From the IMG/VR virus record IMGVR_UViG_3300009347_000008: DNA of 64,000 nt. The stretch is one strand, 5' to 3'. Positions 1-64,000 of the stretch are shown here, in pieces. The notes beneath the pieces were generated by a model. It was not told where the DNA came from, made no database searches, and saw only the letters and a list, made by a program, of their open reading frames with translations. Position numbers and translations under genes: made by a program. Origin of the DNA: a virus. How positions within the stretch are numbered: the first letter of the stretch is position 1; each line of letters begins with the position of its first letter.

Positions 1-1201
1 TACTGAAGAATTCTCTATCTTTAATTAACTTAGGAATGCTCTCCCCGTTATAGCGATCTAGAGCTTCACCAGTTGATTTAAGCAAAGACAATAACTCTTT
101 GGCATCACCATAAGTGAAATCACGAAGTGTGACAATCTCAACATTAATATTGTCGTTACCCTTCACTCTTGATCCGTAGATATTCATCTCACGAATCTTT
201 CTACGAAGTTCACTACGAACATCCAGCAAACTAGCTCTATTTCTGTCAAAAGAAACAGACACACGCTTTCCGCCAATCAAGACGCGAGAATGTTTTTCAT
301 TACCTTCTTCGTGTCCACCCTTGAAGATATCTTCATTAGATAACTTGCCAAGAACATCGAAATTAAACAGATTCAGATTCTTGATCATGATCTGCTTATA
401 GGGAGAAATAAATGCTACTGACTTAGCAGTGTCCTTAGACATATTCTCTGTCAACTTGATGGTCTGAGTATAGCCATTTAAGAAATCAACAATAGCTGTA
501 ACGTCTTCTCTGATGATCTTCATGTAATCGCTCTTGGTAGCGATTTTTCTATCTCTACTGAGTTTAGCTGTATTAAGTTTAACCTTAATATCTGATCTCA
601 GAGAGTTACTTTCATTGGTAGCTTCATTGATTCGATCTTCCAGTTTACTTACCTGGAGTCGATAAACTTCAATCAGATTCTTAATACCAAACCAGCGCTT
701 TTCAATTAACTTAGCGATGATATCGTATTCAGAACCAAGATTAATGATACCTTGATTAATCTTCTCGATCAAAGCTTTCGAAAGCTCAGTGGCCTTAATA
801 ACGCCATTGACTGCTGCCTTGCCAGCTTTACCGCCTACTTCAACGGCAGTATTGGCTAGAGCAACTGATGAATGTGCAGCCGATTGAACTAAATCAGTTA
901 AGCCTTCTGTGGCGATATTGAAACCATCGTATTTATGGTTCAAATTAACATTGATCGCTTTAGTAATTATGTTCAGTTGCTTAATATCACGGTCATCGAT
1001 TTCACCTTTAGAGTACATCGTGCTATGATAATCTTCCAGAACATAAAGCGCTTCTAAACCAGTCTTATAGTTATCCATTCTCTCTTCGATTTCTTCTCTG
1101 AGAATAAGATCACTAGAAATCAGGTCATCAATGACTTCTAAGTCGATATCAAGATTATCGGATTCATCTTCTGGCATCACATGGATAGGTAGATCGGACA
1201 T
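1..1201 (-). CDS. Partial CDS (C-terminal part of a protein; N-terminus lies left of the window). ATG at 1199-1201; hypothetical virion-associated protein in the same tandem block as the next three genes.
   Basis: No minus-strand stop codons found in this frame over the first ~120 nt checked by hand. The region is absent from the ORF track, which is consistent with an ORF running off the window edge. The terminator hairpin at 1243-1275 sits upstream of it in the minus transcription direction. Confidence 0.45.
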   Translation of the reverse strand, partial: MSDLPIHVMPEDESDNLDIDLEVIDDLISSDLILREEIEERMDNYKTGLEALYVLEDYHSTMYSKGEIDDRDIKQLNIITKAINVNLNHKYDGFNIATEGLTDLVQSAAHSSVALANTAVEVGGKAGKAAVNGVIKATELSKALIEKINQGIINLGSEYDIIAKLIEKRWFGIKNLIEVYRLQVSKLEDRINEATNESNSLRSDIKVKLNTAKLSRDRKIATKSDYMKIIREDVTAIVDFLNGYTQTIKLTENMSKDTAKSVAFISPYKQIMIKNLNLFNFDVLGKLSNEDIFKGGHEEGNEKHSRVLIGGKRVSVSFDRNRASLLDVRSELRRKIREMNIYGSRVKGNDNINVEIVTLRDFTYGDAKELLSLLKSTGEALDRYNGESIPKLIKDREFFS

Positions 1202-1242
1202 GTTGTTCCTCTTAAATGTTTAACATACGATTTGAAACAACA

Positions 1243-1275
1243 TAAAAAAGGAACACCCGGGAGTGTCCCTTCTTA
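1243..1275. terminator. Rho-independent terminator hairpin (GGAACACCCGGGAGTGTCCC) flanked by A/T runs
   Basis: Inverted repeat with an A-run upstream and T-rich sequence downstream. It lies downstream of the 1278..2477 gene on the minus strand. Confidence 0.6.
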
Positions 1276-1277
1276 CA

Positions 1278-2477
1278 TTATTTAATAGACGAAGCCGCCC
1301 AAGCAATCATGCCACGTAATACAGCATTGTTCATGTAAACAATCTTAGTGTTGATGTCTTGAACTCGACCTCTAAAGATCAAGCTGTTGTAGCCACCAAC
1401 CAAACCGAGGAGTAAAGTCTTACCAACACCCTTAAGAATGTCACTAACACCAAGCTTTGCAGTTCTGTAATAGATTTTGAATGTATGCTCTTGTTCATCG
1501 ATGTGTTTGATCACATCCTCAAGTAATTGAATACATTCTTTCTTAGACAAACTTCTAACAGCACCAGAGTCAGCTTTCTCGGTGAGATTCCACATATCAT
1601 GGTTAAACTGAACTACAAAGTTTGCTTTAAGGTTTCTCATCAAATAGTTGTTATCACTATTGTCAGGAATACGTGCAGTCAGAATAGCACCAGTAAGTTT
1701 ATCTGGATTCAAGTCATATGTGACAGTGCCTTCTGCTTTATGAATAACACGACTATTCATATCGGTTACCAATTTAGCAAGATCGTACTTCGAACCTTCA
1801 CCAGACCCTAGAGACTCATATTTGGAAGTGCTTGCTAAGATTTTCAGAGAATCAATCTGACCCTCCAGCGCCTTCAGAACATCCTTGTAATTATTAAAAG
1901 GTTTAGTCCTGTAACCTCGTTGAAGAGCTAATAGAGTTCTCTTATCTGTAACTTCACCATTCTTGAAATCTGACTCATCTGTATCACGGACTCTGTCGAG
2001 AACGTCTTTGGCATCAGATCTGAGCTTAGCCATACTACCAGTGAACCAAGAGAAATAGTTACTAACGCCATTTCCAAAGTTCTCTAATTTAGCTTTGATA
2101 GTCTTAGCTTTATCAGCATTCTGATTCGTGATAGCTTCTAGGGCAATTTTACTCTTTTGTTTCTGGTCAAGATTCTTATCTTGATACGACTCAAAACCAA
2201 AACCGGTAAAACCTTCTCTACTGTTACTATAGAGACTACCGATAGTTTCCACAGCAATATAGATCTCTTCATCCGTAAGATCTTCACCACGGTTAACTTT
2301 GCTTGACAAAGTATTCTCGATTCTCTTAGCAGCTTCATAAGAAGCTACATCACTGGCCATGTCTTCCAGTTCGATACCATCATTAACAGCTCGTTGGAAG
2401 TCACTGAGATCATGAGTTCCTTCATTATCAACTAAGCCTTCGTAATGGTCTTCCATTGCTTGTTGAATAAGTTTCAT
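1278..2477 (-). CDS. Hypothetical protein (399 aa), acidic N-terminus; member of a local paralogous block
   Basis: Long ORF with coding-like composition; a bidirectional hairpin at 2502-2534 lies upstream. Confidence 0.7.
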   Translation of the reverse strand: MKLIQQAMEDHYEGLVDNEGTHDLSDFQRAVNDGIELEDMASDVASYEAAKRIENTLSSKVNRGEDLTDEEIYIAVETIGSLYSNSREGFTGFGFESYQDKNLDQKQKSKIALEAITNQNADKAKTIKAKLENFGNGVSNYFSWFTGSMAKLRSDAKDVLDRVRDTDESDFKNGEVTDKRTLLALQRGYRTKPFNNYKDVLKALEGQIDSLKILASTSKYESLGSGEGSKYDLAKLVTDMNSRVIHKAEGTVTYDLNPDKLTGAILTARIPDNSDNNYLMRNLKANFVVQFNHDMWNLTEKADSGAVRSLSKKECIQLLEDVIKHIDEQEHTFKIYYRTAKLGVSDILKGVGKTLLLGLVGGYNSLIFRGRVQDINTKIVYMNNAVLRGMIAWAASSIK

Positions 2478-2501
2478 TTGTTACTCCTAAAGTAGATCAT
2501 C

Positions 2502-2534
2502 ATAAAAGGAGGAAGGTTACCCCTCCTCCTTTTT
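2502..2534. terminator. Bidirectional terminator hairpin (GGAGGAAGG-ttac-CCCTCCTCC) between A-run and T-run
   Basis: Palindrome flanked by AAAA and TTTTT. Confidence 0.55.
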
Positions 2535-2563
2535 AACTAATACTCAGTTACCTGAGATCAGAA

Positions 2564-3838
2564 TTACTCAGCAGCCTTAACGGTTGCCAGCGAACGCTCA
2601 GCGTAGTCGATACCAGCCTTAGCGATTTCAGTACCAACCTTACCAGCGAAGGTGAACACCTTGATCGCGCTGTTACCGGTAGCGGTGATAGCACGTTGAG
2701 CAATACGGCTGTCTTCAACCACAGCAGCCTTGCCTTCACCATCAGGAGCGGTTTCAGCAATCTTCTTGGCAGCTTCGATAGCCTTCTTCATGCCGTTCTC
2801 GAAAGCAGCCACAGCAGCCTTTTGACCCAGATTGTATTGAACAATCTTTTCTGCGGCCTTCAGAGCGGTAGCAACTTCAGCCTTCGACAGAGCTTCGATT
2901 TCGGGCTTGTCAGTGAAGGGCAGGTTTTCCTTGATGGTAATACCGAAGTCCTTCAGAGCTTCCCAAGCGCCACGGGCCGTGTCACCAACCGACTTGTCAG
3001 CGAACTTAACATCGATACGAGGACCGATGACTTCACCGCCAACCGACTTGAATGCAGCAGCTTCCTTGTACACGTCCATAGCAGCCTTCGACTTGTCGAG
3101 GAAGCCTTGGTCGTCAGCAGCACCTTGGTTGATGGAGATGGAGCTAGCCATAGCACCCAGACCAACGATGATCTTCTGCGTGTCGCCAGCGACCTTCTTC
3201 AGTTCTTGTTCGGTAGAACCCAGAACCTTCAGAACACCAGCCTTGTCACCCTTGCCAGCGGGCTTGGTGATACCAGAAGCCTTCACGTTGCCGGTGGTTT
3301 CACCCTTGGCAGCAGCAGCCTTCTTTTCCAGCGCGTTGATACGAGCCAGCAGCTTACGGTTACCGTCAAACAGCTTACCGAAGAAGTTCTTCACGAAGTC
3401 GACGATCTTCTGGAAAGCGTTAACCACGGCAGCCCAGATCTTCTTGACGGTTTCCTTGATGTCTTCGATAGCCAGTTGGGTAGCACGCTTACGGCCAGTC
3501 TTGCCACCGAACGATTCGAGAGCAGGATAGGAGCTACGTTGCACGCCCAGGCGAGAGTAGATCGACTCAACAGCCACTTCAGCGATTTCAGCAGCCACGG
3601 GGTCCAGACCACCTTCAGCTTCAGCCGCTTCAGCGGTATCAGCAATGCGTTCCAGGGTGTCAGCATCGGCAGATGCTTGATCGATCTCAGCACCGCCAGC
3701 TTCCACGTCAGCGGAAATGTCAGTAGCTTCCACCAGATCGGCTTCTGCGGACTCAGCACCGGTTTCGTCAATAGCCAGTTCGGCTTCTTGGGTTTCGTCT
3801 TCCATAGCGGCCACTAGGCCCTTAGCGAAAATAGACAT
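2564..3838 (-). CDS. Ala/Glu-rich acidic protein (424 aa), encoded in a conspicuously GC-rich segment; paralogue of the 3973..5619 product
   Basis: Roughly 55% GC versus a ~38% background. It shares the segment VNAFQKIVDFVKNFFGKL with IVNDVWQAIVRMFKALSDWIKDFFFNK in the next gene. The long plus-strand ORFs 2696..3817 and 2907..3530 are antisense artefacts of this GC-rich gene. Confidence 0.7.
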   Translation of the reverse strand: MSIFAKGLVAAMEDETQEAELAIDETGAESAEADLVEATDISADVEAGGAEIDQASADADTLERIADTAEAAEAEGGLDPVAAEIAEVAVESIYSRLGVQRSSYPALESFGGKTGRKRATQLAIEDIKETVKKIWAAVVNAFQKIVDFVKNFFGKLFDGNRKLLARINALEKKAAAAKGETTGNVKASGITKPAGKGDKAGVLKVLGSTEQELKKVAGDTQKIIVGLGAMASSISINQGAADDQGFLDKSKAAMDVYKEAAAFKSVGGEVIGPRIDVKFADKSVGDTARGAWEALKDFGITIKENLPFTDKPEIEALSKAEVATALKAAEKIVQYNLGQKAAVAAFENGMKKAIEAAKKIAETAPDGEGKAAVVEDSRIAQRAITATGNSAIKVFTFAGKVGTEIAKAGIDYAERSLATVKAAE

Positions 3839-3972
3839 GTCTATATCCTTGTTTAAAAAGTTAAAAAAGCGCCTTTTTTCCTTAAGTAGTTTTTTCTACT
3901 CAAATAATAACGAACTTGTTGTAACAAGTGGTAGGCAAACCACTTGTTTTGGACATACTATTTTATAAGTAA

Positions 3973-5619
3973 TCAGGAGATCCCATACTCTTTTACAGAC
4001 TCAGCATGGTAAGCTGATAAGAGCTGAGAGTACTTCTCATAATTATTCTCTATTACCTTATAGCCATTAACAACGACTTTCATTAAGATAACGCAAATTA
4101 AACTAAGTAATTCAGCTATGGTAGCATCGACTTGATCACCAGTTGCTTTGAACTGATTAATAGATGAAGTCATGTTATCAACATCTTTACTAAGAGCAGC
4201 AGCCCTGGCAAGAATAGCTTCACGATTAGTCTGAATAGCTTTCAACCATTCAACAATCTTATTAGCTTGTTCCTTAGTAGTGATTAAAGGAATCTTTGCA
4301 CCCTTATTGCTATCGTCCCCATAGTAGGAACCGAAACGTTGTTGCTTAACAATATTCTTGTCAATACCTCCCTTTGAGTTACCTCTTTCAATAAACTTGA
4401 AATAGTAACCAGTATTCAGTGTAAGGACAGGGGTCTTGTAAGCTACATAGTTGCTAAGATCTTCACCAGGAATCATGGTGGCTTTTTCCAAGCCATCAGT
4501 TTTCAGGTAAGAGCTAATAAAACCACGGGCACCGAGATTCTTAAAGTCATCGAGCTTATCTGCTTTGAAAACATCTTCAGCAAGCTTATCGTAACCATTA
4601 GCAATCTCATTGAGTTTACCAAACTGTTCTTTGAGAGTATCGTTCATCAAAACGAAACTTTCATTGATAGATTTGGCTTCGCTAGGATCTTTACCAGGTA
4701 CTAAAAGATCACCGGCCCTAAGGCTAGAGAAAGTTGCTTCATTAACTGTCTTACCATCTTTGGTCTTACCCTTGAGTTCTTCTCTCTTCTCAAGTCCCTT
4801 AACCAAAGATTTGTTAGAAGCTTCGATACTCTTGAGATCTTCTCGTGCACCCTTAACTGACTTCTGTTTGTTGAAGAAGAAGTCTTTAATCCAGTCACTC
4901 AGGGCTTTGAACATACGGACAATTGCTTGCCATACATCGTTCACAATACCTTCAAAAGCAACCACCATTGCATCAGTATACTTCTGACGTGCCGTAAAAC
5001 CGCTCAGATCCTCCATAGCAGGCATTTCATACTTCTGGGAATGATCCATACCCAAACGAGTCTTAATGCTCTCTACGGAGATGTTAAACGTTTCCAATGC
5101 CGTGTTAGAGAAATTGTTTCTCTCTTTGGCTGAAAGAATAACCTTACGAAGTTTAGTCAACGTAGTATAGCTCTCAGTAGCTTCAGTGAGTTGGGCGGCA
5201 TCTTCGTCCGTCATACCCTCTTCATCTACTTCTGAGTCTTCTGCGTTAGCCTCATCCTCGTCCCCGGCCGACTCGTCAGACGATACATCTTCGTCAGTTG
5301 ACTCGGCGTCATCGGAGGTTTCGGCATCTGATCCGTCCCCTTCGCCCTCAGTAGAGCCGGTATCTTCGGTTGATCCGGTATCTCCGGTAGAGTCGGTTGG
5401 ATCGGTAGTTTCATCGCCTTGAGCCTGTTGCTGTTCTTTCAATGCTGCTAACTCTTCTTTGTAGTTAGCGATCTTGACAACTTTTGCAGGATCGGTAGTG
5501 TCCTCGTTTTGAACCATGTTGTTGGCTTTTTCGAGTTCATCTGGTTTACCGTTTGGATCAGCCAGTCCACCTTCTGCTGGGATGTCTTCCTCAGTTGCTA
5601 TGCTTAGAAATTTTGACAT
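3973..5619 (-). CDS. Acidic Ser/Thr/Asp-rich protein (548 aa), possible scaffold/internal virion protein; paralogue of the 2564..3838 product
   Basis: Long low-complexity acidic stretch (TDPTDSTGDTGSTEDTGSTEGEGDGSD...) plus a conserved block shared with the preceding gene. Confidence 0.65.
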   Translation of the reverse strand: MSKFLSIATEEDIPAEGGLADPNGKPDELEKANNMVQNEDTTDPAKVVKIANYKEELAALKEQQQAQGDETTDPTDSTGDTGSTEDTGSTEGEGDGSDAETSDDAESTDEDVSSDESAGDEDEANAEDSEVDEEGMTDEDAAQLTEATESYTTLTKLRKVILSAKERNNFSNTALETFNISVESIKTRLGMDHSQKYEMPAMEDLSGFTARQKYTDAMVVAFEGIVNDVWQAIVRMFKALSDWIKDFFFNKQKSVKGAREDLKSIEASNKSLVKGLEKREELKGKTKDGKTVNEATFSSLRAGDLLVPGKDPSEAKSINESFVLMNDTLKEQFGKLNEIANGYDKLAEDVFKADKLDDFKNLGARGFISSYLKTDGLEKATMIPGEDLSNYVAYKTPVLTLNTGYYFKFIERGNSKGGIDKNIVKQQRFGSYYGDDSNKGAKIPLITTKEQANKIVEWLKAIQTNREAILARAAALSKDVDNMTSSINQFKATGDQVDATIAELLSLICVILMKVVVNGYKVIENNYEKYSQLLSAYHAESVKEYGIS

Positions 5620-6230
5620 TATTGTCCTGCCACTTTCTTCTCGGTTTTACCGAAGATCAGATGGAGAGAAATGATCATGTCTTCAAAGCCCTTGGGCTGA
5701 GCAGTCCAACGTTGGATAGTGCCAATGACACTATGGTCAGAACTACCGAATTCTTCCTGGAAAGAACTGAAGTATGATTCATAGTCGAATGGAACCTTCT
5801 TACTCTGGAAAGTAGCGTTCTCCTGAGAAAGAGTAAATTCCCATGGTCTAAGACCAAACTGTCGTTCACCAGTTCTGATGAAGTTCAGCGTATCTTCCAA
5901 GAACCTACGATGGTTCTCGGTAAAATAAAAACTGTCTGATTGTAGTTTACACCAATCCTTGAAAGAATAAGTACCGAAGGCTCTCATCGCTTCAATAAGA
6001 ACAGCACGTCTATACGAAAAAGATGTAAGATCACGTTCATGTTTGATAAGCTGGATATACAACTTATCAATCGCTTCATTGAACGTACCGTAACCCTTCA
6101 TCTTTGTAGTAGGTTTCTGGAATCGAACTAGAGCAGCTTGTTTGCGGATGTCCAATGTTGGATCATCCTTTCTAGTCAAGCCGTTTTCAAAACCCAAGAA
6201 ACCTCTGCCATAAATAACGACATTGGCCAT
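5619..6230 (-). CDS. Hypothetical protein (203 aa)
   Basis: ORF in the operon-like minus-strand array; its stop overlaps the start of the next gene (ATGA-type coupling). Confidence 0.6.
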   Translation of the reverse strand: MANVVIYGRGFLGFENGLTRKDDPTLDIRKQAALVRFQKPTTKMKGYGTFNEAIDKLYIQLIKHERDLTSFSYRRAVLIEAMRAFGTYSFKDWCKLQSDSFYFTENHRRFLEDTLNFIRTGERQFGLRPWEFTLSQENATFQSKKVPFDYESYFSSFQEEFGSSDHSVIGTIQRWTAQPKGFEDMIISLHLIFGKTEKKVAGQ

Positions 6231-7132
6231 TAGAGTCCTACACTTTCTTCTTGCTTGCGGATACTCTCGCTGAGCTTGTCGATTCTGGATTGAACCATTT
6301 CGATTTCACGCTCAACACCGGGATCTGCTTGACCAGTATCTCGAATACTAACAAGGTTCATAAGACGCAATTCCAGATTGGACTTGAGTTCCTTATTTTC
6401 CTTATATTTATTACTCTGGTATTCTGCAACAATCAACCCAATATGATAGATTGGGTTCATTGCGAAGCCTTGCAGATTGTGAACACCGGTAGGGTCAATC
6501 TTCAGTGCTCCGAAAGTAGCCAATGCAGCTTCGGTATCCTCGTTAACCAGAACATCAGGCACCGCACGAACGGTCTTGATAAAGTCACGATTACCTTCAG
6601 TGAATGCTTTCAGAACACGACCAAAGAAACTCAGTCGACTACGCAGGTCGTTGATTTCACCCTTTGATAGTTGCTTAGCCAAATAACTCTGCTCGCCCGT
6701 AGTAGCTTCTGTCTCCAGGATGTAGAGATAGTTAAGCAAGCGCAGACTGTAGCGTGAACTGAAACTAATCAGCTCCAATGCCTTAATGAGAGATACCTTA
6801 TAGAGAGTAATGCCAGCAACAACGATTTCGTTTTCGAAATCTTTCTCAACCAAACTCTCAATACCGGAAGCAATCTTCTCCATCTGAAGCATACGGAACC
6901 AGATATCGGCCGCCATACCCTTGCTATTGGTTGCACCAACAGCACGGAAGTATTCTTTCTCAATGGCTTTGATTTCCTTAGAGACAACCTTATTGTTCAA
7001 AACATCCATTGCTTGTTTGTACGAAGGAATGGTCGAATTCTGAAGTTCTGTTCTAACAATGCGTGCGTCTTCAAGCAGTCGATCCTTTTTGAAATTAGGA
7101 AGCAGACTGGCGACATATTTTAAGATTTCCAT
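6230..7132 (-). CDS. Hypothetical protein (300 aa)
   Basis: ORF with translational coupling to the downstream gene. Confidence 0.6.
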   Translation of the reverse strand: MEILKYVASLLPNFKKDRLLEDARIVRTELQNSTIPSYKQAMDVLNNKVVSKEIKAIEKEYFRAVGATNSKGMAADIWFRMLQMEKIASGIESLVEKDFENEIVVAGITLYKVSLIKALELISFSSRYSLRLLNYLYILETEATTGEQSYLAKQLSKGEINDLRSRLSFFGRVLKAFTEGNRDFIKTVRAVPDVLVNEDTEAALATFGALKIDPTGVHNLQGFAMNPIYHIGLIVAEYQSNKYKENKELKSNLELRLMNLVSIRDTGQADPGVEREIEMVQSRIDKLSESIRKQEESVGL

Positions 7133-7163
7133 TTTAGATCCTTGACTATTAGATTATTTACTT

Positions 7164-8288
7164 TTAGAAGACTGGAGCATTACCGCCTTTGAATGCGGCG
7201 AGCACTTCCATGATATTGGGACCAGAGCCCTTATTGGCAACCTTGATATCTCTCAGGCCAACAGATGTACTGGTACTGATACCATAATGGTACATGTTAA
7301 CACGCTCATAGTTTCTATCGATAACTACAAGAATCATGGCATAGGTTTTATCAAAGATCTTTTGACGATCTTTGAAGTTATCCAAGTTAAGATTATGCTT
7401 AACTCTTAATTGCATTGCAGTTTCTTCAGAGATAACCACAATGTTGGAAGCTTCAGCTAAAGAGGGATTCTTAGAGAAGAAACTAGCAAGTTTACTGTTC
7501 TTAGCACGCTTTGCAATTTCGGAATACACTCCGTCTTTATCCGTCATAAGAGTACGCTTCTGCTCGCGGATCAAATCCTGACAGAAGACGAGATCTTTAA
7601 TAAAACTGATACGACCAGCACGCCACTTAAACCAACGTTCAGAGAACGACAGATCCACACTACCTTGTGAGAGCAACTGGACACAAGATGCAGGAGGCAA
7701 AGTGTTGACCATCAAACGGAACGAAATAGGGATAACAGCTTCTTGGCCATTATTCTTAATCGTAACATTGATGATCTTACCGATTGAGAGATTCGTCAGA
7801 TCGGCAACATTATCAACTTTAGCTAACTCTCCGTCTTTCTTGTCGTCTTTGGCTTCTAGAGCTACAGTAGGCAATTTATACTTCAGGGATTCAGAAGCAT
7901 AAGTCAGACTTTCTTTACCAATACCGGCATTTACAATGGTATTCAAGAAACCACTTGTGTCGACTTTTCTATTGGGATTGAGCTTATCCAGTACTCTGCC
8001 GACATTCACATCACCTACATTAGTGATAAGACTCAGAGCCTGTAACCAATATCCAACGAAAATGCTTTGAGTGGATTGAAGAATATCTGGAAGGTATTCT
8101 AAGAATAAACAATCCTTGTCGACAATTACAATAGGCTCAACACGGGCAACGGATGTAGCGCTAACAAGACTACTGGTTTTTAAATGTGAACCAACAGCTT
8201 GAGCCTTCGCGTACGTATCCATAACAGTAGATAGAACGCTACCTGCTGCCAGTGTGCCCTCATTCACGGGGCTTAAAAGAGTAGTCAT
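7164..8288 (-). CDS. Hypothetical protein (374 aa); the size and position in a structural-like block suggest a possible major virion protein, but this is unverified
   Basis: Long ORF with no recognisable enzymatic motif. Confidence 0.55.
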   Translation of the reverse strand: MTTLLSPVNEGTLAAGSVLSTVMDTYAKAQAVGSHLKTSSLVSATSVARVEPIVIVDKDCLFLEYLPDILQSTQSIFVGYWLQALSLITNVGDVNVGRVLDKLNPNRKVDTSGFLNTIVNAGIGKESLTYASESLKYKLPTVALEAKDDKKDGELAKVDNVADLTNLSIGKIINVTIKNNGQEAVIPISFRLMVNTLPPASCVQLLSQGSVDLSFSERWFKWRAGRISFIKDLVFCQDLIREQKRTLMTDKDGVYSEIAKRAKNSKLASFFSKNPSLAEASNIVVISEETAMQLRVKHNLNLDNFKDRQKIFDKTYAMILVVIDRNYERVNMYHYGISTSTSVGLRDIKVANKGSGPNIMEVLAAFKGGNAPVF

Positions 8289-8321
8289 ATTTTCAAAATC
8301 CTTTTTCTGTAAGGAAACTAT

Positions 8322-9525
8322 AATGGACGCTATAAACGATACTAATCTAGTTAAAGTGTCTGTGAAGGACGTTAACCAATTAGGTTTTGGTAATCACTCT
8401 TTGTTCAATATAGATACCGGTGTAAGTCAAGACGCTTTCTTTGATCTCGCAAGATCAGAAGGTAACGAAATGACTAAGAACGTCTACGGTATTAACCATA
8501 GACAAACACCGTTAGCTATCCCACAAAATAAAGATCACTACGGGCTAACATTCTTCACAAGACCTCAATTGAATTTCAGAGCATCGAATCTGAGACAAAA
8601 CAGATTATTTACCAAACTTCTCACTACCGAGCCTCTATCTTATTTTCGTCTGATCAGAAATACTCTTGATCCACGACTAGATAGCGCTTATGGTACTGGT
8701 GTTTCAGGTATCGATAGGATTGAATGTCCCTTGGTTGATCCTCAGCAAGCTTTCATACCTATCTTAACAAATAATCTACTTAATATATCAGGTTGGCCTG
8801 ATGTCAGAGTCGATACCTTTACTTCAAAATCTGGACCTTATAAAGAAGAATGGTCAATAGTAGACGGACTAGCAGTCAACTATTCGGCATACGATTTAAC
8901 AGCTACCTTTAGAAACAGTAAAGGTGACCCAATTACAATGATGATGTATATTTGGGAACACTATATGTCAAACGTTTTTGAAGGTGTATTAAGTCCTTAT
9001 CCAGACTTCTTAATCAATAATGAAATTGATTACAATACTAGAATTTATAGACTGGTATTGGATGCTACAAAACGTTATGTAGTTCGTATCGCTGCTTGTG
9101 GTGCAAGCTTTCCTTATGCTGCTCCTTATGCCTCAGTATTCGACTTCGATGCTACTAAACCTTATCATGATGGTAACAATGAAATTCAAATCCCATTCAA
9201 GTGTATGGGTGCTATCTATGATGATGATATTTTGATTAGAGCATTCAATCAAGTGGTTGGTTATTTTAATTCTGGGATGAAGGTCAATCGTATTCACGAT
9301 GTTCCTGGTCCATCCATGATTAAGATTCCTTTTGAGTATCTGGATATTTTTAACAATCGCGGTTATCCTAGAATTAATCCAAAAACTAGAGAACTAGAGT
9401 GGTATGTAAACGCAGATTACTACGCTGCTAAGATTGATGCATACAAAGAGTTTGATTCTAAATTGGATAATGTATTAGGATTCAATCCAAAAGAAAATGC
9501 CGAATTTGGTGAAGAAGGTGAATAA
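8322..9525 (+). CDS. Hypothetical protein (~401 aa). Start moved to ATG 8322 (MDAINDTNL...), preceded by AAGGAAA; the track start 8254 overlaps the divergent upstream gene.
   Basis: ORF plus RBS-like sequence; divergent from 7164..8288. Confidence 0.55.
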
Positions 9526-9527
9526 AC

Positions 9528-12479
9528 ATGTCAAATAACTTTTCTGATCTTCTATCAGAGGATACAGCGGTAGGCCACGCTTTAAGAAAGCTGGACTTAA
9601 TTAACACTAATCCTGCAAGTATCCAACAAACTTCTTTGGAATTGTTGCAACAATATCTGAACGGTGAAACTGATATTGTAGATGCCACCAATCCTTTTAT
9701 GAAGTTGGTTGAATCTAGTGCTGTGAATACTGCTGGTTTCATCATTGATAACGAGGTAACTACTAGAGCCCAGTATCCAAGCTGCGCTCAGACATTGGAA
9801 GATCTTTATCTTCATATGTCAGATAAAGACTACATCGATAGATTTGCCTCACCGGCTATTACAAAATTCACTATTGTAGTTCCAATGAAGCAAGTGCTGG
9901 CTTCAATGATTACTGATCCAGCGACCGGTATTAAGAAGATTGTTATACCCAGGAACAGTGAATTCATTATCGAAGACACTGTCTTCTCAATCCAGTATCC
10001 AATCGAGATTAAGCAGTTGATCCACGGCGGTATTCAGGTTGTCTACGATACCGACACTAAATCACCTTTGCAATCTTTGTCAACCAACGTTGTCGATTAC
10101 AAGATCACTAAGATCAAGAATTTAGACGATGATGTTTTGATCATGGATGTCGATGTTGTTCAATTCACCATCAAGTCTAAAACCACTGAAATTAATAGTG
10201 CTAAACTGATGCGTCAAACAATTGATTTCAATGATCAATTCTATTACGCAAGAGTTTATTACAAAAACAATGCATCCAACAGTAAGTGGAAAGAAATTAA
10301 AACCACTCATACCGATCAAGTATACGATATCGGTGAAGTTACTGCTGTTTTGAAAGTTATCAACAATAAACTTGAAGTTTATATTCCTCAGATCTATTTT
10401 ACCAATAACATGGTATCTGGTTCTGTCCGTGTTGATATCTATCAAACTAAAGGCGAGATCAGTATCAGTTTAGATAAGTTTAAACCATCTAGTTTCAAAG
10501 CAAGATGGATTGCTATCGATAAAGCTGATAATACTGCTGCTGTGGCTGCTTGGGTAAAGATTCCCGATGTCTTCATTTATTCTAATGAGACTGTTTATGG
10601 TGGTAAGAATCAATTGTCATTTGATCAATTGAGAAAACGTGTAATGACTAATGCAATCGGTGATAGAAATGTTCCTATCACAAACGCACAGATTACTGCA
10701 CACATTGAGAATCGTGGTTTCGATATTGTTAAGACTGTGGATTTGGTGACTAACCGTATCTTCCATGCCACTAGAGCTTTACCTAAACCTTTTGATGAGA
10801 AGTTAATCACGGCAGCATCCACATCGATGGAGTCCATTATTCTGTCTATGGATTCGATTAAGGATCATCCTGCTGTTTTTAATAACGGTGATCGCATAAC
10901 GCTGACACCCGATCTTCTCTATCAAAATAACAACGGCGTTATCAGTATTGTGCAAGCAAATGTAGTTGCTGATATTTTAAGTAAGACGCCTGATCTAATT
11001 GCTCCGTTAGTAAGTTCTGGTAATTACCTCTATACACCTTTCCATTATGTATTGGATGCCACTGCTGAAGACTTTGCAGTTAGACCATATTTCATGGACA
11101 GACCTGAGTTTAAGTTGGTAGAATTTGTCGATCAAAACGACACCACTATGCTTCAGGTTAATACAGACAAGTTCACCATTACTAAAACCGTATATGGTTA
11201 TCAAGTATTGATTGAGACTAAGTCTAACGAAGACTTTAGAAACTTACCAGATGACGCAGTTCATGTTCAGTTATCTTTTGTTCCTGAATATGAAGCTAGT
11301 AGAGTTTTCCTGAATGGTACTTTGCTACAAACGCTTCAATCTGGTGAACGTATATTTAAGTTCGATATCTATACCAGTTTTGATATCGATTCTTCAAATG
11401 TCCTATTCTTGAATTCTTTCAGATTGTTTGGTAATATCTCAACACGTTTCGGTTGTAAGTTATCTCAAGAGTTTGATATCATTTATAGCACTAGCACCAA
11501 CATGAGTGCTGGATGGTCTAAGCATGATATCGATAATTACTTAGGTGAGTTCTTATTACCTACCCGTATTGCGGCTATTACTCATGAGAAAGCCACTTTC
11601 ACTTTCGGTAAATACTTAGAATATCTCTGGACTAGTAACAGAAGTATTGCAAGTAGTGCCCCGTATGAGAAATGGGACGTAAATGTTCCAGCGGTTTATG
11701 GAGAAGACGTTTATAACATTGATCCTATTACTGGCAGCATTTTTAGTTTTGGTACTAATGGCGAATTAGTCTATGACATTAAGCATCGTAAGGGTGATCC
11801 TGTACTGGATGCAAATGGTAATCAGATCTACAAGTACAAAGTTGGTGACGCTAAGTTAGACACGAAGGGTGAATTGATTCCTATTGGACAGAAATATATT
11901 TCTAGGCAATTAGATATCATGTTCGTTGAGGGTCTCTACTATTTCAGCACTGACCCTTCTTCCACTCTTTATAGAGAATCGTTTATCAACACTGTTGTTA
12001 ACTGGATTACTTACGAGATTTCGGAGATGAACAAAGTCGGTCTTGAACAGACCAGAATCTACTTCTATCCTAAATCAAATCTGAGTAACATTCGTGTAAT
12101 GGTTGGTAGTGGCACTATTACACAGTTGGAAGCTAATCAAGCTTTCAACATTAAGTTAACAGTGAATAAACAAGTTTATGAGAACTCTGCACTTTGCATG
12201 TCTCTTACTAACTCCACTATCAGAACCATTGATGAACATCTCAAGAAAGAGACTATCTCAATGTCGGCTATTGTCTCTTCTCTTGAGCGAGTCTATGGCG
12301 ACGACGTGATTAGTTTATCTATATCCGGTTTAGGCGGCGATATGAATCTCGATGCCTTGACTGTGTTGTCAACTGGTGATCGTTGCTCTATCAGAAAGAG
12401 ATTAGCAAATATCGGTGATGGTAAGTTAATTGTGCAAGAAGATGTAAGTGTCGAGTTTGTAAAACACGACTTAGATTAA
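9528..12479 (+). CDS. Large hypothetical protein (983 aa), likely virion structural
   Basis: Long ORF; its start ATG follows the stop of the upstream gene by 2 nt. Confidence 0.7.
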   Translation: MSNNFSDLLSEDTAVGHALRKLDLINTNPASIQQTSLELLQQYLNGETDIVDATNPFMKLVESSAVNTAGFIIDNEVTTRAQYPSCAQTLEDLYLHMSDKDYIDRFASPAITKFTIVVPMKQVLASMITDPATGIKKIVIPRNSEFIIEDTVFSIQYPIEIKQLIHGGIQVVYDTDTKSPLQSLSTNVVDYKITKIKNLDDDVLIMDVDVVQFTIKSKTTEINSAKLMRQTIDFNDQFYYARVYYKNNASNSKWKEIKTTHTDQVYDIGEVTAVLKVINNKLEVYIPQIYFTNNMVSGSVRVDIYQTKGEISISLDKFKPSSFKARWIAIDKADNTAAVAAWVKIPDVFIYSNETVYGGKNQLSFDQLRKRVMTNAIGDRNVPITNAQITAHIENRGFDIVKTVDLVTNRIFHATRALPKPFDEKLITAASTSMESIILSMDSIKDHPAVFNNGDRITLTPDLLYQNNNGVISIVQANVVADILSKTPDLIAPLVSSGNYLYTPFHYVLDATAEDFAVRPYFMDRPEFKLVEFVDQNDTTMLQVNTDKFTITKTVYGYQVLIETKSNEDFRNLPDDAVHVQLSFVPEYEASRVFLNGTLLQTLQSGERIFKFDIYTSFDIDSSNVLFLNSFRLFGNISTRFGCKLSQEFDIIYSTSTNMSAGWSKHDIDNYLGEFLLPTRIAAITHEKATFTFGKYLEYLWTSNRSIASSAPYEKWDVNVPAVYGEDVYNIDPITGSIFSFGTNGELVYDIKHRKGDPVLDANGNQIYKYKVGDAKLDTKGELIPIGQKYISRQLDIMFVEGLYYFSTDPSSTLYRESFINTVVNWITYEISEMNKVGLEQTRIYFYPKSNLSNIRVMVGSGTITQLEANQAFNIKLTVNKQVYENSALCMSLTNSTIRTIDEHLKKETISMSAIVSSLERVYGDDVISLSISGLGGDMNLDALTVLSTGDRCSIRKRLANIGDGKLIVQEDVSVEFVKHDLD

Positions 12480-12502
12480 ACAAAAAAAAATAAAGAGCAT
12501 AT

Positions 12503-12526
12503 CAGAGAGTACCCGAAGGTACTCTC
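12503..12526. terminator. Terminator hairpin AGAGAGTACC-CGAA-GGTACTCTCT (identical copy at 59429-59452)
   Basis: Perfect palindrome with a CGAA loop, flanked by TAAAG/CTTTA. It sits between the convergent genes 9528..12479(+) and 12538..12771(-). Confidence 0.7.
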
Positions 12527-12537
12527 TTTATGCCGTC

Positions 12538-12771
12538 TTACAGGTCAAGAATGATTTCCATTTGATCAATGATATCATCGACCTTATCATGATTTGGAAG
12601 CCCCTTTTGCAGTTCTTCGTGTAGCTTATTGTACAGATTCAATTCATTCTTGTTGAGAGAGCCAGCTTTCACCAGGATGGCGACATAACGATTGATCTTG
12701 ATAACACGCAAAGAACGGATCTTAGCATTGATAGCCATACGTTCCTTGAGAAGTTCTTGCATACTGGTCAT
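12538..12771 (-). CDS. Small hypothetical protein (77 aa)
   Basis: ORF downstream of the promoter-like box at 12829-12856 (minus orientation). Confidence 0.45.
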   Translation of the reverse strand: MTSMQELLKERMAINAKIRSLRVIKINRYVAILVKAGSLNKNELNLYNKLHEELQKGLPNHDKVDDIIDQMEIILDL

Positions 12772-12828
12772 AACAGTTTTCCTTAAAAGTAGGATGATTA
12801 ATGAAACTATGATTATAGCTCAAAACTG

Positions 12829-12856
12829 TTATATATCGCTGAAATGTTTTTATTTG
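12829..12856 (-). promoter_or_regulatory. Conserved promoter-like box (plus-strand TTATATATCGCTGAAATGTTTTTATTTG; minus-orientation CAAATAAAAACATTTCAGCGATATATAA), copy 1
   Basis: The same motif recurs at 39158, 44298, 51985 and 59396, with a weaker copy at 63950. It always lies just downstream (in the minus direction) of a terminator hairpin and 30-110 nt upstream of the next minus-strand start codon. Confidence 0.5.
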
Positions 12857-12860
12857 CGTC

Positions 12861-12890
12861 ATAAAGGGAGACCCGAAGGTCTCCCAGTAT
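12861..12890. terminator. Terminator hairpin GGGAGACC-CGAA-GGTCTCCC
   Basis: Palindrome with a CGAA loop immediately after the stop of 12893..13558. Confidence 0.65.
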
Positions 12891-12892
12891 CT

Positions 12893-13558
12893 TTATCGTG
12901 GAATGAGGAATTCAGAACTATAGAGTTCAGTGATGAGTGCTCTTTTGTCTGGATCTTCATCCGTACCATCTTCAATAACCACATTGTTAGGTGAGAAGGG
13001 TAATTGACCAATACGTGCGATCAGTTTAATCTGTTCGACAGTAAGGTCATTGGCATCAAGGATATCTTTGAGTTTGTCAACTTCCAAATCAATCTTACAC
13101 CATTCGGAAACCTTACCTTTCGGATTCCTAAAGACATCAACTTCGAAGTTCATATCCTTAGCTTTAATCTCGAATTCAAGATCCCCCTTCTTGCCACGGA
13201 TAGTCTCCGCTTTGAACACATAACGAGTCTTGCTCATGAAAGTATCACAAACAGCCATAAAGAGGTTATAAACCTTTTCACTGATACGTTCTGTGGTTTC
13301 AATACTAGCTTGAACACCCTGAGTTTTCTGTTTTTCTTTGCTAGTCATCTCATAGACAGGTTCTTTACCTTCTACTGTGATTTTGCGAATTCGGACAGAA
13401 CCTTTGGCAGACTTAATCTGCGCTTGCTCATGTTGTTCAATATGGACTGCTTGCGCTAATCCATCAGGATTAGTAATCTTGGCATAGATCACTACTTCGG
13501 TTTCTTGGCTTGTATTTTTGTTATCGCCATCTTCCATGGCAATCTTAATAATACCCAT
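12893..13558 (-). CDS. Hypothetical protein (~221 aa). Start moved to the internal Met (MGIIKIAMEDG...), which is preceded by AAGGAG.
   Basis: Strong Shine-Dalgarno sequence 7 nt upstream of ATG 13558. Confidence 0.55.
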   Translation of the reverse strand: MGIIKIAMEDGDNKNTSQETEVVIYAKITNPDGLAQAVHIEQHEQAQIKSAKGSVRIRKITVEGKEPVYEMTSKEKQKTQGVQASIETTERISEKVYNLFMAVCDTFMSKTRYVFKAETIRGKKGDLEFEIKAKDMNFEVDVFRNPKGKVSEWCKIDLEVDKLKDILDANDLTVEQIKLIARIGQLPFSPNNVVIEDGTDEDPDKRALITELYSSEFLIPR

Positions 13559-13568
13559 AATTGACTCC

Positions 13569-14099
13569 TTAACTTGATAGAAGCATTCTGACAATCTCAG
13601 AGAAGAAAGTCACAATGGCAGACAGGATACCTGACTCTGACATAGTGCCGCTAGTCAAGCTAGTGTAGATGATAGTTACAACAATTGCAATCAAGCTAAT
13701 TAAGAGAAGTGAAGAAACAAAGATGAGTAAATATTTTACCCATTCATGCATTCTAGCTCTGTTAATCATTCTTGTCTTGCGTTCATTGAGCTTTTGTTCA
13801 ACAGACTCAGATCTTAACTGTTGTCTGTAGTAAGCTCGCAGAGCTTTCGTTTTATCTTCCTCAGATAGATTAGCGATTGTTGCTGTAATTACATTTTCAA
13901 GAGCTTCATCATCTGCTACGAAAACATCGTTACCACCATCCAGATCATTGAAATCAGTAGGGAAAGGAAATCCACCAGGATCTCTTCCACCCATACCTCC
14001 ACCAGGACCCGGAAACCTACCCATGTTAGGCATTCTCCTAGTAGGTGTGCTCAGGTTATGAACTGAGTCTTTGTCGAAGTCGCCTAAACCTATTCCCAT
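13569..14099 (-). CDS. Membrane protein (176 aa): Gly/Pro-rich N-terminal region and a C-terminal transmembrane segment; possible lysis-associated (holin-like) protein
   Basis: Hydrophobic stretch YLLIFVSSLLLISLIAIVVTIIY; immediately downstream of the spanin pair. Confidence 0.4.
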   Translation of the reverse strand: MGIGLGDFDKDSVHNLSTPTRRMPNMGRFPGPGGGMGGRDPGGFPFPTDFNDLDGGNDVFVADDEALENVITATIANLSEEDKTKALRAYYRQQLRSESVEQKLNERKTRMINRARMHEWVKYLLIFVSSLLLISLIAIVVTIIYTSLTSGTMSESGILSAIVTFFSEIVRMLLSS

Positions 14100-14446
14100 T
14101 ATTTAGACTCCTTCTTCGCTTTATCTCTTTCCTCACCAGCCTTCACTTTTTCATTCATGATGTTTGTGATAGCTTTTTTATCGGCAACACACATTCTCAA
14201 TTCCGAAATCAATGATTGACTATATCGAATCATGAGATCTTCTTTCACTTCGTGAGAAGCGTTTATGTATACACTCTTCTTAGGAGGGCTAGGAATTGTA
14301 TTTAACTTCAATAAGTGAGTAGGGACGGTCACGTAAACAGTTTCTATTTTGTAAACAGGAACTTCCTTGATCTCAGTCTTAACAATCGTACCACAACCTG
14401 TAATGAAGAGTGCGACCAATAGAACGATAAACTTCTTTAGCATCAC
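14099..14446 (-). CDS. o-spanin-like outer-membrane lipoprotein (115 aa)
   Basis: Signal peptide with a lipobox (LFITGC), a Pro-rich segment (IPSPPKK), and a 4-nt overlap with the upstream i-spanin-like gene. Confidence 0.55.
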   Translation of the reverse strand: MMLKKFIVLLVALFITGCGTIVKTEIKEVPVYKIETVYVTVPTHLLKLNTIPSPPKKSVYINASHEVKEDLMIRYSQSLISELRMCVADKKAITNIMNEKVKAGEERDKAKKESK

Positions 14447-14943
14447 TTAGCTCCTTTGCACTCTGGGTCATCATTCGCACCAGCACAGTATGTGTCCCAT
14501 AAAGAGTTAATCCGTGCTGTAGCAATCTCCTTGGCTTTTTGCTTAGTTAAAGTATCCTTCATTTTTTCATCAGACATCGTTGGAACATCTTTATAATGAT
14601 CATTGATTTTATTGATTTTTTCTGAAAGATTTTCCCTAGCTTTATCGGTATCTTTTCTGATACCTTCTTTCTCATCTATATTGACTACAATTTCTTTATC
14701 ATCAATACGTGAGTTATCAACAATGGTATCGTTCTTATCTTTTAAACTCTTGTTCTCATCTTTAAGAACACTGATGACAACAGACTTGCCATCTTCAACT
14801 TTCTTCTCGGCATTCAGATAATGATCACGAATGAGTTTGTTACCACCAACGATGACGAATAAAATAGCTAGGGCAATAAGGATATACTTAAAGTTATCCT
14901 TTAATAGACCTAGTATTAGTTTTATAAACGCTCTAAAAACCAT
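14443..14943 (-). CDS. i-spanin-like protein (166 aa): N-terminal TM segment plus a charged coiled-coil periplasmic domain
   Basis: TM segment YILIALAILFVIVGG followed by a K/E/D-rich helix; adjacent to the lipoprotein gene. Confidence 0.5.
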   Translation of the reverse strand: MVFRAFIKLILGLLKDNFKYILIALAILFVIVGGNKLIRDHYLNAEKKVEDGKSVVISVLKDENKSLKDKNDTIVDNSRIDDKEIVVNIDEKEGIRKDTDKARENLSEKINKINDHYKDVPTMSDEKMKDTLTKQKAKEIATARINSLWDTYCAGANDDPECKGAK

Positions 14944-14944
14944 A

Positions 14945-15517
14945 TTAACCTCTCAATCTTAGTAACTCGCAATAACCTACGGCAGTTGCATCAATAGAGT
15001 GTTCATCAAGGTTATTGAAGTTGACCATCTCTAATTCCTTGATTAGTTTAATGGCTTTCTTGACAGCATCCTTATCTCCTCGTGCCTGTGCTCCTACAGC
15101 TTTCTTCACAGAAGGCGGATCGATCATGTAAAGAGGTTTGTAGTCATCCCAAAGATGTAAAGTTCTTTGCAATGTAAATACCGTCTCTACTAAAGGAGCA
15201 TAAGCATTAGGTCTAAACCTATTGAAGAAAGGGGCTTCTGATGCAACTACTGTGGGGTTATATACGGTCAGTACTTGTGAAAACTTTTCGCTAATTAATC
15301 TAAGTCTACTATATTTAGCTGAATGCATTTGTACTTCAAAGGAATCTTCATCTAAGAATCTCGATACCTTTTCTGTCCACGGAGTAACTGATACTATTTT
15401 GAGATCGTCTATATTAACTGTGATGATAGAAAATCCGATAGTATCAGTACCGGGATCAATACCTAGTATATTGAAAGTTTGTTTTTCGAATATACTACTA
15501 TCGGACACTATCTGCAT
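14945..15517 (-). CDS. ruvC: RuvC-like Holliday junction resolvase (190 aa)
   Basis: N-terminal ILGIDPGTDTIGFSI motif (the RuvC catalytic Asp region) and a C-terminal DEHSIDATAVGYC motif. Confidence 0.75.
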   Translation of the reverse strand: MQIVSDSSIFEKQTFNILGIDPGTDTIGFSIITVNIDDLKIVSVTPWTEKVSRFLDEDSFEVQMHSAKYSRLRLISEKFSQVLTVYNPTVVASEAPFFNRFRPNAYAPLVETVFTLQRTLHLWDDYKPLYMIDPPSVKKAVGAQARGDKDAVKKAIKLIKELEMVNFNNLDEHSIDATAVGYCELLRLRG

Positions 15518-16362
15518 TATTGAGTGAGTTTGAACAGGGGCTCGATAGCACCGACTTCTAAGTCGATATCGAAACCACCACGTTGACTCTTAACAGGTTG
15601 CAGTGCACTGATATGGTGAGTGGTCTGGGCAGCAATAACTTCATTGAAGCTAAAAGAATTACCAGAACCATTAGGTACTGTCACTGAACGATTCACACCA
15701 GAGACCAAACCGATTTCAGAGATGAAAGCATAATCTTCACTGTTGTGGAGAATCATAGCTGCATTCAAAATCTCTTCTGCATCGAAGGCATCTAGAGTAA
15801 TCTTCAGTTTAACGCTAGCGGCAAGATACTCGCCTTTAACAGTATTTACTGCTGTAGGACTCAAGTCTTGCGGAACAGGGTTAAGGTTATCACTGGTAGG
15901 TTCGAACAAAGTAATGGTGGTGTTACCATTTTCCACATGTCGTCTCTCAGGAACCACCGTCAGGGACTGTTTACTAAAACGACGTGCATAGTAAGCAAAA
16001 TATTGCTCACCACCAACCGTTACAGTTGTACGAAGGGCAAAGCGTGCCTGTTGTGCTGTGGTAATATCGTTATTGATAGGGCGCAGGACAAAAGGGAATA
16101 GCTTGAAAGGGGCAGCATCGTCTGATTTATGAATCTTGTTCGAAATCAGAGGAATGTCATCCTGACCAGGTACACTCATGTGACCACCGATACCGATAGT
16201 CATATACCCCACTGATGGCATCTCATTAGCACCAAGTGCAGCAGTAGGCTGAATATTCAATTTCTCATTTAGTGTAGAGAATTTCTGAATCAATGCGGGG
16301 ATACCAAAAAACTGTGCAGCTTGTAAGGTGGCCCCGTAGATAGTTCTGCGGTAAACTTCCAT
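15517..16362 (-). CDS. Hypothetical protein (281 aa)
   Basis: ORF with translational coupling. Confidence 0.6.
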   Translation of the reverse strand: MEVYRRTIYGATLQAAQFFGIPALIQKFSTLNEKLNIQPTAALGANEMPSVGYMTIGIGGHMSVPGQDDIPLISNKIHKSDDAAPFKLFPFVLRPINNDITTAQQARFALRTTVTVGGEQYFAYYARRFSKQSLTVVPERRHVENGNTTITLFEPTSDNLNPVPQDLSPTAVNTVKGEYLAASVKLKITLDAFDAEEILNAAMILHNSEDYAFISEIGLVSGVNRSVTVPNGSGNSFSFNEVIAAQTTHHISALQPVKSQRGGFDIDLEVGAIEPLFKLTQ

Positions 16363-16385
16363 TTTTTAAATCCGTATTGAGAGTT

Positions 16386-16416
16386 TCAAATTAGCTAGGG
16401 GAACTAACCCCTAGCT
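16386..16416. terminator. Hairpin TAGCTAGGGG-aactaa-CCCCTAGCT
   Basis: Perfect 10-bp stem just downstream of the stop of 16435..19599 (minus strand). Confidence 0.55.
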
Positions 16417-16434
16417 CACAAAAGATTTCCTTAT

Positions 16435-19400
16435 TTATAGTCGCCAGTTAGTTATATCTAGGTCAGAGTTGATGTATCTAAAGATCATCTTAGGTATTGT
16501 TCTATGAGAGATGCCATTTTTGTTAGCAAGAGTCTTCTCTAAGAATTGAGTACCGAATGTCTGAGAAACATTATATTCGAATCTAGTTAATCTAACGTTC
16601 GCTAATTCCACATGCCCGATACCAAGCTTAGTTGCAAAGGTTCCATTACCATATCTAAACACCATTGGGTTCATGGTAAATGTACCAGAGTTCATCGTGG
16701 TGGTCTGAGATACTTCATAATCCATCACGAGATAAGTGTAACCACCTAATGGATTATAAGGTGATGGGATTCTAGGCACTGTGAATTGAATGTAAGTAGA
16801 CTTAATATCAAGTTCACGATCACCACCAGGCGACACCAGCGTTCCGGCATCCAAATCATGGGCGACCATCTTCATAGCCTTTAAGGAACCTTCTAAGGAT
16901 CTGTACTGAATGCTAAACTCTGCGTGAGCATAGTTATACCAGTGCATTGCAACATCGAAGTTTAAATATTGAGGTTCGAACACAATACTTCCATCTTCAT
17001 AGACAGTTGTGATTGGTTTCAGTTCAACATCGATATCGCCAGTCTTCTTGATACTGTACAGAGGACCTAACAGAATACCGCCTGTGTATTCTTCGCCCTT
17101 CCAGTTGGTCTCTTCTGGAATCTGTGACATATACTTAAATGACTCTGCTTTATAGTAGCCTTTAAACACCTGATGATTGATAACGAATGTATCTTCGATG
17201 TTATTGTAGAAACCATCCAAGATAACCTTGATATCATCATTATAGAAAGCTTCGTAAGTCTTACTAACATAGAAGTTAACATACGAGTCCATAATGTTCA
17301 GTCTAGGTTTAACGTTGTCGACACCAATCTTCAGAGACTTAGCAATAGTTTCAACGTCCACATTCGGAATGTAATCGTCTGGAGTAGGATAATTTGTATA
17401 GATATCCTTAACCTTCTTCTTCTCCTCTGGTGACAAGTCGTAATAGGGCTTGAACAGAGGTATCTCAAAGAGATTAGATCCGGCACAATAAGGTCCAATG
17501 TGTTGATTGAGTTTAAACATTCCCAGATCAACAATCTTCTTATTACTGATCTTAACATCACCCATGATGTTTACTGGAATGTCAATGAATTCTACTTCTA
17601 AATCTGATCTGAGTGTGAAGTTCTGTAGAATATCTGGTAACTCAATCTCGAACTTAGGATAGTTCTTGATAACGAGTTTAAAAACACGCATTAGAGCTAG
17701 TTGTACTTCGTACATAGCTCTACCAGTATATTTAACATCCCCCAACCTAATGGCAGCCCAGTTAAGAACTTTAATACTAGATTTATTGATGCTCTGGACA
17801 AACTGAATAGAATAACTAGATAGCTGTCTGAGCAACGACACCATTGCCTTTTGTAGATCACTAGTTACACTGGTAGCATTCATATCTAAACCAGTAGCTT
17901 CTTTATAAATCTCAGTATAGAGTCTAATCCAATCATTGGTTCCTAAACCTTCGATGTCGATATTGTTAAACCTTAATATGGAATCGAAATCTTTACCAGT
18001 GAACTCATTCTCAATTACTGCTACCTGATACAAACGACTTACAGCATTGTGCACTAGACCTCTAGTGTACATGTGTTCATGATTCGAGGTGAAATACGTT
18101 TGTTTGATAGCTGCTTCATGGTGGGCTAAAACCCAATCAGTGAAAGCAGGAGTCGAGATAATTGTTTCGTGAGGCTTATGTAAGTCTAAGATAAAATCAA
18201 TGTACTCAATTGGTACATAGTTCTTGTCAACAATAGAATAGATCTCATCTCGTGTTGGGACAGGATCTATAGGTACTCTAGTTGCAACAAGAGGCGGTAT
18301 GGTTTTTACATTAAGACCGTGCGCTTTACAATAAGCATAAAGAAACAGAATCAATCCTACTTTAACATCGACCGTCGTGGTGGCACCGGAGACAGGATTA
18401 GTTACAGGAATGTAGGACGTATATTTATTCTTCTGTGATAAATAGATCCAATTATTCAAGGCAATATCTGCCTGAGTAATAGCCATAGAATCGCTGTAAT
18501 CAAACATAGCCGACTCTAGGACTTTGGTCTTGTATCTATTAATGATACTTCTCTGAAACTTATTCTCTATATCTTTTTCATGTATGGCTCTATACTCGCT
18601 ATTTCCAACAGCTTCGGGTTCTTCCTTAGAGAGAATGTAAGCTAGGTTGTAAATACCAGCATCATGTTCAAAGATACGCGCTTCTTCATTGAGTAAGCGT
18701 TTCCTGAACATTGCCTTAGGAGTATTAGCTTCTGGCATCGAAGCGATATCATGATGCATATTGAATTCGGATATCGGGAGATTTCTATCCGTCATCACCT
18801 TTTCAATCAACCACTCGAATGTCTCACGTTTACCAGAATTACGTTCAATATAGTTAATGTTTCTATAGAAGAACAAAGCCTGCTTACGAGTCATATTGGA
18901 TAGATAGACATCCAACATACCGTGAGATTCTAAATACTCTCTTACATGAAAGCTGTGTGCTTCTGGTGTCTTACAGGACCTCAATCTCAAAGAGATGATA
19001 AGGGGTGGTAATTGTAAGAACATAACAGCTAAGAATGCTGAGATGTAATTAGTATCTGTCAAGTTAAATTGACGATTATACCAACGTTCCTTAAAGCCAT
19101 AAAGCCACTTATTGATATTATCTACTAAAGATACTTCGTTATCTTCTATTAGATTAGTAGGATAACCAATAACGGTGAAATCCTCAGCGTTAATGGCCTG
19201 CTCAATATTGACAGGATAAAGGGCACCTAGGATGAATTGTTCGTATTCTGGATACTGGCTCAGTAATTCTCTATAGTATCGAGTACCATATTCGTAAGCT
19301 TTAGCTGTTGCTCTATGTATAGCTAGACTATCTCTACTAAACTCAATAGTCTGTAGAGTATCCAATGATGTGACATAGATTTTTTTGTCAGTGCTATGGT

Positions 19401-19599
19401 ACTGGCCAGATAAGTTAAGATAGTATTTCCATGTACGTTTATCATCGATATCAAATACGTTGCCGTAGGTAGCCTTTAATCTCTCATTAATTGAGTCTGC
19501 TACTGCTTCTACTTTGATAACCATAGTTTTGGATAGATCCAGAACTTGATTAACGTAGAGTTTGTAATAATTGAGACTCATCAAAAATCTCCATTTCAA
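16435..19599 (-). CDS. Very large hypothetical protein (1054 aa), likely a virion component
   Basis: Uninterrupted 3.1-kb ORF with no polymerase or ATPase motifs detected. Confidence 0.7.
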   Translation of the reverse strand: MKWRFLMSLNYYKLYVNQVLDLSKTMVIKVEAVADSINERLKATYGNVFDIDDKRTWKYYLNLSGQYHSTDKKIYVTSLDTLQTIEFSRDSLAIHRATAKAYEYGTRYYRELLSQYPEYEQFILGALYPVNIEQAINAEDFTVIGYPTNLIEDNEVSLVDNINKWLYGFKERWYNRQFNLTDTNYISAFLAVMFLQLPPLIISLRLRSCKTPEAHSFHVREYLESHGMLDVYLSNMTRKQALFFYRNINYIERNSGKRETFEWLIEKVMTDRNLPISEFNMHHDIASMPEANTPKAMFRKRLLNEEARIFEHDAGIYNLAYILSKEEPEAVGNSEYRAIHEKDIENKFQRSIINRYKTKVLESAMFDYSDSMAITQADIALNNWIYLSQKNKYTSYIPVTNPVSGATTTVDVKVGLILFLYAYCKAHGLNVKTIPPLVATRVPIDPVPTRDEIYSIVDKNYVPIEYIDFILDLHKPHETIISTPAFTDWVLAHHEAAIKQTYFTSNHEHMYTRGLVHNAVSRLYQVAVIENEFTGKDFDSILRFNNIDIEGLGTNDWIRLYTEIYKEATGLDMNATSVTSDLQKAMVSLLRQLSSYSIQFVQSINKSSIKVLNWAAIRLGDVKYTGRAMYEVQLALMRVFKLVIKNYPKFEIELPDILQNFTLRSDLEVEFIDIPVNIMGDVKISNKKIVDLGMFKLNQHIGPYCAGSNLFEIPLFKPYYDLSPEEKKKVKDIYTNYPTPDDYIPNVDVETIAKSLKIGVDNVKPRLNIMDSYVNFYVSKTYEAFYNDDIKVILDGFYNNIEDTFVINHQVFKGYYKAESFKYMSQIPEETNWKGEEYTGGILLGPLYSIKKTGDIDVELKPITTVYEDGSIVFEPQYLNFDVAMHWYNYAHAEFSIQYRSLEGSLKAMKMVAHDLDAGTLVSPGGDRELDIKSTYIQFTVPRIPSPYNPLGGYTYLVMDYEVSQTTTMNSGTFTMNPMVFRYGNGTFATKLGIGHVELANVRLTRFEYNVSQTFGTQFLEKTLANKNGISHRTIPKMIFRYINSDLDITNWRL

Positions 19600-19623
19600 A
19601 AACGTTTACGAAAAAGGTCTGCA

Positions 19624-22308
19624 ATGAGTAAAGATAATTTCAGGGCACTTGTTTCTGCGAATAACAGCGGCAAACAAATCCCAGCAGTTAATTTAGTGCG
19701 AGATACTCCGATTATTGCTGCCACCCTGAGTAAGTTAGTTCAACCAACTGACAGAAAAGAATTCGATCAGAGTGGCAACAGAAAAGTAACTGCACCGAAT
19801 CATTCTAACATCATAGGGATTTCCAAAGATATTGCACAAAAGAAAAAAGACAACACTAATGTCATGGATTTATTTCCAGAATTAGGGTTGGCTGGCGATA
19901 TCTTAATTAGTCTCATTAATTCACCTAAGGACATGTATAGCTCAGAATTGAGTGTTACTGTTCCTAGTGATCTTCTGGTATCTCCTATCACTAATCTGAT
20001 TCTTCCGATTATCGAAGAATACCTGAAAGATGAATACGGCATCAATGAAGAAATTCCAATAATGCTTGAAAAGGTGTTACTGAAAGATGGTGCTTATCCT
20101 GTTGTAGTTATTCCAGAAAACTCTGTGGATGACTTGATCAACGGTAAAGTAGATATCTCTTTAGAGAGTCTGAAAACATACATGGATGACAAGGGTATCT
20201 TTAAGTCAGCGGGATGGTTGGGTGCCAGTACTATTGCACAAACTAATCCAACGATTAGGAATTTTGGTTTAGAAAGTTTCCTTGGAGATGCTGGACCACA
20301 GTCTGGAACGATTGACCCTGTTATCAAGTTCATGGATAAAGATAAGAAAGCTGTAGCTCTAGAAGATATTATCGTGATTGATAATTTCTCTGCTCTTAAG
20401 TTACCAAAGATCATTGAGACCAGGAGAAAGAACAGTTCTAGAAGAATATTAGACGGTAATCTTATCACCAATAAAGTATTCTCAATCGGGACTGAAAGTA
20501 ATAGTAAACTTACTGACAAACAACTGACTAGTTTACTCTATAAGAACAAGCCACACACCACAGTTAGCTTACGTAGAGTTAAAACGAGTAATCAACTCGA
20601 CCGTGAAACAGTTGGAGCACCTCTGATTATCAAATTGCCTACTGAGTCCGTTATTCCGATTTACCAACCAGGCAATCATAGTGAACACGTTGGTTATTTC
20701 GTAGTTCTTGATAGTGAAGGTAATCCTGTTAGTATTGATAGTGACTTCTCTGCTTATGACGATATGCGTTTTAAGCATTCGATGTCCACTAACATGAATT
20801 CAAGCATCGTTCAAAGAGCTGCTGATCAATTCGAAGTGAATTGTGATGCTGTCACGTTCGATAACGTGAGCCGTGTTTATTCGGATATCATTGAAGCTGA
20901 TCTCTTATCACGTTTGAAGAATGGCATCATTGGTGAGAACGTCTCTATTGCTAAACCAGAAGAGATCTTCCGCATTATGACAGCCAGAATGTTGAGTAAA
21001 CAAAGAACTCAAATTCTCTTCGTTCCCAAAGAACTGTTGACCTACTTTGCTATTGACTTCAGAGAAAATGGTACTGGTAAGAGTTTGATTGAAGGAATGA
21101 TGGTTCTCAATGCGTTACGTGCAGCAACAATGTTTGCTAACGTCAATCGTGGTATTGTTAACTCTATCGGTAGAACAGAAGTCGAAATCAACGTTGACGA
21201 AAATGATCCTCAACCGAGAAAAACTCTTGAAATTGCAATGCATGAAGTCCTGAAGACTAAACAGTCTCAGACCCTTCCCGCTACGATTTCACCTGTTGAC
21301 ATTATGACGTACATTAATACGTCAGGTATTCAATTTAAGTTCGGTCAAATTCCTGGTCTACCTTCGACTAATCTGAATTTCAGTGAAGTGTCAACTAGTT
21401 ATGAGAAACCAGATTCCGATTTGGAAGACTCTTTGAGAGAGCGCCAGATCATGGGTATCGGTATTCCTGTAGAAATGGTTGACAATGCTAAGGGTGTTGA
21501 TTTTGCTACTACTGCCACGAACAACAATATCTTACTGAATAAACGTATTATTCAGTATCAAATCAAGTTCGAGCCATTGATTACGAATAATGCTAGGACT
21601 ATTATTCTTAACCATGGTGGTCTGATGGGTAAAATCAAGAACACTATTAAGGAAAATATCTCAAAACTTACAGAGGTTCAAAAGACTAATGAGGTTTTCG
21701 AAGAATATAAAAACAATGAAGATCTTCTCGTTCATCTTCTCTCGTTAGAGATCGTCTCTAACTTTGAGATTAATCTACCTAGACCAGATGTCATTGCTGT
21801 TGATACCATTACCGAAGCTTATACCAAGCACGAGGAGATGGTTGAAAAGGGTATCGATGCATGGTTCAGTTCTGATATTCTGGCTGCTGCCTATATCGGT
21901 GAAGCTAGCAGTGAACGTGTGGATGAAGTCAGAGCCATGATTAAAGCTCAGATGATGAGAAGCTGGATGACTTCTAATAACATGTTGCCTGAGATGGCTG
22001 ATATGTTAACTGTAGATGACGAAGGTAAATACGTATATAACAATGTGGAAACACAGCGTCAACACGTATTTGCTGCTACCAAGTTTATTAGAGATCTCTT
22101 AGAGAAGACTGTGCCTACTGCACAGGCAGCAGATAGAGATATTAATAAGATTACTGGTGGTGAAGATTTGGGTGAAGGATCAGTATCTGGTGGATCTGAT
22201 TATACATCAGACGATACTACAAGTGAGGATTCCCCCACGGATGACACCGGAGGAGGAGATGATGATCTGGATGCAGGTTTAGATATGCCTGACTTCGGTG
22301 ATATCTGA
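19624..22308 (+). CDS. Large hypothetical protein (~894 aa) with an acidic Asp/Gly-rich C-terminus. Start moved to ATG 19624 (MSKDNFRAL...).
   Basis: The track start 19546 overlaps the divergent 1054-aa gene; ATG 19624 follows an AAAAGG RBS-like sequence. Confidence 0.6.
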   Translation: MSKDNFRALVSANNSGKQIPAVNLVRDTPIIAATLSKLVQPTDRKEFDQSGNRKVTAPNHSNIIGISKDIAQKKKDNTNVMDLFPELGLAGDILISLINSPKDMYSSELSVTVPSDLLVSPITNLILPIIEEYLKDEYGINEEIPIMLEKVLLKDGAYPVVVIPENSVDDLINGKVDISLESLKTYMDDKGIFKSAGWLGASTIAQTNPTIRNFGLESFLGDAGPQSGTIDPVIKFMDKDKKAVALEDIIVIDNFSALKLPKIIETRRKNSSRRILDGNLITNKVFSIGTESNSKLTDKQLTSLLYKNKPHTTVSLRRVKTSNQLDRETVGAPLIIKLPTESVIPIYQPGNHSEHVGYFVVLDSEGNPVSIDSDFSAYDDMRFKHSMSTNMNSSIVQRAADQFEVNCDAVTFDNVSRVYSDIIEADLLSRLKNGIIGENVSIAKPEEIFRIMTARMLSKQRTQILFVPKELLTYFAIDFRENGTGKSLIEGMMVLNALRAATMFANVNRGIVNSIGRTEVEINVDENDPQPRKTLEIAMHEVLKTKQSQTLPATISPVDIMTYINTSGIQFKFGQIPGLPSTNLNFSEVSTSYEKPDSDLEDSLRERQIMGIGIPVEMVDNAKGVDFATTATNNNILLNKRIIQYQIKFEPLITNNARTIILNHGGLMGKIKNTIKENISKLTEVQKTNEVFEEYKNNEDLLVHLLSLEIVSNFEINLPRPDVIAVDTITEAYTKHEEMVEKGIDAWFSSDILAAAYIGEASSERVDEVRAMIKAQMMRSWMTSNNMLPEMADMLTVDDEGKYVYNNVETQRQHVFAATKFIRDLLEKTVPTAQAADRDINKITGGEDLGEGSVSGGSDYTSDDTTSEDSPTDDTGGGDDDLDAGLDMPDFGDI

Positions 22309-22320
22309 TACAGCATAAGT

Positions 22321-22346
22321 AGGAGTGGCCTAGGCCACTCCTTTTA
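22321..22346. terminator. Terminator hairpin GGAGTGGCC-TA-GGCCACTCC followed by a T-run
   Basis: Perfect palindrome between convergent genes. Confidence 0.65.
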
Positions 22347-22353
22347 TGCCGGA

Positions 22354-23634
22354 TTATTCACACATGTCAAGCATGTACTTATTAATCACTTCATAGACAG
22401 CGAAGATCGCACCAATGTCAGCCAGTAGAGCAGACATGAGGAATTTAGCTTCATTGATCTTACCGGAATACTCTAAGAGAGCATCCAGACTATCCTTCAA
22501 TGTACTATTGTCCTTTTGCGTTTCAAGTTCACTAGTCTTTTCAAGGGTATCACGAATAACTTGTCTACAATAATCGTAAGCTGCAATACGGCTTTGAATA
22601 ACTGTACTCAGTTTACCTGTACCAATGAAACCGAAGATACCACCGATGGTGCAGCTATTACTAAAGGAGCTTTCGCTACCAATACAAGTACTGTTATCGT
22701 ACTTCCAAGGTTTGTATTCACCGGTGGCTGGGTCAATTACGTAAGTCTTGGGACCATTAGTAACTTTATAGAAGTCACCAAACACTACTGTCCGAATAGT
22801 GCCATCGACTGAGTCGCTACGGAAGACCTTGGATAGATTTTCAATAAACTCACCAGTCTTAGTACCTTCGAAATCAGATCTCATGACTTCTGCACGTCTA
22901 CGACCTTCTTCGTATTCGATCAGATGCGGCCTCAAGAGATATAAACCCACACCCATCAAATCAGCCCACTTCAGATGTTTACTGAAGGAACACTTCACAG
23001 TTTCGAGATCATCAGATTCGTATTCGTTCAGGAATCGGATAATGTTCTTATTAAACTGTACACTGATATCAGTGTAAGCCAAACGCTTCTCTTGAAGTTC
23101 TTGTTCCGACACATCCAGAAGTTTCTTGCCTAAGTCAATGACAGTAGCTTTAAGATCAGTGTATGCCTTCTCGTAATTAGATCGCATCAATGACAAAGCA
23201 GGCTTGTATTCTGTCTTTGACTTCTCTTCTGTATAGAGATTAGGATTACCCATTGGTTGTTTACGAACAGGTGGGGTTTCCTCTTCATCAGATTGTTCTG
23301 GAGGTTTTTGCTGCTCAGGAGGAGCTTCTGTGTCATTACCTTCCAAATCTTCAATAATAGATTCGACAGCAATCACATCTGCTCTACTGATACCGCCGGA
23401 TTCTTCAATCTCAGCGGATTTATCTGCCAGCTCAACCAAACGATCTTCTCTGGATTTTTGGATAACAAACTCAGCATCCAATTCTGGAAGACGGCGTACC
23501 TGAATACCTTGAGTGAAAATAGTTTCATCAGATACATCATTAGATGCTTCTCTACCACGGGCAGGAGTATCTAGTACAGCGGTTCTTCCTTCAGGATTAC
23601 CGAACTCGTTATCGACTTCGTCATTCAGTCCCAT
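22354..23634 (-). CDS. Hypothetical protein (426 aa)
   Basis: ORF. Confidence 0.6.
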   Translation of the reverse strand: MGLNDEVDNEFGNPEGRTAVLDTPARGREASNDVSDETIFTQGIQVRRLPELDAEFVIQKSREDRLVELADKSAEIEESGGISRADVIAVESIIEDLEGNDTEAPPEQQKPPEQSDEEETPPVRKQPMGNPNLYTEEKSKTEYKPALSLMRSNYEKAYTDLKATVIDLGKKLLDVSEQELQEKRLAYTDISVQFNKNIIRFLNEYESDDLETVKCSFSKHLKWADLMGVGLYLLRPHLIEYEEGRRRAEVMRSDFEGTKTGEFIENLSKVFRSDSVDGTIRTVVFGDFYKVTNGPKTYVIDPATGEYKPWKYDNSTCIGSESSFSNSCTIGGIFGFIGTGKLSTVIQSRIAAYDYCRQVIRDTLEKTSELETQKDNSTLKDSLDALLEYSGKINEAKFLMSALLADIGAIFAVYEVINKYMLDMCE

Positions 23635-23636
23635 TT

Positions 23637-24932
23637 TTAATTACCTCTTAATTGTGCAGCCTTAATGAATAAGTCATTCGAGGCAAGTTCTTCTAACAAA
23701 CGTTGAGTATTCTTTCTTGAAGAGAGAACCCAGTTACTTGGATAGATGATGTTACCAGCAAGACCCATGATGGACGTAAAGTCTTTGGTTTCATCGATGA
23801 TCTTATCCACAGAAGCCAGTGTGACCAAAGTCTTACTAGCGATTCCCCTATCAAGACTCTTGACTTTCAATCTGGAGATTAGTTGTTCTCTGATTCGCTT
23901 ATATCTGGTCTTCAGATTGTCGTATACATTATTGGTGTCAGAACCAATAGAACTATTCCAAGAAATCAGGAAGAACAATGCCGCCCCGAAGCCAAGGAAC
24001 GGTAAAACACCTACAGCACCAATCAACATCATGTAGCTGATCAAAGACAACTCTACTAAATTGATCAAGAATCGTGTCTCACCAGAATACTCAGGAGATC
24101 CATAAGCACGATGAATTTTCTCAAGACCAGTTACCAACTCACGGCCTAATCCCATACGGGTTGCATAGTTATCGGCTAGTGCTTCGTAAGTAGTCTTATC
24201 GTAGGCAGCAGTACCCAATTCAGATACACGCTTTTCTTGGATCTTAGCCAGAACAACAGTAGTCACCACGGTAGTATCGGTCTCATCCCTGAGTTCAGCA
24301 TAAACACCAGTACTAGGGCCAATCTTCTTCTCCGCCAGCTTCAACGAATATTCAAAGAGTTGTTGATCCTTAGCAACTAAGGATTTGTGTAGCGCTAAAA
24401 GAATCTGATTAGTTTGAATGGTATTGAAAGCCAACTCATAAGCAACGAACGCATGACCAACTTCATGCATAAAGACGGCAGCTACTTCAGCAGCAGACAA
24501 CTTCAAAGTCTTCAAATGTCTAAAACCCATGAAGATTTGAGTTGGAACAGTCGAGAATGCACCGCCAACCTTGGCAGACTTCAAATCAACAAATGTCTTC
24601 TCATTATCTTCAAGTTGTTTGATGATCTTATTTGCATCCTTGCTGTAGTATGCTTTAAAGACATCGTCACCAAGAATACTATTCGGGCTAATATGAATTG
24701 GAAGCATACATGGAGGATACTCCGTGTTAAACTTCAAATCAATCTTCAGACCGGTTTCTTTCTCGATATAGGTCTTAAGTGTTTTAGCAGCTTCTGATTC
24801 ATCTGCCTCCTTACCACTCTTGGATTTTAGGATATCTTCCATAAGCACAGTCAGTTGATCAGCGACTACAGAAGATTGGAAATCAATCGCCTCCGTAGCA
24901 ACATTCGTGCTGTTGATGTCTAAAAAATTCAT
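23637..24932 (-). CDS. Membrane-associated zinc metalloprotease-like protein (431 aa)
   Basis: HEVGH (HExxH) motif in AAEVAAVFMHEVGHAFVAYEL plus a C-terminal TM segment LISYMMLIGAVGVLPFLGFGAALFFLISW; overall resemblance to M48/HtpX-type peptidases. Confidence 0.5.
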   Translation of the reverse strand: MNFLDINSTNVATEAIDFQSSVVADQLTVLMEDILKSKSGKEADESEAAKTLKTYIEKETGLKIDLKFNTEYPPCMLPIHISPNSILGDDVFKAYYSKDANKIIKQLEDNEKTFVDLKSAKVGGAFSTVPTQIFMGFRHLKTLKLSAAEVAAVFMHEVGHAFVAYELAFNTIQTNQILLALHKSLVAKDQQLFEYSLKLAEKKIGPSTGVYAELRDETDTTVVTTVVLAKIQEKRVSELGTAAYDKTTYEALADNYATRMGLGRELVTGLEKIHRAYGSPEYSGETRFLINLVELSLISYMMLIGAVGVLPFLGFGAALFFLISWNSSIGSDTNNVYDNLKTRYKRIREQLISRLKVKSLDRGIASKTLVTLASVDKIIDETKDFTSIMGLAGNIIYPSNWVLSSRKNTQRLLEELASNDLFIKAAQLRGN

Positions 24933-25017
24933 TTTGTATTCCTAGGAAAAAATGTACGTGAATATTCAAATTATTAAGTACTTAATAACTAATATGCGAA
25001 AGCGAAAGGATTAGAAA

Positions 25018-26481
25018 ATGAAAGACTTTTTAAATTTGAAACAGGGTGAAGTTGGAATCGAATGTCGCTTCGCAACGTACGTCAAATCACCCCAACCCGA
25101 GTTGCCGGATTTACATCTTGTAAAAGAGCAAGTACATAAGGATGACGGTACAATTGTACCAACCGTAAAGCCTGTCTATAATTACGAACGACCTTATTGG
25201 ATTGTTAAAAAAGGTTGTCGTAATTTCAATCAGCCTAAAGAGTGGATTGAAAAAGAACGTGTCAATGAATTCTATTCGACACAAACAGACCTCCTATACA
25301 AGGCAGCATCGTCTCTAGGTAAACCATACTTTAAGAAGTCAATTAAAGACCTAGCAGCAGAGAGCCCGTATCTCTTTGGTATCGACATTAAGAGTACAGC
25401 AGTTATCAAGCAGGATTACATGGTTAAGTATCCTGATCTAAAGACTGAATATTCAGTAGGCGTGTTCGATACAGAAACTGATGTCATCCATGGGACTGAT
25501 GAAATTACCATGGCTACTTTTAGCTTTGGTAAGATTTGCTTCACAGCAGTACAGAAGAGTTTCTTCAAAGGTATTGCCAATCCAGAGCAAGAGGTTCTTG
25601 AAAAGACTAATAAGTATCTCGATCAATATATAACTAAGCGAGGTATCAAACCTGTATTAGTTATTGTGGACTCCGAGATCGATGTTCTAATTGAGACATT
25701 CAAAGTCATTCATGAAGCTAAGCCAGACTTTCTCTCTATCTGGAACATGAAGTTCGATATCGGTAAGATTCTAGAAGCTTGTGAACGTGCTAACTTCCCG
25801 ATTGAACATTTGATGTGTGATCCGTCTGTACCTAATGAGTACAGATCTTTCAAGTTTATTCTTGGCCCTAATCAAAAGAAGACTGCTAGTGGGTTGGTCA
25901 TGCCAATCAAACCAGCAGCGCAATGGCATACTGTCAAATGTCCTGCCTCCTTCTACGTGATCGACGCGATGTGTGCTTATAAACACACTCGTATGGGTGA
26001 ACAAGAAAAGAAGTCGTATAGCTTAGATTTCATTTTAGGTGAGGAGTTAAACTTAGGAAAGCTTAAGTTTGAAGAAGCCAATCATCTATCAGGTCTAGAT
26101 TGGCATAAATTTATGCAAGAGTTCTACCCTGTCGAATATGTAGTATATAACAGATTCGACTGTATTGGTATGGAACTACTTGAAGATAAAGTTAAAGACA
26201 TGCGAGTTGTGCTTCCGCAATTCTCTGGTTCTTCTGACTTTGAAGACTTTAAGTCTCAACCACGTCGTAAGATGGACGCTCTACATTGGTTCGTTCAGAA
26301 ACACGGCCGTGTAATGGGGTGTACTTCCTCAGCTTTGGTTGATGAAGAACTCGATCCAATGATCTTGGGGCGTGATGAATGGATTATTACTCTAGCTCCT
26401 TCACTTATTACGAGAGAAGGTCTACGAGTCATTGAGGAGAATCCAGAACAAGTTACAACGATCTATGGTCACGTTGGAGAT
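25018..26481 (+). CDS. Family-B DNA polymerase, exon 1: N-terminal domain plus 3'-5' exonuclease domain. The terminal stop codon of the ORF is probably intronic.
   Basis: Exo I-like FDTETD, Exo II-like WNMKFDIGKIL (NxxxFD) and Exo III-like YVVYNRFDCIGMELL (YxxxD). The ORF ends ~95 aa after Exo III, exactly where polymerase motif A is expected. Confidence 0.65.
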
Positions 26482-28166
26482 TAACTAAAGATACTGACAC
26501 GTCTATTATATGTTGTAGCTTATATAATAGGTTTAACGTGTTTACAAGAAAAGAACTTTACGTACCTTTTTCTGGAAGAAGATATATTATCACTAATACT
26601 GGTAAGATATTAGATTCTGAGAAGAAAGAAATTCCTGTTGAAATAATTGATAGGTCTATTTTTGTGGAAATTGATTGGTTACTTGGTAGGAGAAAATATC
26701 TCTTGTCTGTAATAGTAATGTTCACTTATGGATCTCTTAAAGTACCAGATCATCTACTAGACTTAGTAGAACCTCTTTACGTTGATGGTGATTTTAGAAA
26801 TTTAACACCCCAGAATCTTATCTATAGATTCAAAACCCCACTAGAAGTAGAAAACTATCCTGGTTTTTTCCTTATACCCTTTTATGTTAATTACGCTTTA
26901 AGTAAGAATGGCTCATTAATTAATATAGAAACTGGTAAGGAAAAACAATGGTCAGTAACATCAACTGAAAACAATAAAAAGAATCAAAAAGGTGGCTATT
27001 ACTTTAGCCGTGTACTTAATGATTTCGGTTTCAGTAAGTGTTTATTTCTACACAGAGCATTATGTTTAGTTTTCAAAGAGTACGATAACAAAGTCCAGTC
27101 ACTTGTGGTCAATCATAAGGATGGTAATCCATCTAATAACCACTTAGATAATATCGAATGGTCTACTTATAAAGAAAATAATAATCACGCTATTGCCATG
27201 GGTCTTAGATCAGATAATAAACCTATCTTATCGAAGAACATTAAAACTGGTGAGATCATGAAATTCTCCAGTATTAATGAATGTGGAAGGTATTACAATG
27301 CTCCTAGAGCAGGTTTTATCCAACATAGGTTGAAGAAATCTGGCAATAAAATATATTCGGATTATTTATTATTTAAGTATGACGACGGGACAGAGTGGCC
27401 ATCGATAGACCTTAATAAAGTCGAAATTATCCGAGGCGGCAGAAGTGACTTAATCAAAGCTAGAAATGTCTTTACTGGTGATGTTATTTTATTCTTAGGT
27501 GCTGAAAAAGGCTCTCACTTAACAGGTGTTAAAAAAGCTACTATTTTAAATCACGTAAAAAAAGGACACTTGATACCTTGTAAAGGTTGGAATTTTAAAT
27601 GGGACAACGACGAGACTCCGTGGCCTAACCACACACATCGTCATTTGAAAGTCTATGAAAAATTCCCAATCTTTCCTCCCACTGGTGCAATTATTTTTGA
27701 TACGGAATTAAACGAGGAGCTTTTCTTTGAGAGTGTAGCTTTAGCGTGTAATTTCTTAAATATCACTAAACATGTTTTTAGTGATTACGCTAAATCAAAA
27801 ACTTTATTAAAGAAAAGATATTCGCTTACGTATTTTCATCTTGTGAAAAGTCTAGGTCTCCCTACAGAGTAATCTGTAGTAAAAAACTATGTGAATTGAC
27901 TGGAACAAGCTTAGAGCCTCATACACTCCCTACTCCAGTAATGAGAGTAGTACAGTAAAAGAGATGAGGATTGTTTAACCAGCAGCCAAGCTTCCTGACC
28001 AACGACGTGAGTCGCCGTCAGGGTGAAGGTTCAGAGACTACATACCACAAGTGTGGTTAGCGCATAGCCCCATTATTCAATGGGTGAAGATATAGTCCGA
28101 TCTATAAGGAAACCTTATAGCGGGTGCCATAGCGTACCGGCTTAGTCTAACGAACTAAGTGGACAG
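26482..28166 (+). mobile_element. Group I intron (~1.7 kb) in the DNA polymerase gene, carrying an HNH endonuclease ORF; boundaries approximate
   Basis: Canonical P7 elements: R = GGTTCAGAGACTACA (28026-28040) and S = GAAGATATAGTCC (28088-28100), with the P7 pairing GACTA/TAGTC. A P9 hairpin TATAAGG-aaa-CCTTATA follows. The intron ends with G28166, directly before an in-frame exon whose first residues are KLDVSASYPN (polymerase motif A). Confidence 0.6.
26538..27872 (+). CDS. Intron-encoded HNH homing endonuclease (444 aa; GTG start)
   Basis: HNH core VVNHKDGNPSNNHLDNIEWSTYKENNNHA; located inside the group I intron. Confidence 0.7.
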   Translation: MFTRKELYVPFSGRRYIITNTGKILDSEKKEIPVEIIDRSIFVEIDWLLGRRKYLLSVIVMFTYGSLKVPDHLLDLVEPLYVDGDFRNLTPQNLIYRFKTPLEVENYPGFFLIPFYVNYALSKNGSLINIETGKEKQWSVTSTENNKKNQKGGYYFSRVLNDFGFSKCLFLHRALCLVFKEYDNKVQSLVVNHKDGNPSNNHLDNIEWSTYKENNNHAIAMGLRSDNKPILSKNIKTGEIMKFSSINECGRYYNAPRAGFIQHRLKKSGNKIYSDYLLFKYDDGTEWPSIDLNKVEIIRGGRSDLIKARNVFTGDVILFLGAEKGSHLTGVKKATILNHVKKGHLIPCKGWNFKWDNDETPWPNHTHRHLKVYEKFPIFPPTGAIIFDTELNEELFFESVALACNFLNITKHVFSDYAKSKTLLKKRYSLTYFHLVKSLGLPTE

Positions 28167-28384
28167 AAGTTAGACGTTAGTGCTAGTTATCCTAATGGAG
28201 AGACGTGTTTCAACATTAGTAAAGAGACCACAGTGCGTGAACTATCTACTATTGATGGTATTCCCGAAGCTGTGTTCAGAAAACAGAACATGGGGATCAG
28301 TGCTGGTCATGTAAATGCACTCGATTACTGTTCTACAATGTTGGGCTTCCCAACACTATTTGAACTGGAAGAAATGACATGGTA
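28167..28384 (+). CDS. DNA polymerase B exon 2 (72 codons) containing polymerase motif A; the frame terminates at TAA 28382-28384
   Basis: KLDVSASYPNGETCFNISKETTV resembles the T4/RB69 polymerase segment DLTSLYPSIIRQVNISPETI (recalled from memory). The frame is continuous with exon 1 once the intron is removed. Confidence 0.5.
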
Positions 28385-28738
28385 ACCTACTCTTTTGCTG
28401 CTGAAGCGAAAGAGATTTTCAAGGGGGCGGAACTTTCCGCCCTTATTGAATATCTTGATCGTAAGACTGTCTGTATTCTTCATGGACATAAATTAGACGA
28501 GATTGACCGTATCGGATTCCTACAGGAATTTGAGAAGGTTACAGAAAGCCTTGATCCCAAAATTCTTGAGGATTTGGTTATGCTTCGTATTTACTATAAT
28601 AACTGCATTGGCGGCTCTATTAAAGTAAGTACTGAGCATCAGATTCAGTTCGATATTCTTGTCAAACGTTTCCAGGAGTATACACAAGATGCCATTGTCC
28701 GCAGAATTCGAACTCACGGCCTTAAGGAATACGTCTAA
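28379..28738 (+). CDS. Hypothetical 119-aa ORF in the -1 frame relative to exon 2; possibly a further polymerase fragment (weak motif-B-like RIYYNNCIGG)
   Basis: Its ATG overlaps the exon-2 stop (ATGGTAA). RIYYNNCIGG is a weak match to the Kx3NSxYG motif. No motif C (YGDTDS) was found downstream. Confidence 0.35.
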   Translation: MVTYSFAAEAKEIFKGAELSALIEYLDRKTVCILHGHKLDEIDRIGFLQEFEKVTESLDPKILEDLVMLRIYYNNCIGGSIKVSTEHQIQFDILVKRFQEYTQDAIVRRIRTHGLKEYV

Positions 28739-29222
28739 AAGATTGAGTGAGACTATCTCACTTCTTTCCCAAGAAACGAATCTCTTTACCTTTAAAAGGC
28801 TAAAGTCCACCTCCTCTATCGTGGGGGAATGGACTGCTTTGAATCTTCATACTTTCTCCACCACTAAAGCCATCTTAAAATATGCGGAGAATTTTCTACC
28901 TTCTTTCGTTTATTTTGAGAATAAGATACGTGAGTTGAAAGGGGAATTCATTTCACTCACTATTCTCTATGAAAATGACGAGACTCAAAAGTCTATTAAT
29001 AAATTTGAGGAGCTATACTTCAGCGCGATGAATGAGTTGAATTCTATTCATTCGTTATCTGGAGTTAGTTTTAGAGAGTTCAACAAGAAGATGGGAAACG
29101 CTACCTTTAGGGTCAACCGTCTAATTGATTTTACCAGTCATTTTCATTTGAGGATGCTCCATGATATCGCAATCCAAAGCGCACAAAATGGCTCAACTAC
29201 AAAGAGAGTACCCAACGTATAA
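28689..29222 (+). CDS. Hypothetical protein (~177 aa from MPLSAEFEL...)
   Basis: ORF with an AGGAG sequence ~12 nt upstream of ATG 28689; overlaps the previous ORF. Confidence 0.4.
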   Translation: MPLSAEFELTALRNTSKRLSETISLLSQETNLFTFKRLKSTSSIVGEWTALNLHTFSTTKAILKYAENFLPSFVYFENKIRELKGEFISLTILYENDETQKSINKFEELYFSAMNELNSIHSLSGVSFREFNKKMGNATFRVNRLIDFTSHFHLRMLHDIAIQSAQNGSTTKRVPNV

Positions 29223-29652
29223 CTTGGGTCTTCAAGATTATCTTGACAAGTTCTATATCTTAAAAGATGCAGAACCTATTCGCTATGTGAAGCTGACTAA
29301 AATCCAACGAGTATGGCATTTCTTCTCTTACAATAGAGAAGCTTTGCTAACTCACTGGGGGAAGATTGTTCCTTACGTCACTCTTATTTATAACAATGTT
29401 CTTGCGATAAATATTCTATTTAAGCAAGCTAATGTTAACTCTAACCTCTTGGTGGCTAAGAGTATCGACAAACTAAGATTTTACAGAAGGAGGATTCTCT
29501 CAAACCGTTTGAATCTTGAATTAGGCATAAAGAAAATGTCTAGAAGACAAATCAATATCAAGATCAATCAGATTTATGACGATGCTTTGTCTTTTCAACT
29601 AATCGCGGATGATCTTTATAAGAGGATGCATAATGGGTTTTATTACCACTAG
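29161..29652 (+). CDS. Hypothetical protein (163 aa)
   Basis: ORF overlapping both neighbours, in a different frame. Confidence 0.4.
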   Translation: MISQSKAHKMAQLQREYPTYNLGLQDYLDKFYILKDAEPIRYVKLTKIQRVWHFFSYNREALLTHWGKIVPYVTLIYNNVLAINILFKQANVNSNLLVAKSIDKLRFYRRRILSNRLNLELGIKKMSRRQINIKINQIYDDALSFQLIADDLYKRMHNGFYYH

Positions 29653-30109
29653 ACGAATCATAAAAGCTTTGTCTAGTCTTGAGAAGGAAGTTAATCTGAT
29701 CGAAATAGATCTACTTACGTTTTTGAGCTACTTCAATAAAGATCCTAATACTTTCAGAGGTATAACGGATTTCTTCTATAGAGATAGAGCACTCAAAGAT
29801 AAACGCTTCTCAAGATTCGGCGAGGCAATAGCAACAAATGTACAATCAATTATACTTCATATGGAAAGAATGAAGCTAATACTTGATAAACAAAAACACA
29901 ATGGTTGTGCTCATACTTCCGAACTACGTAAACTAATAAATCTAAGAAAAGGGTTCTTAGATAGGAAGTGTGATGAGTTCCTAATTGCTGTTTATGATCT
30001 TCGTATTGAGGATATGGAGATTGATAAGACGCAATTAAAGTTCAGCATTGTTGATACATTAGAACGCCTTAAAATTGAGACTAGAAACTATTCTCTTAGA
30101 CTTCAATGA
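29609..30109 (+). CDS. Hypothetical protein (166 aa)
   Basis: ORF, followed by the terminator at 30121-30153. Confidence 0.4.
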   Translation: MIFIRGCIMGFITTRRIIKALSSLEKEVNLIEIDLLTFLSYFNKDPNTFRGITDFFYRDRALKDKRFSRFGEAIATNVQSIILHMERMKLILDKQKHNGCAHTSELRKLINLRKGFLDRKCDEFLIAVYDLRIEDMEIDKTQLKFSIVDTLERLKIETRNYSLRLQ

Positions 30110-30120
30110 AGTACATACGA

Positions 30121-30153
30121 CATAAAGGGAGTCCCGAAGGACTCCCGTTTATG
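30121..30153. terminator. Terminator hairpin CATAAAGGGAGTCC-CGAA-GGACTCCCGTTTATG
   Basis: A ~14-bp perfect palindrome with the conserved CGAA loop, between convergent genes. Confidence 0.7.
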
Positions 30154-30274
30154 CTGTTTATGAAGAAAGAAAGTTAGCGTTTCCTAAACAATCAACACCT
30201 AATCCTAAGTGAGCGGGAAACTTGGAGTCGTTCCATCAACTTAGCTTGTCCTGTAGAGCGGACTCTACATATTA

Positions 30275-30700
30275 TTAGACTGTCTTCTGAACGTATTGAT
30301 TAGGCTGATAGAAGAGTCGAACATCGGTAGAGTATTCGATTTCATCTCCACCAATGTAGCGATAGATCATCTGGATTTTAAAGTTGTTAACAGCATTCGT
30401 GTCAACTCTACGAACAATGTAAACAAACACAACGTCCAGTACTTCAATATTAGGAACCACTCTAGGGAACCCAATGGATTTGAAGTCTTCGATGAAGTTA
30501 TTAACACCCAGATTCAAGATCTGTAGATCCTTCAATTCTTTAATGCAACGGTTGTAGCCTTCCTGTAGTTGGAAGTACATGTCGTTAGCATCAGAGTAAT
30601 TGGTCTTAGGAAATACGGCATAACCTGCAATCTTGTTAGGATCATGGTTACGTACATCCTGGATCATTTTGTTGATCTGACGTTCTGTTAAACGGCTCAC
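30275..30700 (-). CDS. Hypothetical protein (141 aa)
   Basis: ORF coupled to the downstream dcd-like gene. Confidence 0.5.
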   Translation of the reverse strand: MSRLTERQINKMIQDVRNHDPNKIAGYAVFPKTNYSDANDMYFQLQEGYNRCIKELKDLQILNLGVNNFIEDFKSIGFPRVVPNIEVLDVVFVYIVRRVDTNAVNNFKIQMIYRYIGGDEIEYSTDVRLFYQPNQYVQKTV

Positions 30701-31332
30701 ATCTTTCTCCTAGGCAGAACTGGCTCCGCTGGTTGATCTTGATACTTACCACTACGGTCAGCATAAGAGACTTCGCATGGTTCATTACCATGAATGAATA
30801 GAACTTGACAAATACCCATACCAGGTGTCAGCTTGATAGGTGAGTCAGTCTTATTGCTAAGCTCCAGAGTAACATAGCCTTCCCAACCAGCTTCCAAAGG
30901 CGTTACAGTCACGCAAAGGCCACAGCGCGCAAGTGTGCTCTTTTCCATACAGATCGCAGTAAACTCATCGCCGAGCTTAATACGTTCTTTTGAAACACCA
31001 AGCATGAAACCATGAGGCGGAATGGTAATGCATTCATCATCTCTCAATTCATGACGTGATGCGATAGCTTCATTAAAGTTAACAGGATCGATAACGTCTG
31101 GACCAATTGAATCACGAACAGATCTAACTTCAACGTTTAGGTTATTAGGATTACTACGATTGAAGAATCGGAAGATATTACCTAGACGAATGTCATAACC
31201 GAAACTAGAGAGACCGTAACTAGTTACAGGTGTACCATCTTCATTACTACTACGGGATTCAGCATGAAAAGGTACGATCAGTTGATCATTTTCAGCTTTG
31301 AACTTAATCCATTTATCCGACATGATAGGCAT
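30697..31332 (-). CDS. dcd: dCTP deaminase-like protein (dUTPase superfamily; 211 aa)
   Basis: SSFGYDIRLGN and KSTLARCGLCVTVTPLEAGWEGYVTLELSN resemble conserved Dcd/Dut-family segments. Confidence 0.55.
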   Translation of the reverse strand: MPIMSDKWIKFKAENDQLIVPFHAESRSSNEDGTPVTSYGLSSFGYDIRLGNIFRFFNRSNPNNLNVEVRSVRDSIGPDVIDPVNFNEAIASRHELRDDECITIPPHGFMLGVSKERIKLGDEFTAICMEKSTLARCGLCVTVTPLEAGWEGYVTLELSNKTDSPIKLTPGMGICQVLFIHGNEPCEVSYADRSGKYQDQPAEPVLPRRKM

Positions 31333-31383
31333 AAACTACTCCTTATTGTTTTCTATGCAGAATATTCAAATCTTAGGTAAAAA

Positions 31384-32247
31384 TTAGATTTGTTTATCCA
31401 GGGATCTGAACCATTTTGTAGCGATCCACTTCGTACCTTCGATAACAGGCGTTCCTGCATGAAGTGTCTTACTCTGAGGGGTAGGGTTAGGATAAGCAAA
31501 GAAAAGCGCACTGCCCTTCTTACAATGAACATGAAGATTCAATTCGGGGAAATATGTAGTACCTCCTCGTGTCGGATCACCTAAATAGAGAATCAAAGTA
31601 GCTACACGTTCTCCAACACCTCTTACAAAGGTACTTCCATCCGCAAAGTAATCGTGATGAGGTTTGTATTGTTCACCAATACGATAGCGAAGTACTTGAA
31701 GACTATCAGTATCATTGTTATTCCAGTTAAACAAAATACTAATACGATCTTCCACATTTTTGACAATGTCGTCTTGTCCTTTACTAAGTCCAGTGCTATC
31801 ACTGGTTCTATAGTCGGAGAGTGTCGATTGTCCTTGACCATGTATCGCTACAGTGCTCTTAGATAAACTGACCATAGCAAGATCAATCAAATGTTGACAT
31901 TCAATTGGGTCAAGGAAATTCTCTAGGAGAATAACTTCTGGATTCTCCATAGACATCAGAATATTAATCTCTCTGCCTTCAACTTTTAGTACATTGTGTT
32001 TTTCTTTCATTTGTTTAATGTACGGATTGATTGTAGAGATTCTAACGTTATTAACCGCAATGGTTTCTGTCAAAGCTCCTTTAGCTTGATCATTCAAGGC
32101 TATGACAGTATTGATTAGGTCTTTCGAGTCTTGGATGGATAATCCAAACTTAGTTACTAGATCGCTAATAATGGCGGTATCTGCTCTAAACTGTGAGAGC
32201 GCAGTTCCAATGAACTGATGATATTCAGGTGTAAGTTTCGTTGGCAT
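31384..32247 (-). CDS. 2OG-Fe(II) oxygenase, prolyl 4-hydroxylase-like (287 aa)
   Basis: HxD...H facial triad (PHHDYF ... TLHAGTPVIEGTKWIATKWFR), as in the P4H C-terminal domain. Confidence 0.65.
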   Translation of the reverse strand: MPTKLTPEYHQFIGTALSQFRADTAIISDLVTKFGLSIQDSKDLINTVIALNDQAKGALTETIAVNNVRISTINPYIKQMKEKHNVLKVEGREINILMSMENPEVILLENFLDPIECQHLIDLAMVSLSKSTVAIHGQGQSTLSDYRTSDSTGLSKGQDDIVKNVEDRISILFNWNNNDTDSLQVLRYRIGEQYKPHHDYFADGSTFVRGVGERVATLILYLGDPTRGGTTYFPELNLHVHCKKGSALFFAYPNPTPQSKTLHAGTPVIEGTKWIATKWFRSLDKQI

Positions 32248-32309
32248 TTTGATTCCTAACGGTCATAAAAAGGGTATCCAAAGGATACCCTTTTATTGTT
32301 ATTTATGCA

Positions 32310-32636
32310 TTAAGCAGCATCAACAACAGTACCGTTGAGTTCAACAGACTCGGGCTCCATAGCCAGAACCGTGACTTCCAGAGTACCAGTCAGGGGCGAA
32401 TCCAAACCACCACCCGACACAGTCAGACTAACGGTAGCAGTGCCAGGGGCAACGGGGGTCACCTTACCAACAGTATTACCAGCGCCAGTACCTTCCACGG
32501 TAACAAACTCGCTACCAGCGGTCACTGACCATGCATAAGTAGCGCCAGCAGGGGCAGCCACCACGGAACCGAGCTTGTCCTTGAAAACAGCATCGATGTT
32601 AACTAGCTTACCTGCAACGTCAACTGAAACAGCCAT
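32310..32636 (-). CDS. Small Ig-like (Big_2-type) domain protein (108 aa), GC-rich; possible capsid/virion decoration protein
   Basis: Ala/Gly/Thr/Val-rich beta-sandwich-like sequence (GTATVSLTVSGGG); local GC is well above background. Confidence 0.5.
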   Translation of the reverse strand: MAVSVDVAGKLVNIDAVFKDKLGSVVAAPAGATYAWSVTAGSEFVTVEGTGAGNTVGKVTPVAPGTATVSLTVSGGGLDSPLTGTLEVTVLAMEPESVELNGTVVDAA

Positions 32637-32670
32637 AATTAACTCCTAGTTATTTAACAAAAAACGTTGA

Positions 32671-33030
32671 TTAAGGATTATCCTCAACTGTTGATTCGAA
32701 ATCAACAGCAGTAGGTAATTCTTCACCGATCAACACAGTGAAGGTATTAGTCAAAGTGACAGGACGATCATCATCAAAAGTATCTTTGAAAGCGACCGTA
32801 CAAGTAACCTTAACAGTACCCTGTCCACCACCAGCTTTAGGGGCAATCTTTCTAATTGTTCCATCGCCAGGTGTAATTTCGGAGATCGTAGCAATCACTG
32901 GATTGTCGATAGCCCATGTAAATACTGCATCCGAAGGAAACGGAAGTTTAGTATTCTCTGAGTTTTTTCCGACCACAGTGAGTGCCAGAAACTTCCCTTC
33001 AACAGGTATTAGTACTGACATAGTTATCAC
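32671..33030 (-). CDS. Second small Ig-like domain protein (119 aa)
   Basis: Similar Big_2-like pattern (ATISEITPGDGTIRKIAPKAGGGQGTVKVTCTV). Confidence 0.45.
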   Translation of the reverse strand: MITMSVLIPVEGKFLALTVVGKNSENTKLPFPSDAVFTWAIDNPVIATISEITPGDGTIRKIAPKAGGGQGTVKVTCTVAFKDTFDDDRPVTLTNTFTVLIGEELPTAVDFESTVEDNP

Positions 33031-33508
33031 TTCTCTCGTACTTTAATATATTAAAATTGATACCAGTCACAGAGCGATGGGATGATTTTGTGATTATTTT
33101 CCACTCATCCGCAAGTTCTTCAACGGTAGTATCGCCTTCATAGTTATTAAGTATTTCGGTCACGATAACAGTGTCTGCTACCCTCAGTGCTTTCTTAATT
33201 ACATTGCTTCCACCAATGAACCAGATATCCTTTCTTCGATAGAAAGCTTCGTTAGTTGCTTCCAAAATCGAACGAGATGTAATAACTTCTGGATGATAGA
33301 GAGGGGAGCTAGTTAATACGAGATTTTCTCTATTAGGCAGTGGTTTAATTGGGAGTGATTCCCAAGTCTTTCTACCCATAGCTATTATACAGCCTTGTGT
33401 GGTTTCTTTGAAATGCTTTAAGTCTTCCGGTAAATGCCAGGGTAATTTGCCGTTATTACCAATGACATTATTGAGACTCCTAGCATAGATAACACCGACT
33501 TTCATCAC
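32999..33508 (-). CDS. folA: Dihydrofolate reductase (169 aa)
   Basis: VIGNNGKLPWHLPEDLKHFKETT and LVLTSS ... FIGG are the hallmark DHFR motifs. Confidence 0.85.
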   Translation of the reverse strand: MMKVGVIYARSLNNVIGNNGKLPWHLPEDLKHFKETTQGCIIAMGRKTWESLPIKPLPNRENLVLTSSPLYHPEVITSRSILEATNEAFYRRKDIWFIGGSNVIKKALRVADTVIVTEILNNYEGDTTVEELADEWKIITKSSHRSVTGINFNILKYERSDNYVSTNTC

Positions 33509-33933
33509 TGATTCTCAATGAATTTCTTGATGCCTCTAGCATCCGCCAAAGCGTTGTGAGGCTGTTCACTTGGAGCATCCACACGTTTGAGTACGAAGCT
33601 GAGTTTGTTTGGTGTTTTAACACAAACACCCGGTGCAACAAGTAATGCTTCGCAGAGATACTTGATATCGTCAGGCCAATCGGCTACTACAACAAGATCT
33701 TTGTATCTGTTAATGAAAGCTTCAAGCTTTTGCTTAAAGTCATGTGGTGCAATGGGTTCCTTATTAAGGATAGGCATCACATTTTCTGCTACCCAAGAGA
33801 CTGGATTAGGACAACCTAATACTTCATAGAAATAGTTATCGTCATCGATAACTAATGCTAATGAAATCAAGTCACCTTTATAACCGTTAAATTCACAATC
33901 AAGATACGCTACTGTCATTTTGACTCCTCTCAA
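33505..33933 (-). CDS. DEDDh-type 3'-5' exonuclease (RNase T/oligoribonuclease-like); the true start may be the internal Met (MTVAYLDCEF), 15 nt downstream
   Basis: YLDCEF (Exo I DxE), VADWPDD and HNALADARG (the H-x4-D Exo III motif of DEDDh enzymes). Confidence 0.55.
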   Translation of the reverse strand: MRGVKMTVAYLDCEFNGYKGDLISLALVIDDDNYFYEVLGCPNPVSWVAENVMPILNKEPIAPHDFKQKLEAFINRYKDLVVVADWPDDIKYLCEALLVAPGVCVKTPNKLSFVLKRVDAPSEQPHNALADARGIKKFIENQ

Positions 33934-34138
33934 ATTTCTTCAGGTTGATTTCTCTGATACGATTCTCGATATCAGTAACGGAACATCTCATCCAGTCTAG
34001 TGTTGGTCCTTGGGCCTCACCATCATCCATATATGGTAATTCTTCATGAGCAACACAGAGCAGTCTTCGCAACTTACGCTCATCCTGACTAGCTGGCATT
34101 CCGTCTGGTCTTCTCTCGGTGGTCATCTTAATCTCCAA
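33899..34138 (-). CDS. Small hypothetical protein (79 aa)
   Basis: ORF between the exonuclease gene and nrdF; weak support. Confidence 0.3.
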   Translation of the reverse strand: MEIKMTTERRPDGMPASQDERKLRRLLCVAHEELPYMDDGEAQGPTLDWMRCSVTDIENRIREINLKKFERSQNDSSVS

Positions 34139-34140
34139 AC

Positions 34141-34166
34141 ATAAAGGGAGGCCGAAGCCTCCCTTT
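34141..34166. terminator. Hairpin GGGAGGC-CGAA-GCCTCCC
   Basis: Palindrome with a CGAA loop, flanked by ATAAAG/CTTTAC. Confidence 0.6.
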
Positions 34167-34168
34167 AC

Positions 34169-35176
34169 TTAGTTACCTCTCCAACCTGCCCAATCGGCAT
34201 CGGTAGTAGGTTCGACACGCAGCATTGCGTATGCTGAACCGCCACCAGAGAAGAAATCGTGAGTTTCATCTCCGGCAGGAACCAATGATGCCATGACGGC
34301 AGGATTGACCTTACAAATCTCCGGTGGGAACATAGGATCAAAACCCATATTCATCAATGCCTTGTTGGCATTGTAATGGAGATAATTGATAACGTCTTCT
34401 GTCATACCCAGATCATCGTAGATGCTTCGGGTATATTCGATTTCGTTCTCATACAACTCCATCAGGAGAGAGTATGCCTTATCTCGGATTTCTTCTTGTC
34501 GTTCAGGAGTAAGTTCCCTGAAAGCCAATTGGAATTTATATCCGATGTAATGGCCATGAACACCTTCATCAGACAAGATCAATCGAATTATGTCGGCAGT
34601 GTTAGTCAGCTTACCGCGACTCGACCAGTAGAATGGAAGGTAGAAACCAGAGTAGAACAGGAAAGATTCCAGCAATACACTAGCTACCTTACGCATCATC
34701 GGACATTGACCATCGTAATGACTGAGGACGATAGTTTGTTTCTTGATGAGTAGTGGATTCTCTCCAGTCCAGCGGAACAAATCATCAATTTCTTCTGAAC
34801 TACAAAGAGTAGAGAAGATACTGGAATAGCTCTTAGCATGGATAGCTTCCATGGCTGCAATGAATTCCAAGTTAGCATCCTCATGAGGAGTACGCGCATC
34901 TGGTTTCATCGAAAGAGCACCAACTTGTGACTGAACGGTGTCAAGTAAAGTCAGTCCAGCAAGGACTTCCATAGTCCTACGCTTTTCAAGATCAGTCAAT
35001 GTTCCCCACGTCATTATGTCGTTAGAAACTGGAACACGTTCAGGCAACCAGAAGTTGCTGGTCATGCGGTTCCATACTTCAAGATCTTTAGGGTCTTCAA
35101 CTTTATTCCAATTGATAGCTGGAATGAGTTTTGGAGTTGTGTTATTTTCCATTTGAAAGCTTTTCTCTTTCTGCAT
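34169..35176 (-). CDS. nrdF: Ribonucleotide reductase class Ib beta subunit (335 aa)
   Basis: Ferritin-like R2 motifs, including the conserved Glu/His ligand pattern (e.g. LSDEGVHGHYIGYKF; the second ligand block is ambiguous between two candidate segments and is not cited). Confidence 0.85.
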   Translation of the reverse strand: MQKEKSFQMENNTTPKLIPAINWNKVEDPKDLEVWNRMTSNFWLPERVPVSNDIMTWGTLTDLEKRRTMEVLAGLTLLDTVQSQVGALSMKPDARTPHEDANLEFIAAMEAIHAKSYSSIFSTLCSSEEIDDLFRWTGENPLLIKKQTIVLSHYDGQCPMMRKVASVLLESFLFYSGFYLPFYWSSRGKLTNTADIIRLILSDEGVHGHYIGYKFQLAFRELTPERQEEIRDKAYSLLMELYENEIEYTRSIYDDLGMTEDVINYLHYNANKALMNMGFDPMFPPEICKVNPAVMASLVPAGDETHDFFSGGGSAYAMLRVEPTTDADWAGWRGN

Positions 35177-35299
35177 TCAGGTGATTGATTTCTTCGTCTG
35201 TTGTCTTGATCTTGTTACGCCTAGAGATTTCCTCATCGGTAAGAGTCAGATCGCACAGATCATTGTTTGTCTATTGCTCGATATGTTTCTTCGAGGATG

Positions 35300-35626
35300 T
35301 CAGACTTTACTATAAGTCTCTAGGAAAATATCTTCTTTGATTGGATAAAACTCACCCTTAGTTCCTTGAACAATCCAATCGCCTTCAGTGGCGATATGGT
35401 CAACTTGATGTGAGCTTCCAGCTTCACCATCTTCTAAAGTAACAATACGTGCTTGTGCTTTAGAGCCAACGTGTCGAGCTTTCGTAATGTCCTTGATGTT
35501 TTCACCAAGGAAATCTAGCAGGTCTTGACTAGGGGGATAGGTGAATTGAATTGCACGGACTCGGACTGGCTTCTTGACGAATTCACCAACACCGGGCGGT
35601 AGTTTATCGATCTCAATAATTGACAT
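35300..35626 (-). CDS. Hypothetical protein (108 aa) between nrdE and nrdF
   Basis: ORF. Confidence 0.5.
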   Translation of the reverse strand: MSIIEIDKLPPGVGEFVKKPVRVRAIQFTYPPSQDLLDFLGENIKDITKARHVGSKAQARIVTLEDGEAGSSHQVDHIATEGDWIVQGTKGEFYPIKEDIFLETYSKV

Positions 35627-35643
35627 CTTCGTTTCCTATTTGA

Positions 35644-37776
35644 TTAAACAGCGCAAGACACGCAACCTTCCACTTCAGTTCCCGACAGAATCGACTTACG
35701 CAGACGAACATAATAGATCGTCTTGATGCCCTTACTGCGTGCGTAGATCTGCATCTTGTTAATGTCTCGGGTGGAAACATTATCAGGCAAGAAGATCGTC
35801 AGAGACAATCCTTGATCAACGTGGGGTGTAGCAGCAGCGTAAACATCGATAACAGCTTTGTAACCAAGCTCGTATGCATCAACGAAGAACTCAAGGTTAT
35901 CGTTGGTCATGTGTGGAGCGGGATAGTAGCTACGACCAGTCTTACCTTCCTTACGGATTTCAATCTTAGCTGCGATTGGGTGAATCGAAGCTGTCGAATT
36001 GTTCACATAAGAAATAGAACCAGTTGGCGGGATAGCCATACGGTACTGGTTATACAAACCGTGTTCCATTACCAGATCACGAAGAGCTTCCCACATTTGT
36101 TTAGTAGGAACTTCGAAACCATATTCAGCAAACAGCTTTTTGATCTGCTCGGTCTGTGGAGTCAAATCACGATTAAGGTATTGGTCGAAATAAACACCGC
36201 TAGCGTAATCAGACTTCTCAAAACCTTGGAATGTTTCCTTCTTCTCTTGAGCAATCTTGCAGCTCGACAAAATCGAATGATAATTCACTGCCATGAAGAA
36301 CAGATCAGTGAAGTCAATGGACGCTGGACTACCATACATGATACGGTGATGACCAAAGAATCCATGGAGATTCATTGCACCCAGACCAATGGCATGGGAG
36401 ATCTTATTACCGTTATCAATCGAAGGAACACACGCAATGTTCGATAGATCAGAAACCTTGGTCAATGCGCGACATGCAACTTCAATAGTCTTACTGAAGT
36501 TAGGTGAATGGAATGTCTTGAAAACGTTCAGTGAACCGAGGTTACAGGAGACATCTTTACCCACAACCTTATAGCTACCATCTTCGTTCATTTCCGAATC
36601 AGTCTGTACTTGCAGGATTTCACTGCAAAGATTAGACATACGAACATAGCCATCAATCGGATTAGCAGCGTTAACTACGTCTTCGTTCATGATGTAAGGA
36701 TAGCCTGATTCGCCGTTAATCTTACCGATAGCTTCCATTAGCTTACGAGCATTGACCTTCTTCTTACGAATCCCCTTGTTAGCTACGAGTTCATGATACC
36801 TTTCAGTAACATTAATCATACTCAGAGGAATACCGTAGATACGTTTCACATCGTAAGGTGAGAACAAATATAAAGCTTCGTTCTTCTCAGCTACCTCATA
36901 CAAGATGTCTGGAACAACAACCCCAATACTCAGAGTTTTAATACGAACCTTCTCATCCGCATTTTCACGCTTGGTATCAAGTACTGCCATGATATCTGGG
37001 TGGCACGCATGAACGTACACTGCGCCTGCACCATCGCGTTGTCCAAGTTGATCAGCGTAGCTGAAACCATCTTCGTATAGCTTCATAACAGGTACTAGAC
37101 CTGCGGCAGCGCCGTCGATACCCTTAATAGGAGCGCCAGCTTCACGAACGTCGGTCAAGCAAAGAGCAACCCCGCCGCCACGTTTAGACAATTGGAGTGC
37201 AGAGCCAATTGAACGAGCAATTGATTCCATGTCGTCAGGGACATTAATCAGGAAACAACTTACAGGTTCACCGCGTTGTTTACGGCCTGCGCTCAAGAAT
37301 GTAGGTGTAGCTGGCTGATAGCGTCCAGAAATGATTTCTTCTGCGTAGTCAAGTGCTTCTAGGATGTTACCATCGCCCAAATAAAGAGAACACATTGCCA
37401 CTCGATCTTCCAAACGTTCTAGATAACGTTGGCCATCATTGGTCTTTAGTGCATACTGCTTATAGAACTTGTAAGCACCTTGAAAAGACGCAAAACGGAA
37501 TTTGTGGGCATAAACAGATTTGAATAGCTTCTTGATATCTTCGTAGGAGTATTTATCAAGAAGTTCTTTCTCGTAATACTGGTTATCAACGAGATAATCA
37601 AGCTTTTCCTGAAGATCATGGAAGAACACCATGTTCTTATTCACATGTTGCAGGAAATATTGGCGAACGGCAATCTTATCCTTGTCAAATTGAATTTGAC
37701 CTTCTTCACTTAGCTGGTTAAGCATTGCATTGTAAGAGAAGTAGTCTTCTGCTACATTACTAACTGTTTGATCCAT
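35644..37776 (-). CDS. nrdE: Ribonucleotide reductase class Ib alpha subunit (710 aa)
   Basis: NLCSEI active-site Cys motif, a C-terminal CxxC pair (EGCVSCAV), and the overall R1 length and order. Confidence 0.9.
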
Positions 37777-38167
37777 TTTCGATCCTCAATTGTTTCTGAA
37801 TGATTTTTTGTACATTTAAGACATCGGATGGTGTACCCGATATCTCGAATTGATACAATAGTCTAGTCTTGAAGAAATGACTGACCACTTTAGCAGCTAT
37901 ACAGAACTTGCTACCGAAGTCAGTATTCCCTCCACCGATCACACCACGCATTAAGCTACTGTTTTTCTTATTAGCTAAGAATCTATTAACAACTTTTGGT
38001 ATCGCTGTTTCAACAGTATCTCCATAGCTCGGTAAGATGAGGATAAATGGTTCATCTATCTCGATCTCACACGTACCATTCAAAGGAAGCCTAATATTTT
38101 CAATATTAAGTTTTTGAACGAATCGATGAGTGCTTTCGGACTTACTAGACCAATAAACTACTTTCAC
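37760..38167 (-). CDS. nrdI: NrdI flavodoxin-like protein (135 aa)
   Basis: [16 protein letters not shown]...LILPSYGD is the NrdI pattern; positioned between nrdH and nrdE. Confidence 0.75.
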
Positions 38168-38385
38168 AGAGCACCCAATAGGTCAGGACGGAATCCAGAC
38201 CAGTGCTTTTCACCAGAAACAACCACAGGAACCTGTCGATAACCCAGATCAGTGACGGTCTGAGCTGCATTTTTATCTTGGCTGATGTCAATTACTTCAA
38301 AAGCAATGCCTCTTTGTTCCAACTTTTTCTTCGTTTGGGTGCATTGAGGGCAATTTGGCTTTGAGTAAACTGTTACATTAGACAT
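38164..38385 (-). CDS. nrdH: NrdH glutaredoxin-like redoxin (73 aa)
   Basis: CPQC active site at the N-terminus; first gene of the nrdHIEF array. Confidence 0.75.
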   Translation of the reverse strand: MSNVTVYSKPNCPQCTQTKKKLEQRGIAFEVIDISQDKNAAQTVTDLGYRQVPVVVSGEKHWSGFRPDLLGAL

Positions 38386-38511
38386 CTTGGTTTCCTTTGA
38401 ATTGGTTAGTTAGTGAGAAAAAAAGGGGTTTTGGGTTTTCCCCTTCATGCAAAGGATTTAAAGATAAACTTTAAATATTGACAAAAAACAAAAAAATAAA
38501 ATAAGCACCAT

Positions 38512-38535
38512 AAGGAGAGACCCGTAGGTCTCTCC
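38512..38535. terminator. Hairpin GGAGAGACC-CGTA-GGTCTCTCC
   Basis: Palindrome flanked by CATAA/TTATG. Confidence 0.6.
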
Positions 38536-38549
38536 AATTATGTTCTTTT

Positions 38550-39074
38550 TTACAGAATCAGGGGGTCTTTTTTGTTAGTTGAGCAAGGATTTTGGCATCC
38601 AATATGGATAACCTTATGTTCGTCGTCAATCACGAAGTTGCGTGGATCACTCTCGCAATACTTGATTTTGTCTTCATAATCAACCTGAATCTCCCATGGT
38701 GGGCATTTGATATGTTCAGGATGATCACCATGATACTGCCAACCCAAAACCTTACCACCATTACGAATAACTCGTAGGTAGTATTGGATCTCATGGAATT
38801 GCCCACCCATTTTGATAATGCCATCAGTATCAATGGAGAACCATTCACCATGTTTTCCGACATAGAATTGACCTTCGACACACTGGTATGCGTCAACATT
38901 TTTATAACCGGATGACAAAATATGCTTCTTCATCCAATCTGGGATGAAAGTAGCTTCCTTGAGAAGAACCCCTACAGCATTGTTGGGATAGTGAAAATGA
39001 CCTTTGGTCTCGTAATTGATCCACTGACGAATGTTATCCATAGCCACAGCGTCAGTATAAATAGTAACTTGCAT
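38550..39074 (-). CDS. Hypothetical protein (174 aa)
   Basis: ORF downstream of promoter-like box copy 2. Confidence 0.55.
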   Translation of the reverse strand: MQVTIYTDAVAMDNIRQWINYETKGHFHYPNNAVGVLLKEATFIPDWMKKHILSSGYKNVDAYQCVEGQFYVGKHGEWFSIDTDGIIKMGGQFHEIQYYLRVIRNGGKVLGWQYHGDHPEHIKCPPWEIQVDYEDKIKYCESDPRNFVIDDEHKVIHIGCQNPCSTNKKDPLIL

Positions 39075-39157
39075 GATGTTTTTACCTTTAAAAATGTCTA
39101 TTAGTTATCAGTTAATAGACTGGTTAGTTTTACTAAGTGAATCTTAGCTCATTTTTG

Positions 39158-39185
39158 TTATATATCGCTGAAAGTTTTTTATTTG
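39158..39185 (-). promoter_or_regulatory. Promoter-like box copy 2 (TTATATATCGCTGAAAGTTTTTTATTTG)
   Basis: Near-identical to the copy at 12829-12856; lies between the terminator at 39195-39218 and the start codon at 39074. Confidence 0.5.
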
Positions 39186-39194
39186 ATCAAAAAA

Positions 39195-39218
39195 GAAAAG
39201 CACCCGAAGGTGCTTTTC
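39195..39218. terminator. Hairpin GAAAAGCACC-CGAA-GGTGCTTTTC
   Basis: Perfect palindrome with a CGAA loop after the stop of 39226..40410. Confidence 0.65.
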
Positions 39219-39225
39219 TTAGCTG

Positions 39226-40410
39226 TTACGCTGTAGGTTCCTGATGAACTTCAGGATCTTCAGTAGTGGTAGTAGGTTCTTCAACAGTTACTTCTTCCAC
39301 TCGATCTGAAGCCAGAGCTTCAGCCAAGCGACGAGCAGTATCGACAAAACCCGTGAAGACGTAGAGTTGCGCCATACCATCAATTACACCATACATGTAT
39401 TTGATGTCCTCTTCCTTATCTTTGTTCAGCTTAATGAACTTAGCAAGGATTTCAATTTCTTCATCTTTCAGTGGACGCAATGCCCCCATCTTCATGAAAA
39501 TAAACTGAATACATTCAGCCATATTGGCAGGCTTGAATGTCAGGTTCGAACCGGCAGCTTCTACCGTAACGCCAAGCTTCTTGCGTGTTCCGAAATCGAC
39601 TTCGAAGGTTTCGAATTCCTTTGCAAACAAGTTAGTGGCCAGAACAATGACAGCCATACGAAGAGAGCAAGCATCCAGATCGGTGACCTGATCTTCTTCA
39701 GCAAGTTCATTGATGCGGCGAACAAATCGTTCATTGATGAGTTCGACACGTTTTTGGTAGATACCGATATTCAACAGCGACAACAAATCGTAGTTGAAGA
39801 GGTTGTTATTGTTCGCAATGTGGGATGCGAGCATGTAGATGTTGGCTTCATCTTCCTTAGCATTGAAACGCTCTTCCCAGAGTTCTTCACTCTGTTCTGC
39901 CGACTTATGATAAGGATCATAATCCCCAGAGGTATCCACAACTTCCGTTTCAACCTTTTCCTGCATCGCTTTAATAGCAGCTTCTTCCGCACCAGTGAAA
40001 GCTCGGAAACCTGGGGGGAAGTGTTGCTCCGCTACTTCCTGAAGCTCCAACGAGTTAACGATTGGTTTGTCAGTATCGGGGTTGATCGAAGTTTCATCGA
40101 CGGCTGGTTTACCCAGTACTTCGATTTCAATACCACGAACCCACAAATTGATCTTCAGGAACTCTTCTCGCATTCGATTGAATGCTTCTCCATTTCCGCT
40201 ATCGACTTGTTGATTCAGATAGTTCAAAATGGTGATTCGGGCAGAAGACAGATCGATGAGTCGTTCTTCAACCTCACCAATGATGCCAGAAATGTATTCG
40301 TCTTCGTCGACCATATTGCCGGTACGAGGAGATGGAACCATACCGATGGTCTTTGCAATTTCACGAGTTTGTTCGATGAACATCTCGATTTGTTTTTCAC
40401 GGAATTCCAT
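39226..40410 (-). CDS. Hypothetical protein (394 aa), acidic C-terminus
   Basis: ORF; the antisense ORF 39367..40416 is Phe-rich and artefact-like. Confidence 0.6.
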   Translation of the reverse strand: MEFREKQIEMFIEQTREIAKTIGMVPSPRTGNMVDEDEYISGIIGEVEERLIDLSSARITILNYLNQQVDSGNGEAFNRMREEFLKINLWVRGIEIEVLGKPAVDETSINPDTDKPIVNSLELQEVAEQHFPPGFRAFTGAEEAAIKAMQEKVETEVVDTSGDYDPYHKSAEQSEELWEERFNAKEDEANIYMLASHIANNNNLFNYDLLSLLNIGIYQKRVELINERFVRRINELAEEDQVTDLDACSLRMAVIVLATNLFAKEFETFEVDFGTRKKLGVTVEAAGSNLTFKPANMAECIQFIFMKMGALRPLKDEEIEILAKFIKLNKDKEEDIKYMYGVIDGMAQLYVFTGFVDTARRLAEALASDRVEEVTVEEPTTTTEDPEVHQEPTA

Positions 40411-40442
40411 GATTGATCCTTTCAGACAGAGATGTCATTGAT

Positions 40443-40799
40443 TTACGGCTGAACTTCAGCACGGTTGGTATTGACGTAGAAACCACGTCGTTTGAACTCG
40501 TTTATGAGATAATCCAAAACCACATCAACGTGTGAGATGTGATTGTGGTACTCAGATCCAAGAACCAGCTTCTTATCGTTCAAAGCTTGCTGAACCATGT
40601 CATTGAGCTGTGGCATGATTTTATCGCTCTTCAAACTAACAGAATTCTTGAACCAGCGATTGTATTTGTTGTAAGCAAATTGTCGTTCACTTACACTATC
40701 CATTGGATAGGTCATGCCCAGAGGACGATCATCGAGATTGATTTTCGCGGCATTGTTGGTAGAGTTACCAACCACATCGATGTATATCACTTCAGCCAT
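40443..40799 (-). CDS. Hypothetical protein (118 aa)
   Basis: ORF. Confidence 0.5.
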   Translation of the reverse strand: MAEVIYIDVVGNSTNNAAKINLDDRPLGMTYPMDSVSERQFAYNKYNRWFKNSVSLKSDKIMPQLNDMVQQALNDKKLVLGSEYHNHISHVDVVLDYLINEFKRRGFYVNTNRAEVQP

Positions 40800-40827
40800 G
40801 ATATCATCCTTCCTTTACAAAGTACTC

Positions 40828-41571
40828 TTAGAGAGTTGGAGTTGACGTGTCAAGGTCTCCGATCATCTTGACAAAAGAATCGTCCTGTACATCCTTTTTG
40901 GCAAGGACATCGAATACAGATACGACCATTCGGTTTTGGAAGTACGACAACGTGTAAGTGAAGTATTCGCCAATACCCACAACCTTGGCTTCGACGATTT
41001 TTGCACCACGTTGAACATAAACCAAGTCACCGATGGATACTTCTGGCTCCTTATCTTTCATAAGCTTGGCTCGCAGAAGTTCCATATAAACCCGAATTAC
41101 AAGTTTCGGGTCCAAACCAAAGACCGCACTGCGGGCATCGGTTCGTCCTGTTCGAACGAAAGGACTTACGTCCTGCCATAGGTCAGCGTGGCCCCATGTT
41201 CGTTCTTGTTTCTCGATGTAATGATGTTTGAAGGTTTCCCAAAGACCAGTGTATTCTTTGGTCAATTTACCGACACGATTACCATCGAGGTGTTTGTTCA
41301 GTTCGTCTTTGATAGAATCCAGTTGAGATTCTTCAGCGATCACAAACATTGGAACTTCCTTGGTAGTGGAAGAGCCTTTGAATGTGAGATCCAGACGATG
41401 GATCTTCGGAAGGTTCTCAAGCATGTTAGCCCAGGAACGGCTAACTGACCCGAATTCGAATTCGGCAGAACCCATATAATCGCCAACCAAGAAGCGTCCA
41501 ATAGTCGGAATACTGTTTGCTTCTTTTTGGTTTACTTTGTCTTTTGTGTTGTAACGTTGAATGTAGTACAT
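40828..41571 (-). CDS. Hypothetical protein (247 aa)
   Basis: ORF. Confidence 0.55.
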   Translation of the reverse strand: MYYIQRYNTKDKVNQKEANSIPTIGRFLVGDYMGSAEFEFGSVSRSWANMLENLPKIHRLDLTFKGSSTTKEVPMFVIAEESQLDSIKDELNKHLDGNRVGKLTKEYTGLWETFKHHYIEKQERTWGHADLWQDVSPFVRTGRTDARSAVFGLDPKLVIRVYMELLRAKLMKDKEPEVSIGDLVYVQRGAKIVEAKVVGIGEYFTYTLSYFQNRMVVSVFDVLAKKDVQDDSFVKMIGDLDTSTPTL

Positions 41572-41608
41572 TTGGATTTCCTTTTAAAGATGCACTGTTG
41601 ATTTACAA

Positions 41609-42394
41609 TTAGTCGGAAGAATAATTAAAATCTTTCCAGAGTGGGGATTTACTTTTTAACCTCGCTATCATGGTATTAATCTTAATACCATATTCAGCGG
41701 CAGCTTCTGAAATAGAAGAATAGATTTTACCTTCGCAGATAACTTTACGTGTTTTAGGTCGAATATCAAGTAAAGAACAATTTCCATTATGGAGTCTGCT
41801 TCTTATTGTCTGGACAGCTACCCCAGTTTCCCGGCTAGCTTCTCTAACGGAGTTATATTCTACACCATCAACAACTATATTTTCTCCCATTGATGAGATC
41901 ATTTTTGATCTAAGTAAACTATTCTTCCATCTTTCTTTAGAAAGATTAGAAGCTAATATTCTACCTTCCTTCGATTTACTAAATTGATTCCTCAATTCAA
42001 CAGGAATCGAATTAGCTGCAAAAGCATTTACTGCATTACTAGCTATATTAAAGAGTATTCCGCTATTAATACCTTCATTTAAGATACACTGTTCTCTTTC
42101 TTGTGCATTTTCTACACTTGTTTCTAAGGAAATATGAACAATAAAGTTATCTTTATCATTCTCATCATAGTTTTTTTGAAGATTTCTATTTCTGTGTACT
42201 GATCTCTCCAATTCACTTAAATGATTCTTAAGCCTCAGATTTACATTATTAGTACTCCCAACATAGAAGCAGCCAGTTTTATTATTTTCTATAGCATAAC
42301 AAGCAGGCAATAATGGGACACAAAGTAATCTTAAATCTACTAATTTTAAAATTATCCTGTTATTAATATTATCTAGGAAGAAATTCGATTCCAT
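41609..42394 (-). CDS. Free-standing GIY-YIG homing endonuclease (261 aa) with C-terminal NUMOD-like DNA-binding repeats
   Basis: CYAIENNKTGCFYVGSTNNVNLRLKNH (GIY-YIG core) and two IxVxGxxYxSxxEAA repeats; the coding region is very AT-rich. Confidence 0.65.
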   Translation of the reverse strand: MESNFFLDNINNRIILKLVDLRLLCVPLLPACYAIENNKTGCFYVGSTNNVNLRLKNHLSELERSVHRNRNLQKNYDENDKDNFIVHISLETSVENAQEREQCILNEGINSGILFNIASNAVNAFAANSIPVELRNQFSKSKEGRILASNLSKERWKNSLLRSKMISSMGENIVVDGVEYNSVREASRETGVAVQTIRSRLHNGNCSLLDIRPKTRKVICEGKIYSSISEAAAEYGIKINTMIARLKSKSPLWKDFNYSSD

Positions 42395-42548
42395 ATTTCA
42401 TCCTTTTTTTTTCAAGTACACTGATAAAGCACTTCAATGGTTAAGTTATCGAAACGCTTTATCTTTGCAGAGAAGGCAGAGAATCGTTTATCACCCTTAG
42501 ATGATATCTCGTAGCCACCTCTTCTAGCCCATGAGTAAGGCTGATCCA

Positions 42549-42866
42549 TTAATCGTCCTCACCCAAGATGATTTTACCATCTTCTTGGATAGCTTCAAGG
42601 GGGCGACCAGTGTTACCATATTCAGCAACCCAGACAGGAGTGTTATCTTTGATTGTGTAAACTCCCCCTTTATAACCATGGAGTGTGGAACCTTGGAGCT
42701 TTTCACAGACATCCAGCAAGATACCTGCTTCCATGGTTTGACTGGAATCAATCTCGAAAGCGAGGTGATCATAATGACCACGATAGCTATGAGGATTAGT
42801 CAACTTGAATACTGGGACTCGTGGATCGAGTCTTCTCAGCGCTTTGATCATTTCGAGCAACGTCAT
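42549..42866 (-). CDS. Hypothetical protein (105 aa)
   Basis: ORF; competing overlapping ORFs on both strands make this call uncertain. Confidence 0.4.
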   Translation of the reverse strand: MTLLEMIKALRRLDPRVPVFKLTNPHSYRGHYDHLAFEIDSSQTMEAGILLDVCEKLQGSTLHGYKGGVYTIKDNTPVWVAEYGNTGRPLEAIQEDGKIILGEDD

Positions 42867-42871
42867 ATCGG

Positions 42872-43138
42872 TTACTTTCCAGAAGTTTGCAGAAGAATTG
42901 TATCTTCTTTAGGACGAGAGTTTTTGTTCAAGGTCTCGGACCTCCCCCAGCAGATTTTACCATCCGTGAAGCCAGCAGAGATCAACTCACGGAACTCACG
43001 ATTCCAATCACGCTCGTGGCCTTCTTTGATGTAGCTGAGCACTTCATAGAACCGATTGTGGTCAATGCCCTTCTCGAAGATGAAGATTTGCTCAGGGCCG
43101 TCGTGGGTCTTCGTGACCACGTATTTCATTTCACGCAT
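42872..43138 (-). CDS. Hypothetical protein (88 aa)
   Basis: ORF. Confidence 0.4.
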   Translation of the reverse strand: MREMKYVVTKTHDGPEQIFIFEKGIDHNRFYEVLSYIKEGHERDWNREFRELISAGFTDGKICWGRSETLNKNSRPKEDTILLQTSGK

Positions 43139-43150
43139 CGGTATTCCTTT

Positions 43151-43510
43151 TTAAGTTGATGCTACAAGAGAATGCAGTTCGTTCGAATTCTTACAGATAA
43201 CAGGTTTTTTATTACCGCTATCAGGATAACGAACATGGATAGTTCCATCGGATTCGCAACTGAGAATAAAAACTTTCAGTTTGCGTTTATTGGGAGATGG
43301 AAGTTCAGTCAGGGTATAAACAATGTTGTTGTTGCTACCCAGTGTAGCTACAGGAATGCTGTAGTTAGCCGGAATGTGATAGAGAAGGTGATAAGCGCTA
43401 TCACTAACTTTTGGGAAAAGTTTACCGGCTTTGTTCCAATCGCGTAACTTATCAAGTTCGACATTGAAGTTCCCCATCTTAAAGATTGCTGGATCTGTTG
43501 CTACGGTCAT
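43151..43510 (-). CDS. Hypothetical protein (119 aa)
   Basis: ORF. Confidence 0.45.
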   Translation of the reverse strand: MTVATDPAIFKMGNFNVELDKLRDWNKAGKLFPKVSDSAYHLLYHIPANYSIPVATLGSNNNIVYTLTELPSPNKRKLKVFILSCESDGTIHVRYPDSGNKKPVICKNSNELHSLVAST

Positions 43511-43848
43511 TTTACACTTCCCTGTTGTTTGGCTACTTCATCGAGATATTGCTTCACGATAGTTTCGCCATTCTCCGGCACACTCTTGAGGAACTTTTCA
43601 ATATCCTCAATTGTGGCTGTGCCATCTTTAATCGAATGAAGCCACCACAAGGCATTCATTCGATGTCGATCATATTGAATAGCCAGATTGCGCCATTTGG
43701 TGAGAAGATCTTGCTTCTCACCAACCTGCTTTTCTAGACTTGTTGCTAAGGCATAGAGCTTATTAAACTCTACAGCACTTACAAAGATACCCTCGCCGAT
43801 AACTGAATGCAATGGGGTCTTTCCATCAGCAGCAGTACTGGTAGTCAT
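43507..43848 (-). CDS. Hypothetical protein (113 aa)
   Basis: ORF; 4-nt overlap with the downstream gene. Confidence 0.45.
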   Translation of the reverse strand: MTTSTAADGKTPLHSVIGEGIFVSAVEFNKLYALATSLEKQVGEKQDLLTKWRNLAIQYDRHRMNALWWLHSIKDGTATIEDIEKFLKSVPENGETIVKQYLDEVAKQQGSVK

Positions 43849-43859
43849 GTTTGTTAAGA

Positions 43860-44240
43860 TCAGAGGATATTACTAGACACCGCATCGAGGCGGCGGATTG
43901 CAACCGGACCAATAGATTGATCAGGCAACGTACCGAGAATCACCAAGTCCCCGATATTCAAAGGTGAAAAGTTCTTGGTGAGGCGACGCAGAAAATCGGT
44001 AGGGATTCCAATATCAGGACCGCTGCGACCACGGACGATTGTCATGTCAGTCTTACCTTCTTTGAAGAACTGAGTCACAACACCGTGAGACCCGATGAAA
44101 GGACGCTCAAACGGGTAGAAGCTGCTCTCAGGAGCAACAGCTTGTACATCTACTTCTTCAACAACTACTTGCTCAGTATTGTCTGTTTGTTCTTCTTTAG
44201 GAGGTTTCTTTCCGAAACCAACTTCAATAACGTTTGACAT
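43860..44240 (-). CDS. Hypothetical protein (126 aa)
   Basis: ORF downstream of promoter-like box copy 3. Confidence 0.5.
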   Translation of the reverse strand: MSNVIEVGFGKKPPKEEQTDNTEQVVVEEVDVQAVAPESSFYPFERPFIGSHGVVTQFFKEGKTDMTIVRGRSGPDIGIPTDFLRRLTKNFSPLNIGDLVILGTLPDQSIGPVAIRRLDAVSSNIL

Positions 44241-44297
44241 TAATTACCTTAAAAAGTTAGGTTATAGAATAGGCACAGATACTAGTACCATCGACAT

Positions 44298-44320
44298 GAT
44301 ATATTGTTGAAATGTTTTCG
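44298..44320 (-). promoter_or_regulatory. Promoter-like box copy 3 (GATATATTGTTGAAATGTTTTCG)
   Basis: Same hairpin-then-box arrangement as the other copies. Confidence 0.45.
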
Positions 44321-44330
44321 TATACAACAT

Positions 44331-44359
44331 AAAGAGAGTCCTATAATAGGACTCTCTAG
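44331..44359. terminator. Hairpin AGAGAGTCCT-ataat-AGGACTCTCT
   Basis: 10-bp perfect stem after the stop of the Thg1-like gene. Confidence 0.6.
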
Positions 44360-44370
44360 TATGATATTGA

Positions 44371-45162
44371 TTATCCAAATATACGTTTGTTTCTTTCGTC
44401 GATACTGCTATTAGTAAATGACTCTGGCTGAATTTCAATAACGTACTTACTGAATTCATCACCTTCTAAATGTACTTTCTTTCGCTTGATATAGATACCA
44501 TTCTTGAACTTGGTATTAATATTATCCCAATCGTATTTGTGTACTTCTTTGATAATACGGATACGTTCAACAAAAGTTTTATTATCAATATCTTTACCGA
44601 TACCTAAATCACTGCTGATAGCAATGATACATTTCTTGCTATTCTCTCTTTCTGCCCAAAGTAGAGCGTTGCCTGTTTCAGTTCTGTTAGGTACTCTGAA
44701 GATAGTAACATCAAAAGCTGGATAGACTCCACGATCATATAGTTCATCGATGTCCCTAGACTCTGCTAGTTTCAAAGAGAAGTGGGTGGCAGCAGAACTA
44801 GTAACAGCGCTTACTAGTTTTTGTTTCTTACCGCCATATTCAAGGGGAGCTTTCTCAGTTCCATGAATGACCATCATGATCTCTGAAACGCCCACATGTG
44901 CGTACTTAGCTTTAAAGGTGTTAAGCAGATAAGTAGCAGTTTGTTGCATTAGATCAAAGCATCCAAAATCGAATGGAGTTTCAAACACTTTGGAGAAACG
45001 TCGAATATTCTTGAAAGAAATCCTTACAAGAAGGACACTATTGGTAGGATTGAATGCTTGATCTTTCTCCTGATCTTGGTAGTAAGACATTCGTTCATAT
45101 AGACACATTCTACTTTTTTCTTTAGTAGTTAGTGGTTGGCCGGTCATAGGCTTTTCTCTCAT
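44371..45162 (-). CDS. Thg1-like protein (tRNA-His guanylyltransferase / 3'-5' nucleotidyltransferase family), ~263 aa from the internal Met (MREKPMTGQP...)
   Basis: LLVRISFKNIRRFSK resembles VVVRLDGRNFHRF of human THG1L (recalled). HVGVSEIMMVI is a weaker resemblance to the downstream GQSDEYSFVF block. An AAGGTGA RBS precedes ATG 45162. Confidence 0.5.
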   Translation of the reverse strand: MREKPMTGQPLTTKEKSRMCLYERMSYYQDQEKDQAFNPTNSVLLVRISFKNIRRFSKVFETPFDFGCFDLMQQTATYLLNTFKAKYAHVGVSEIMMVIHGTEKAPLEYGGKKQKLVSAVTSSAATHFSLKLAESRDIDELYDRGVYPAFDVTIFRVPNRTETGNALLWAERENSKKCIIAISSDLGIGKDIDNKTFVERIRIIKEVHKYDWDNINTKFKNGIYIKRKKVHLEGDEFSKYVIEIQPESFTNSSIDERNKRIFG

Positions 45163-45249
45163 CACTGTCACCTTTAAGTTACTGTATAATAACGGTATTA
45201 TACACATAATGTTTTTTGTTTATTTTATTTATCATTAGTACGGCATAAA

Positions 45250-45271
45250 GGACAGGGGTGTAACCCTGTCC
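45250..45271. terminator. Hairpin GGACAGGG-gtgtaa-CCCTGTCC
   Basis: Palindrome flanked by CATAAAG/CTTTATATG. Confidence 0.55.
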
Positions 45272-45281
45272 TTTATATGTG

Positions 45282-45680
45282 TTACGCAATGCCCTTGTTT
45301 CGACTACGGTGCATTTCAGCACGACTGGCTTTGGTCTCAACAGCTCGTTCGTGTAGTCGTTTCTTCTTCATACGTAGTACTCGATGCAAGAAGTAATTCA
45401 GATGTTGTTCTTCATTACCCTTGGTTGTCATCATGTATGCAGCATTGTGTTTCTCACAGTAATTAAACTGTCCCAGAGATTCGATCTTGAATCCCATACT
45501 ATGGCCTGGAAATACAATACGGCCATTGTCGCTCACATAGGAAGGGGGTGCGTGAGTTGCAAACTTGTCTTCACTCAAGTCATAGGAAAACGTAATGACT
45601 CGTTCTTCCTTGGGAACTTTGGATGTCAATACATGCCATTCCCGATCACCTTCGATGACGTTCTTAAGCTTTACTGCCAT
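45282..45680 (-). CDS. Hypothetical protein (~132 aa from the internal Met)
   Basis: ORF; the start is ambiguous (the track start 45770 overlaps the upstream gene). Confidence 0.4.
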   Translation of the reverse strand: MAVKLKNVIEGDREWHVLTSKVPKEERVITFSYDLSEDKFATHAPPSYVSDNGRIVFPGHSMGFKIESLGQFNYCEKHNAAYMMTTKGNEEQHLNYFLHRVLRMKKKRLHERAVETKASRAEMHRSRNKGIA

Positions 45681-46125
45681 TTTCGTTACCTTTGCTAGCG
45701 ATATACCGAACGCGTGGAATACCACGCAGTGATTCAATAGGAATGACTCGAAGTTCATACCAACTATCAAATACCATTTTCAGAACACAATCCAATTCTG
45801 ATTGCATCTCTTTAATAGTGACATCGAAGTTGTTAGGCTCAATGGTTGTACCATTGTCTTTCCTGGCCTGTTCAAACAATTGGCCAAGAGTCGTTTCTTT
45901 GGTAAGGGACATGTCTGTTACTTTCTTTTTGCTGAGTAGACTAAACTCTTTTTGTGTCCAAGTTATCAAAAAAGAAAAAGCAGCAAAAAGAACCATCCAC
46001 CGAAGTGGATGGCCTTTATGCGTTTGATGATTCCATGCTGTCTTAGTAAAGAGATTTTCAGAAGAAGAATCTATTATTCTCGATAGTATTAATAATAGAT
46101 GATCTATATTGATAACTCTTAACAA
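45664..46125 (-). CDS. Hypothetical protein (start ambiguous)
   Basis: ORF. Confidence 0.4.
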   Translation of the reverse strand: MLRVINIDHLLLILSRIIDSSSENLFTKTAWNHQTHKGHPLRWMVLFAAFSFLITWTQKEFSLLSKKKVTDMSLTKETTLGQLFEQARKDNGTTIEPNNFDVTIKEMQSELDCVLKMVFDSWYELRVIPIESLRGIPRVRYIASKGNENGSKA

Positions 46126-46305
46126 TCCTCACCGAAGTGAATGCAGTCTAGGAACCACCCTAAACCATGCTCTTTAGAGTCCAGTTTAGGTTCCCCCGTT
46201 GCCTGAAGCTGGTGGGTTAATCCGGTCAGTATGTAATTAGTAAATAATAGTATTACCTCTATAACTTAATGTTAAAGAGATGAATACTAGATAGTGTATA
46301 AGCGT

Positions 46306-46352
46306 CGCGTTAGGGGAGTTAACCCCTAACGATCCCGGCCTTCACGGGATTG
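46306..46352. terminator. Two tandem hairpins (CGTTAGGGG-agttaa-CCCCTAACG and ATCCCG-gccttca-CGGGAT) downstream of the GC-rich gene at 46367..46876
   Basis: Perfect inverted repeats on the 3' side of the minus-strand gene. Confidence 0.55.
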
Positions 46353-46366
46353 GACCTAGCGCACTT

Positions 46367-46876
46367 TTACTTGCGAGGAGCAGCCTTGGTAGCAGCGCGA
46401 GGAGTTGCCTTCTTCGCAGCAGCCACGGCTTGACCTTGTTCCTTGAATGCAGTCAGCACCTTCTCAGCATTGGCTTGCAGCCATTCGAGAGGAACACCAT
46501 GTTGCAGTTCACGAGAAACAGGAGCACCCAGCAGAACCATCAACGGGATGTAATCGCGGGTTTCAGCACCGTAAGCACGAGCCAGTGCAATGTTCTTTGC
46601 GCTCTCGCGAGCAGCAGCGATCACACGGTTCGCATTACGAATGGCTTCGAACTGAGCACGCAGTTCAGCATCGGCAACACTATTGATTGCCATGATTTCC
46701 TTGACAGCAGCGCGAGTTGCTTCCTTACGGTTAGCAGCCAGTTCTTCTTCCATGATAGCTTGGATCTCAGCATCATGAATCACGGGCAGACCGAATGCAG
46801 CCAGAGCTTCCTTTTCAGCAGTGGAAGCAGCCAGATCAGTCAGGGCATGGATGTTAACAGCGATGAGCTTGTTCAC
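46367..46876 (-). CDS. Ala-rich protein with a basic C-terminal tail (169 aa), strongly GC-rich; candidate abundant DNA-binding/virion protein
   Basis: Composition (A/E/K-rich, C-terminal AAAKKATPRAATKAAPRK) and GC content far above background. Confidence 0.6.
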   Translation of the reverse strand: MNKLIAVNIHALTDLAASTAEKEALAAFGLPVIHDAEIQAIMEEELAANRKEATRAAVKEIMAINSVADAELRAQFEAIRNANRVIAAARESAKNIALARAYGAETRDYIPLMVLLGAPVSRELQHGVPLEWLQANAEKVLTAFKEQGQAVAAAKKATPRAATKAAPRK

Positions 46877-47073
46877 TTTGATTTCCTTTGTAGAAAGTTT
46901 TGGTTTGTATCCGCATTGCGGACTGTTTACTTCAATATCTCTTTCATAGCTACCGCCACGTCCATTAGCTACTTAGCTACTAGTTTGTGGGAAATGCAAG
47001 AGATACTAAGTATTACCCCATTTGCTGGGTGTTGTAACATATTAGTAGTCTTTCAAGTTAAACTTTCATTTCT

Positions 47074-47739
47074 TCATTTGGTGTATCCGAAATGATCGAT
47101 CATTTGTTTCACAGTGACTCCATCACTGTAACCACATTTAACACTGTTGTATTGGGCAGCCACTTTATCTCTAATGTGGGCACCCTTACCATCAGATCTC
47201 ACGTAATAAAGATTCACGCCATCACAGAAAGAACCTACGATCTTACCAGGATGGTCTTGCAACGAGTTAGCTAGTTTGGCAACTTTGTAAACCAATTGGT
47301 CATATGTACCATTGTTTTCAATGATGACATCGAATTCATCTTTCGGGATATTGAAAGATGTAATTGGTTCCAAAGGAACACCTCGACCACTAGCATCAAC
47401 CCAAACCTTTAGATCATAGAGATGTTTAGATGCATTAAATTCTTCAAGATCACGCATCCCTACATAGATTTGGTGTTCCTGTAGAATCTCTCTAGACAGC
47501 CTTGCCTTGTCGGGAGTATTGTAGTTCCTGATAAGCTCATAGAGATAAGGTCTATGGAGACTTCTCTTCTCGTAACATTCGGCAAAGCTACTATATCCAG
47601 TATGTGCCATAATGACATCTTCTAGGACTTTCATAGCATATGCTGATGATGAACTAGCTTTATAATTGTTGAAATCACAAAGCAGATCAGCTACGGAATC
47701 TTTACCATGACGGCCATGTCCACATATAAGTAACTTCAT
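47074..47739 (-). CDS. Deoxynucleoside monophosphate kinase-like P-loop kinase (~221 aa from MKLLICGHG...)
   Basis: MKLLICGHGRHGKDSVADLL resembles the N-terminus of T4 gene 1 dNMP kinase, MKLIFLSGVKRSGKDTTADFI (recalled from memory). Confidence 0.5.
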   Translation of the reverse strand: MKLLICGHGRHGKDSVADLLCDFNNYKASSSSAYAMKVLEDVIMAHTGYSSFAECYEKRSLHRPYLYELIRNYNTPDKARLSREILQEHQIYVGMRDLEEFNASKHLYDLKVWVDASGRGVPLEPITSFNIPKDEFDVIIENNGTYDQLVYKVAKLANSLQDHPGKIVGSFCDGVNLYYVRSDGKGAHIRDKVAAQYNSVKCGYSDGVTVKQMIDHFGYTK

Positions 47740-47932
47740 GTGAAAACTTTCATTGCTAAAGATCAATTTATTCGAAATCACGGATCTTAGAAAAAACAAT
47801 ATCGATAGTCATTTTTCAGTCTCTTTGAAAAAATGATGGCATAAAGAGTGTTGGACTACCGCTACTCATCATTAGGTCTCTGGAGGGTGGAGGGAGGAGA
47901 GAGACCTAATAACTTTCACAATAGCCCAAACA

Positions 47933-48474
47933 TGGTGCCCCGAGCCGGAGTCGAACCGGCACGCTACTTAATTCGCAGGAGATTTTCTTACCACTATAGT
48001 TTTCACTACCAAACAACTTACCATACGTTAAAGGATCTTAGTTTGTTTGTGGTCTGGACTATGCCTTGATCATGCCCACGTCTGGGTTTAGATCGGAACC
48101 GTCTAGTCTCTACACTTTCCTAATCACTGATTAGGCTTAGCTCGGCGTTGTCATGTTAATATCCAGAGGGTTACTTCTAGTGTAACATAGGTAGCTGGCA
48201 CTACACACCCTATACCGGGATTATCCTATTAATTTAGAGTTCGCCGAATTTGATTCCATTCACCTAGTAACTCCGACTGACATATAGGTCTTTCTCCTAT
48301 ATTTAATGCGCTTATCGGATGGCGTCGATACAGATAACTGTTGTCGTTACTATTTTACCGTCTTTCGATTGACTGTTACGCCTATAATAGACTACCAATC
48401 ATTTTTTCGGTGGTGCTCAATATAGCTATCGCTATCTTAAAGTCTCCGGTGTCTACCAATTTCACCATCGGGGC
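47933..48474 (-). tRNA. tRNA-Leu(UAA): tRNA-Leu(UAA) split by a group I intron. Exon 1 is 48440..48474, the intron is 47987..48439, and exon 2 is 47933..47986 (CCA encoded).
   Basis: Exon 1 reads GCCCCGA-TG-GTG-AAATTGGTAGA-CAC-C-GGAGA-CUU. Exon 2 reads AAAA-TCTCC-(17-nt variable arm)-GCCGG-TTCGACT-CCGGC-TCGGGGC-A-CCA. The acceptor stem (GCCCCGA/TCGGGGC) and anticodon stem (GGAGA/TCTCC) pair perfectly. The anticodon is U34|A35A36, with the intron inserted exactly between U34 and A35. Confidence 0.8.
47987..48439 (-). ncRNA. ORF-less group I intron (453 nt) inside tRNA-Leu(UAA)
   Basis: Minus-strand P7 elements: R-like GTGTAGAGACTAGACGG (rc of 48100-48116) and S-like AAGGCATAGTCC (rc of 48053-48064), pairing GACTA/TAGTC. 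P8 is the hairpin CCCA-gacg-TGGG. P9 is the 8-bp stem CAAACAAC/GTTGTTTG. The 5' splice site follows U34 and the last intron nucleotide is G. No ORF of 60 aa or more lies inside. Confidence 0.75.
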
Positions 48475-48493
48475 TAATCTTTCCTACATCTTA

Positions 48494-49351
48494 TTACTTC
48501 GATGGAGTAAGATTTTGAAGATTTACAAAAGGTGTAGCTTCACCAACCACTTGAGGAAGAACACCATTCCATTTCTCAATTGCGAGTTGAGTCAGGACTT
48601 GAGGGTTAGCACGAAGAGCTTCACCACGGATACGGGCTGCTTCTGCTTCACCCTTAGCCAACGCAATAGCTTTGGCAGCATCTGCATTGGCTGCACGCAG
48701 TTCGTTTTCCTTTTGTTGTGCAATCTGTGTAGCAGCAATCTTGTTATTGATTGTCTTATACACAGCTTCAGGGAGTTTCATCTGTCCAACAAAGTAAACA
48801 CTTTCAATAGTGATACCTACTGCTTCTGCACGCTTACGGACATCATCTTCAACCTTTTTTTGCAGCTCAGCTTTACCTGCGCCATATGCATCTTCAACCG
48901 TAACTGAAGAAGCTGCAAGATTCAGAGAATCACGAATCATTGCACGCAGATATACTTGAGTAATCTCATCCACACCACGGCGGTATTTCTGAAAGACTGC
49001 TGGAGCATTCTCTGACTTGATGTAGTAGCTGATACCAAGATCAGTCTTTACAGACAGACCTTCAACTGTTTGGAAAGCAAACGATTCATCAGAGCGACCA
49101 TCTGCTTTGTCGTTGGTATTGTCATTACCACTAGACCAAACAAACGATTGGGTGAATGTTGGGAAAAGGAATAGATCCGTATTAGGACCAATCCAATAAC
49201 GCCCTGGACCAAGTACCGTAACGTTGACACCGCGTTCATCACCGTATTTGTCAATCTTCACACCAACATTGCCTGCTGGCACTGGACTACATCCGGTAGC
49301 GAAGATACCCATTGTAATAACAGCAACAATCATCCAAAGACGCTTAAACAT
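48494..49351 (-). CDS. SPFH/Band-7 (stomatin/HflC-like) lipoprotein (285 aa)
   Basis: Signal peptide with a Cys lipobox (MGIFATGC), followed by a conserved SPFH core and a long Ala/Glu-rich coiled-coil tail (AEAARIRGEALRANPQVLTQLAIEKW). Confidence 0.7.
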   Translation of the reverse strand: MFKRLWMIVAVITMGIFATGCSPVPAGNVGVKIDKYGDERGVNVTVLGPGRYWIGPNTDLFLFPTFTQSFVWSSGNDNTNDKADGRSDESFAFQTVEGLSVKTDLGISYYIKSENAPAVFQKYRRGVDEITQVYLRAMIRDSLNLAASSVTVEDAYGAGKAELQKKVEDDVRKRAEAVGITIESVYFVGQMKLPEAVYKTINNKIAATQIAQQKENELRAANADAAKAIALAKGEAEAARIRGEALRANPQVLTQLAIEKWNGVLPQVVGEATPFVNLQNLTPSK

Positions 49352-49565
49352 TTTCTTCTACCTCTTTTTTAGATTTGATAAAAAACAGTTTCTTAACCAC
49401 TGCAAAGACTATCCAAATGTAGAGGAACCACACGAGTGGAACCAATGCAAATGTGAATGTGCTGTTATAATTAACCAGCATTGGTGTAATGCTTCCGATC
49501 AAATAGACGGAAAACATCAGTAGTACTAAGAGTACAAAGGTTTTAAAGAATGTAAAATTCTTCAT
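49344..49565 (-). CDS. Small two-TM membrane protein (73 aa) overlapping the SPFH gene start; possible NfeD-like partner
   Basis: Two hydrophobic helices; its last 8 nt overlap the start of the downstream SPFH gene. Confidence 0.45.
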   Translation of the reverse strand: MKNFTFFKTFVLLVLLMFSVYLIGSITPMLVNYNSTFTFALVPLVWFLYIWIVFAVVKKLFFIKSKKEVEENV

Positions 49566-49774
49566 GATTCGTCTTCTTCCTTGTCCTTAAGGACTGCCAA
49601 TCGTTCACAGAAATCAATGGTGGTTGCTTCTGCTATCTCTTCGACAGATTGATTCTCAATCTCTTCGATTGTTTCGAGTCTACCGCAACGTCTCTCATCT
49701 TCCCAAGCTGCGAACAACTTATACAACTGAGCTTTAGTAGCCGTAATCGTTTCATTGGAATTTGAGATATGCAT
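49562..49774 (-). CDS. Small acidic protein (~70 aa from the internal Met)
   Basis: ORF; the track version (49562..49894) overlaps the macro-domain gene, so the start was moved to the internal Met. Confidence 0.35.
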   Translation of the reverse strand: MHISNSNETITATKAQLYKLFAAWEDERRCGRLETIEEIENQSVEEIAEATTIDFCERLAVLKDKEEDES

Positions 49775-49775
49775 A

Positions 49776-50285
49776 TTAGATACTACAAACGTAGATTTGA
49801 ATTGGATACTTCTGGGCAACGTCTTGTACCAATGGATACACTTCTGTATTCCAATCAAGGCCACCAAACCCACAACCGATCTTCGGCATTGCAATTGATT
49901 TAGGGAGAGACTCTGTGTATTGCACAGAATGAGCTAAATGCAGTAGTGCTGTATGAATACTAGTTTGATCAGCATATTTAGCACCGTCTTTACCGTAGAA
50001 GTTCTGGGTAAAGAGATTAGCAATGAAAGTATCTTTGTCTTTCACTATTTGGGAAAGACCAAGTAATTGATTAGCTCTATTTGGATCGCAGAAACGTCCG
50101 AAAATAAAAGACTCACCAGAATTACCTGTAAGGTACAGCCTCATGTACTCTTCATAAGCCTTTGGGTATTGCGCTCTTACCTGTTTGGCTACACCAGAAT
50201 TCATTTTACCTTGACAGTTAACACCATGAGCAATAACTGAGGTATTAGAGAAATCAAAAACAGACTGGCTTCGATATTCGATCAT
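49776..50285 (-). CDS. Macro-domain protein (ADP-ribose binding/processing; ~169 aa from MIEYRSQ...)
   Basis: VIAHGVNCQGKMNSGVAKQV (like the macro NAAN...GGGV segment) and PKIGCGFGG (like the GIGxxG segment). The track start 50327 would overlap tRNA-Met, so the start was moved. Confidence 0.65.
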   Translation of the reverse strand: MIEYRSQSVFDFSNTSVIAHGVNCQGKMNSGVAKQVRAQYPKAYEEYMRLYLTGNSGESFIFGRFCDPNRANQLLGLSQIVKDKDTFIANLFTQNFYGKDGAKYADQTSIHTALLHLAHSVQYTESLPKSIAMPKIGCGFGGLDWNTEVYPLVQDVAQKYPIQIYVCSI

Positions 50286-50299
50286 AATAAGAATCCTAG

Positions 50300-50374
50300 T
50301 GGTGGGAAAAGCGGGATTCGAACCCACGCCTTAACGATTATGAGTCGTCAGTACTACCGCTATACGATCTTCCC
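50300..50374 (-). tRNA. tRNA-Met(CAU): tRNA-Met or tRNA-Ile2 (anticodon CAU), CCA encoded
   Basis: GGGAAGA acceptor stem pairs with TTTTCCC; anticodon arm GACGA-CTCATAA-TCGTT; T arm GTGGG-TTCGAAT-CCCGC. The G1-C72 pair argues for an elongator type. Confidence 0.75.
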
Positions 50375-50383
50375 TTATTATTC

Positions 50384-50800
50384 TTATTGACTAGACATGT
50401 AACCCCACTGTCCGTTAAGAGCAGTAGCTGTTAATTTGAATTCATGTAGAGCAACTTCTGATGGAACATTATCACCAGTTAGAAACACCTCTATAAACAC
50501 TTTAGCGTGTTTATAATCACCTAATAAACGAGCTAAAAGATTGATACGTTTTTTATCCGATTCACTAACTGAATGGATATTAAATACGCCAAGACTTTTC
50601 ATGAAGAGTGTTATCTTCGAGTGGTAAGATTTATTGTAGTCCTTACCAATACTAATAATACTCTTACCATCTTCAGAAATACCTTCACTTACAGAGGTAT
50701 CTTTAAAGATATTGATATAAACAATTGGTTGTTTATTAGCAACGTTACGAAGTGAAAAATCACGTAATTCGTAATTGTTAGATTCATCAAAAAGTTTCAT
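50384..50800 (-). CDS. Hypothetical protein (138 aa)
   Basis: ORF between two tRNA genes. Confidence 0.5.
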   Translation of the reverse strand: MKLFDESNNYELRDFSLRNVANKQPIVYINIFKDTSVSEGISEDGKSIISIGKDYNKSYHSKITLFMKSLGVFNIHSVSESDKKRINLLARLLGDYKHAKVFIEVFLTGDNVPSEVALHEFKLTATALNGQWGYMSSQ

Positions 50801-50846
50801 TTCAAACTACTTTCTTTTCGATTAAGAAGAAAAAAAAATCCTCTTA

Positions 50847-50920
50847 GGGATAGCCACTATGGATCGAACCCAGAACCACAGGGGTCACATCCCTGCGCTC
50901 TACCATTGAACTAAGATGGA
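50847..50920 (-). tRNA. tRNA-His(GUG): tRNA-His(GUG)-like gene with a non-canonical acceptor region; possible pseudo-tRNA or a gene needing 5' repair
   Basis: D arm TA-GTTC-AATGGTA-GAGC and anticodon arm CAGGG-ATGTGAC-CCCTG are perfect. The T arm CTGGG-TTCGATC-CATAG has one G-A mismatch. The 3' strand reads TGGCTATCCC with no CCA. The 5' strand TCCATCT cannot pair with it. Confidence 0.45.
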
Positions 50921-50926
50921 ATGTAT

Positions 50927-51316
50927 TTATTCAACAATGACTCGTCCATGAGTCAAAGTAGTAACCTTATCTAATTTCTTCTCTTGCCAAGTTTCCATCC
51001 AAGGCCCACGGAAACTAATAGCCCAAGTTACTTCCTGCGCTACGATCTTGTGGAAACAATCTCTTGGTGTGAATTTAGGCTTAAGGCTAGGACGCCAAGG
51101 TAGTGGTGTTCTGTCATCAGCAAAGTACTCCATGACTCTACCCTTGATCCACCAAGTCCATGCATTGAAAGCATGGCTGTGAAATGCTTCACGACTACCT
51201 TTAGAGAATCTCAATATCACAATTGAGAAACCTAACTTCCATTCAATCAACCAATACCCAGTAACTCCTGAGTTTGGTCCACCATCGTGACTCTTTTTAA
51301 AGAGTTCGATTTTCAT
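50927..51316 (-). CDS. Hypothetical protein (129 aa)
   Basis: ORF. Confidence 0.5.
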   Translation of the reverse strand: MKIELFKKSHDGGPNSGVTGYWLIEWKLGFSIVILRFSKGSREAFHSHAFNAWTWWIKGRVMEYFADDRTPLPWRPSLKPKFTPRDCFHKIVAQEVTWAISFRGPWMETWQEKKLDKVTTLTHGRVIVE

Positions 51317-51368
51317 AGCTTACTCCTTAAAAAGAAAAAAAGAATACCGAAAGATATTCTTTTAGAAA

Positions 51369-51956
51369 TCACCAGTATTTCATTACTGTATTTCTGGAGA
51401 TTTTTAATTGATCTGCGATCTTGTAAACACTTAAACCTTGGCTCCTGAGAGCTTTGATTTGATTAATAATATCTTGACTCTTTGTTCGACCTACAGGAAA
51501 AGCTTCTGGATTTGTTTCTATTTGATATTTAGCTTTACATGAATTAGAACAGAAGATTAGTCCACTACCATTATTAGTATAATGTTTGTAGAACTTTTCA
51601 CCCATACTTCTTTCAGTTAAAGTAAAATCTTTACCACAATATGGACAAGCTAAATCAAATTTCTGCTGTACATTATTGATGTAATGTAAGCGTTGCTTCT
51701 CTCGATTTTGTTCAGGTGTTAGGATTTGAAGATTGTTAGGATCATCATTGGTTTTATTATTGTCAATGTGGTCTACTTCTTCTTGGTCAGTTAAGAAGCG
51801 ACCAAGCTTAACCGCCATTAAATATCTAGCCAATGTAGTTCCTGTTAGAGAACCATCAAATCTTTTTAATGTGACAGCTCTCCTGCCTTCATTATTCACA
51901 TAAACATAACCTGCCTGATACTCAGTATTAAAAGGATATTCTAAATCTATTTTCAT
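51369..51956 (-). CDS. Free-standing HNH endonuclease (195 aa) embedded in the tRNA cluster
   Basis: VDHIDNNKTNDDPNNLQILTPEQN (HNH_3-type) followed by a Cys cluster (CPYCG...CSNSC) and a C-terminal HTH-like segment. Confidence 0.65.
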   Translation of the reverse strand: MKIDLEYPFNTEYQAGYVYVNNEGRRAVTLKRFDGSLTGTTLARYLMAVKLGRFLTDQEEVDHIDNNKTNDDPNNLQILTPEQNREKQRLHYINNVQQKFDLACPYCGKDFTLTERSMGEKFYKHYTNNGSGLIFCSNSCKAKYQIETNPEAFPVGRTKSQDIINQIKALRSQGLSVYKIADQLKISRNTVMKYW

Positions 51957-51984
51957 AGCAACTCCATTAATTGTTCAGATTAAT

Positions 51985-52006
51985 GATATATTGCTGAAAT
52001 GATTTT
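51985..52006 (-). promoter_or_regulatory. Promoter-like box copy 4 (GATATATTGCTGAAATGATTTT)
   Basis: Conserved box immediately 3' of tRNA-Arg and ~30-50 nt upstream of the HNH gene start. Confidence 0.45.
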
Positions 52007-52015
52007 AGAAATAAA

Positions 52016-52090
52016 TGGTGGGCGATCCAAGAATCGAACTTGGAACTAAAACTTAGAAGGTTCTTGTTATTTCCATTTAACTAATCGCCC
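52016..52090 (-). tRNA. tRNA-Arg(UCU): tRNA-Arg(UCU), CCA encoded
   Basis: Acceptor GGGCGAT/ATCGCCC; D stem GTTA/TAAC; anticodon arm AGAAC-CTTCTAA-GTTTT; T arm CCAAG-TTCGATT-CTTGG. Confidence 0.8.
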
Positions 52091-52176
52091 TTGTCCTTTA
52101 CTCTAATCCAACTGAGTTACAGACGCTTTATCTTTAAGCTGTTGCTACTATTCGCTGAGCTATGGGCAGTTATGTT

Positions 52177-52464
52177 TCAATTCTTCGGTGGTTCAGGTTC
52201 ACCGAACTGTTCTAGACATCTAGCTGCTGGCTGACTCTTATCAGCAAAACATGCTGTAAATTCAGCACGAGCAGGTCCAGTAGGATCACCACATTTCTCC
52301 AAGATAGCACCAGCTTCAATGTACCATCCTGGTGATAACTCATTAGACTCTTTGACTGCTGTGTCTAGCAATTGACAAGTCTGATACGTAGTTTTGTATG
52401 GCACTACAGTACAACCACTAAGAAGTACTGCTGCTACTGCTAACGCAGTCTTTACATTTTTCAT
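52177..52464 (-). CDS. Small Cys-rich secreted lipoprotein (95 aa)
   Basis: Signal peptide with a classic lipobox (LLSGC) and six further Cys; GC above background; located between tRNA-Arg and tRNA-Ser. Confidence 0.55.
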   Translation of the reverse strand: MKNVKTALAVAAVLLSGCTVVPYKTTYQTCQLLDTAVKESNELSPGWYIEAGAILEKCGDPTGPARAEFTACFADKSQPAARCLEQFGEPEPPKN

Positions 52465-52478
52465 GTTTACTCCTTAAA

Positions 52479-52566
52479 TGGCGGAAGAAGTGAGATTCGA
52501 ACTCACGGATAGTCACCCATCGCCGGTTTTCAAGACCGGTCCATTAAACCACTCTGGCACTCTTCC
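52479..52566 (-). tRNA. tRNA-Ser(UGA): tRNA-Ser(UGA) with a long variable arm, CCA encoded
   Basis: Acceptor GGAAGAG/TTCTTCC; anticodon arm CCGGT-CTTGAAA-ACCGG; long variable arm; T arm GTGAG-TTCGAAT-CTCAC; 88 nt. Confidence 0.8.
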
Positions 52567-52819
52567 TATTTGATTAGACGGTTTATTCCAGTACATCACC
52601 GAAAGTTTCTTAACTATCTGGAACTTAGGCAGGTCAATATTAATTACAATCGTCAGACCTTTATGGCGTTCTACCAAGATAGAATTATTTTGCTGCTTTG
52701 TACCCAACATCGCAACAAACCCGCCTGCAATTGAGATTGTAATGTACAGCCGATCGTGTCAACTTTTGTACATAATAATAATTCTAACAATAAAAAATAC
52801 ATATTAAAGAAAAAAGAAA

Positions 52820-52835
52820 AGCACCCGAAGGTGCT
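52820..52835. terminator. Short hairpin AGCACC-CGAA-GGTGCT in an A-rich/T-rich context
   Basis: Member of the CCCGAAGG hairpin family downstream of 52957..53529. Confidence 0.45.
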
Positions 52836-52956
52836 CATCTTTATCGGAAGAAGTATCGTTTGATCTTTTCCCAGAATTTCAGCGATGAGACGAGCTAGAT
52901 GTCTTTACCCAAAATCAAACCATTTAATTTAGAAAACGGCTCTGGATTTGTGGTAA

Positions 52957-53529
52957 TCAATTGGTAAGATCATCGAAATCTTCATGGCTGACAACAATAT
53001 CTGAATCGAGAATGTGATCAACGATTCCATGTTGACTTAGCATTTCTTTTATCTCTTGGAGATTCATCCGTGTTGTATGACGATGCGGGTCGTAGACTTT
53101 GTCATAGATTTTGAGGAACTCTTCGTAGGTGTCTGTTCCGAAAAGAATCGTAGCCACATTTTCACAACCCGTTCCACTTGCATCATGAATGGATTTAACT
53201 CCAAGACCTGTGCAAATTTGTTGTACGAAGAACTTGAACTTGGTTTTCTTACCGATGGACAAAGAGAAGAGATCACCATCGGGACTGACCAAATAAACGA
53301 AGTTGTCAAAAGCAGACAATCTCTTTTGTTTTGTTTCTGTCGGATTCTTCAAGTAATCCAACACCTGGAATTCAGACCTATTAGTCGGAATGAAGAGACC
53401 GTACTTGGTTATGAAGTGACGAGGATCAAAGATTTCGGTGGTCGGTTTATCGTTAGGTGTTACCTTGAAACGATGATTGAAGATGATGTTATCGCCGTGG
53501 ATAATCATTGGACGGCTAGTGGTGGCCAT
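52957..53529 (-). CDS. Hypothetical protein (190 aa)
   Basis: ORF; the opposite-strand ORF 53056..53880 was judged an artefact. Confidence 0.55.
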   Translation of the reverse strand: MATTSRPMIIHGDNIIFNHRFKVTPNDKPTTEIFDPRHFITKYGLFIPTNRSEFQVLDYLKNPTETKQKRLSAFDNFVYLVSPDGDLFSLSIGKKTKFKFFVQQICTGLGVKSIHDASGTGCENVATILFGTDTYEEFLKIYDKVYDPHRHTTRMNLQEIKEMLSQHGIVDHILDSDIVVSHEDFDDLTN

Positions 53530-53550
53530 TGTCTTTTACCTTCTAAGTGG

Positions 53551-54084
53551 TTAGATGAACTTCTTCTTTTTCAAGTCGTAAGCCGTGAACTCTCTACTGA
53601 TAGTGCCCTTATACTGGGAAACACCCTTGAACACTTGTGCAGGTGTCATACCAGCATTGAGCATTGCAAAGACAAAGGAAGGTGTAAACAGCCTCGCCTG
53701 ATCTTTATCGCCGTTATGGTTAACTACACGTTTGTCACCACGGCCAGCAGCAGTAACCAAAGAGAAATATTTCTTAGCACTGGTGCGGAAGATTGCCAAC
53801 ATATCAACATCAATATTCATGATGATTTGATCGAACGTGAGCATAGAGCTATCGAGGTCTTTCTTTGCTTTTATGTCTGACTTCCAGACATCATAACCAC
53901 GTTCGAGACGTTCGAGAATATCAGGAATGTTCTCAGGAACATTATCCATGATCGCAATTATTACTTTACCTGATTCGGAGACAAAGATTTTGTTATCTGT
54001 CAAAGAAGGGGCGAAGTTCTTGTAGTCATGAATCTGAAAACAATCAGCATACAGGACATCATTATACAGGAAACACATCGACAT
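53551..54084 (-). CDS. Hypothetical protein (177 aa)
   Basis: ORF. Confidence 0.55.
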   Translation of the reverse strand: MSMCFLYNDVLYADCFQIHDYKNFAPSLTDNKIFVSESGKVIIAIMDNVPENIPDILERLERGYDVWKSDIKAKKDLDSSMLTFDQIIMNIDVDMLAIFRTSAKKYFSLVTAAGRGDKRVVNHNGDKDQARLFTPSFVFAMLNAGMTPAQVFKGVSQYKGTISREFTAYDLKKKKFI

Positions 54085-54126
54085 TCTTCTATCCTTTCAA
54101 AAAATGGAACGTCATAAAAAGAAAGA

Positions 54127-54152
54127 GCACCCGAAGGCACTCTTTCTTTGGA
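54127..54152. terminator. Imperfect hairpin of the CCCGAAGG family (AAGAGCACC-CGAA-GGCACTCTT)
   Basis: Palindrome with two internal mismatches, flanked by CATAAAAAG/CTTTGG. Confidence 0.45.
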
Positions 54153-54158
54153 TATCAA

Positions 54159-54434
54159 TTATGCGCAGCTAGCTTCGAACTGAGCGCGTTGGGCAGCCGT
54201 CAGAACAGGATTGCCCTTACCGGTCTTCTTGGGCTTTTCTTCAGCGACCAGTGTCCAATTGGTGGAGCCTTCTTCTCGCGTCAGGAAAACAGTTTGACCG
54301 ACTTCAGGATCTTTGATGGCGGAGACATCCACCTTGTATTCACCTTCACGACCCTTAAGGGTGATGCCGTCTTTCTCGATCAGATCAACGATTGCGAAGT
54401 TCTTTTCTTTGCGAACAAAAGGTACGAAAGACAT
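54159..54434 (-). CDS. Small GC-rich protein (91 aa), function unknown; probably highly expressed
   Basis: ORF with markedly elevated GC and its own hairpins on both sides. Confidence 0.5.
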   Translation of the reverse strand: MSFVPFVRKEKNFAIVDLIEKDGITLKGREGEYKVDVSAIKDPEVGQTVFLTREEGSTNWTLVAEEKPKKTGKGNPVLTAAQRAQFEASCA

Positions 54435-54536
54435 GAGTTTCCTTTAAAGAAGGTTGTTAATTGGTTTGGTTGTCAAAGTATTACATGGTAATACATAAAC
54501 ATGATATATGGTTGTAATTATTTTAAATAAACATCA

Positions 54537-54567
54537 TAAGAAGGAGTACCCGAAGGTACTCCCTTTA
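54537..54567. terminator. Hairpin GGAGTACC-CGAA-GGTACTCC within CATAAG...CTTTATG
   Basis: Perfect palindrome with a CGAA loop. Confidence 0.65.
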
Positions 54568-54739
54568 TGACCCCTTGGTGATAGCGTCAGGCTTACGATC
54601 TAAACAACATTTGAAAGGATAGAAAGAAAAATGTAAGATCAAACACGAAAGCGCTATCGCAACGAGAAACTGATTAAATATAAATACCTAGTCATCCAGT
54701 GTATTCTTTCCGTAACACACTTTCTAACCACATACTATA

Positions 54740-54991
54740 TTAGCCTAGTTTATTTTTAATAAACTCGACTACAGCGTTGACTGTGAAGGGTTTACCTTGG
54801 AAGGCATCTTCCCAGTCTTCATCAGGGATCTCAAGATTGAATTCATCTTCAAGACCCATGACAATCTCTACATTATCCAAGGAATCGAGTTCACCCGATA
54901 GATCCTTTTCATGATCAACTTCACTGATGTCCAACATGGCAACATCATTGATCACTTCTTTAACGCGTTTGAGGATTTCGTTCTGTTCCAT
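54740..54991 (-). CDS. Acyl carrier protein-like (83 aa)
   Basis: [21 protein letters not shown] matches the ACP phosphopantetheine-attachment motif (DSLD with the modified Ser) and helix II. Confidence 0.7.
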
Positions 54992-54997
54992 TTTATC

Positions 54998-55945
54998 TCA
55001 CTTGATATTCAAGAGTTTGTTAACAAGGACGGTGTCTTCCAGATTACCATTGAAGACAAGCTTGGCAGCATCTCTGTACATATCTTGAATTTCATCCATA
55101 CTGAGATTAGAAATATACGCACTAAAGAATTTAATCTTAGCGTTATATTCCTTGCTACCTATCTTGAGATTCTTGACTTGATTAAAGACGAATGGGAATT
55201 CAGACTTATAACCAGGGGCCGGAGTATCAGCATGTGTATCTGCCTGAGCTACTTCAGTCTTCTCTTGAGAAAGAACCTGATCAATAGGAACTGCTACAGG
55301 TATTGCCTTTGCATCAGTCAAAGCTATCTCGATCAAACTAAGCGCAGTAACGATACCCGAACTTACAGCTTCATTAACTTCGGAGAAAGAACTCGTAGGA
55401 TCATTCACCAGATTAATGAATTCAGCAGATCGTTTACTAACCATTGCTGCTGCTTGTACACGATCTTCACGCTTGAGACGTTTGATGATCTCAGCGAGTG
55501 CCTTGTCAGAGTTTTCAATACTCAACATATTGGTTGAGTTTACCAGATCATCAACAGCGGCAACGAACTCATCCAATACTGGAACCACAAAGGAGGTGAA
55601 AGCTTCTGGTTTCTTCGTATGCAGAGCCAACAGATGCTGGCATTCGTGAACGAAACGCAAGGCGCCCACATTAGAGTTGAGGTTATACTTCGTGATGTCG
55701 CCCAACATCTTACGAACGGTATTAACCTTCATCTCCATACCAATGTATTGCGAACCATTATCACCCATCAAATCGTTGTTGACTTGATTGATATAATCGG
55801 CAGCCATATGGAAATCGCCACTACTAATAGTGGTATCAATACCAGAACTCAAAACATCGTGAAGATACTTGAATTGCTGATATTCCTTAGACTGGAATAG
55901 TTGACGTACAGCGTCTAGAAAAGAAATTTCAGGCATTTTAGTCAA
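54998..55945 (-). CDS. Hypothetical protein (315 aa), immediately downstream of the ACP gene
   Basis: ORF; contains a His/Cys cluster (HECQHLLALH). Confidence 0.55.
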   Translation of the reverse strand: MTKMPEISFLDAVRQLFQSKEYQQFKYLHDVLSSGIDTTISSGDFHMAADYINQVNNDLMGDNGSQYIGMEMKVNTVRKMLGDITKYNLNSNVGALRFVHECQHLLALHTKKPEAFTSFVVPVLDEFVAAVDDLVNSTNMLSIENSDKALAEIIKRLKREDRVQAAAMVSKRSAEFINLVNDPTSSFSEVNEAVSSGIVTALSLIEIALTDAKAIPVAVPIDQVLSQEKTEVAQADTHADTPAPGYKSEFPFVFNQVKNLKIGSKEYNAKIKFFSAYISNLSMDEIQDMYRDAAKLVFNGNLEDTVLVNKLLNIK

Positions 55946-56357
55946 TCAGTTGATTTGTATTGATAGCGTGCAAAGTGCTATCAAGGAATTGAACAAAGTA
56001 CTGGATATACATAGCGTTACCCAGCCAGACAGCTTCATGGGGGAAGTTAGGCTCTTGAGTTTGAATCAAGTTAGACTTAGCCACCTTACCATTGACCATC
56101 AACAAAGACAGAGGTGTGCCACCACGACGATAGTGCATCATCAACTCACCCGCTTCTGAGGTATCGATGTACAAGAACTTGATGCGTCCATTGTAGACCT
56201 TTACCATGGTCTCCAGCGTACCCAGCATTTTACCACAGCTACTGCAACCACCGGCAGTAAATGTAAGCATAACTGGAATAGGGCTGTTGGCTACTTCATC
56301 GACAAACTCAGTAGCATTGATTCGTTTGACACCTTGTGCCGCAAATGTTTGGTTCAT
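55938..56357 (-). CDS. Thioredoxin-fold protein (139 aa)
   Basis: CxxC motif (TAGGCSSCGKM) preceded by a beta strand (VMLTF), as in thioredoxin-like proteins. Confidence 0.5.
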   Translation of the reverse strand: MNQTFAAQGVKRINATEFVDEVANSPIPVMLTFTAGGCSSCGKMLGTLETMVKVYNGRIKFLYIDTSEAGELMMHYRRGGTPLSLLMVNGKVAKSNLIQTQEPNFPHEAVWLGNAMYIQYFVQFLDSTLHAINTNQLID

Positions 56358-56389
56358 TTCATATCCTTCGTTAGGTTGTTGTACCTAAA

Positions 56390-56839
56390 TTATTCTTTAT
56401 CCTTGTTAAAAAATAAAACTTGATTGGTGTATAGAGGACGCCTCTCATCAGAATAATAACTCTCATGTATTTGTTTCTTCTCCTGGGCTATTCTAAAAGC
56501 TTGCCAAGGATCTAAGAACCAATCATCTAAAGTACTAAAACCTACAATATACTCTTGTATTCGAGCATATAAAGGATTAGCACCCAGATACATATAAAGA
56601 GCAGTTATACTGTCGTGGTGTGTGATGAACCTAGTGCTGCTAATAGCTTTGCCCTGGTAGAGTAAAGCTATAGCATGGATTTTATCTACTTTATCAGCAG
56701 TTAACTCACTAGCAATTTTCAACGATGGACCTTTGACACCTTCTAGTATTTCTCCATCAGCCAAATTATACATCTGTATATAACCTTTGGAGTCCACTTG
56801 TCTATAGTTCCATGTAAGATAATCTTCAGGTAACGGCAT
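56390..56839 (-). CDS. Hypothetical protein (149 aa)
   Basis: ORF. Confidence 0.5.
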   Translation of the reverse strand: MPLPEDYLTWNYRQVDSKGYIQMYNLADGEILEGVKGPSLKIASELTADKVDKIHAIALLYQGKAISSTRFITHHDSITALYMYLGANPLYARIQEYIVGFSTLDDWFLDPWQAFRIAQEKKQIHESYYSDERRPLYTNQVLFFNKDKE

Positions 56840-57297
56840 TACGCTGTCTTATTACCTGCTGCATTCTTCATCTTGAATGGCTTGAGGTCTTTGATCACAT
56901 ACGGGGCTGCGAGTTTAAAACCTTCGGCTATTCCACTTTTGTAGAACTCTTGGGCATTTTTATTAAACAACTCTATTCGTTGCTCAACGCCTAAGTTCTC
57001 ATATGCCAGAGGAACACTGTGTTTTTGTCTGGTGCCTACAGCACCTTCCTCATAAGCATCGTAGTAATAAGGACGAATACAAATACGAACCTTATCAAAG
57101 ATTAAGAAAGCTCCAAGGTTCTTATCACCTTGCCACAATACAGCAGCATGACCTTTTTCAATCTTTACCAAAGTGTTATTCGTCTCTTCCTCTACATAGC
57201 CACCTAGTTTCTTCACATGACCTATGAGAGTATCCACATCCATTATCTTATCGGCATCTGTGTAACTTGCCATTTCTAATCCTCTAAAAGATTGCAT
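56839..57297 (-). CDS. Hypothetical protein (152 aa)
   Basis: ORF. Confidence 0.5.
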   Translation of the reverse strand: MQSFRGLEMASYTDADKIMDVDTLIGHVKKLGGYVEEETNNTLVKIEKGHAAVLWQGDKNLGAFLIFDKVRICIRPYYYDAYEEGAVGTRQKHSVPLAYENLGVEQRIELFNKNAQEFYKSGIAEGFKLAAPYVIKDLKPFKMKNAAGNKTA

Positions 57298-57550
57298 CCT
57301 TGATGAACATGAAATGCTCCATCAATTCGTCTTTGTTCTCACATATTTGTTTAGTCAAGCAAACAGAAGTTTCATTCTTTTGTTTCATCAACTTAACATG
57401 ATAGGTATCTTGTCCTGCTACCATGACCTTACTCACCAGCAAGGATAGTACGTCATTACTTTGATAGATGGAGTGCTTTTGGTTAATAGCTTGTTGAAAG
57501 AAACTATTGACTTTATCCAAACTACCCACTACTGCTACTGACTGTCTCAT
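57284..57550 (-). CDS. Hypothetical protein (88 aa)
   Basis: ORF. Confidence 0.4.
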   Translation of the reverse strand: MRQSVAVVGSLDKVNSFFQQAINQKHSIYQSNDVLSLLVSKVMVAGQDTYHVKLMKQKNETSVCLTKQICENKDELMEHFMFIKDAIF

Positions 57551-57568
57551 GGTAGAATCCTTTCGCCT

Positions 57569-58129
57569 CTATGGCTCCAATCGTAAGCTCGCTACTATAG
57601 TCCTAAAGCTCAATGACTTGAACTCAATCTCCCTCAGATAGCGATCACATTTATGGTTGAATGCTCCTTGACTCTCTATCAAGTAAACATAACTTCCACT
57701 TCTCAATTCTACTTCCTTGAAGTATTCACTCAGCTCATGAGAGGCCACATGGTACTGAGGTCTGAAGTGAATATATTGAGTACAGTACTGATCATGTTCC
57801 CAATCAGGAACACTAAACAATTGAGCAGTTGTCTGTGCCAACCAAGGAAGCATCACATTATCAAGATGTTCTATGGTAAGTAAACTAGCTCTAGCTACAT
57901 TCGTGAGGTGTTCTTCTACGTTCTTTTGTTCTTGCTTTACTCTGCTTTGTAGACGTTTATCGTAAGTGATTGGATGAAACACATCACTAAACCTAAAGAG
58001 TGGTTTTGGATCTTTTTTCAAAGCTAGTATATGGTCCAGTGCTCCCTTGAACTCTGACCTAGCCATATGCAGCTCCATTACTAACTTGTCATACCTATCG
58101 CTGTTTTCATATATCTTAGTAAAGTCCAT
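57569..58129 (-). CDS. Hypothetical protein (186 aa)
   Basis: ORF. Confidence 0.5.
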   Translation of the reverse strand: MDFTKIYENSDRYDKLVMELHMARSEFKGALDHILALKKDPKPLFRFSDVFHPITYDKRLQSRVKQEQKNVEEHLTNVARASLLTIEHLDNVMLPWLAQTTAQLFSVPDWEHDQYCTQYIHFRPQYHVASHELSEYFKEVELRSGSYVYLIESQGAFNHKCDRYLREIEFKSLSFRTIVASLRLEP

Positions 58130-58605
58130 TTCATTATCCTTTCATAAAGTCATAGATACTGACTCTTTATGTACTATTAAAAAAATACTGTTACTATTGA
58201 TACTGTGGGTACGTACATACATACATAATGGGGGGCTACGCCCCCCTAGTATATATTATTAAGTTAGTATGTCTACTGCGTAGAAGACTCCGTAGGATGG
58301 TCTTCGCTCGCTGGTATAGTCTCATCCTTCGTCTACCTTCGGTATCCTCAGTCCTCGTCTATCCTCTAGCTCGCTCAGACTGAAAAAATCAATCTGAGCA
58401 TACTATTGAAGTATCAATAAAATTTAGATAAAAACAAATAGATTAATAAAGTAAAGCTTCTAGCTTTACAATGAAATCATTTAATTTAATAGAGTATATA
58501 CGAGTAGTAAACTACTCGATTAAGAGAATGATAAAGACATGTATATATAGGGCGCAAAAATTGTGATTTGGATTTTTTAAGTTATCTAGAAAAAAAAACA
58601 AAAAA

Positions 58606-58630
58606 AAAGACTCTCCATATGGAGAGTCTT
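58606..58630. terminator. Hairpin GACTCTCCATATGGAGAGTC between an A-run and a T-run
   Basis: Perfect palindrome at the right edge of the 520-nt non-coding region. Confidence 0.6.
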
Positions 58631-58649
58631 TTATGACGCTTACTATGGC

Positions 58650-59330
58650 TTAACTACAGTGCGCTTTGACGATGCGTTCCATGAGAACTTTTCCATCTAG
58701 TCCAAACTCACTGAACTTCATCTCGGCCATTTTGCGTGCATCGTTGCCACGGCGCCATACTCTGATGCCGTCACTGTAGTCATAGCTATGATCAAGGGAG
58801 AAGGCAAGGTCAACCAGATCTTTAAAGCCGTCATCCTTAGACATAGTCAGGATTTCAGCCTTGAGGTCAGCAATTTTCTTTAAGTATGCTTGACTCCTAG
58901 CTTCTTCTTCATTGCGACGCTTGACTCTCTCGGCATGTGCAGCCATGAGCTTCTCAGTAGTCTGATCATTCATGTTGTTCATGAAGTTACCACTGAAATA
59001 ACCAAGCGACTTACTCAATTCTACCTTCAAGACAGTGTAATCATCGTAGGTGAAAGTATCTGTTTTGTTATCGACTTCACCAACCAGGATCAGACCATAG
59101 ATTGAGGTAATGTAATCCCGTCCCCCCTTAGTAGTGCCAAGATTATATCTTTCGTTGGCCGCTTCGGTTTGCTTCTTAAACTCTTCAATGACTTCTGGAT
59201 CGATGATCCAGAGGGTCTGATTACTGTAGAAGGCGTTGAATGCTCCAAAGGAGTAGTGGCTGCTTACCAATGTCAGATTATTGGCGTACCATTGTTGCAG
59301 ATTTGTCAGCATGATGTTTTTTCCTTTCAA
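58650..59330 (-). CDS. Hypothetical protein (226 aa)
   Basis: ORF downstream of promoter-like box copy 5. Confidence 0.55.
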   Translation of the reverse strand: MKGKNIMLTNLQQWYANNLTLVSSHYSFGAFNAFYSNQTLWIIDPEVIEEFKKQTEAANERYNLGTTKGGRDYITSIYGLILVGEVDNKTDTFTYDDYTVLKVELSKSLGYFSGNFMNNMNDQTTEKLMAAHAERVKRRNEEEARSQAYLKKIADLKAEILTMSKDDGFKDLVDLAFSLDHSYDYSDGIRVWRRGNDARKMAEMKFSEFGLDGKVLMERIVKAHCS

Positions 59331-59395
59331 ATTGTCTAACGATCATCACTCGTTAGACTGGTTTATAAAGAACTTATAACTAAGCTCATTTTTAC

Positions 59396-59420
59396 TATAT
59401 ATTGCTGAAAATTTTTTATT
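59396..59420 (-). promoter_or_regulatory. Promoter-like box copy 5 (TATATATTGCTGAAAATTTTTTATT)
   Basis: Same hairpin-then-box arrangement; ~60-90 nt upstream of start codon 59330. Confidence 0.5.
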
Positions 59421-59428
59421 ACTGCATA

Positions 59429-59452
59429 AGAGAGTACCCGAAGGTACTCTCT
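59429..59452. terminator. Hairpin AGAGAGTACC-CGAA-GGTACTCTCT (an exact copy of 12503-12526)
   Basis: Identical 24-mer at the two loci. Confidence 0.7.
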
Positions 59453-59455
59453 TAA

Positions 59456-60415
59456 TCAATAAAATATTCTAGTCTTTACAGCATCACTGATGAACTTAGA
59501 CTTTAGGTTTATTCCTAATTTACTCTCCCATTGTTCACGGGTTCTGTAGGTGCCTAGTCCATATCTTTTCATATCCACCAAGTTAGATGGATTTCTTACA
59601 TAATCTATATCGAAGAGATACCTTAGTCTGTCGTAAGCGACTTGGTTGAATTCATTCACTTTCTTGTTATGGTCTTCCCAGTGTAGAGTCCTATCTCTTA
59701 TATTGGTTCTATCCATGATGTTGTAATAGTGGTACATATAGCTTTCAGTCGGTGCATATATGTCTATACCATGGGTGTAAAGCCTCAGAGCATAGCTAGG
59801 CTCTTCTCCAAAGAAGTAAAGGTTCGGATCATAGGGTACGGTGTCAAAAACGCTCCTATGGCCAAATAACGAACCACCAGCTATCCCAAAAGTTCCGCAT
59901 TCATTGATTGGCTTTATTGCTCTAGGTAATATCCCTGAAGAGAAACGCGGTATACCTGGATCATTTATCTCTTTAATAACAAAATAGATGTAGGGATTTT
60001 CTTTGTAGTTTATAGGTTGATTGGGTGTGTAGTTTGGCGGATAGTACGTTATGACAGCATTACGTTTACCAAGCTGACTGTACATGTTAAGTAAAGTCTC
60101 ATCCCATCCAGGTTTAAATCTGGAATGTGAATCGATCTGAAGAACATATTCTTCCTGTTCTCTTAACTTAGTAAGTATTCTTGACCTAGCCCAACACACT
60201 CCTTTAGAATCCCTATAGTCCATGACCTCTTGCCTAATACGTCTACCGAAAGAAGATAAGAACTTGAACTCTGTTCTTCTATCGATTTGGCTTAATATAC
60301 CGACGTATACGCGTTCAGGGTACTTAGCCTTAGCCAAGAGATCAGATACGGTCATAAACGTCTCTGGGTCTCTATACGAGGCCACAGAGACGAATATGGT
60401 TGAATCTTTATTCAC
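59456..60415 (-). CDS. Glycosyltransferase-like protein (GT-A fold; 319 aa)
   Basis: N-terminal STIFVSVASYRDPE...VYVGILSQID resembles the start of GT-A (family-2-like) transferases; the call is tentative. Confidence 0.45.
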   Translation of the reverse strand: MNKDSTIFVSVASYRDPETFMTVSDLLAKAKYPERVYVGILSQIDRRTEFKFLSSFGRRIRQEVMDYRDSKGVCWARSRILTKLREQEEYVLQIDSHSRFKPGWDETLLNMYSQLGKRNAVITYYPPNYTPNQPINYKENPYIYFVIKEINDPGIPRFSSGILPRAIKPINECGTFGIAGGSLFGHRSVFDTVPYDPNLYFFGEEPSYALRLYTHGIDIYAPTESYMYHYYNIMDRTNIRDRTLHWEDHNKKVNEFNQVAYDRLRYLFDIDYVRNPSNLVDMKRYGLGTYRTREQWESKLGINLKSKFISDAVKTRIFY

Positions 60416-60782
60416 TCAGTACAGTTTCAGACACAATGTCGCCGTCGCTGTCATAGACAACCCTGTATCTGGCCTCTTGAAGAATGGTAATACCATCTTT
60501 AGCAAAGACAGTCACTACCTTAAGATTCAACTTAGGTGGTACTTCTGCTGGTTCATCAGGGTCAATCTCATAAGTAGTCCTCCTGATTACTGTGCCATCT
60601 ACTCGTTTATGAGTAATGGTTTTAAACTTACCTGTAATAGGATCTTTATTCTCGTAATCAGTGTTGACATCCAAGGCGCTATGAATGGTGATATTCTCTA
60701 AGAATAAAATACGATTCACGACTGCCGTTACATCAGCAGCAGTACGTTTAGCCAACGCTGTAGCTTCAGACCAAACACTCAT
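60408..60782 (-). CDS. Hypothetical protein (124 aa)
   Basis: ORF with overlapping stop/start on both sides. Confidence 0.5.
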   Translation of the reverse strand: MSVWSEATALAKRTAADVTAVVNRILFLENITIHSALDVNTDYENKDPITGKFKTITHKRVDGTVIRRTTYEIDPDEPAEVPPKLNLKVVTVFAKDGITILQEARYRVVYDSDGDIVSETVLSE

Positions 60783-61594
60783 TATACATTCCTTTCAATA
60801 AATGTACTACCAGTGGCAGTACCAAGAGCTGCCGTATACTCCGCAACTAAATCTACGGGATCACCAAGATCTTCTTTACTAGCGGCACCAATGTTATTTC
60901 TAGCTTGGCCCTTTTGCGCAACAGTTAAACTCTGACCTGTATTGTATCTAACCATGTTTCCTAATTCAGTAGCTAAACTAGTGGCCAGATTAGGATCAGT
61001 TGCCAGATATGCAGCTAAGGAACTGAGCGCATCATAAGCTGCGGCATGGTTATCAAGTAGATCATTCTTAACTGCTATTTGTGATTGCAGAAGTTGGTCG
61101 ACAATCTTAGCCACAGACCAAGTAGCGTCTGTAGCAGTGGTAGAATCATCCTTGATTGTTACAGCGCTGGTGATTAAGTCCAGCTTGTGTTTCATGTTAG
61201 AGATATCAAGGAGAATGTCTTTGATGTCTCTACCAATTGTGAAGATAGTCTGATTGTACGGTTTAGTTGGTACAGGCGTATTACTAGCACCTGTTTTACC
61301 ATTCGTATAATCAGCTATAGCGTTGAAGTATTCACCAGCTAACTTGAAACCACCATCTTGTCCGTAGGCAATAATGTTATCAGGATCTTCACTCACGAAG
61401 ACAATCAAACCTCTAGCACCTGCCGAGATAGCGTAGGGTAAGGCATTCCATGCATGGATACCGTTACCAATTTTAAAGAAATTTGAATCTCTTTCTACAC
61501 CGATTTCAAGATTGGCTAATACTGGATTGCTGGTAGTCCATTGTGCACTACTATTCTTAGTAATGACATATGTTCTATTCGGAGCAGTTGCCAT
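60782..61594 (-). CDS. Tail-fibre-like protein (270 aa)
   Basis: AQKGQARNNIGAASKEDLG resembles the ARxNLG/IGA repeat seen in phage tail-fibre proteins; GC is moderately elevated. Confidence 0.4.
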   Translation of the reverse strand: MATAPNRTYVITKNSSAQWTTSNPVLANLEIGVERDSNFFKIGNGIHAWNALPYAISAGARGLIVFVSEDPDNIIAYGQDGGFKLAGEYFNAIADYTNGKTGASNTPVPTKPYNQTIFTIGRDIKDILLDISNMKHKLDLITSAVTIKDDSTTATDATWSVAKIVDQLLQSQIAVKNDLLDNHAAAYDALSSLAAYLATDPNLATSLATELGNMVRYNTGQSLTVAQKGQARNNIGAASKEDLGDPVDLVAEYTAALGTATGSTFIERNV

Positions 61595-61602
61595 ATAAAA
61601 CC

Positions 61603-62121
61603 TTAATTACAGTAAAACAAATTGAGGTCAATGACCTCATAAGACAACTGTTGAGCTTCATTAAAGACATTGACCAGATTTTTAGGACAAAGCATCAGAT
61701 CGAGTTTGCCAGAAAAACGTTTATGTATGTCTGCACGATCACCTGGCTCTGTCTTGGAAGAATTCACATAAGTCAATAAATCAATAACAACTTCATCATC
61801 AGTTAGAGAAGTGTAGAAACGAATACCAACATCCTTTTGTTTGTATTCAGTTACTACCAGAACTTTCGAGAAATCCAAGAGAATAACTTGTTGACTTGCA
61901 GAGAAAGCATTTCTGTATTCAGCCAACAAACCACCATCATAAAATTTAACTTCCCAGATGTCCTTGAGTTTCTGAACTCCTCCGTTTTCTATCCCTACAG
62001 TCATCTCACCAATATGGTGGAGAGATTTACATAGATAGACTTCAGCAATACTTGGTATAGCTCTACCATCGTGAGAGTCTCGGTAGGTATCGTTATAATA
62101 AGTGTGGATTTGTGATTTCAT
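61603..62121 (-). CDS. Hypothetical protein (172 aa)
   Basis: ORF. Confidence 0.5.
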   Translation of the reverse strand: MKSQIHTYYNDTYRDSHDGRAIPSIAEVYLCKSLHHIGEMTVGIENGGVQKLKDIWEVKFYDGGLLAEYRNAFSASQQVILLDFSKVLVVTEYKQKDVGIRFYTSLTDDEVVIDLLTYVNSSKTEPGDRADIHKRFSGKLDLMLCPKNLVNVFNEAQQLSYEVIDLNLFYCN

Positions 62122-62190
62122 ACAAAGAAAAAATAAAAGACAACCACTGAAGACGCATATGCGTCATAATCAGATAATTGCCTCTTACTT

Positions 62191-62691
62191 TTATAATTTC
62201 AGTTTAAGCTGTTCATAGAGATAAACGTTTACATTTTTACAATTGCCAACGTTCTTAAAACCCATCTCTACACCAAAGAGTGCAATAGCACCAGATCGAC
62301 TAACACCCATATCACATTGAACGATAACATTCAAATTCTCAGCCAGAGCTTTGGCTAATATGGAATGAATCTTATCAATGTCTTGTTGACTAGGTTTAGT
62401 TTGATCGAAGCCATGATCAGTTTTCTTGACATCATGAAAAAAGAACCTATGACGGTTCTTTTCTCTTACCCAATCAGATAAACCTTTTGGGTAAGTATTA
62501 ATGTCGAAAGCACTGATCTGTATCAGAACACAGTCTGATTTATACTTGAATAATTTATCCTTTTTAAAGGAATACCCAGAGTACAAATCAAATCTAGAAA
62601 AGTTACAGATCCAAGGCATGTTACCTCTTGATAACAGTGGCAGGCGCACAGCGGTAATTAGTCCGGGTACTACGATCACTGAGTGCTTCAT
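62191..62691 (-). CDS. Dual-specificity/protein-tyrosine phosphatase (166 aa)
   Basis: CX5R P-loop: VQCDMGVSRSGAIALF (HCxxGxxRSG signature), with an upstream Asp-containing general-acid region. Confidence 0.65.
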   Translation of the reverse strand: MKHSVIVVPGLITAVRLPLLSRGNMPWICNFSRFDLYSGYSFKKDKLFKYKSDCVLIQISAFDINTYPKGLSDWVREKNRHRFFFHDVKKTDHGFDQTKPSQQDIDKIHSILAKALAENLNVIVQCDMGVSRSGAIALFGVEMGFKNVGNCKNVNVYLYEQLKLKL

Positions 62692-62839
62692 AATGGCGCT
62701 GCAATGATTCGCAGCTATTTCGATCTTTGAACTCTTCCAGCTTGGTAGGGGCGAAGCTACCGTTAGAACTTACAGCGATCAATACCCAGATTGCAAATTC
62801 GGTCATCATGATTTTCCTTAAAAGTACGGATACATAAAA

Positions 62840-62858
62840 AGGAGAGCCGAAGCTCTCC
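62840..62858. terminator. Hairpin GGAGAGC-CGAA-GCTCTCC
   Basis: CCCGAAGG-family hairpin flanked by CATAAAAA. Confidence 0.55.
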
Positions 62859-62862
62859 CCAC

Positions 62863-63891
62863 TTATTGTTGAACTGGAACAAGAGCCACAACGGTCTCGC
62901 CTTCTTCCCAGATGTAGGTTGCCTTCATTTGATGAGCAAATTCCAAACTACGTTTCTTGTCCTCTGTCATGAAACGATAAAGTTCGTAGTCACCAATAGT
63001 TTCGTAAGTGATACAAGAACCTTTCACAGGCAAAATGGTTTTCATCACATCGCGGCTCATACCCGATGGGCAGGAGAAAGCTTTGATGATGAAACGACGA
63101 GGAACGCCAGTGAGGAAGTTTTTGATGCCCTTAGTAGGAATGACCAACAAACGTTCCTTACCGTGGATCTTAGAGATCTGACGAACTTGATCCAAACGGA
63201 GTCGATAGCCATCAGGGTCGTCAATCAGACGCAGATCACGGATAGCACTGCGAATATTCGCTTTACTGAATGCTCGCTCAAGAGTCACACGCAAGTTATG
63301 AATCTTGACTTGATTATCAACTGTTTTCATACCCTTGTGGGCATAGTTGATGTAGAGTGCAATGTCACGAACCAAAGACACCAGACACATAGTGGTCGAG
63401 GGCTTTTCATTCATGAACATTTGTTGATTGACATTGTAAGCAATACTATTGTCAACCAGTGCTTGTTCAGCACCATACCAATCGTCACAGGGACGAATGA
63501 TTTCCAGGCTGTCAGTTTCCTTGAGGTTCTGATACATGTTACGATAGACAAACATCTTGGTATGATGTTTACCCATATAACCCTTCAGATACTTTTCAGG
63601 AATGTAGCAGCCAAAATTAATGACTTGATCATAGTCACCAACAGGTGGAGTAGCTTCCAAGGGATGGAAGGAATGGACACTGATATTTTTATCGAAGTCC
63701 AACTTGCTGATCCATAGAGCAGCACCTACCATCGAATCGATATTGTTCTTATCGACCAAACACAGAATCGTCTGACATTTATTCTCGATGGTCACTTCTT
63801 CCACATCCAGAACAATGGGATCAATTTTGCGACGAGTAAATGATCCGAGATCGTGGAAGAAAGACTTGTTGTCGAGCACGATAGAAGACAT
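62863..63891 (-). CDS. Hypothetical protein (342 aa)
   Basis: ORF; the antisense ORF 62866..63717 was rejected. Confidence 0.55.
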   Translation of the reverse strand: MSSIVLDNKSFFHDLGSFTRRKIDPIVLDVEEVTIENKCQTILCLVDKNNIDSMVGAALWISKLDFDKNISVHSFHPLEATPPVGDYDQVINFGCYIPEKYLKGYMGKHHTKMFVYRNMYQNLKETDSLEIIRPCDDWYGAEQALVDNSIAYNVNQQMFMNEKPSTTMCLVSLVRDIALYINYAHKGMKTVDNQVKIHNLRVTLERAFSKANIRSAIRDLRLIDDPDGYRLRLDQVRQISKIHGKERLLVIPTKGIKNFLTGVPRRFIIKAFSCPSGMSRDVMKTILPVKGSCITYETIGDYELYRFMTEDKKRSLEFAHQMKATYIWEEGETVVALVPVQQ

Positions 63892-63949
63892 GGGGGTTCC
63901 TTTTAAAATAGGTTAAATTGCGTAGAGTCATTTCTAACTCATAACAAGA

Positions 63950-63976
63950 ATATATCGCCAAGATATTTTTATTTAA
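63950..63976 (-). promoter_or_regulatory. Possible sixth, weaker copy of the promoter-like box (AATATATCGCCAAGATATTTTTATTTA)
   Basis: Shares ATATATCGC...TTTTTATTT with the other copies; the window ends before any following hairpin. Confidence 0.3.
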
Positions 63977-64000
63977 CCTTGATGGAAAAAGAAAAAAAAA

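Follow-up and report, generated by a model that had tools for sequence, protein, structure and literature searches.

Thg1 and the Thg1-like proteins (TLPs) are, to our knowledge, the only known 3'-5' polymerases, and we know of no member of the family studied so far in which the two-metal active site has not been retained. A gene of this family in a phage genome raises the question of whether its product edits the 5' ends of tRNAs or has been put to another use. In a 64,000-nucleotide stretch of viral DNA (IMG/VR record IMGVR_UViG_3300009347_000008; hereafter the window), the original prediction placed at positions 44371 to 45162 a phage-encoded 3'-5' nucleotidyltransferase of the Thg1 type that would mature or repair tRNA 5' ends, near a cluster of tRNA genes. 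We analyzed the gene and its surroundings, the residues of the predicted active site, the relatives of the protein and the tRNA genes that might supply its substrates.

The Thg1-like gene and its flanking signals

The open reading frame is a real gene, encoding 263 amino acids on the minus strand. A good ribosome-binding site had been ascribed to it, and the sequence AAGGTGA is present at the appropriate place. An alternative reading of 278 amino acids starting at 45207 is unlikely, because the homologous proteins of three relatives (P0002, P0003 and P0006) begin at the same Met, that of the ATG at 45162. The features of the gene and its flanks are as follows:

44371..45162, minus strand: coding sequence of the 263-aa Thg1-like protein, whose active site is degenerate
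45168..45174, minus strand: ribosome-binding site AAGGTGA, read from the sequence, 5 bases upstream of the ATG at 45162
45195..45202, minus strand: -10-like element TATAATAC (TATAAT) upstream of the Thg1-like gene, the sole promoter-like feature found
45247..45274, no strand assigned: perfect 11-bp hairpin AAAGGACAGGG...CCCTGTCCTTT in the gap separating the Thg1-like gene from the ORF upstream of it
44333..44357, minus strand: terminator-like hairpin with a stem of 11 pairs and then TTAT GTTGT, 14 nt past the stop codon of the Thg1-like gene

The gene had also been credited with a promoter of its own, a claim that holds as far as the TATAAT at 45195-45202 is concerned, but the promoter scan revealed no full sigma-70-type promoter upstream of the gene. 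The element TATAATAC occurs once in the window, versus 2.65 occurrences expected by chance, and this single occurrence rules it out as a recurring promoter motif of the phage. Phages related to phiKZ use their own RNA polymerases and, since the phage analyzed here appears to be one of them (see below), resemblance to the sigma-70 consensus weighs little for or against a promoter. The hairpin at 45247..45274 lacks a T-run on the minus strand, and its inner stem was listed on the plus strand by the scan.

Family membership and predicted fold

The assignment to the Thg1/TLP superfamily was borne out by profile, fold and PHROG matches. The Pfam search that had been proposed as a check gave a match to PF04446 over residues 28-158 (54.1 bits versus a cutoff of 29.2), and the family phrog_4717, annotated as 'tRNA-His guanylyltransferase', matched residues 21-248 with an E value of 2.5e-22. 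Among solved structures the best match was BtTLP, the TLP of Bacillus thuringiensis (4KGK), with an E value of 1e-3 from the sequence alone and 4.5e-7 when a profile was used. Homology of the product to Thg1 is thus far above chance. An NCBIfam search with the protein gave no match, nor did PADLOC when run on the gene together with seven of its neighbours.

The AlphaFold2 model of the protein (pLDDT 85, pTM 0.83) has the predicted architecture of a Thg1 protein, a polymerase-like palm followed by C-terminal fingers that include a beta-hairpin. When the model was compared with the PDB using Foldseek, the top 32 matches were all Thg1/TLP chains (E values from 2e-12 to 1e-8, 233-269 aligned columns), while adenylyl cyclases and GGDEF domains occupied ranks 33-50, far behind them.

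Loss of the catalytic residues

In BtTLP, D30 and D75 coordinate two Mg2+ ions and E76 braces R28, and the D75A substitution greatly lowers activity (PMC3701042, PMC4820378). The corresponding carboxylates of human Thg1 (D29, D76 and E77) are conserved, and two of them bind Mg2+ (PMC3701042, PMC4820378), and the equivalent Asp pair is essential in the human and yeast Thg1 enzymes and in MaTLP (PMC3701042, PMC4820378, PMC6471195). Outside the metal site, K44 and S75/76 of the activation site of ScThg1 correspond to K43 and S74 of BtTLP, and R27, K96 and R133 of its transfer site to R28, K99 and R131 (PMC3701042).

Both motif alignments on which the original prediction was built are correct, with VRISF of the phage protein facing VRIDG and GVSEI facing QSDEI. 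What had gone unremarked is that these same alignments place a Ser at each of the two metal-binding Asp positions. A residue survey was therefore read from an alignment of the phage protein with BtTLP and 184 relatives obtained in two database searches; ten sequences, namely the phage protein and P0001-P0009 (39-94% identical), were treated as a clade, and the remaining 175 relatives as the non-clade set. In the latter, K9, E12, R28, D30, G31, F34, S74, D75, E76, K99, R131, R147, D150 and N154 (BtTLP numbering) are 98-100% conserved, and each of the three carboxylates D30, D75 and E76 is kept in 173-175 of the 175 proteins. Where Thg1/TLP enzymes have these three carboxylates, the phage protein has S49, S93 and E94. 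The other replacements (phage residue given first) are F50 for G31, V92 for S74, T153 for R131, A170 for R147, K177 for N154, S26 for K9, Q29 for E12 and T62 for K43. Positions retained are R47 (R28), D65 (D46), E94 (E76), K115 (K99), S118 (S102) and D151 (D129), so that within the activation and transfer sites only R47 and K115 are kept. Apart from E94, no acidic residue is found in the alignment elsewhere in either catalytic motif, and, judged by this alignment, no other carboxylates appear to reach the former metal site.

The same picture was obtained for the rest of the clade. The first metal Asp is lost in all ten members, where it is replaced by Ser, Leu or Val, and G31 has become Phe or Ile in all ten. 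The second metal Asp is lost in nine (Ser, Gly or Asn) and persists only in P0006, whose motif 2 retains S-D-E; S74 is likewise lost in nine of the ten. Losses extend to R131 (10/10), N154 (9/10), R147 (8/10) and K9 (replaced in all ten, by Arg in one member), while the E76 position is invariably Glu or Asp and the K99 position Lys or Arg. Since the replacements differ between members, they point to relaxed constraint at these positions, not to a new, fixed catalytic set.

Seven phage TLPs served as a control: those of the isolates XbC2 (Xanthomonas), Vibrio phage D181, Kioshi (Bacillus), Gurke (Brevundimonas) and BcepSaruman (Burkholderia), that of the metagenome-assembled Lak-B2, and that of FLC9, which infects Burkholderia. 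The TLP of Variovorax phage V45v66 was excluded, because in this unannotated, GC-rich record the frame taken from the longest ORF is probably wrong. All seven keep D30, G31, S74, D75 and E76. In the five isolates and FLC9 essentially all catalytic positions have the canonical residue, while Lak-B2 departs from it at a few of the remaining positions surveyed.

The idea that the protein acts as a 3'-5' nucleotidyltransferase on tRNA 5' ends thus fares poorly, with both metal-binding Asp residues replaced, as well as G31, S74, R131, R147 and N154. With the two-metal-ion site lost, no nucleotide addition to RNA 5' ends would be expected, and, judging from the aligned residues, we consider it likely that 3'-5' transferase activity has disappeared from this protein. 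The clade also has invariant blocks missing from canonical TLPs (MCLYERM, YQDQEK, H89, KKQ at 112-114, WxERE and a C-terminal ERNxRIF), which would mark a new functional surface.

Selection on the gene and lineage of the phage

Loss of catalytic residues could be taken as a sign of decay, but the evolutionary evidence speaks against it. The dN/dS ratio of the gene is 0.07 against its orthologue in L001 and 0.13 against that in L004; pairwise values between the orthologues were 0.07, 0.13 and 0.11. More than 12 contigs, at 44-94% identity, carry an uninterrupted ORF, and the frame is unbroken in every relative recovered, down to 39% identity. The gene is under purifying selection, functional and not decaying. 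Its surroundings are conserved too: a 169-aa Ala-rich gene, a twister-sister ribozyme, none to two small ORFs, the Thg1-like gene and a 126-aa gene follow each other in this order, which is kept in relatives down to 44-46% protein identity.

A 983-aa virion protein was used to place the phage. It matched 290 records and is 42% identical to that of Burkholderia phage FLC9 and 36% identical to those of Ralstonia phage RP12 and of Xanthomonas and Pseudomonas phiKZ-like phages, which indicates a phiKZ-related jumbo phage with FLC9 as its nearest cultured relative. Megablast of the locus against phage genomes gave no match, so that the phage would be without a close sequenced isolate. A scan of IMG/VR with the clade motifs recovered no relative, and the same scan of JGI metagenomes yielded only six close relatives, all with the same degenerate motifs. 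One relative lies on the 259-kb contig JAVWTF010000001.1, which was deposited as an 'Aurantimicrobium sp.' MAG and is almost certainly a mis-binned phage.

These observations would fit the maintenance of a Thg1 scaffold, with loss of its two-metal chemistry, in a phiKZ-related lineage of freshwater jumbo phages. The explanation that we favour, and hold to be reasonably probable from the sequence, is that the protein is a Thg1-fold pseudoenzyme devoid of the two-metal site; its action would be non-catalytic, with the binding of RNA or tRNA as the most likely mode.

The alternative that survives best is that the palm scaffold has been reused for a different chemistry, or as a sensor binding a nucleotide or another small molecule, in the manner of degenerate GGDEF and cyclase domains. 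Strong purifying selection and the clade-invariant blocks foreign to canonical TLPs would suit such a neofunctionalised protein, as would the retention of R28, E76, K99 and S102, part of the second NTP site. The former catalytic positions, however, vary within the clade with no fixed new set of residues there, the nucleotide sites have lost their conserved basic and polar residues, among them the triphosphate contact R131, and no other enzyme family was matched in Pfam, NCBIfam or PADLOC. We therefore regard this reading as rather unlikely.

The tRNA cluster and the case for an active enzyme

The tRNA genes bear directly on whether the protein could nevertheless be active, either adding G-1 to a phage tRNA-His or repairing 5'-truncated tRNAs, possibly against a host tRNA nuclease. 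Five tRNA genes had been claimed for the phage. Three were recognised by ARAGORN/Rfam (Met, Arg and Ser). In a fourth, tRNA-Leu(UAA), a group I intron of 453 nt (47987-48439) separates U34 from A35; the spliced tRNA sequence is identified as tRNA-Leu and shows about 91% identity to the L001 gene, which has no such interruption. The fifth, the His-like element, falls below the threshold:

50850..50920, minus strand: tRNA-His-like remnant with a GUG anticodon (Rfam match 50857-50913)

It scored 28.8 bits versus a gathering cutoff of 29, and only over model positions 8-63. Its acceptor end had been noted as anomalous, which is correct and finds an explanation in a comparison with L001. The upstream flank and the 5' acceptor strand match the tRNA-Asn of L001, and this part is joined, at a common TAG(C/T)TCA, to a tRNA-His body of the L001 type, leaving the acceptor stem unpaired. 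The element is thus a deletion chimera, made of the 5' end of a tRNA-Asn and the body of a tRNA-His; the same deletion also took out tRNA-Ser(GCU) and tRNA-Cys. In view of this origin, the idea that the element is a substrate for 5' editing by a TLP was rejected.

Among the five related genomes that have the region, an intact tRNA-His is present only in L001, while the Thg1-like gene is present in all five; L004, L020 and L023 have retained the gene and have no tRNA-His. The proposed link with a tRNA-His substrate is consequently weak, as the element in the window is a broken chimera and three other relatives keep the gene without any tRNA-His. The tRNA-His of L001 has C73 and a T at position -1, so that G-1 is not encoded. 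This one observation, from a single genome, favours a possible ancestral or residual role in G-1 addition.

The original prediction also drew an analogy with the tRNA repair of phage T4, in which an RNA ligase is co-encoded with an end-healing kinase/phosphatase (polynucleotide kinase) and the two counter an anticodon nuclease. No RNA ligase was detected in the window by tblastn, and the window has neither an RNA ligase nor a polynucleotide kinase that would make such a pathway. A gene for an RNA-ligase-like protein lies 3 kb upstream of the Thg1-like gene in L001-L003, but it has been deleted from the window, where its first 14 codons remain at 47771-47812. A P-loop kinase-like protein (47074-47799) gave weak matches to dNMP kinase PHROGs only, and 49776-50327 encodes a Macro-domain protein. 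Other neighbours include an SPFH/Band-7 lipoprotein and homing endonucleases. None of these Macro-domain, SPFH/Band-7, P-loop or homing endonuclease genes makes a repair pathway.

An active nucleotidyltransferase would be in keeping with membership of the Thg1/TLP family, with the tRNA cluster 3-8 kb from the gene, with the RNA-ligase-like gene of L001-L003 and with the fact that canonical phage TLPs elsewhere are found near genes for CCA-adding enzymes or RNA ligases. The intact L001 tRNA-His, with C73 and T at -1, would suit a templated TLP, and P0006 keeps S-D-E in motif 2. Against this stand the loss of both metal Asp residues and of G31, S74, R131, R147 and N154, which leaves E94 as the sole acidic residue in the motifs; the first-Asp replacements, which include Leu and Val, incapable of binding metal; the chimeric state of the tRNA-His in the window and its absence from L004, L020 and L023 despite the gene; and the deletion of the RNA ligase. 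On balance we find an active enzyme very doubtful.

Candidate RNA-binding features and the conserved 126-aa neighbour

If, as we favour, the protein works by binding RNA, several of its features could contribute. The C-terminal beta-hairpin is predicted in the model (strands 223-230 and 239-245), and K239 falls at a hairpin position occupied by Arg in 94% of canonical relatives and by Lys or Arg in nine of the ten clade members. A conserved hairpin Arg of MaTLP contacts the tRNA elbow (PMC4820378), and we infer that K239 is the equivalent of this residue (R215). The protein has a pI of about 9, with values of 8.6-9.3 across the clade. Non-catalytic binding of RNA or tRNA could then rely on the retained fold, on D65, on the R28-E76 pair, K99 and S102, which belong to what was the nucleotidyl-transfer/phosphate site, and on the basic hairpin, together with the overall charge. 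In MaTLP, R136 reads the 5'-terminal base pair and is needed for the reaction along with the metal-binding D21 and D69 (PMC4820378). According to the W-R motif, R136 probably corresponds to R147 of BtTLP and A170 of the phage protein; as this residue is lost in eight of the ten clade members, acceptor-end binding may be impaired too.

The gene found immediately beyond the Thg1-like gene deserves attention:

43860..44240, minus strand: gene for a 126-aa protein, directly downstream of the Thg1-like gene

Homologues were detected by tblastn in L001 (83% identity), L010/L011 (48%), L008 (36%, where the gene is tandemly duplicated) and L005/L006 (30%), in each case just 3' of the Thg1-like gene, and the gene occupies this position in five of six divergent contexts. 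Such conservation beside the Thg1-like gene in divergent relatives makes its product a possible partner. Searches of Pfam, PHROG and PADLOC gave no family match for the 126-aa protein, and its AlphaFold2 model, built from a shallow alignment, is unusable (pLDDT 41.6).

The Thg1-like protein may therefore act jointly with this neighbour. Candidate roles would be the shielding or chaperoning of tRNAs, a decoy function towards a tRNA-directed host factor, or the sensing of RNA 5' ends. A more specific version, in which a catalytically dead tRNA-binding protein shields, sequesters or escorts tRNAs, perhaps with the 126-aa protein, is put forward tentatively, as something that could well not apply; it might serve, for example, to guard tRNAs from a tRNA-directed defence nuclease of the host or to handle the tRNAs that the phage encodes.

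The neighbour could also be accommodated if the protein worked through protein-protein contacts only, without binding RNA, as a subunit or an inhibitor, for instance by poisoning the TLP tetramer of the host or by pairing with the 126-aa protein. Thg1 and TLPs are dimers of dimers (PMC3701042, PMC4820378), and the recurrent position of the 126-aa gene would agree with such pairing. But tblastn revealed no second, canonical Thg1-like gene in the 64-kb window, the closest cultured relatives infect Proteobacteria, and the 126-aa neighbour lacks a usable model, so we give this possibility little credence. That the gene is a decaying, functionless remnant, as the lost catalytic residues and the heavy local gene turnover (homing endonucleases, tRNA deletions, loss of the RNA ligase) might suggest, is highly improbable given dN/dS values of 0.07-0.13, a frame unbroken even in relatives with 39% identity and a confident AlphaFold2 model.

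Significance and comparison with known systems

Genes for phage TLPs are already widely annotated, and what is new here is the clade with a dead site. By homology the protein of the window belongs to the superfamily, but, as far as its residues indicate, it lacks the catalytic features by which the enzyme family is defined. No published pseudoenzyme of the Thg1 family came up in our literature search. Should the protein prove to be a dead tRNA-binding protein, it would be the first natural pseudoenzyme of the Thg1 family with a biological role, and the label 'tRNA-His guanylyltransferase', as it stands on the NCBI record of P0003, would be functionally wrong for the clade. It would also suggest that giant phages with fast-changing tRNA clusters have put a scaffold that recognises tRNA to a use other than catalysis. 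If the protein were merely an inert remnant scaffold, the importance of the finding would be modest.

Among phages, the nearest counterparts are the TLPs of phrog_4717, for example FLC9 gp260, XbC2 gp144 and Bacillus phage Bc431v3 gp143, which belong to the same family as the protein described here. In all, 77 phage records matched the protein, with 23-30% identity to it. The carriers resemble the phage of the window in being large or jumbo phages with tRNA genes, and in FLC9 a homologue of the window ORF 42872-43138 is found about 2.3 kb downstream of the TLP. The presence of a TLP in Bc431v3 was remarked upon in 2013 as unusual; the literature searched holds no biochemical characterisation of any phage TLP. 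The seven control phage TLPs, all with a secure frame, keep both metal Asp residues, G31, S74 and E76, whereas the protein of the window lacks the Asp pair.

Among characterised proteins, BtTLP (4KGK/4KGM) shares the palm-plus-fingers fold (Foldseek E about 3e-12, TM 0.6-0.77) and has R28, D46, E76, K99, S102 and D129 in common with the phage protein, but where it has D30, D75, S74, R131, R147 and K43 the phage protein has Ser, Ser, Val, Thr, Ala and Thr; several of the last four BtTLP residues contact nucleotides (PMC3701042). MaTLP in complex with tRNA (5AXM/5AXN) has the same fold (Foldseek TM 0.64-0.78) and the C-terminal beta-hairpin also predicted in the phage protein, which differs from it in having S49, S93 and, probably, A170 in the places of D21, D69 and R136.

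An analogy is offered by palm-domain pseudoenzymes, such as degenerate GGDEF domains and the inactive half-site of class III adenylyl cyclases, for which experiments have usually established a retained role in ligand binding. They belong to a family different from Thg1, and the phage protein is known here through its sequence and model; the likeness lies in a palm-type scaffold that would have continued under selection after the loss of its metal-binding carboxylates.

Ribozyme and tRNA-His in the vicinity of the Thg1-like gene

The Thg1-like gene, coding for a Thg1-fold protein with a degenerate active site, is located around 1.1 kb downstream of a twister-sister self-cleaving ribozyme, the first base of which is also the final stop-codon base of a gene for a 169-aa Ala-rich protein (46367-46876). 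The position of this element is kept in five related contigs, even where the protein identity of the flanking gene falls to approximately 39%. Cleavage would leave a 5'-OH on the RNA downstream.

Twister-sister ribozyme in the window and in related contigs
Window, 46289-46367 (-): Rfam RF02681, 41.9 bits (gathering cutoff, GA, 34)
L001, 8809-8886
L002, 3202-3279
L004, 3875-3953
L005, 576-656
L006, 1082-1162

Of these relatives, L001 (GCA_036667855.1, contig JAVWTF010000001.1, 259,245 bp) was deposited within an 'Aurantimicrobium sp.' MAG. The contig is syntenic with the window and carries phiKZ-like phage genes, and it is therefore most likely a jumbo-phage genome that was mis-binned. Comparison with L001 also clarifies the origin of the tRNA-His-like element of the window, which is a deletion chimera made of the 5' acceptor strand of a tRNA-Asn and the body of a tRNA-His. 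The same deletion took out tRNA-Ser(GCU), tRNA-Cys and one further tRNA-like element, all of them present in L001 (2712-3161). The intact tRNA-His(GUG) of the latter has C73 as discriminator and ends in CCC-T, not CCA; because there is a T at position -1, G-1 is not encoded.

tRNA-His elements
Window, 50850-50920 (-): tRNA-His-like element
L001, 3087-3161: intact tRNA-His(GUG)

Neighboring genes

In L001 to L003, an RNA-ligase-like gene of 350 aa and a 103-aa gene are found between tRNA-Leu and a P-loop kinase-like gene; of the former, the window retains just the initial 14 codons (47771-47812, -). Two other genes adjoining tRNAs, encoding a Macro-domain protein and an SPFH/Band-7 lipoprotein, are kept in both L001 and L004. 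The 126-aa neighbor of the Thg1-like gene (43860-44240, -) shows very high microdiversity in metagenomes, where its sequences fall into 72 clusters when grouped at 90% identity, and the C-terminal domain of its product (around 85 aa) is tandemly duplicated in L008 (2434-3060), a divergent relative.

Genes near the tRNAs
L001, 6086-7138: RNA-ligase-like gene, 350 aa, weak match to PF09414, KIHG motif
Window, 49776-50327 (-): Macro-domain protein (Pfam, 31 bits; phrog_335 'phosphatase'), adjoins tRNA-Met
Window, 48494-49351 (-): SPFH/Band-7 lipoprotein, adjoins tRNA-Leu

Introns and homing endonucleases

Two group I introns and homing endonuclease genes were located in the window.

Introns and free-standing homing endonuclease genes
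47933-48474 (-): tRNA-Leu(UAA), split by an intron (47987-48439; Rfam Intron_gpI)
27826-28120 (+): a further group I intron, exceeding the GA with 66.5 bits in Rfam
51369-51956 (-): HNH_3 + HTH protein, flanked by tRNA genes
41609-42394 (-): GIY-YIG/I-TevI-like protein

The second intron is just preceded by an HNH endonuclease ORF (26538-27872), and this in turn by a DNA polymerase fragment (25018-26484, phrog_3011). The arrangement possibly represents an intron accompanied by a homing endonuclease, located within the polymerase gene or next to it. The GIY-YIG/I-TevI-like protein is 97% identical to its counterpart in L005, a contig otherwise divergent from the window. The presence of free-standing homing endonuclease genes fits the rapid gain and loss observed around the tRNA genes.

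The 453-nt intron in tRNA-Leu scores 36.2 bits with Intron_gpI, below the GA of 50. ARAGORN missed the unspliced gene and identified the spliced sequence as tRNA-Leu(taa). L001 and L004 harbor the same tRNA-Leu gene without the intron, and, unlike in the tRNA-His of L001, CCA is encoded by the tRNA-Leu genes. The insertion lies between U34 and A35, the classic site of cyanobacterial and plastid introns.

What the first reader, a model, noticed from the sequence alone, without database searches (positions are those of the whole stretch)
47933..48474. Phage tRNA-Leu(UAA) gene interrupted by a group I intron at the canonical U34/A35 anticodon position
All canonical stems of the tRNA-Leu(UAA) gene form only once 453 nt are removed from between U34 and A35. 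The acceptor stem is GCCCCGA/TCGGGGC and the anticodon stem is GGAGA/TCTCC. The D arm is Leu-type and a long variable arm is present. The gene ends in TTCGACT and an encoded CCA. The intervening sequence has group I hallmarks in the correct order and strand: R-like GTGTAGAGACTAGACGG, S-like AAGGCATAGTCC (P7 pairing GACTA/TAGTC), a P8 hairpin, an 8-bp P9 stem, a 5' splice site after U, and a terminal G. This is exactly the insertion site of the ancient cyanobacterial/plastid trnL(UAA) group I intron. Finding it inside a phage-borne tRNA cluster is unusual. It suggests either capture of a host trnL-with-intron or a phage route for moving this intron. The intron carries no ORF of 60 aa or more and is twice the size of the ~250-nt cyanobacterial versions, so it has extra peripheral structure.
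Basis: partly seen in the sequence, partly recalled or inferred. Interest (0 to 1): 0.85.

Follow-up and report, generated by a model that had tools for sequence, protein, structure and literature searches.

The report
Self-splicing intron in phage tRNA-Leu
A phiKZ-like giant phage has a leucine tRNA gene split in its anticodon by a 453-base group I intron of the same family as the classic cyanobacterial/plastid tRNA-Leu intron, and such introns prove common, though barely described, in phage tRNA genes.

Summary
On the minus strand, 48474-47933 encodes tRNA-Leu(UAA) interrupted between U34 and A35 by a 453-nt intron (48439-47987). ARAGORN finds it only when introns are allowed.

Rfam's general group I model scores it below threshold (36 bits). 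A covariance model built from 36 independent phage tRNA-Leu introns, with the window left out, scores it 116 bits (E about 1e-30). That is in the range the same model gives cyanobacterial tRNA-Leu introns (118-139 bits). P1 has the U.G wobble at the 5' splice site, all of P2-P9 are fully paired, and the intron ends in G.

It has no ORF. Its extra length lies in P2 (about 147 nt), P5 (about 80 nt) and L9a. None of these is the L6 site where related introns carry HNH endonuclease genes.

The core motif hit at least 120 viral contigs, and 56 loci carry tRNA-Leu(UAA) introns at the same site. Unannotated copies exist in phage Atu_ph07 and in 595-735 kb phages. The window's intron and exons are closest to the phage copies, not to cyanobacterial or Burkholderia ones.

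Verdict: a real new member of a known kind. Splicing is inferred, not shown.

The parts
47933..48474 (-). Complete interrupted tRNA-Leu(UAA) gene (pre-tRNA, 542 nt)
   Evidence: ARAGORN with introns allowed: tRNA-Leu(taa) c[47933,48474], intron 453 nt
48440..48474 (-). 5' exon, tRNA positions 1-34 (35 nt). It ends with C32 U33 U34
47987..48439 (-). Group I (IC3-type) intron, 453 nt, with no ORF of 40 aa or more on the sense strand
47933..47986 (-). 3' exon: A35 A36, anticodon-stem 3' strand, long variable arm, T arm, acceptor 3' strand, A73, and encoded CCA (47935-47933)
48416..48442 (-). P1 hairpin. Exon C32-U33-U34 (48442-48440) pairs with the internal guide GAG (48418-48416), giving the U34.G wobble at the 5' splice site. 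It includes an extra 5-bp stem AUAGC/GCUAU (48435-48431 / 48426-48422)
   Evidence: Fold z-score -3.44. Pair check. The guide UUGAG is conserved in 35 of 36 family members
48261..48415 (-). P2. The base CACC/GGUG (48415-48412 / 48264-48261) encloses an expansion of about 147 nt in place of the family's short GAAA-capped hairpin
   Evidence: There is no homolog of the expansion in any fetched locus
48252..48257 (-). P3 5' strand GGAAUC, which pairs with 48100-48095 GGUUCC (6 of 6 pairs)
   Evidence: Family covariation in 4 of 6 P3 pairs
48141..48248 (-). P4 (UUCGGCG 48248-48242 / CGCCGAG 48147-48141) enclosing an expanded P5 (48241-48148). The model alignment shows an 80-nt insertion here
48115..48140 (-). 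P6/P6a hairpin. The P6 pair is U-A where the family has C-G or G-C. There is no endonuclease gene here, unlike the long relatives
48099..48115 (-). R element GUGUAGAGACUAGACGG: J6/7, the P7 5' strand (GACUA, 48108-48104) and the start of P3'
48068..48094 (-). P8 hairpin (GAUC/GAUC closing CCCA/UGGG) with a receptor-like UCUAAA...CAUGA motif
   Evidence: Fold z-score -2.56. Pair check
48056..48067 (-). S element AAGGCAUAGUCC. The P7 3' strand is UAGUC, 48061-48057
   Evidence: The P7 compensatory change A-U to U-A is seen in 7 family members
47990..48053 (-). P9 domain. P9 is ACCAC/GUGGU. P9a is CAAAC/GUUUG (48045-48041 / 48014-48010) with an enlarged 26-nt loop. P9b is UAGU-GAAA-ACUA (48008-47997)
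47987..47987 (-). Terminal intron guanosine (omega G) at the 3' splice site
   Evidence: It is invariant in the family alignment

Best explanation
The locus is a phage-encoded tRNA-Leu(UAA) gene whose anticodon loop is interrupted, between U34 and A35, by a 453-nt group I intron with no ORF. The intron belongs to the tRNA-anticodon (IC3-type) family that includes the cyanobacterial/plastid trnL intron and the Azoarcus-type tRNA introns.

Shown by sequence and comparison:
- The exons assemble into a canonical type II tRNA-Leu.
- The intron has the full P1-P9 architecture. This includes the U.G wobble at the 5' splice site, the P3/P7 pseudoknot, and a 3'-terminal G.
- It is a homolog of a large, covariation-supported intron family.

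Inferred: the primary transcript self-splices by the standard two-step guanosine-initiated transesterification. Exogenous G bound at P7 attacks after U34. The freed U34 3'-OH then attacks after the terminal G at 47987. The ligated product is a mature tRNA-Leu(UAA) that already carries CCA. This tRNA would supply decoding of UUA/UUG. Those codons make up 38% of the Leu codons in this 40%-GC phiKZ-like jumbo phage.

The intron has no homing endonuclease gene, so it is now probably immobile on its own. It belongs to an intron lineage that is mostly found in phage tRNA genes. Its unusual length comes from lineage-specific expansions of P2, P5 and L9a.
For: Detection and structure in the window:
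It is the only such call in the window.
- RF00028 scores 36.2 bits, E 1.7e-7, over 48341-48035.
- All 13 helices in the window are 100% paired. P1 has CG, UA and U.G at the splice site, and position 47987 is G.
- The P1 hairpin folds with z = -3.44 and P8 with z = -2.56.

Family support:
- The structure on 36 independent phage trnL introns shows 92.6% of cells paired, against 41% or less when partners are slid. 30 of 55 pairs carry compensatory changes, including in P3, P4, P6, P7, P8 and P9. None of 500 shuffles reaches the observed values.
- A covariance model built from those 36 sequences, without the window, scores the window 116.3 bits, E 9e-31, from P3 to the 3' splice site. It scores Atu_ph07 at 174.7 bits, cyanobacterial trnL introns at 118-139, and Burkholderia at 138-151.

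Presence in nature:
- The same pre-tRNA occurs unchanged in four independent metagenome or read-set assemblies: JGI 3300009351, ERR7764199, ERR7850100 and ERR7757503.
- An intron-plus/intron-minus allele pair exists in phages. Cyanophage S-TIM5 has an uninterrupted tRNA-Leu. Related contigs carry near-identical exons with a 198-200 nt intron exactly at CUU|AAAA.

Context:
- Phage identity: a phiKZ internal-head-protein domain and ribonucleotide reductase, and a best protein match of 41% to Burkholderia jumbo phage FLC9.
- Codon use is given.
Against: - There are no RNA data, so splicing is inferred only.
- Rfam's curated group I model is below its gathering score (36.2 against 50), and the default window scan missed the intron.
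- The family model could not align P1-P2 (38 positions skipped), because the P2 tip is replaced by an expansion of about 147 nt. The family's L2 GAAA tetraloop, the presumed partner of the P8 receptor, therefore cannot be identified.
- The P2 and P5 expansions are not significantly more stable than shuffled sequence (z = -1.66 and -1.63). They have no homologs among 450+ fetched loci, so nothing supports their fold.
- Sequence identity of the intron across strain variants is uninformative. The local divergence is only about 0.2%.
Confidence: 0.88

Rival explanations
1. The intron is a decayed, splicing-dead relic and the gene is a tRNA pseudogene. The large P2/P5 insertions would have disrupted folding.
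For: The expansions show no thermodynamic signal (z about -1.6) and no homologs. The L2 tetraloop cannot be identified. The strain variant L164 has this tRNA-Leu truncated after A31 and replaced functionally by a different, intron-less tRNA-Leu(UAA). That shows the gene can be dispensed with.
Against: Every core helix is perfectly paired. The invariant family nucleotides in R, S, J3/4, P4 and P7 are retained. Differences from relatives are compensatory, for example P3 GGAAUC/GGUUCC and the P6 pair U-A. The exons form an unblemished tRNA. Peripheral insertions at P2, P5 and P9 are common in active group I introns (general knowledge) and in bacterial members of this family.
Confidence: 0.08
2. 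The phage recently captured a host trnL gene together with its intron. This differs from the best explanation in origin only, not in what the element is.
For: trnL(UAA) introns at this site are widespread in bacteria, including Burkholderia and Paraburkholderia. A Burkholderiales host is weakly hinted. The adjacent SPFH gene is 64% identical to Burkholderia prophage genes, and the best structural-protein match is Burkholderia phage FLC9.
Against: The intron core is 63-67% identical to the Burkholderia introns, against 77% on average and 83% at most for viral ones. The nearest neighbour is viral in 87% of bootstrap resamples. In the neighbour-joining tree the window lies inside a cluster made almost entirely of viral introns. 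The spliced tRNA is closest to viral tRNA-Leu (82%). Caveats: the host is unknown, both scans were capped at 120 loci, and the tree has no branch support.
Confidence: 0.12
3. The extra 250 nt or so are the remains of a degraded homing-endonuclease gene.
For: Seven related phage introns and two bacterial ones are 680-704 nt long and carry HNH ORFs of about 150 aa. The window phage is rich in HNH endonuclease genes.
Against: In all nine long relatives the ORF lies in L6, between P4'/P6 and R. The window's P6 is short, and its expansions are in P2, P5 and L9a. tblastn of four family HNH proteins finds nothing in the intron. No sense-strand ORF exceeds 36 aa.
Confidence: 0.1
4. Chance juxtaposition: the two halves are unrelated tRNA fragments, or belong to separate complete tRNAs.
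For: None found.
Against: Neither ARAGORN nor the Rfam tRNA model at E up to 10 finds an independent tRNA in the interval. The halves are perfectly complementary in the acceptor stem (7 bp) and the anticodon stem (5 bp). They flank a sequence that scores 116 bits with an independent intron model, and that model's 3' boundary coincides with the exon junction.
Confidence: 0.01

Closest known systems
Cyanobacterial/plastid tRNA-Leu(UAA) group I intron (subgroup IC3 by established classification)
   Same: The host gene and the insertion site are identical (U34|A35...ACUU|...G|AAAAUC...). The P1 guide is the same (UUGAG-type, with the U.G wobble). The P3-P9 core is the same, and the session model scores both in the same range (window 116 bits, cyanobacteria 118-139).
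   Different: Core identity is only 59-64%, the most distant group in the comparison. The R element is the GUGUAGAGACUAGACGG variant rather than GUGCAGAGACUCGACGG. The window intron is 453 nt with P2, P5 and L9a expansions. It sits in a phage, not a cell or plastid.
Azoarcus-type proteobacterial tRNA introns (tRNA-Ile/Met CAU, tRNA-Arg CCU)
   Same: From my memory of the Azoarcus sequence, which I did not re-fetch here, the R element and the J3/4-P4 sequence (CAAAUUCGG) are shared, as are the small core with tetraloop-receptor contacts (L9 GAAA, P8 receptor).
   Different: The host tRNA and the position in the anticodon loop differ (after position 36, against after 34). These introns are about 200 nt and lack the window's expansions.
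Unannotated trnL(UAA) introns in Agrobacterium jumbo phage Atu_ph07 (MF403008, 278 nt) and in 595-735 kb metagenomic phages (LR756501/503/511)
   Same: They are phage-borne, in the same gene and at the same site. The 3' exon and P9 domain are similar enough for blastn to find. Atu_ph07 scores 174.7 bits.
   Different: Atu_ph07 has a normal GAAA-capped P2 and short P5, but an enlarged P8. In the GenBank record the region is annotated as a hypothetical protein, not as a tRNA.
Classical phage group I introns (T4 td/nrdB/nrdD, SPO1 DNA polymerase, Twort, and mobile introns in essential genes of nucleus-forming jumbo phages)
   Same: They are self-splicing group I ribozymes in virulent or large phages. 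Relatives of the window intron also carry HNH homing endonucleases.
   Different: They interrupt protein-coding genes (PMC3984707, PMC12908238). From general knowledge they belong to other subgroups (IA). The window's own second intron at 27826-28120 is of the kind Rfam detects easily (66.5 bits).
'Enigmatic' tRNA introns of Lak megaphages and other jumbo phages (10.1101/356790; PMC13037316)
   Same: They are introns inside phage tRNA genes, highly conserved between samples.
   Different: Those introns were not classified and were said possibly to encode another tRNA. I did not compare their sequences here. The window intron is clearly a group I ribozyme.

Membership tests
Group I intron | Match to the curated Rfam model RF00028 at its gathering score | tested here: inconclusive
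   36.2 bits against a gathering score of 50. E = 1.7e-7 in an 801-nt search. The full-length model aligned across P3-P9, but the gathering-threshold scan of the window missed it. The threshold belongs to one general model and is not a defining feature of the ribozyme class.
Group I intron | Conserved P3-P4-P6 and P7-P3'-P8 core, including the P3/P7 pseudoknot topology | tested here: met
   All pairs form: P3 6/6, P4 7/7, P6 2/2, P6a 7/7, P7 5/5, P8 4/4. Covariation supports these helices in the family. The independent covariance model scores 116.3 bits.
Group I intron | The 5' splice site follows a U that forms a U.G wobble with the internal guide sequence in P1 | tested here: met
   U34 (48440) pairs with G (48418), flanked by C32-G and U33-A. 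The same pair is U.G in 35 of 36 family members.
Group I intron | The intron ends with G (omega G) | tested here: met
   G at 47987. This column is invariant in the family alignment.
Group I intron | Guanosine-dependent self-splicing activity | not testable with these tools
   Needs an in vitro transcript with GTP, or RNA from infected cells.
tRNA anticodon-loop IC3-type introns, trnL(UAA) class | Inserted between U34 and A35 of tRNA-Leu(UAA) | tested here: met
   ARAGORN gives the junction gactt-intron-aaaat. The junction is identical in 69 bacterial loci, including 8 cyanobacterial ones, and in 56 viral loci.
tRNA anticodon-loop IC3-type introns, trnL(UAA) class | Sequence and structure homology with recognised members | tested here: met
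   The same model scores the window at 116 bits, cyanobacterial trnL introns at 118-139, and Burkholderia at 138-151. The label 'IC3' itself rests on the published classification of those members, not on a test made here.
tRNA anticodon-loop IC3-type introns, trnL(UAA) class | Tetraloop-receptor pair L9 GAAA / P5, and L2 GAAA / P8 receptor | tested here: inconclusive
   The L9b GAAA tetraloop (UAGU-GAAA-ACUA) and a P8 receptor-like motif (UCUAAA...CAUGA) are present. The L2 tetraloop cannot be located, because the P2 tip is a unique 147-nt expansion. P5 is also expanded.
Type II tRNA-Leu | After splicing: cloverleaf with a long variable arm, UAA anticodon, A73 discriminator | tested here: met
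   ARAGORN on the spliced 89-mer reports tRNA-Leu(taa), with the structure shown. A73 and CCA are encoded.
Mobile group I intron (carrying a homing endonuclease) | Intron-encoded endonuclease ORF | tested here: not met
   No sense ORF longer than 36 aa. There is no tblastn similarity to the HNH proteins of related introns. The intron is therefore not filed as an autonomous mobile intron.

The most novel reading that the evidence does not exclude
tRNA anticodon-loop group I introns form a lineage that lives and moves mainly in phage tRNA genes. Some copies carry HNH homing endonucleases in L6, and intron-plus and intron-minus alleles coexist. The hosts range from T4-like cyanophages to phiKZ-like, Atu_ph07-like and 600-735 kb phages.

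Phages could then be the vehicle that has spread the trnL(UAA) intron across bacterial phyla. The scattered bacterial distribution, and part of the classic argument for the antiquity of the trnL intron, would need re-examination.

A further possibility is that an intron in the anticodon loop benefits the phage. It could make the tRNA gene immune to the endonucleases that roam phage tRNA clusters. It could also keep the pre-tRNA from being a substrate for host anticodon nucleases until it is spliced.
Probability: 0.3. Interest if true: 0.75.

Novelty: new member of a known kind. Interest (0 to 1): 0.55.

Why it matters
First, annotation. Standard bacterial tRNA and Rfam scans miss this gene. 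The homolog in Atu_ph07 is annotated as a hypothetical protein, and the copies in the 595-735 kb phages lie in records with no annotation. Phage tRNA repertoires, and the codon-usage and host-range inferences drawn from them, are therefore systematically incomplete.

Second, distribution. A 2014 review stated that phage group I introns occur only in protein-coding genes, despite the many phage tRNA genes. Later papers call phage tRNA introns enigmatic. This locus and the more than 50 relatives recovered here show that at least one class is an ordinary self-splicing IC3-type ribozyme, and that it is common.

Third, evolution. The phage copies cluster together, vary in presence between related phages, and sometimes carry HNH endonucleases. 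This makes the old question of how the trnL intron came to be scattered across bacteria directly testable, with phages as candidate vectors.

Fourth, ribozyme design. The 453-nt version without an ORF shows that this normally minimal ribozyme (about 200 nt) tolerates large P2 and P5 insertions. That may interest ribozyme engineers.

Tried and rejected
- Rfam gathering-threshold scan of the window: nothing at this locus.
- Rfam scan of the Atu_ph07 locus at E up to 1: nothing, although the intron is there. RF00028 is insensitive to this subgroup.
- megablast of 24 kb of the window against 50,697 phage records: no match.
- Looking for syntenic relatives through the flanking proteins. The SPFH gene only retrieved Burkholderia prophages. 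The downstream ORF retrieved nothing.
- Searching for an intron-less allele of this exact tRNA with the spliced junction 21-mer, in viral and metagenome contigs. The 21-mer is shared by many unrelated tRNA-Leu genes, and the best full-length match is 88.8%.
- Conservation of the intron between strain variants as evidence of selection. There are zero differences in 542 nt, but the differences from L162 and L163 are confined to two divergent blocks. The local rate is about 0.2%, so the result is uninformative.
- Degraded endonuclease gene in the expansions: rejected.
- Thermodynamic evidence for structure in the P2 and P5 expansions: not significant.
- Homologs of the expansions in more than 450 fetched loci: none.
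- hmmalign could not place the 5' parts of long introns, so ORF positions were located from conserved blocks instead.
- A weak second hit of the family model at 41895-42022 (12 bits, E 0.06), inside an ORF, was treated as chance.
- Eight literature searches found no paper describing IC3/trnL group I introns in phage tRNA genes. The library lacks most subscription journals, so absence is not proof.
Full report
**1. What is in the sequence**

The feature lies on the minus strand. Read 5' to 3', positions 48474-48440 give GCCCCGAUGGUGAAAUUGGUAGACACCGGAGACUU. Positions 47986-47933 give AAAAUCUCCUGCGAAUUAAGUAGCGUGCCGGUUCGACUCCGGCUCGGGGCACCA.

Default ARAGORN finds only tRNA-Met, tRNA-Arg(UCU) and tRNA-Ser(UGA) in the window. 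With introns allowed it adds tRNA-Leu(taa) c[47933,48474], with a 453-nt intron between U34 and A35. This is the only intron-bearing tRNA call in the 64 kb, so the call is not a frequent false positive. The spliced 89-mer is a textbook type II tRNA-Leu with A73 and an encoded CCA. Neither half contains an independent tRNA.

**2. Is the intervening sequence a group I intron?**

Rfam's RF00028 does not reach its gathering score in a whole-window scan. In an 801-nt search it aligns end to end over 48341-48035 at 36.2 bits (E 1.7e-7). That is suggestive but below the threshold of 50. I therefore built an independent test.

The shared R motif GTGYAGAGACTNGACGG hit at least 120 stretches in IMG/VR viral contigs, where the scan stopped at its cap. 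Of the 121 loci then held, 85 have an intron-bearing tRNA around the motif. After correcting splice sites that ARAGORN had misplaced by a few bases, 56 of them (55 IMG/VR contigs plus Atu_ph07) are tRNA-Leu(UAA) split after U34. They contain 48 distinct introns.

I aligned 36 short introns (189-217 nt), without the window, as alignment A1. On A1 I annotated a P1-P9 structure including the P3/P7 pseudoknot. Results:
- 92.6% of cells form standard pairs, against 28-41% when the 3' partners are slid by 1-3 columns.
- 30 of 55 pairs show changes on both sides.
- None of 500 shuffles reaches the observed values on any measure.
- Compensatory changes occur in P2, P3 (4 of 6 pairs), P4, P5, P6, P7 (A-U to U-A in 7 sequences), P8, P9 and P9b.

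The covariance model R1 built from A1 scores the window at 116.3 bits, E about 9e-31, over 48259-47979. That span covers P3 through the terminal G and the first bases of the 3' exon. The same model scores true cyanobacterial trnL introns at 118-139 bits, Burkholderia and Paraburkholderia at 138-151, a Rhodobacter tRNA-Arg(CCU) intron at 122, and CAU-anticodon tRNA introns at 99-102. The window intron is therefore a member of this structural family. E-values from this model are rough; the bit scores are not.

**3. Anatomy in the window **

- P1: exon C32-U33-U34 (48442-48440) pairs with GAG (48418-48416), giving the U.G wobble at the splice site. The hairpin, which has an extra AUAGC/GCUAU stem, folds with z = -3.44.
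- The guide UUGAG is the family's conserved guide. The Us just 5' of it can pair with A35 and A36 of the 3' exon, giving a short P10. This last point is read from the sequence and was not tested statistically.
- P2 base: CACC/GGUG (48415-48412 / 48264-48261).
- P3: GGAAUC/GGUUCC.
- P4: UUCGGCG/CGCCGAG.
- P6: C-G plus U-A, where the U-A is a compensatory variant of the family's C-G or G-C pair. P6a has 7 bp.
- P7: GACUA/UAGUC.
- P8: GAUC/GAUC closing CCCA/UGGG (z = -2.56).
- P9: ACCAC/GUGGU. P9a: CAAAC/GUUUG. P9b: UAGU-GAAA-ACUA.
- Terminal G at 47987.

Every listed helix is 100% paired.

**4. Why the intron is 453 nt**

Distances between conserved blocks show where the extra length sits:
- From the guide to J3/4 (the P2 region): 168 nt, against about 38 in relatives.
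- From J3/4 to P4' (the P5 region): 107 nt, against 31-45.
- The L9a loop: 26 nt, against 4.

There is no sense ORF above 36 aa. Nine long relatives (680-704 nt; seven viral and two bacterial) carry HNH endonuclease ORFs of about 150 aa, in either orientation. In all of them the ORF lies in L6. tblastn of four of those HNH proteins finds nothing in the window's intron. The expansions are therefore not obvious endonuclease debris.

The expansions are not significantly more stable than shuffled sequence (z about -1.6) and have no homolog in any fetched locus. Their role is open. They also remove the recognisable L2 GAAA tetraloop, which is the main structural uncertainty about activity.

**5. 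Context**

The window is a phiKZ-like jumbo phage. It has a phiKZ internal-head-protein domain and ribonucleotide reductase. A 1054-aa protein matches 290 jumbo-phage records, the best being Burkholderia phage FLC9 at 41%. No nucleotide-level relative exists among 50,697 phage records. GC content is 40%, and UUA plus UUG make up 38% of Leu codons in 22 long ORFs. This fits the usual codon-supply role of phage tRNAs, which is an inference.

The same pre-tRNA, base for base, occurs in a 49.8-kb JGI contig and in several Logan assemblies from other runs. It is therefore a real, circulating sequence. The identity says nothing about selection, because local divergence is about 0.2%.

**6. How unusual is the phage setting?**

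In the literature it is unusual. A 2014 review states that all phage group I introns then known were in protein-coding genes, despite the many phage tRNA genes (PMC3984707). The Lak-megaphage preprint says phage tRNA introns had not been reported and calls them enigmatic (10.1101/356790). A 2026 jumbo-phage survey again notes unclassified tRNA introns (PMC13037316). I found no paper describing IC3 or trnL introns in phages, but the searchable library is incomplete.

In the data it is not unusual:
- There are the 56 loci described above.
- 44 of them have further tRNA genes nearby (up to 22), and flanking genes are phage-like, for example a T4-type baseplate hub next to L016.
- GenBank phage genomes Atu_ph07 (278-nt intron, 174.7 bits; the region is annotated as a hypothetical protein) and the 595-735 kb phages LR756501/503/511 carry unannotated homologs.
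- Cyanophage S-TIM5 has an uninterrupted tRNA-Leu whose exons are nearly identical to those of contigs L016 and L058. Those contigs carry a 198-200 nt intron exactly at CUU|AAAA. This is a natural intron-plus/intron-minus pair in phages.

**7. Origin**

105 of them have intron-bearing tRNAs and 69 are trnL(UAA). They are spread over Alpha-, Beta- and Gammaproteobacteria, Acidobacteriota, Bacteroidota, Cyanobacteria, Eremiobacterota and others.

On 140 aligned core columns the window is, on average, 76.7% identical to viral introns and 68.8% to bacterial ones. It is 59-64% identical to cyanobacterial introns and 63-67% to Burkholderia introns. Its nearest neighbour is viral in 87% of bootstrap resamples. 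In a neighbour-joining tree it sits in a cluster that is almost purely viral. The spliced tRNA is also closest to viral tRNA-Leu genes (82%).

This favours an intron lineage resident in phages over a recent capture from a cyanobacterium or from the presumed host. Caveats: both scans were capped, the profile used for alignment was built from viral sequences, the tree has no branch support, and the host is unknown.

**8. Verdict**

The element is a new member of a known kind: a tRNA-Leu(UAA) anticodon-loop group I intron. It is notable for being phage-borne, for being the longest ORF-less copy in the sample through its P2 and P5 expansions, and for pointing to a large, essentially undescribed population of such introns in phage tRNA genes. 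Splicing and any phage-specific benefit remain inferences.

Noticed in passing
window 27826-28120 (+): A second group I intron, easily detected by Rfam (RF00028, 66.5 bits, E 1e-14). Its start overlaps the end of ORF 26538-27872(+), which has an HNH_3 endonuclease domain. I did not identify the interrupted gene.
   Followed up: no
window 46289-46367 (-): A twister-sister ribozyme match above Rfam's gathering score (RF02681, 41.9 bits against 34). It lies 1.6 kb downstream of the tRNA-Leu on the same strand and abuts ORF 46367-46876(-).
   Followed up: no
window 44371-45207 (-) and 49776-50327 (-): A Thg1-like ORF (PF04446, tRNA-His guanylyltransferase / 3'-5' polymerase family, E 2e-14) and an ORF with a Macro-domain hit (E 2e-7 for the whole protein, though no single stretch passed on its own) flank the tRNA cluster. 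This gives the region a tRNA-repair and processing flavour.
   Followed up: partly
window 51369-51956 (-); loci L162 565-751 and L163 631-817: A free-standing HNH_3 + HTH_7 endonuclease gene sits between tRNA-Met and tRNA-Arg. Strain variants that are 98% identical (L162, L163) carry tRNA-Ser(GCU) and tRNA-His(GUG) genes that the window lacks. They also differ from the window upstream of 50931, around where the HNH gene lies. The tRNA cluster is evidently being remodelled, possibly by endonucleases.
   Followed up: partly
L164 1431-2466 (Logan SRR8715492 contig, 2681 nt): This variant matches the window at 99.8% up to A31 of the tRNA-Leu 5' half (window 48443). After that it contains 86 unrelated bases, then a different intron-less tRNA-Leu(UAA) (1549-1635; 51.7 bits with the Rfam tRNA model), then a 272-aa HNH/HTH endonuclease gene. 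The break is 3 nt from the intron insertion site. It could be an endonuclease-driven cassette replacement or an assembly chimera.
   Followed up: partly
window 47860-47918 (-): A 10-bp hairpin (UUAGGUCUCU...AGAGACCUAA) with an 18-nt C-rich loop starts 15 nt after the tRNA's CCA. It has no following U-run, so it could be a processing signal or an unusual terminator. It produced a spurious weak Rfam hit (Pseudomonadales-1, 18 bits).
   Followed up: no
viral loci L010, L032, L053, L056, L060, L079, L085, L091, L120, L121 and others; bacterial loci L170, L182, L187, L202, L214 and others: The same intron core also interrupts other tRNA genes in viral contigs: Arg(UCU), Met/Ile(CAU), Ser(UGA), Lys, Pro and Thr. 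In bacteria it interrupts Arg(CCU), Met(CAU), Ser(UGA) and Tyr. ARAGORN often mislabels these, for example as 'Tyr(ata)', 'SeC' or 'Pyl', because it places the splice site a few bases off.
   Followed up: partly
phage records MH598807 (Pelagibacter phage HTVC120P, 19653-19807), MT774389 and MT774387 (crAss-like cr116_1 and cr111_1): Parts of the tRNA-intron core give blastn matches inside a capsid gene of a pelagiphage and in unannotated stretches of crAss-like phages. This suggests the same intron lineage also sits in protein-coding or other genes.
   Followed up: no
window 48494-49351 (-): The SPFH/Band 7 gene next to the tRNA-Leu is 64% identical at protein level to genes of Burkholderia phiE125/phi1026b-type prophages. 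This is a weak hint at a Burkholderiales host, or at gene exchange with such phages.
   Followed up: partly

Follow-up and report, generated by a model that had tools for sequence, protein, structure and literature searches.

A macrodomain gene and an SPFH lipoprotein gene pair in a hypervariable, tRNA-bounded slot of a phiKZ-like jumbo phage

Introduction

Whether a macrodomain protein and an SPFH lipoprotein whose genes are separated by two small ORFs work together, and what each of them could do for the phage that encodes them, is the question raised by a short locus in a window of 64,000 nucleotides (the whole stretch of viral DNA analysed, IMG/VR record IMGVR_UViG_3300009347_000008). A sequence-only reading of the locus had described a membrane module in which the SPFH (Band_7) lipoprotein has an overlapping partner with two transmembrane (TM) segments and lies next to a macrodomain protein. 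The window is phiKZ-like, with matches to the internal head proteins of PF12699 and homologues of jumbo-phage virion proteins. Positions 47000-52000 found no megablast match in the phage collection, which therefore contains no close sequenced relative of this phage. Both families are already widely annotated in phages and their occurrence here will not surprise specialists.

Results and discussion

Gene organisation of the slot

All four ORFs that had been proposed are present on the minus strand where the sequence-only reading had placed them (Table 1). They are transcribed in the order macrodomain gene, acidic ORF, two-TM ORF and SPFH gene, so that the acidic ORF, previously put upstream of the macrodomain gene, is in fact downstream of it and precedes the two-TM gene. 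The four genes are tightly coupled. The acidic ORF starts 1 nt past the macrodomain stop codon, an ATGA overlap joins it to the two-TM ORF, and the two-TM ORF runs 8 nt into the SPFH gene (GAAAATGTTTAA). The ATG at 50285 is taken as the macrodomain start because a longer ORF beginning with GTG (to 50327) would enter the tRNA-Met gene.

Table 1. Genes of the slot and the tRNA genes that bound it
Feature	Coordinates	Strand	Product length	Remarks
tRNA-Met(CAU)	50300..50374	(-)		ARAGORN; Rfam tRNA 61.5 bits; upstream slot boundary
Macrodomain gene	49776..50285	(-)	169 aa	
Acidic ORF	49562..49774	(-)	70 aa	
Two-TM ORF	49344..49565	(-)	73 aa	
SPFH lipoprotein gene	48494..49351	(-)	285 aa	Band_7
tRNA-Leu(UAA), intron-split	47933..48474	(-)		exon alignment to the copy of a relative; downstream slot boundary

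The tRNA-Met genes of the relatives share only 68-71% identity with that of this phage. The tRNA-Leu(UAA) gene is split by a 453-nt group I intron (48439-47987), its exons having been aligned to the uninterrupted tRNA-Leu of the relative L064; ARAGORN finds an uninterrupted tRNA-Leu in L064, L058 and L049. The intron scores 36.2 bits (E=1.7e-6) with the Rfam family Intron_gpI, which is under the gathering score of 50. A scan of 47700-52700 for promoters and terminators revealed fewer promoter-like sites than in shuffled sequence and no convincing terminator, an outcome that is neutral as to where operons begin and end.

The content of the slot differs from one relative to another. The macrodomain gene of L049-L051 is followed directly by tRNA-Leu, the acidic ORF and the SPFH pair being absent. 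L058 encodes the macrodomain protein and the acidic ORF and then tRNA-Leu, again with the SPFH pair absent. In L064 and L059 the acidic ORF and the SPFH pair are both present beside macrodomain alleles other than that of this phage, and L060 is a deletion remnant. Three macrodomain alleles, 41-56% identical, occur between flanking genes that share 82-99% identity from genome to genome. Between tRNA-Met and tRNA-Leu(UAA), this phiKZ-like jumbo phage has a hypervariable slot for accessory genes, which holds three units: the macrodomain gene, the acidic ORF and the SPFH pair. As each of these varies independently of the others, the four genes are slot neighbours and not a functional module.

The spacing of 1 nt or overlaps on a single strand, and the recurrence of the four-gene arrangement in L052, L059 and L064, would suit a single functional operon, such as a defence or ADP-ribose signalling unit tethered to the membrane, or a phage-borne toxin-antitoxin pair of the DarTG kind. 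We find such an operon hardly credible, as the macrodomain gene stands alone in L049-L051 and the SPFH pair is missing from L058 between flanks of 82-99% identity, the exchange of macrodomain alleles is not tied to that pair, the SPFH pairs of other phages have no macrodomain neighbour, and neither DarT (tblastn with one DarT2) nor the C-terminal domain of DarG was found. The single module, as which the SPFH pair and the macrodomain had first been described, is rejected on synteny; the macrodomain gene and the SPFH pair are ordinary phage accessory genes.

Family, fold and active site of the macrodomain protein

The assignment of the protein to the macrodomain family is borne out by Pfam Macro (PF01661; 31.8 bits against a cutoff of 22) and phrog_335 (1e-33). 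The DarG model of PADLOC is also matched (5e-16), through its macro part only (positions 1-142 of 329). A profile of the protein compared with the PDB retrieves BT1257 (3.6e-23), M. tuberculosis DarG (1e-21) and SCO6735 (2e-20), and also Poa1p and TARG1. The E-values of these ALC1-like members lie between 1e-23 and 1e-14; the nsP3 and macroH2A types reach no better than 1e-4. The ALC1-like class is understood here as TARG1, DarG, SCO6735 and Poa1p, as against the MacroD, PARG and viral nsP3 types. The best Foldseek matches of the AF2 model (pLDDT 92.4) are TARG1, BT1257, DarG, Poa1p and SCO6735, and the top matches are all macrodomains. Profile and predicted fold both place the protein in the ALC1-like class, as a stand-alone macrodomain.

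The catalytic residues, on whose presence in an alignment the earlier proposal had been made to depend, are found and are of the Gln type known from SCO6735. The active site consists of His20, Asn23, Gln94 and the loop G137-C-G-F-G-G142. In 44 homologues there is no variation at N23, Q94, G137 or G142, and conservation at H20 and G141 is at least 90%. Q94, N23, H20 and the G137-G142 loop align with Gln85, Asn27, His24 and Gly128 of SCO6735, and Gln94 (FTQ) replaces the catalytic Lys of DarG and TARG1 (DarG Lys80, TARG1 Lys84; FPTK). Ser30 occupies the position of SCO6735 Lys34, a residue important in positioning the DNA, and the DNA specificity of the phage protein is uncertain for this reason. 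A basic residue, K99, is present in the mobile loop near the position of SCO6735 Lys89.

BT1257 (Bacteroides thetaiotaomicron, 2FG1) and SCO6735 (Streptomyces coelicolor, 5E3B) rank first and fourth among the profile matches, with DarG of M. tuberculosis between them. Both share with the phage protein the fold, the His, the Asn, the Gln in place of Lys, the GCGxxGG loop, a stand-alone single-domain organisation and a loop after the Gln that is longer than in DarG. The identity is about 20-24%, the mobile loop of the present protein is 1-2 residues shorter, and the present protein is encoded by a phage.

The macro domain of DarG from DarTG2 systems (5M3I, 5M31) is homologous, with profile E-values of 1e-21 and 4e-17. 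Unlike DarG, the phage protein lacks the C-terminal domain that binds DarT, its gene has no DarT gene beside it, and Lys80 is changed to Gln. The DarG equivalog of NCBIfam (NF048014) reaches 50.3 bits against a cutoff of 250, its C-terminal domain being absent. The macrodomain gene is bordered by tRNA-Met and the 70-aa ORF, and neither PADLOC nor Pfam identifies a DarT among the flanking proteins. A tblastn search of the whole window with P. aeruginosa DarT2, a single query that very divergent DarTs could escape, gave a best E-value of 1.6. The suggestion that the protein is the antitoxin half of a DarTG pair is not upheld by these results.

Proposed role of the macrodomain protein

A stand-alone ALC1-like macrodomain with a known role has been described in another phiKZ-like jumbo phage. 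The macrodomain protein AdfM (gp104) of the chimallivirus PhiKZ removes DarT2 marks and is required on DarTG2 hosts (PMC13309987). By analogy with AdfM, with which it shares N23 and a Gly-rich loop, the protein of the present phage is most likely an orphan ADP-ribosyl-glycohydrolase, and the earlier suggestion of a counter-defence against host ADP-ribosyltransferases gains a published phiKZ-like precedent. The analogy is not an easy one, since the two proteins share only 25% identity in the comparison of their sequences and AdfM has the DarG-type Lys (FPTK) where the present protein has Gln (FTQ). For the Gln-type site the precedent is SCO6735, which strips dT-linked ADP-ribose and rescues cells from DarT, and in which the substitution Q85A abolishes and N27S nearly abolishes activity (PMC9411070).

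We infer that the protein binds ADP-ribose and cleaves the linkage between ADP-ribose and the base. Its likeliest substrate would be thymidine-linked ADP-ribose put on phage ssDNA by host toxins of the DarT2 type, and it would then act as an orphan antitoxin-like counter-defence enzyme. The alleles, which retain all motifs despite their divergence within closely similar flanks, fit a gene under arms-race selection. A phage nucleus, if this phage builds one, would require import of the enzyme. Two further systems were set aside as comparators: AdfB of ICP1, an antitoxin encoded by gp145 that likely interacts directly with DarT and is not known to be a macrodomain, and NARP3, in which a macrodomain is not involved.

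The fold class of the protein also includes Poa1p, an ADP-ribose-1''-phosphate phosphatase, and this speaks against the reading in terms of DNA marks. The protein could process free ADP-ribose derivatives (ADP-ribose-1''-phosphate or O-acetyl-ADP-ribose) instead of modified DNA. It would thereby feed or clean NAD+/ADPR metabolism during infection, for instance beside an NAD+-salvage counter-defence, or deal with ADP-ribose-1''-phosphate as yeast Poa1p does after RNA repair of the Tpt1/KptA type. Poa1p (6LFQ/6LFU) is among the nearest folds and profile matches, the family carries the label 'phosphatase' in PHROGs and in many phage records, and the gene is located in a tRNA island. The homologues of PaP1 and of Rhizobium phage RHph_I1_18 adjoin nicotinamide phosphoribosyltransferase, which hints at a metabolite role, and a survey argues that soluble ADP-ribose derivatives are perhaps preferred by many phage Macro domains (PMC9503650). 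The nearest profiles, however, are BT1257/SCO6735 and DarG and not Poa1p, the invariant Gln together with the Asn and His are the residues that SCO6735 needs for hydrolysis of dT-ADPr (PMC9411070), and genes for NAMPT, Tpt1 and 2H proteins are absent beside the macrodomain gene. We consider a role on free derivatives unlikely.

The substrate could also be RNA or protein, the enzyme reversing uracil-linked ADP-ribosylation of RNA or Asp/Glu-linked ADP-ribosylation of protein introduced by host toxins or by an ADP-ribosyltransferase (ART) of the phage itself. To our knowledge no bacterial anti-phage system uses reversible U-ADPr, which counts against this possibility, and Pfam and PADLOC find no ART near the gene. 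SCO6735 and TARG1 do cleave uracil-linked ADP-ribose on ssRNA (PMC13036486) and Glu/Asp-linked ADP-ribose on proteins (PMC9411070), and ARTs are frequent in jumbo phages (PMC9503650). DNA is nevertheless preferred over protein substrates by SCO6735 (PMC9411070), and we regard removal of RNA or protein marks as very unlikely; removal of thymidine-linked marks from phage DNA is the reading that we retain.

The SPFH lipoprotein

The SPFH identity of the lipoprotein proposed earlier holds. Residues 24-220 match Band_7 of Pfam (PF01145; 83.7 bits against a cutoff of 23.6, 2e-23), and phrog_200, 'lipoprotein', is matched at 2e-79. The N-terminus (MFKRLWMIVAVITMGIFATGC) has a lipobox-like ATGC. The signal region MFKRLWMIVAVITMGIFATG precedes C21, which is invariant across 42 homologues; their lipobox consensus is L-x-A-C-S-K-V-P-A-G. 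The signal/lipobox is followed by the SPFH domain, a coiled-coil helix of about 55 residues and a C-terminal tail. In the AF2 monomer model (pLDDT 84) an N-terminal helix precedes a beta-rich SPFH domain, which is followed by helices at 195-248 and 250-260, and Foldseek matches the model over its full length to the cages of prohibitin, HflK/C, erlin, stomatin, flotillin and QmcA. The modelled protein has the full architecture of a cage former, namely membrane anchor, SPFH domain and long coiled-coil helix. No PADLOC model recognised the SPFH protein or the product of the two-TM or the acidic ORF, nor any of the neighbouring proteins.

An Asp is found at position +2 after the Cys in several enterobacterial and Burkholderia representatives, and by the Lol sorting rule of E. 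coli an Asp at +2 results in retention in the inner membrane; the residue at this position in the present phage is Ser, and its SPFH protein may go to the inner or to the outer membrane. The protein is predicted to be a periplasm-facing, lipid-anchored scaffold that forms cages, and we infer a ring or cage of the prohibitin/HflK/C kind on the periplasmic face of the membrane.

SPFH homologues are present in 647 (about 1.3%) and macrodomain homologues in 870 of 50,697 phage records, and 1229 cluster representatives of the SPFH protein are obtained at E<=1e-10. Such frequencies do not agree with the rarity that had been supposed for the pair in phages. Among jumbo phages 56% carry a Macro domain (PMC9503650).

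A two-TM hairpin as partner of the SPFH lipoprotein

The two-TM protein, 73 aa long, has two hydrophobic segments joined by a short loop of conserved sequence, ITPMLVNYNST, and both of its termini are basic. It had been likened to NfeD (PF01957), the usual partner of SPFH proteins. No Pfam match is obtained at E<=0.01 and only about 10 non-membrane residues are left at the C-terminus. Because it lacks a Pfam match and a two-TM protein of this size is too small for the OB-fold of NfeD, the partner is not of the NfeD type.

The overlap with the SPFH start is a genuine and conserved feature, as the sequence-only reading had proposed. In phi1026b, Maja, PB119, Hali and SonariX, and further in N4-like VEc25, an Stx2d phage and a P1-like phage, the SPFH start is likewise overlapped by a homologous small ORF. 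An overlapping partner with the common loop motif is present in nine unrelated phage groups and at each of the 36 full-length Burkholderia-type loci, and the motif occurs at 37 of 56 loci. With tblastn the two-TM protein matches Burkholderia-type loci at 1e-4. By these sequence comparisons the two-TM hairpins are a family of conserved partners of the SPFH lipoprotein in Burkholderia, Xanthomonas, Pseudomonas, N4-like, Stx and P1-like phages. Other ORFs are found upstream of some phage SPFH genes: soluble proteins in an Erwinia M7-like phage and KpS8, a protein with three TM segments in Ccr32 and one with a single TM segment in Staphylococcus (MbpV).

Annotated homologues of the pair are phi1026b gp48/gp49, phiE125 gp43/gp44, those of BcepF1, and gp19/gp20 of N4-like VEc25; BcepF1 and Maja bear the labels 'HflC/HflK family inner membrane lipoprotein' and 'putative membrane protein'. 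Against the homologues from Burkholderia phages the SPFH protein shows 59-64% identity, and against the N4-like homologue 35%. The upstream overlapping two-TM partner is common to these loci, whereas the pair of the present phage sits in a jumbo-phage tRNA island.

The SPFH-NfeD operons (E. coli QmcA-YbbJ, 8Z5G) and HflK/C-FtsH share with the phage pair an SPFH protein that has the cage-former architecture of SPFH domain and coiled coil, and a small membrane partner whose gene is translationally coupled to the SPFH gene. The phage partner differs in being a 60-100-aa two-TM hairpin of a separate family, with no OB-fold, encoded upstream and overlapping the SPFH start. The phage SPFH protein differs from QmcA and HflK in its anchor, a lipobox Cys in place of a TM helix, and its profile similarity to HflK and QmcA is marginal (2e-4 and 4e-4).

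Proposed role of the SPFH pair

The two-TM protein would be a small inner-membrane hairpin with N-in/C-in topology and a conserved periplasmic loop of about 9 residues (P-x-L-V-N-x-x-S-T), and may serve as client or anchor of the SPFH cage. The likeliest role of this widespread pair would be to remodel the host envelope, or to protect it, in the course of infection or lysogeny, for instance by excluding other phages or by modulating a membrane protease. The literature searched on phage SPFH proteins offers only annotations ('moron', 'lipoprotein', 'serine protease') and a virulence study of the P. multocida prophage protein PM0222. The latter is HflK/C-like, occurs in outer-membrane vesicles and signals via TLR1/2 (PMC9872710).

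The pair could alternatively act on the timing of lysis or on a host membrane protease, mimicking HflK/C and thereby modulating FtsH, with no part in exclusion or envelope protection. HflK/C are among the nearest folds to the SPFH protein, and the SPFH domains of HflK/C likewise face the periplasm. The pairs of temperate phages lie in early or lysogeny regions, beside the repressor in Hali and near int/xis in the Stx2d phage, and the analogous mbpV-mbpS pair of Staphylococcus Kayvirus comes after the endolysin gene. The pair is also encoded in strictly lytic phages (N4-like and jumbo), for which the lysogeny decision is irrelevant, and we judge an action on lysis or FtsH distinctly unlikely compared with a role in the envelope.

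Implications

The whole picture, a hypervariable slot with an anti-DarT-type macrodomain, an acidic ORF and an SPFH pair acting on the envelope, has in our judgement about an even chance of being right. If the macrodomain protein removes DNA marks of the DarT type, counter-defence by orphan antitoxins (AdfM, AdfN) would extend to Gln-type macrodomains, which are far commoner in phages (FelixO1-like, PaP1-like, rV5-like and many jumbo phages), and selection would be readable from the swapping of alleles so unlike one another between genomes that are otherwise nearly identical. The pairing of the SPFH protein with a two-TM hairpin rather than NfeD defines a concrete two-protein unit that is tractable in N4-like phages, Stx prophages and phi1026b.

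A broader proposal, possible but doubtful, is that the SPFH pair represents a hitherto undefined, NfeD-independent cage module engaged in phage-host or phage-phage conflict at the envelope and that Gln-type macrodomains are a second orphan anti-DarT lineage. The cage module could block genome injection by competitors or shield the inner membrane from pore-forming abortive-infection effectors, and its spread over many unrelated phage groups might take in jumbo, N4-like, Stx and P1-like phages, temperate phages of Burkholderia and perhaps crAss-like ones. The Gln-type macrodomains of FelixO1, PaP1 and the present phage would form a mechanistically distinct lineage, with alleles swapped as cassettes under arms-race pressure.

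The acidic ORF

The acidic ORF (pI 4.4) is translationally coupled to both of its neighbours, the macrodomain gene and the two-TM ORF. No family in Pfam, PHROG, NCBIfam or PADLOC is matched by it. Only 13 homologues have been identified, each at least 81% identical, and on these sequence matches the ORF appears confined to this phage lineage. A place within the SPFH cassette is ruled out, as L058 encodes the acidic ORF without the pair. The ORF accompanies macrodomain alleles A, B and C alike.

Gene content of the tRNA-flanked slot

The window is assigned, on the sequence of its products, to a phiKZ-like jumbo phage. Three of its proteins match the phiKZ internal head proteins (PF12699) in Pfam, and a product of 1054 residues has its matches among virion proteins of jumbo phages whose hosts are Burkholderia, Serratia, Xanthomonas, Erwinia and Pseudomonas. 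No close relative has been found in the phage collection searched. The same locus is encoded on a 259-kb contig, L064 (NZ_JAVWTF010000001.1, 259,245 bp), deposited within an Aurantimicrobium (actinobacterial) MAG, with the SPFH protein 96% and protein p221 98% identical to those of the window. Size and content suggest that L064 is a jumbo phage genome, possibly mis-binned into this MAG; the nearest homologues of the SPFH protein of the window are found in Burkholderia phages, as against the actinobacterial label of the MAG.

Four tightly packed minus-strand genes lie between tRNA-Met(CAU) and tRNA-Leu(UAA) (Table). One base separates the stop of the macro gene from the start of the acidic ORF, the acidic and two-TM ORFs share an ATGA overlap, and the two-TM ORF overlaps the SPFH gene by 8 nt. 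The observation of these genes in the sequence-only reading is confirmed and its interpretation is partly supported. The ORFs bear out its coordinates and gene descriptions, apart from the acidic ORF, which it had placed upstream of the macro gene and which lies downstream in the direction of transcription.

Table. Features of the tRNA island and of the polymerase region in the window
Feature	Position	Strand	Remarks
tRNA-Met(CAU)	50374-50300	minus	one boundary of the four-ORF stretch
macro	50285-49776	minus	169 aa
acidic ORF	49774-49562	minus	70 aa, pI 4.4
two-TM ORF	49565-49344	minus	73 aa
SPFH gene	49351-48494	minus	285 aa
tRNA-Leu(UAA), split	48474-47933	minus	other boundary of the stretch
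group I intron in tRNA-Leu	48439-47987	minus	453 nt
twister-sister ribozyme (RF02681)	46289-46367	minus	41.9 bits, gathering score 34
ORF 5' of the ribozyme	46367-46876		169 aa
HNH_3 + HTH ORF	51369-51956	minus	195 aa, homing-endonuclease-like
tRNA-like match	50857-50913	minus	28.8 bits, gathering score 29; model positions 8-63
ORF with phrog_4786 match	50927-51316	minus	129 aa
ORF between tRNA-Ser and tRNA-Arg	52177-52464	minus	95 aa
DNA-polymerase fragment and HNH ORF	25018-27872	plus	HNH ORF 444 aa

The macro gene and the SPFH pair (the SPFH gene with its two-TM partner) do not form one module. Among related contigs with flanking genes 82-99% identical, the contents of the slot vary. The window and L052 have macro allele A followed by the other three genes, and the same three genes follow allele B (56% identical) in L064 and allele C (47% identical) in L059. 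In L049-L051 allele B stands alone, with an uninterrupted tRNA-Leu directly after it, L058 has allele C and the acidic ORF before tRNA-Leu, and L060 has a deletion remnant without macro and SPFH pair. The acidic ORF and the SPFH pair come and go independently, and the SPFH pairs of other phages have no macro neighbour. A functional unit of four genes is contradicted by macro without the SPFH pair (L049-L051, L058) and by SPFH without macro elsewhere; the close spacing of the genes is that of a hypervariable accessory slot. The tRNA-Met to tRNA-Leu interval is a recombination hotspot (window 49562-50374 compared with L049, L052, L058, L059, L060 and L064). The three macro alleles share 41-56% amino acid identity with the catalytic motifs kept in all, and the tRNA-Met genes of the window and its relatives are only 68-71% identical. 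This cassette-like exchange of macro alleles is modestly new.

Macrodomain protein

The macro protein has a Pfam Macro match above threshold. A profile built from 44 homologues and compared with the PDB matches BT1257 (3.6e-23), M. tuberculosis DarG (1e-21) and SCO6735 (2e-20), and further T. aquaticus DarG, Poa1p and TARG1; viral nsP3-type and macroH2A macrodomains are matched at 1e-4 or weaker only. The same proteins occupy the top ranks of a Foldseek search with a confident AF2 model (pLDDT 92.4). These profile matches and the model with its Foldseek ranking place the protein in the ALC1-like class.

The catalytic residues, whose absence would have told against the sequence-only reading, are present in the alignment, with His20, Asn23, Gln94 and the GCGFGG loop aligned with His24, Asn27, Gln85 and Gly128 of SCO6735. 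One qualification is that, where DarG and TARG1 have their catalytic lysine (FPTK), this protein has Gln94 (FTQ), a residue that does not vary within the family. SCO6735 and BT1257 have Gln in place of Lys in exactly the same manner, and the homologues in FelixO1, PaP1 and GodonK are also of the Gln-type. Lys34 of SCO6735, in contrast, corresponds to Ser30 and is not conserved. In SCO6735, Gln85 is essential and Asn27 and Gly128 are important; this enzyme strips thymidine-linked ADP-ribose off DNA and saves cells from DarT (PMC9411070). Uracil-linked ADP-ribose on RNA is also removed by it (PMC13036486).

The suggestion that macro could be the antitoxin of a DarTG-like pair does not hold. It is a macro-only protein covering positions 1-142 of 329 of the PADLOC DarG, it scores 50 bits against an NCBIfam DarG cutoff of 250, and its neighbours are a tRNA and the 70-aa ORF. 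No DarT match has been found among the proteins flanking macro, and a DarT2 query against the whole window found nothing. The other suggestion, counter-defence, has a phage precedent in AdfM (PhiKZ gp104); this DarG2-like macrodomain clears DarT2 marks and is required on DarTG2 hosts (PMC13309987). AdfM has a Lys-type site and is only 25% identical. Against DarTG1, T4-like phages likewise deploy an orphan NADAR (PMC11825919).

A macrodomain is carried by about half of the chimalliviruses (PMC13309987), and Macro domains occur in 56% of jumbo phages surveyed (PMC9503650). The present family is found in 870 phage records, among them FelixO1-like, PaP1-like and rV5-like phages and jumbo phages besides that of the window, usually annotated as 'phosphatase' or 'macro domain'. 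Its most likely role is that of an orphan ADP-ribosyl-glycohydrolase, a predicted phage enzyme of a known kind, whose site is of the Gln-type. The main alternative, a role in processing metabolites, stays alive because a homologue adjoins nicotinamide phosphoribosyltransferase in PaP1 and in a Rhizobium phage and because of the similarity to Poa1p.

SPFH lipoprotein and its two-TM partner

The SPFH protein has a Pfam Band_7 domain (2e-23) and matches phrog_200 'lipoprotein' (2e-79), with a lipobox cysteine invariant in 42 homologues. In its AF2 model (pLDDT 84), a hydrophobic helix at the N-terminus precedes the SPFH domain, which is followed by a helix of some 55 residues. Full-length Foldseek alignments are obtained with prohibitin, HflK/C, erlin, stomatin, flotillin and QmcA-YbbJ assembly subunits, and the solved sequences closest to its profile are prohibitin-2 (9.5e-10), HflK and QmcA. 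From the lipobox, the model architecture and these matches we infer a putative lipid-anchored, periplasm-facing scaffold that would form rings or cages.

The small membrane ORF proposed as its partner is real and conserved; it is not NfeD, since the 73-aa product has no Pfam match and leaves no space for the NfeD OB-fold. Two hydrophobic segments are joined in it by a short loop, ITPMLVNYNST, and both ends are basic. Partner ORFs with a 4-20 nt overlap at the SPFH start and the common loop motif P-x-[LM]-[VIM]-[SN]-x-x-[DNS]-[ST] have been identified in Burkholderia phages phi1026b and Maja, Xanthomonas phage PB119, Pseudomonas phage Hali, Enterobacter jumbo phage SonariX, N4-like phage VEc25, an Stx2d phage and a P1-like phage, with a weaker version in a crAss-like phage. 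The ORF of the window is linked to the Burkholderia copies by tblastn, and the motif is present in all 36 full-length Burkholderia-type loci (36/36) and in L064. Other phage SPFH genes are preceded by ORFs of a different sort: the ORF is soluble in an Erwinia M7-like phage and KpS8, has three TM segments in Ccr32 and one in Staphylococcus Kayvirus (MbpV). Definition of this partner family is likewise modestly new.

The pair had been called rare in phages, which is not so, since 647 phage records covering over 40 host genera, and 1229 protein clusters, contain SPFH homologues. It is a cassette widespread in phages, with a non-NfeD partner, and neither the pair nor macro is rare or surprising. 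On the function of phage SPFH proteins, the literature goes no further than annotations as 'moron' or 'lipoprotein' (PMC5834331) and PM0222, an HflK/C-like protein of a P. multocida prophage found in outer-membrane vesicles (PMC9872710). The pair adjoins the repressor in Hali, is near int/xis in the Stx2d phage, beside a gene annotated superinfection exclusion in VEc25 and downstream of the endolysin gene in Kayvirus; these neighbours hint at an envelope or early function.

Other elements of the tRNA island

The group I intron of tRNA-Leu(UAA) is inserted in the anticodon, between U34 and A35, and its two exons line up with the intron-free tRNA-Leu gene of L064. The gene is also uninterrupted in L058 and L049 and appears to carry the intron in L059. 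Against Rfam Intron_gpI the intron scores 36.2 bits (E=1.7e-6), short of the gathering score of 50; the split tRNA was missed by ARAGORN. The twister-sister ribozyme, directly 3' of a 169-aa ORF, is kept at the same position in L049 (5188-5265). L049 has additional Pfam 'Sequestin' (PF21825) and Thg1 (tRNA-His guanylyltransferase) genes in the same island (931-1404 and 6384-7175).

The place of the HNH_3 ORF relative to tRNA and accessory genes varies among relatives, and it is 60-63% identical where its neighbours exceed 85%. The weak, partial tRNA-like match may be the remains of a tRNA; its position is conserved in the nucleotide sequences of L058 and L064. The 129-aa ORF matches phrog_4786 (2e-17), a 'cysteine dioxygenase'-like family. 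Signal peptide and classic lipobox (AVLLSGC) make the 95-aa ORF a putative second lipoprotein of the island. Outside it, the HNH endonuclease ORF comes directly after the polymerase fragment (phrog_3011, profile positions 10-494 of 576), and a mobile element may have split or invaded the polymerase gene.
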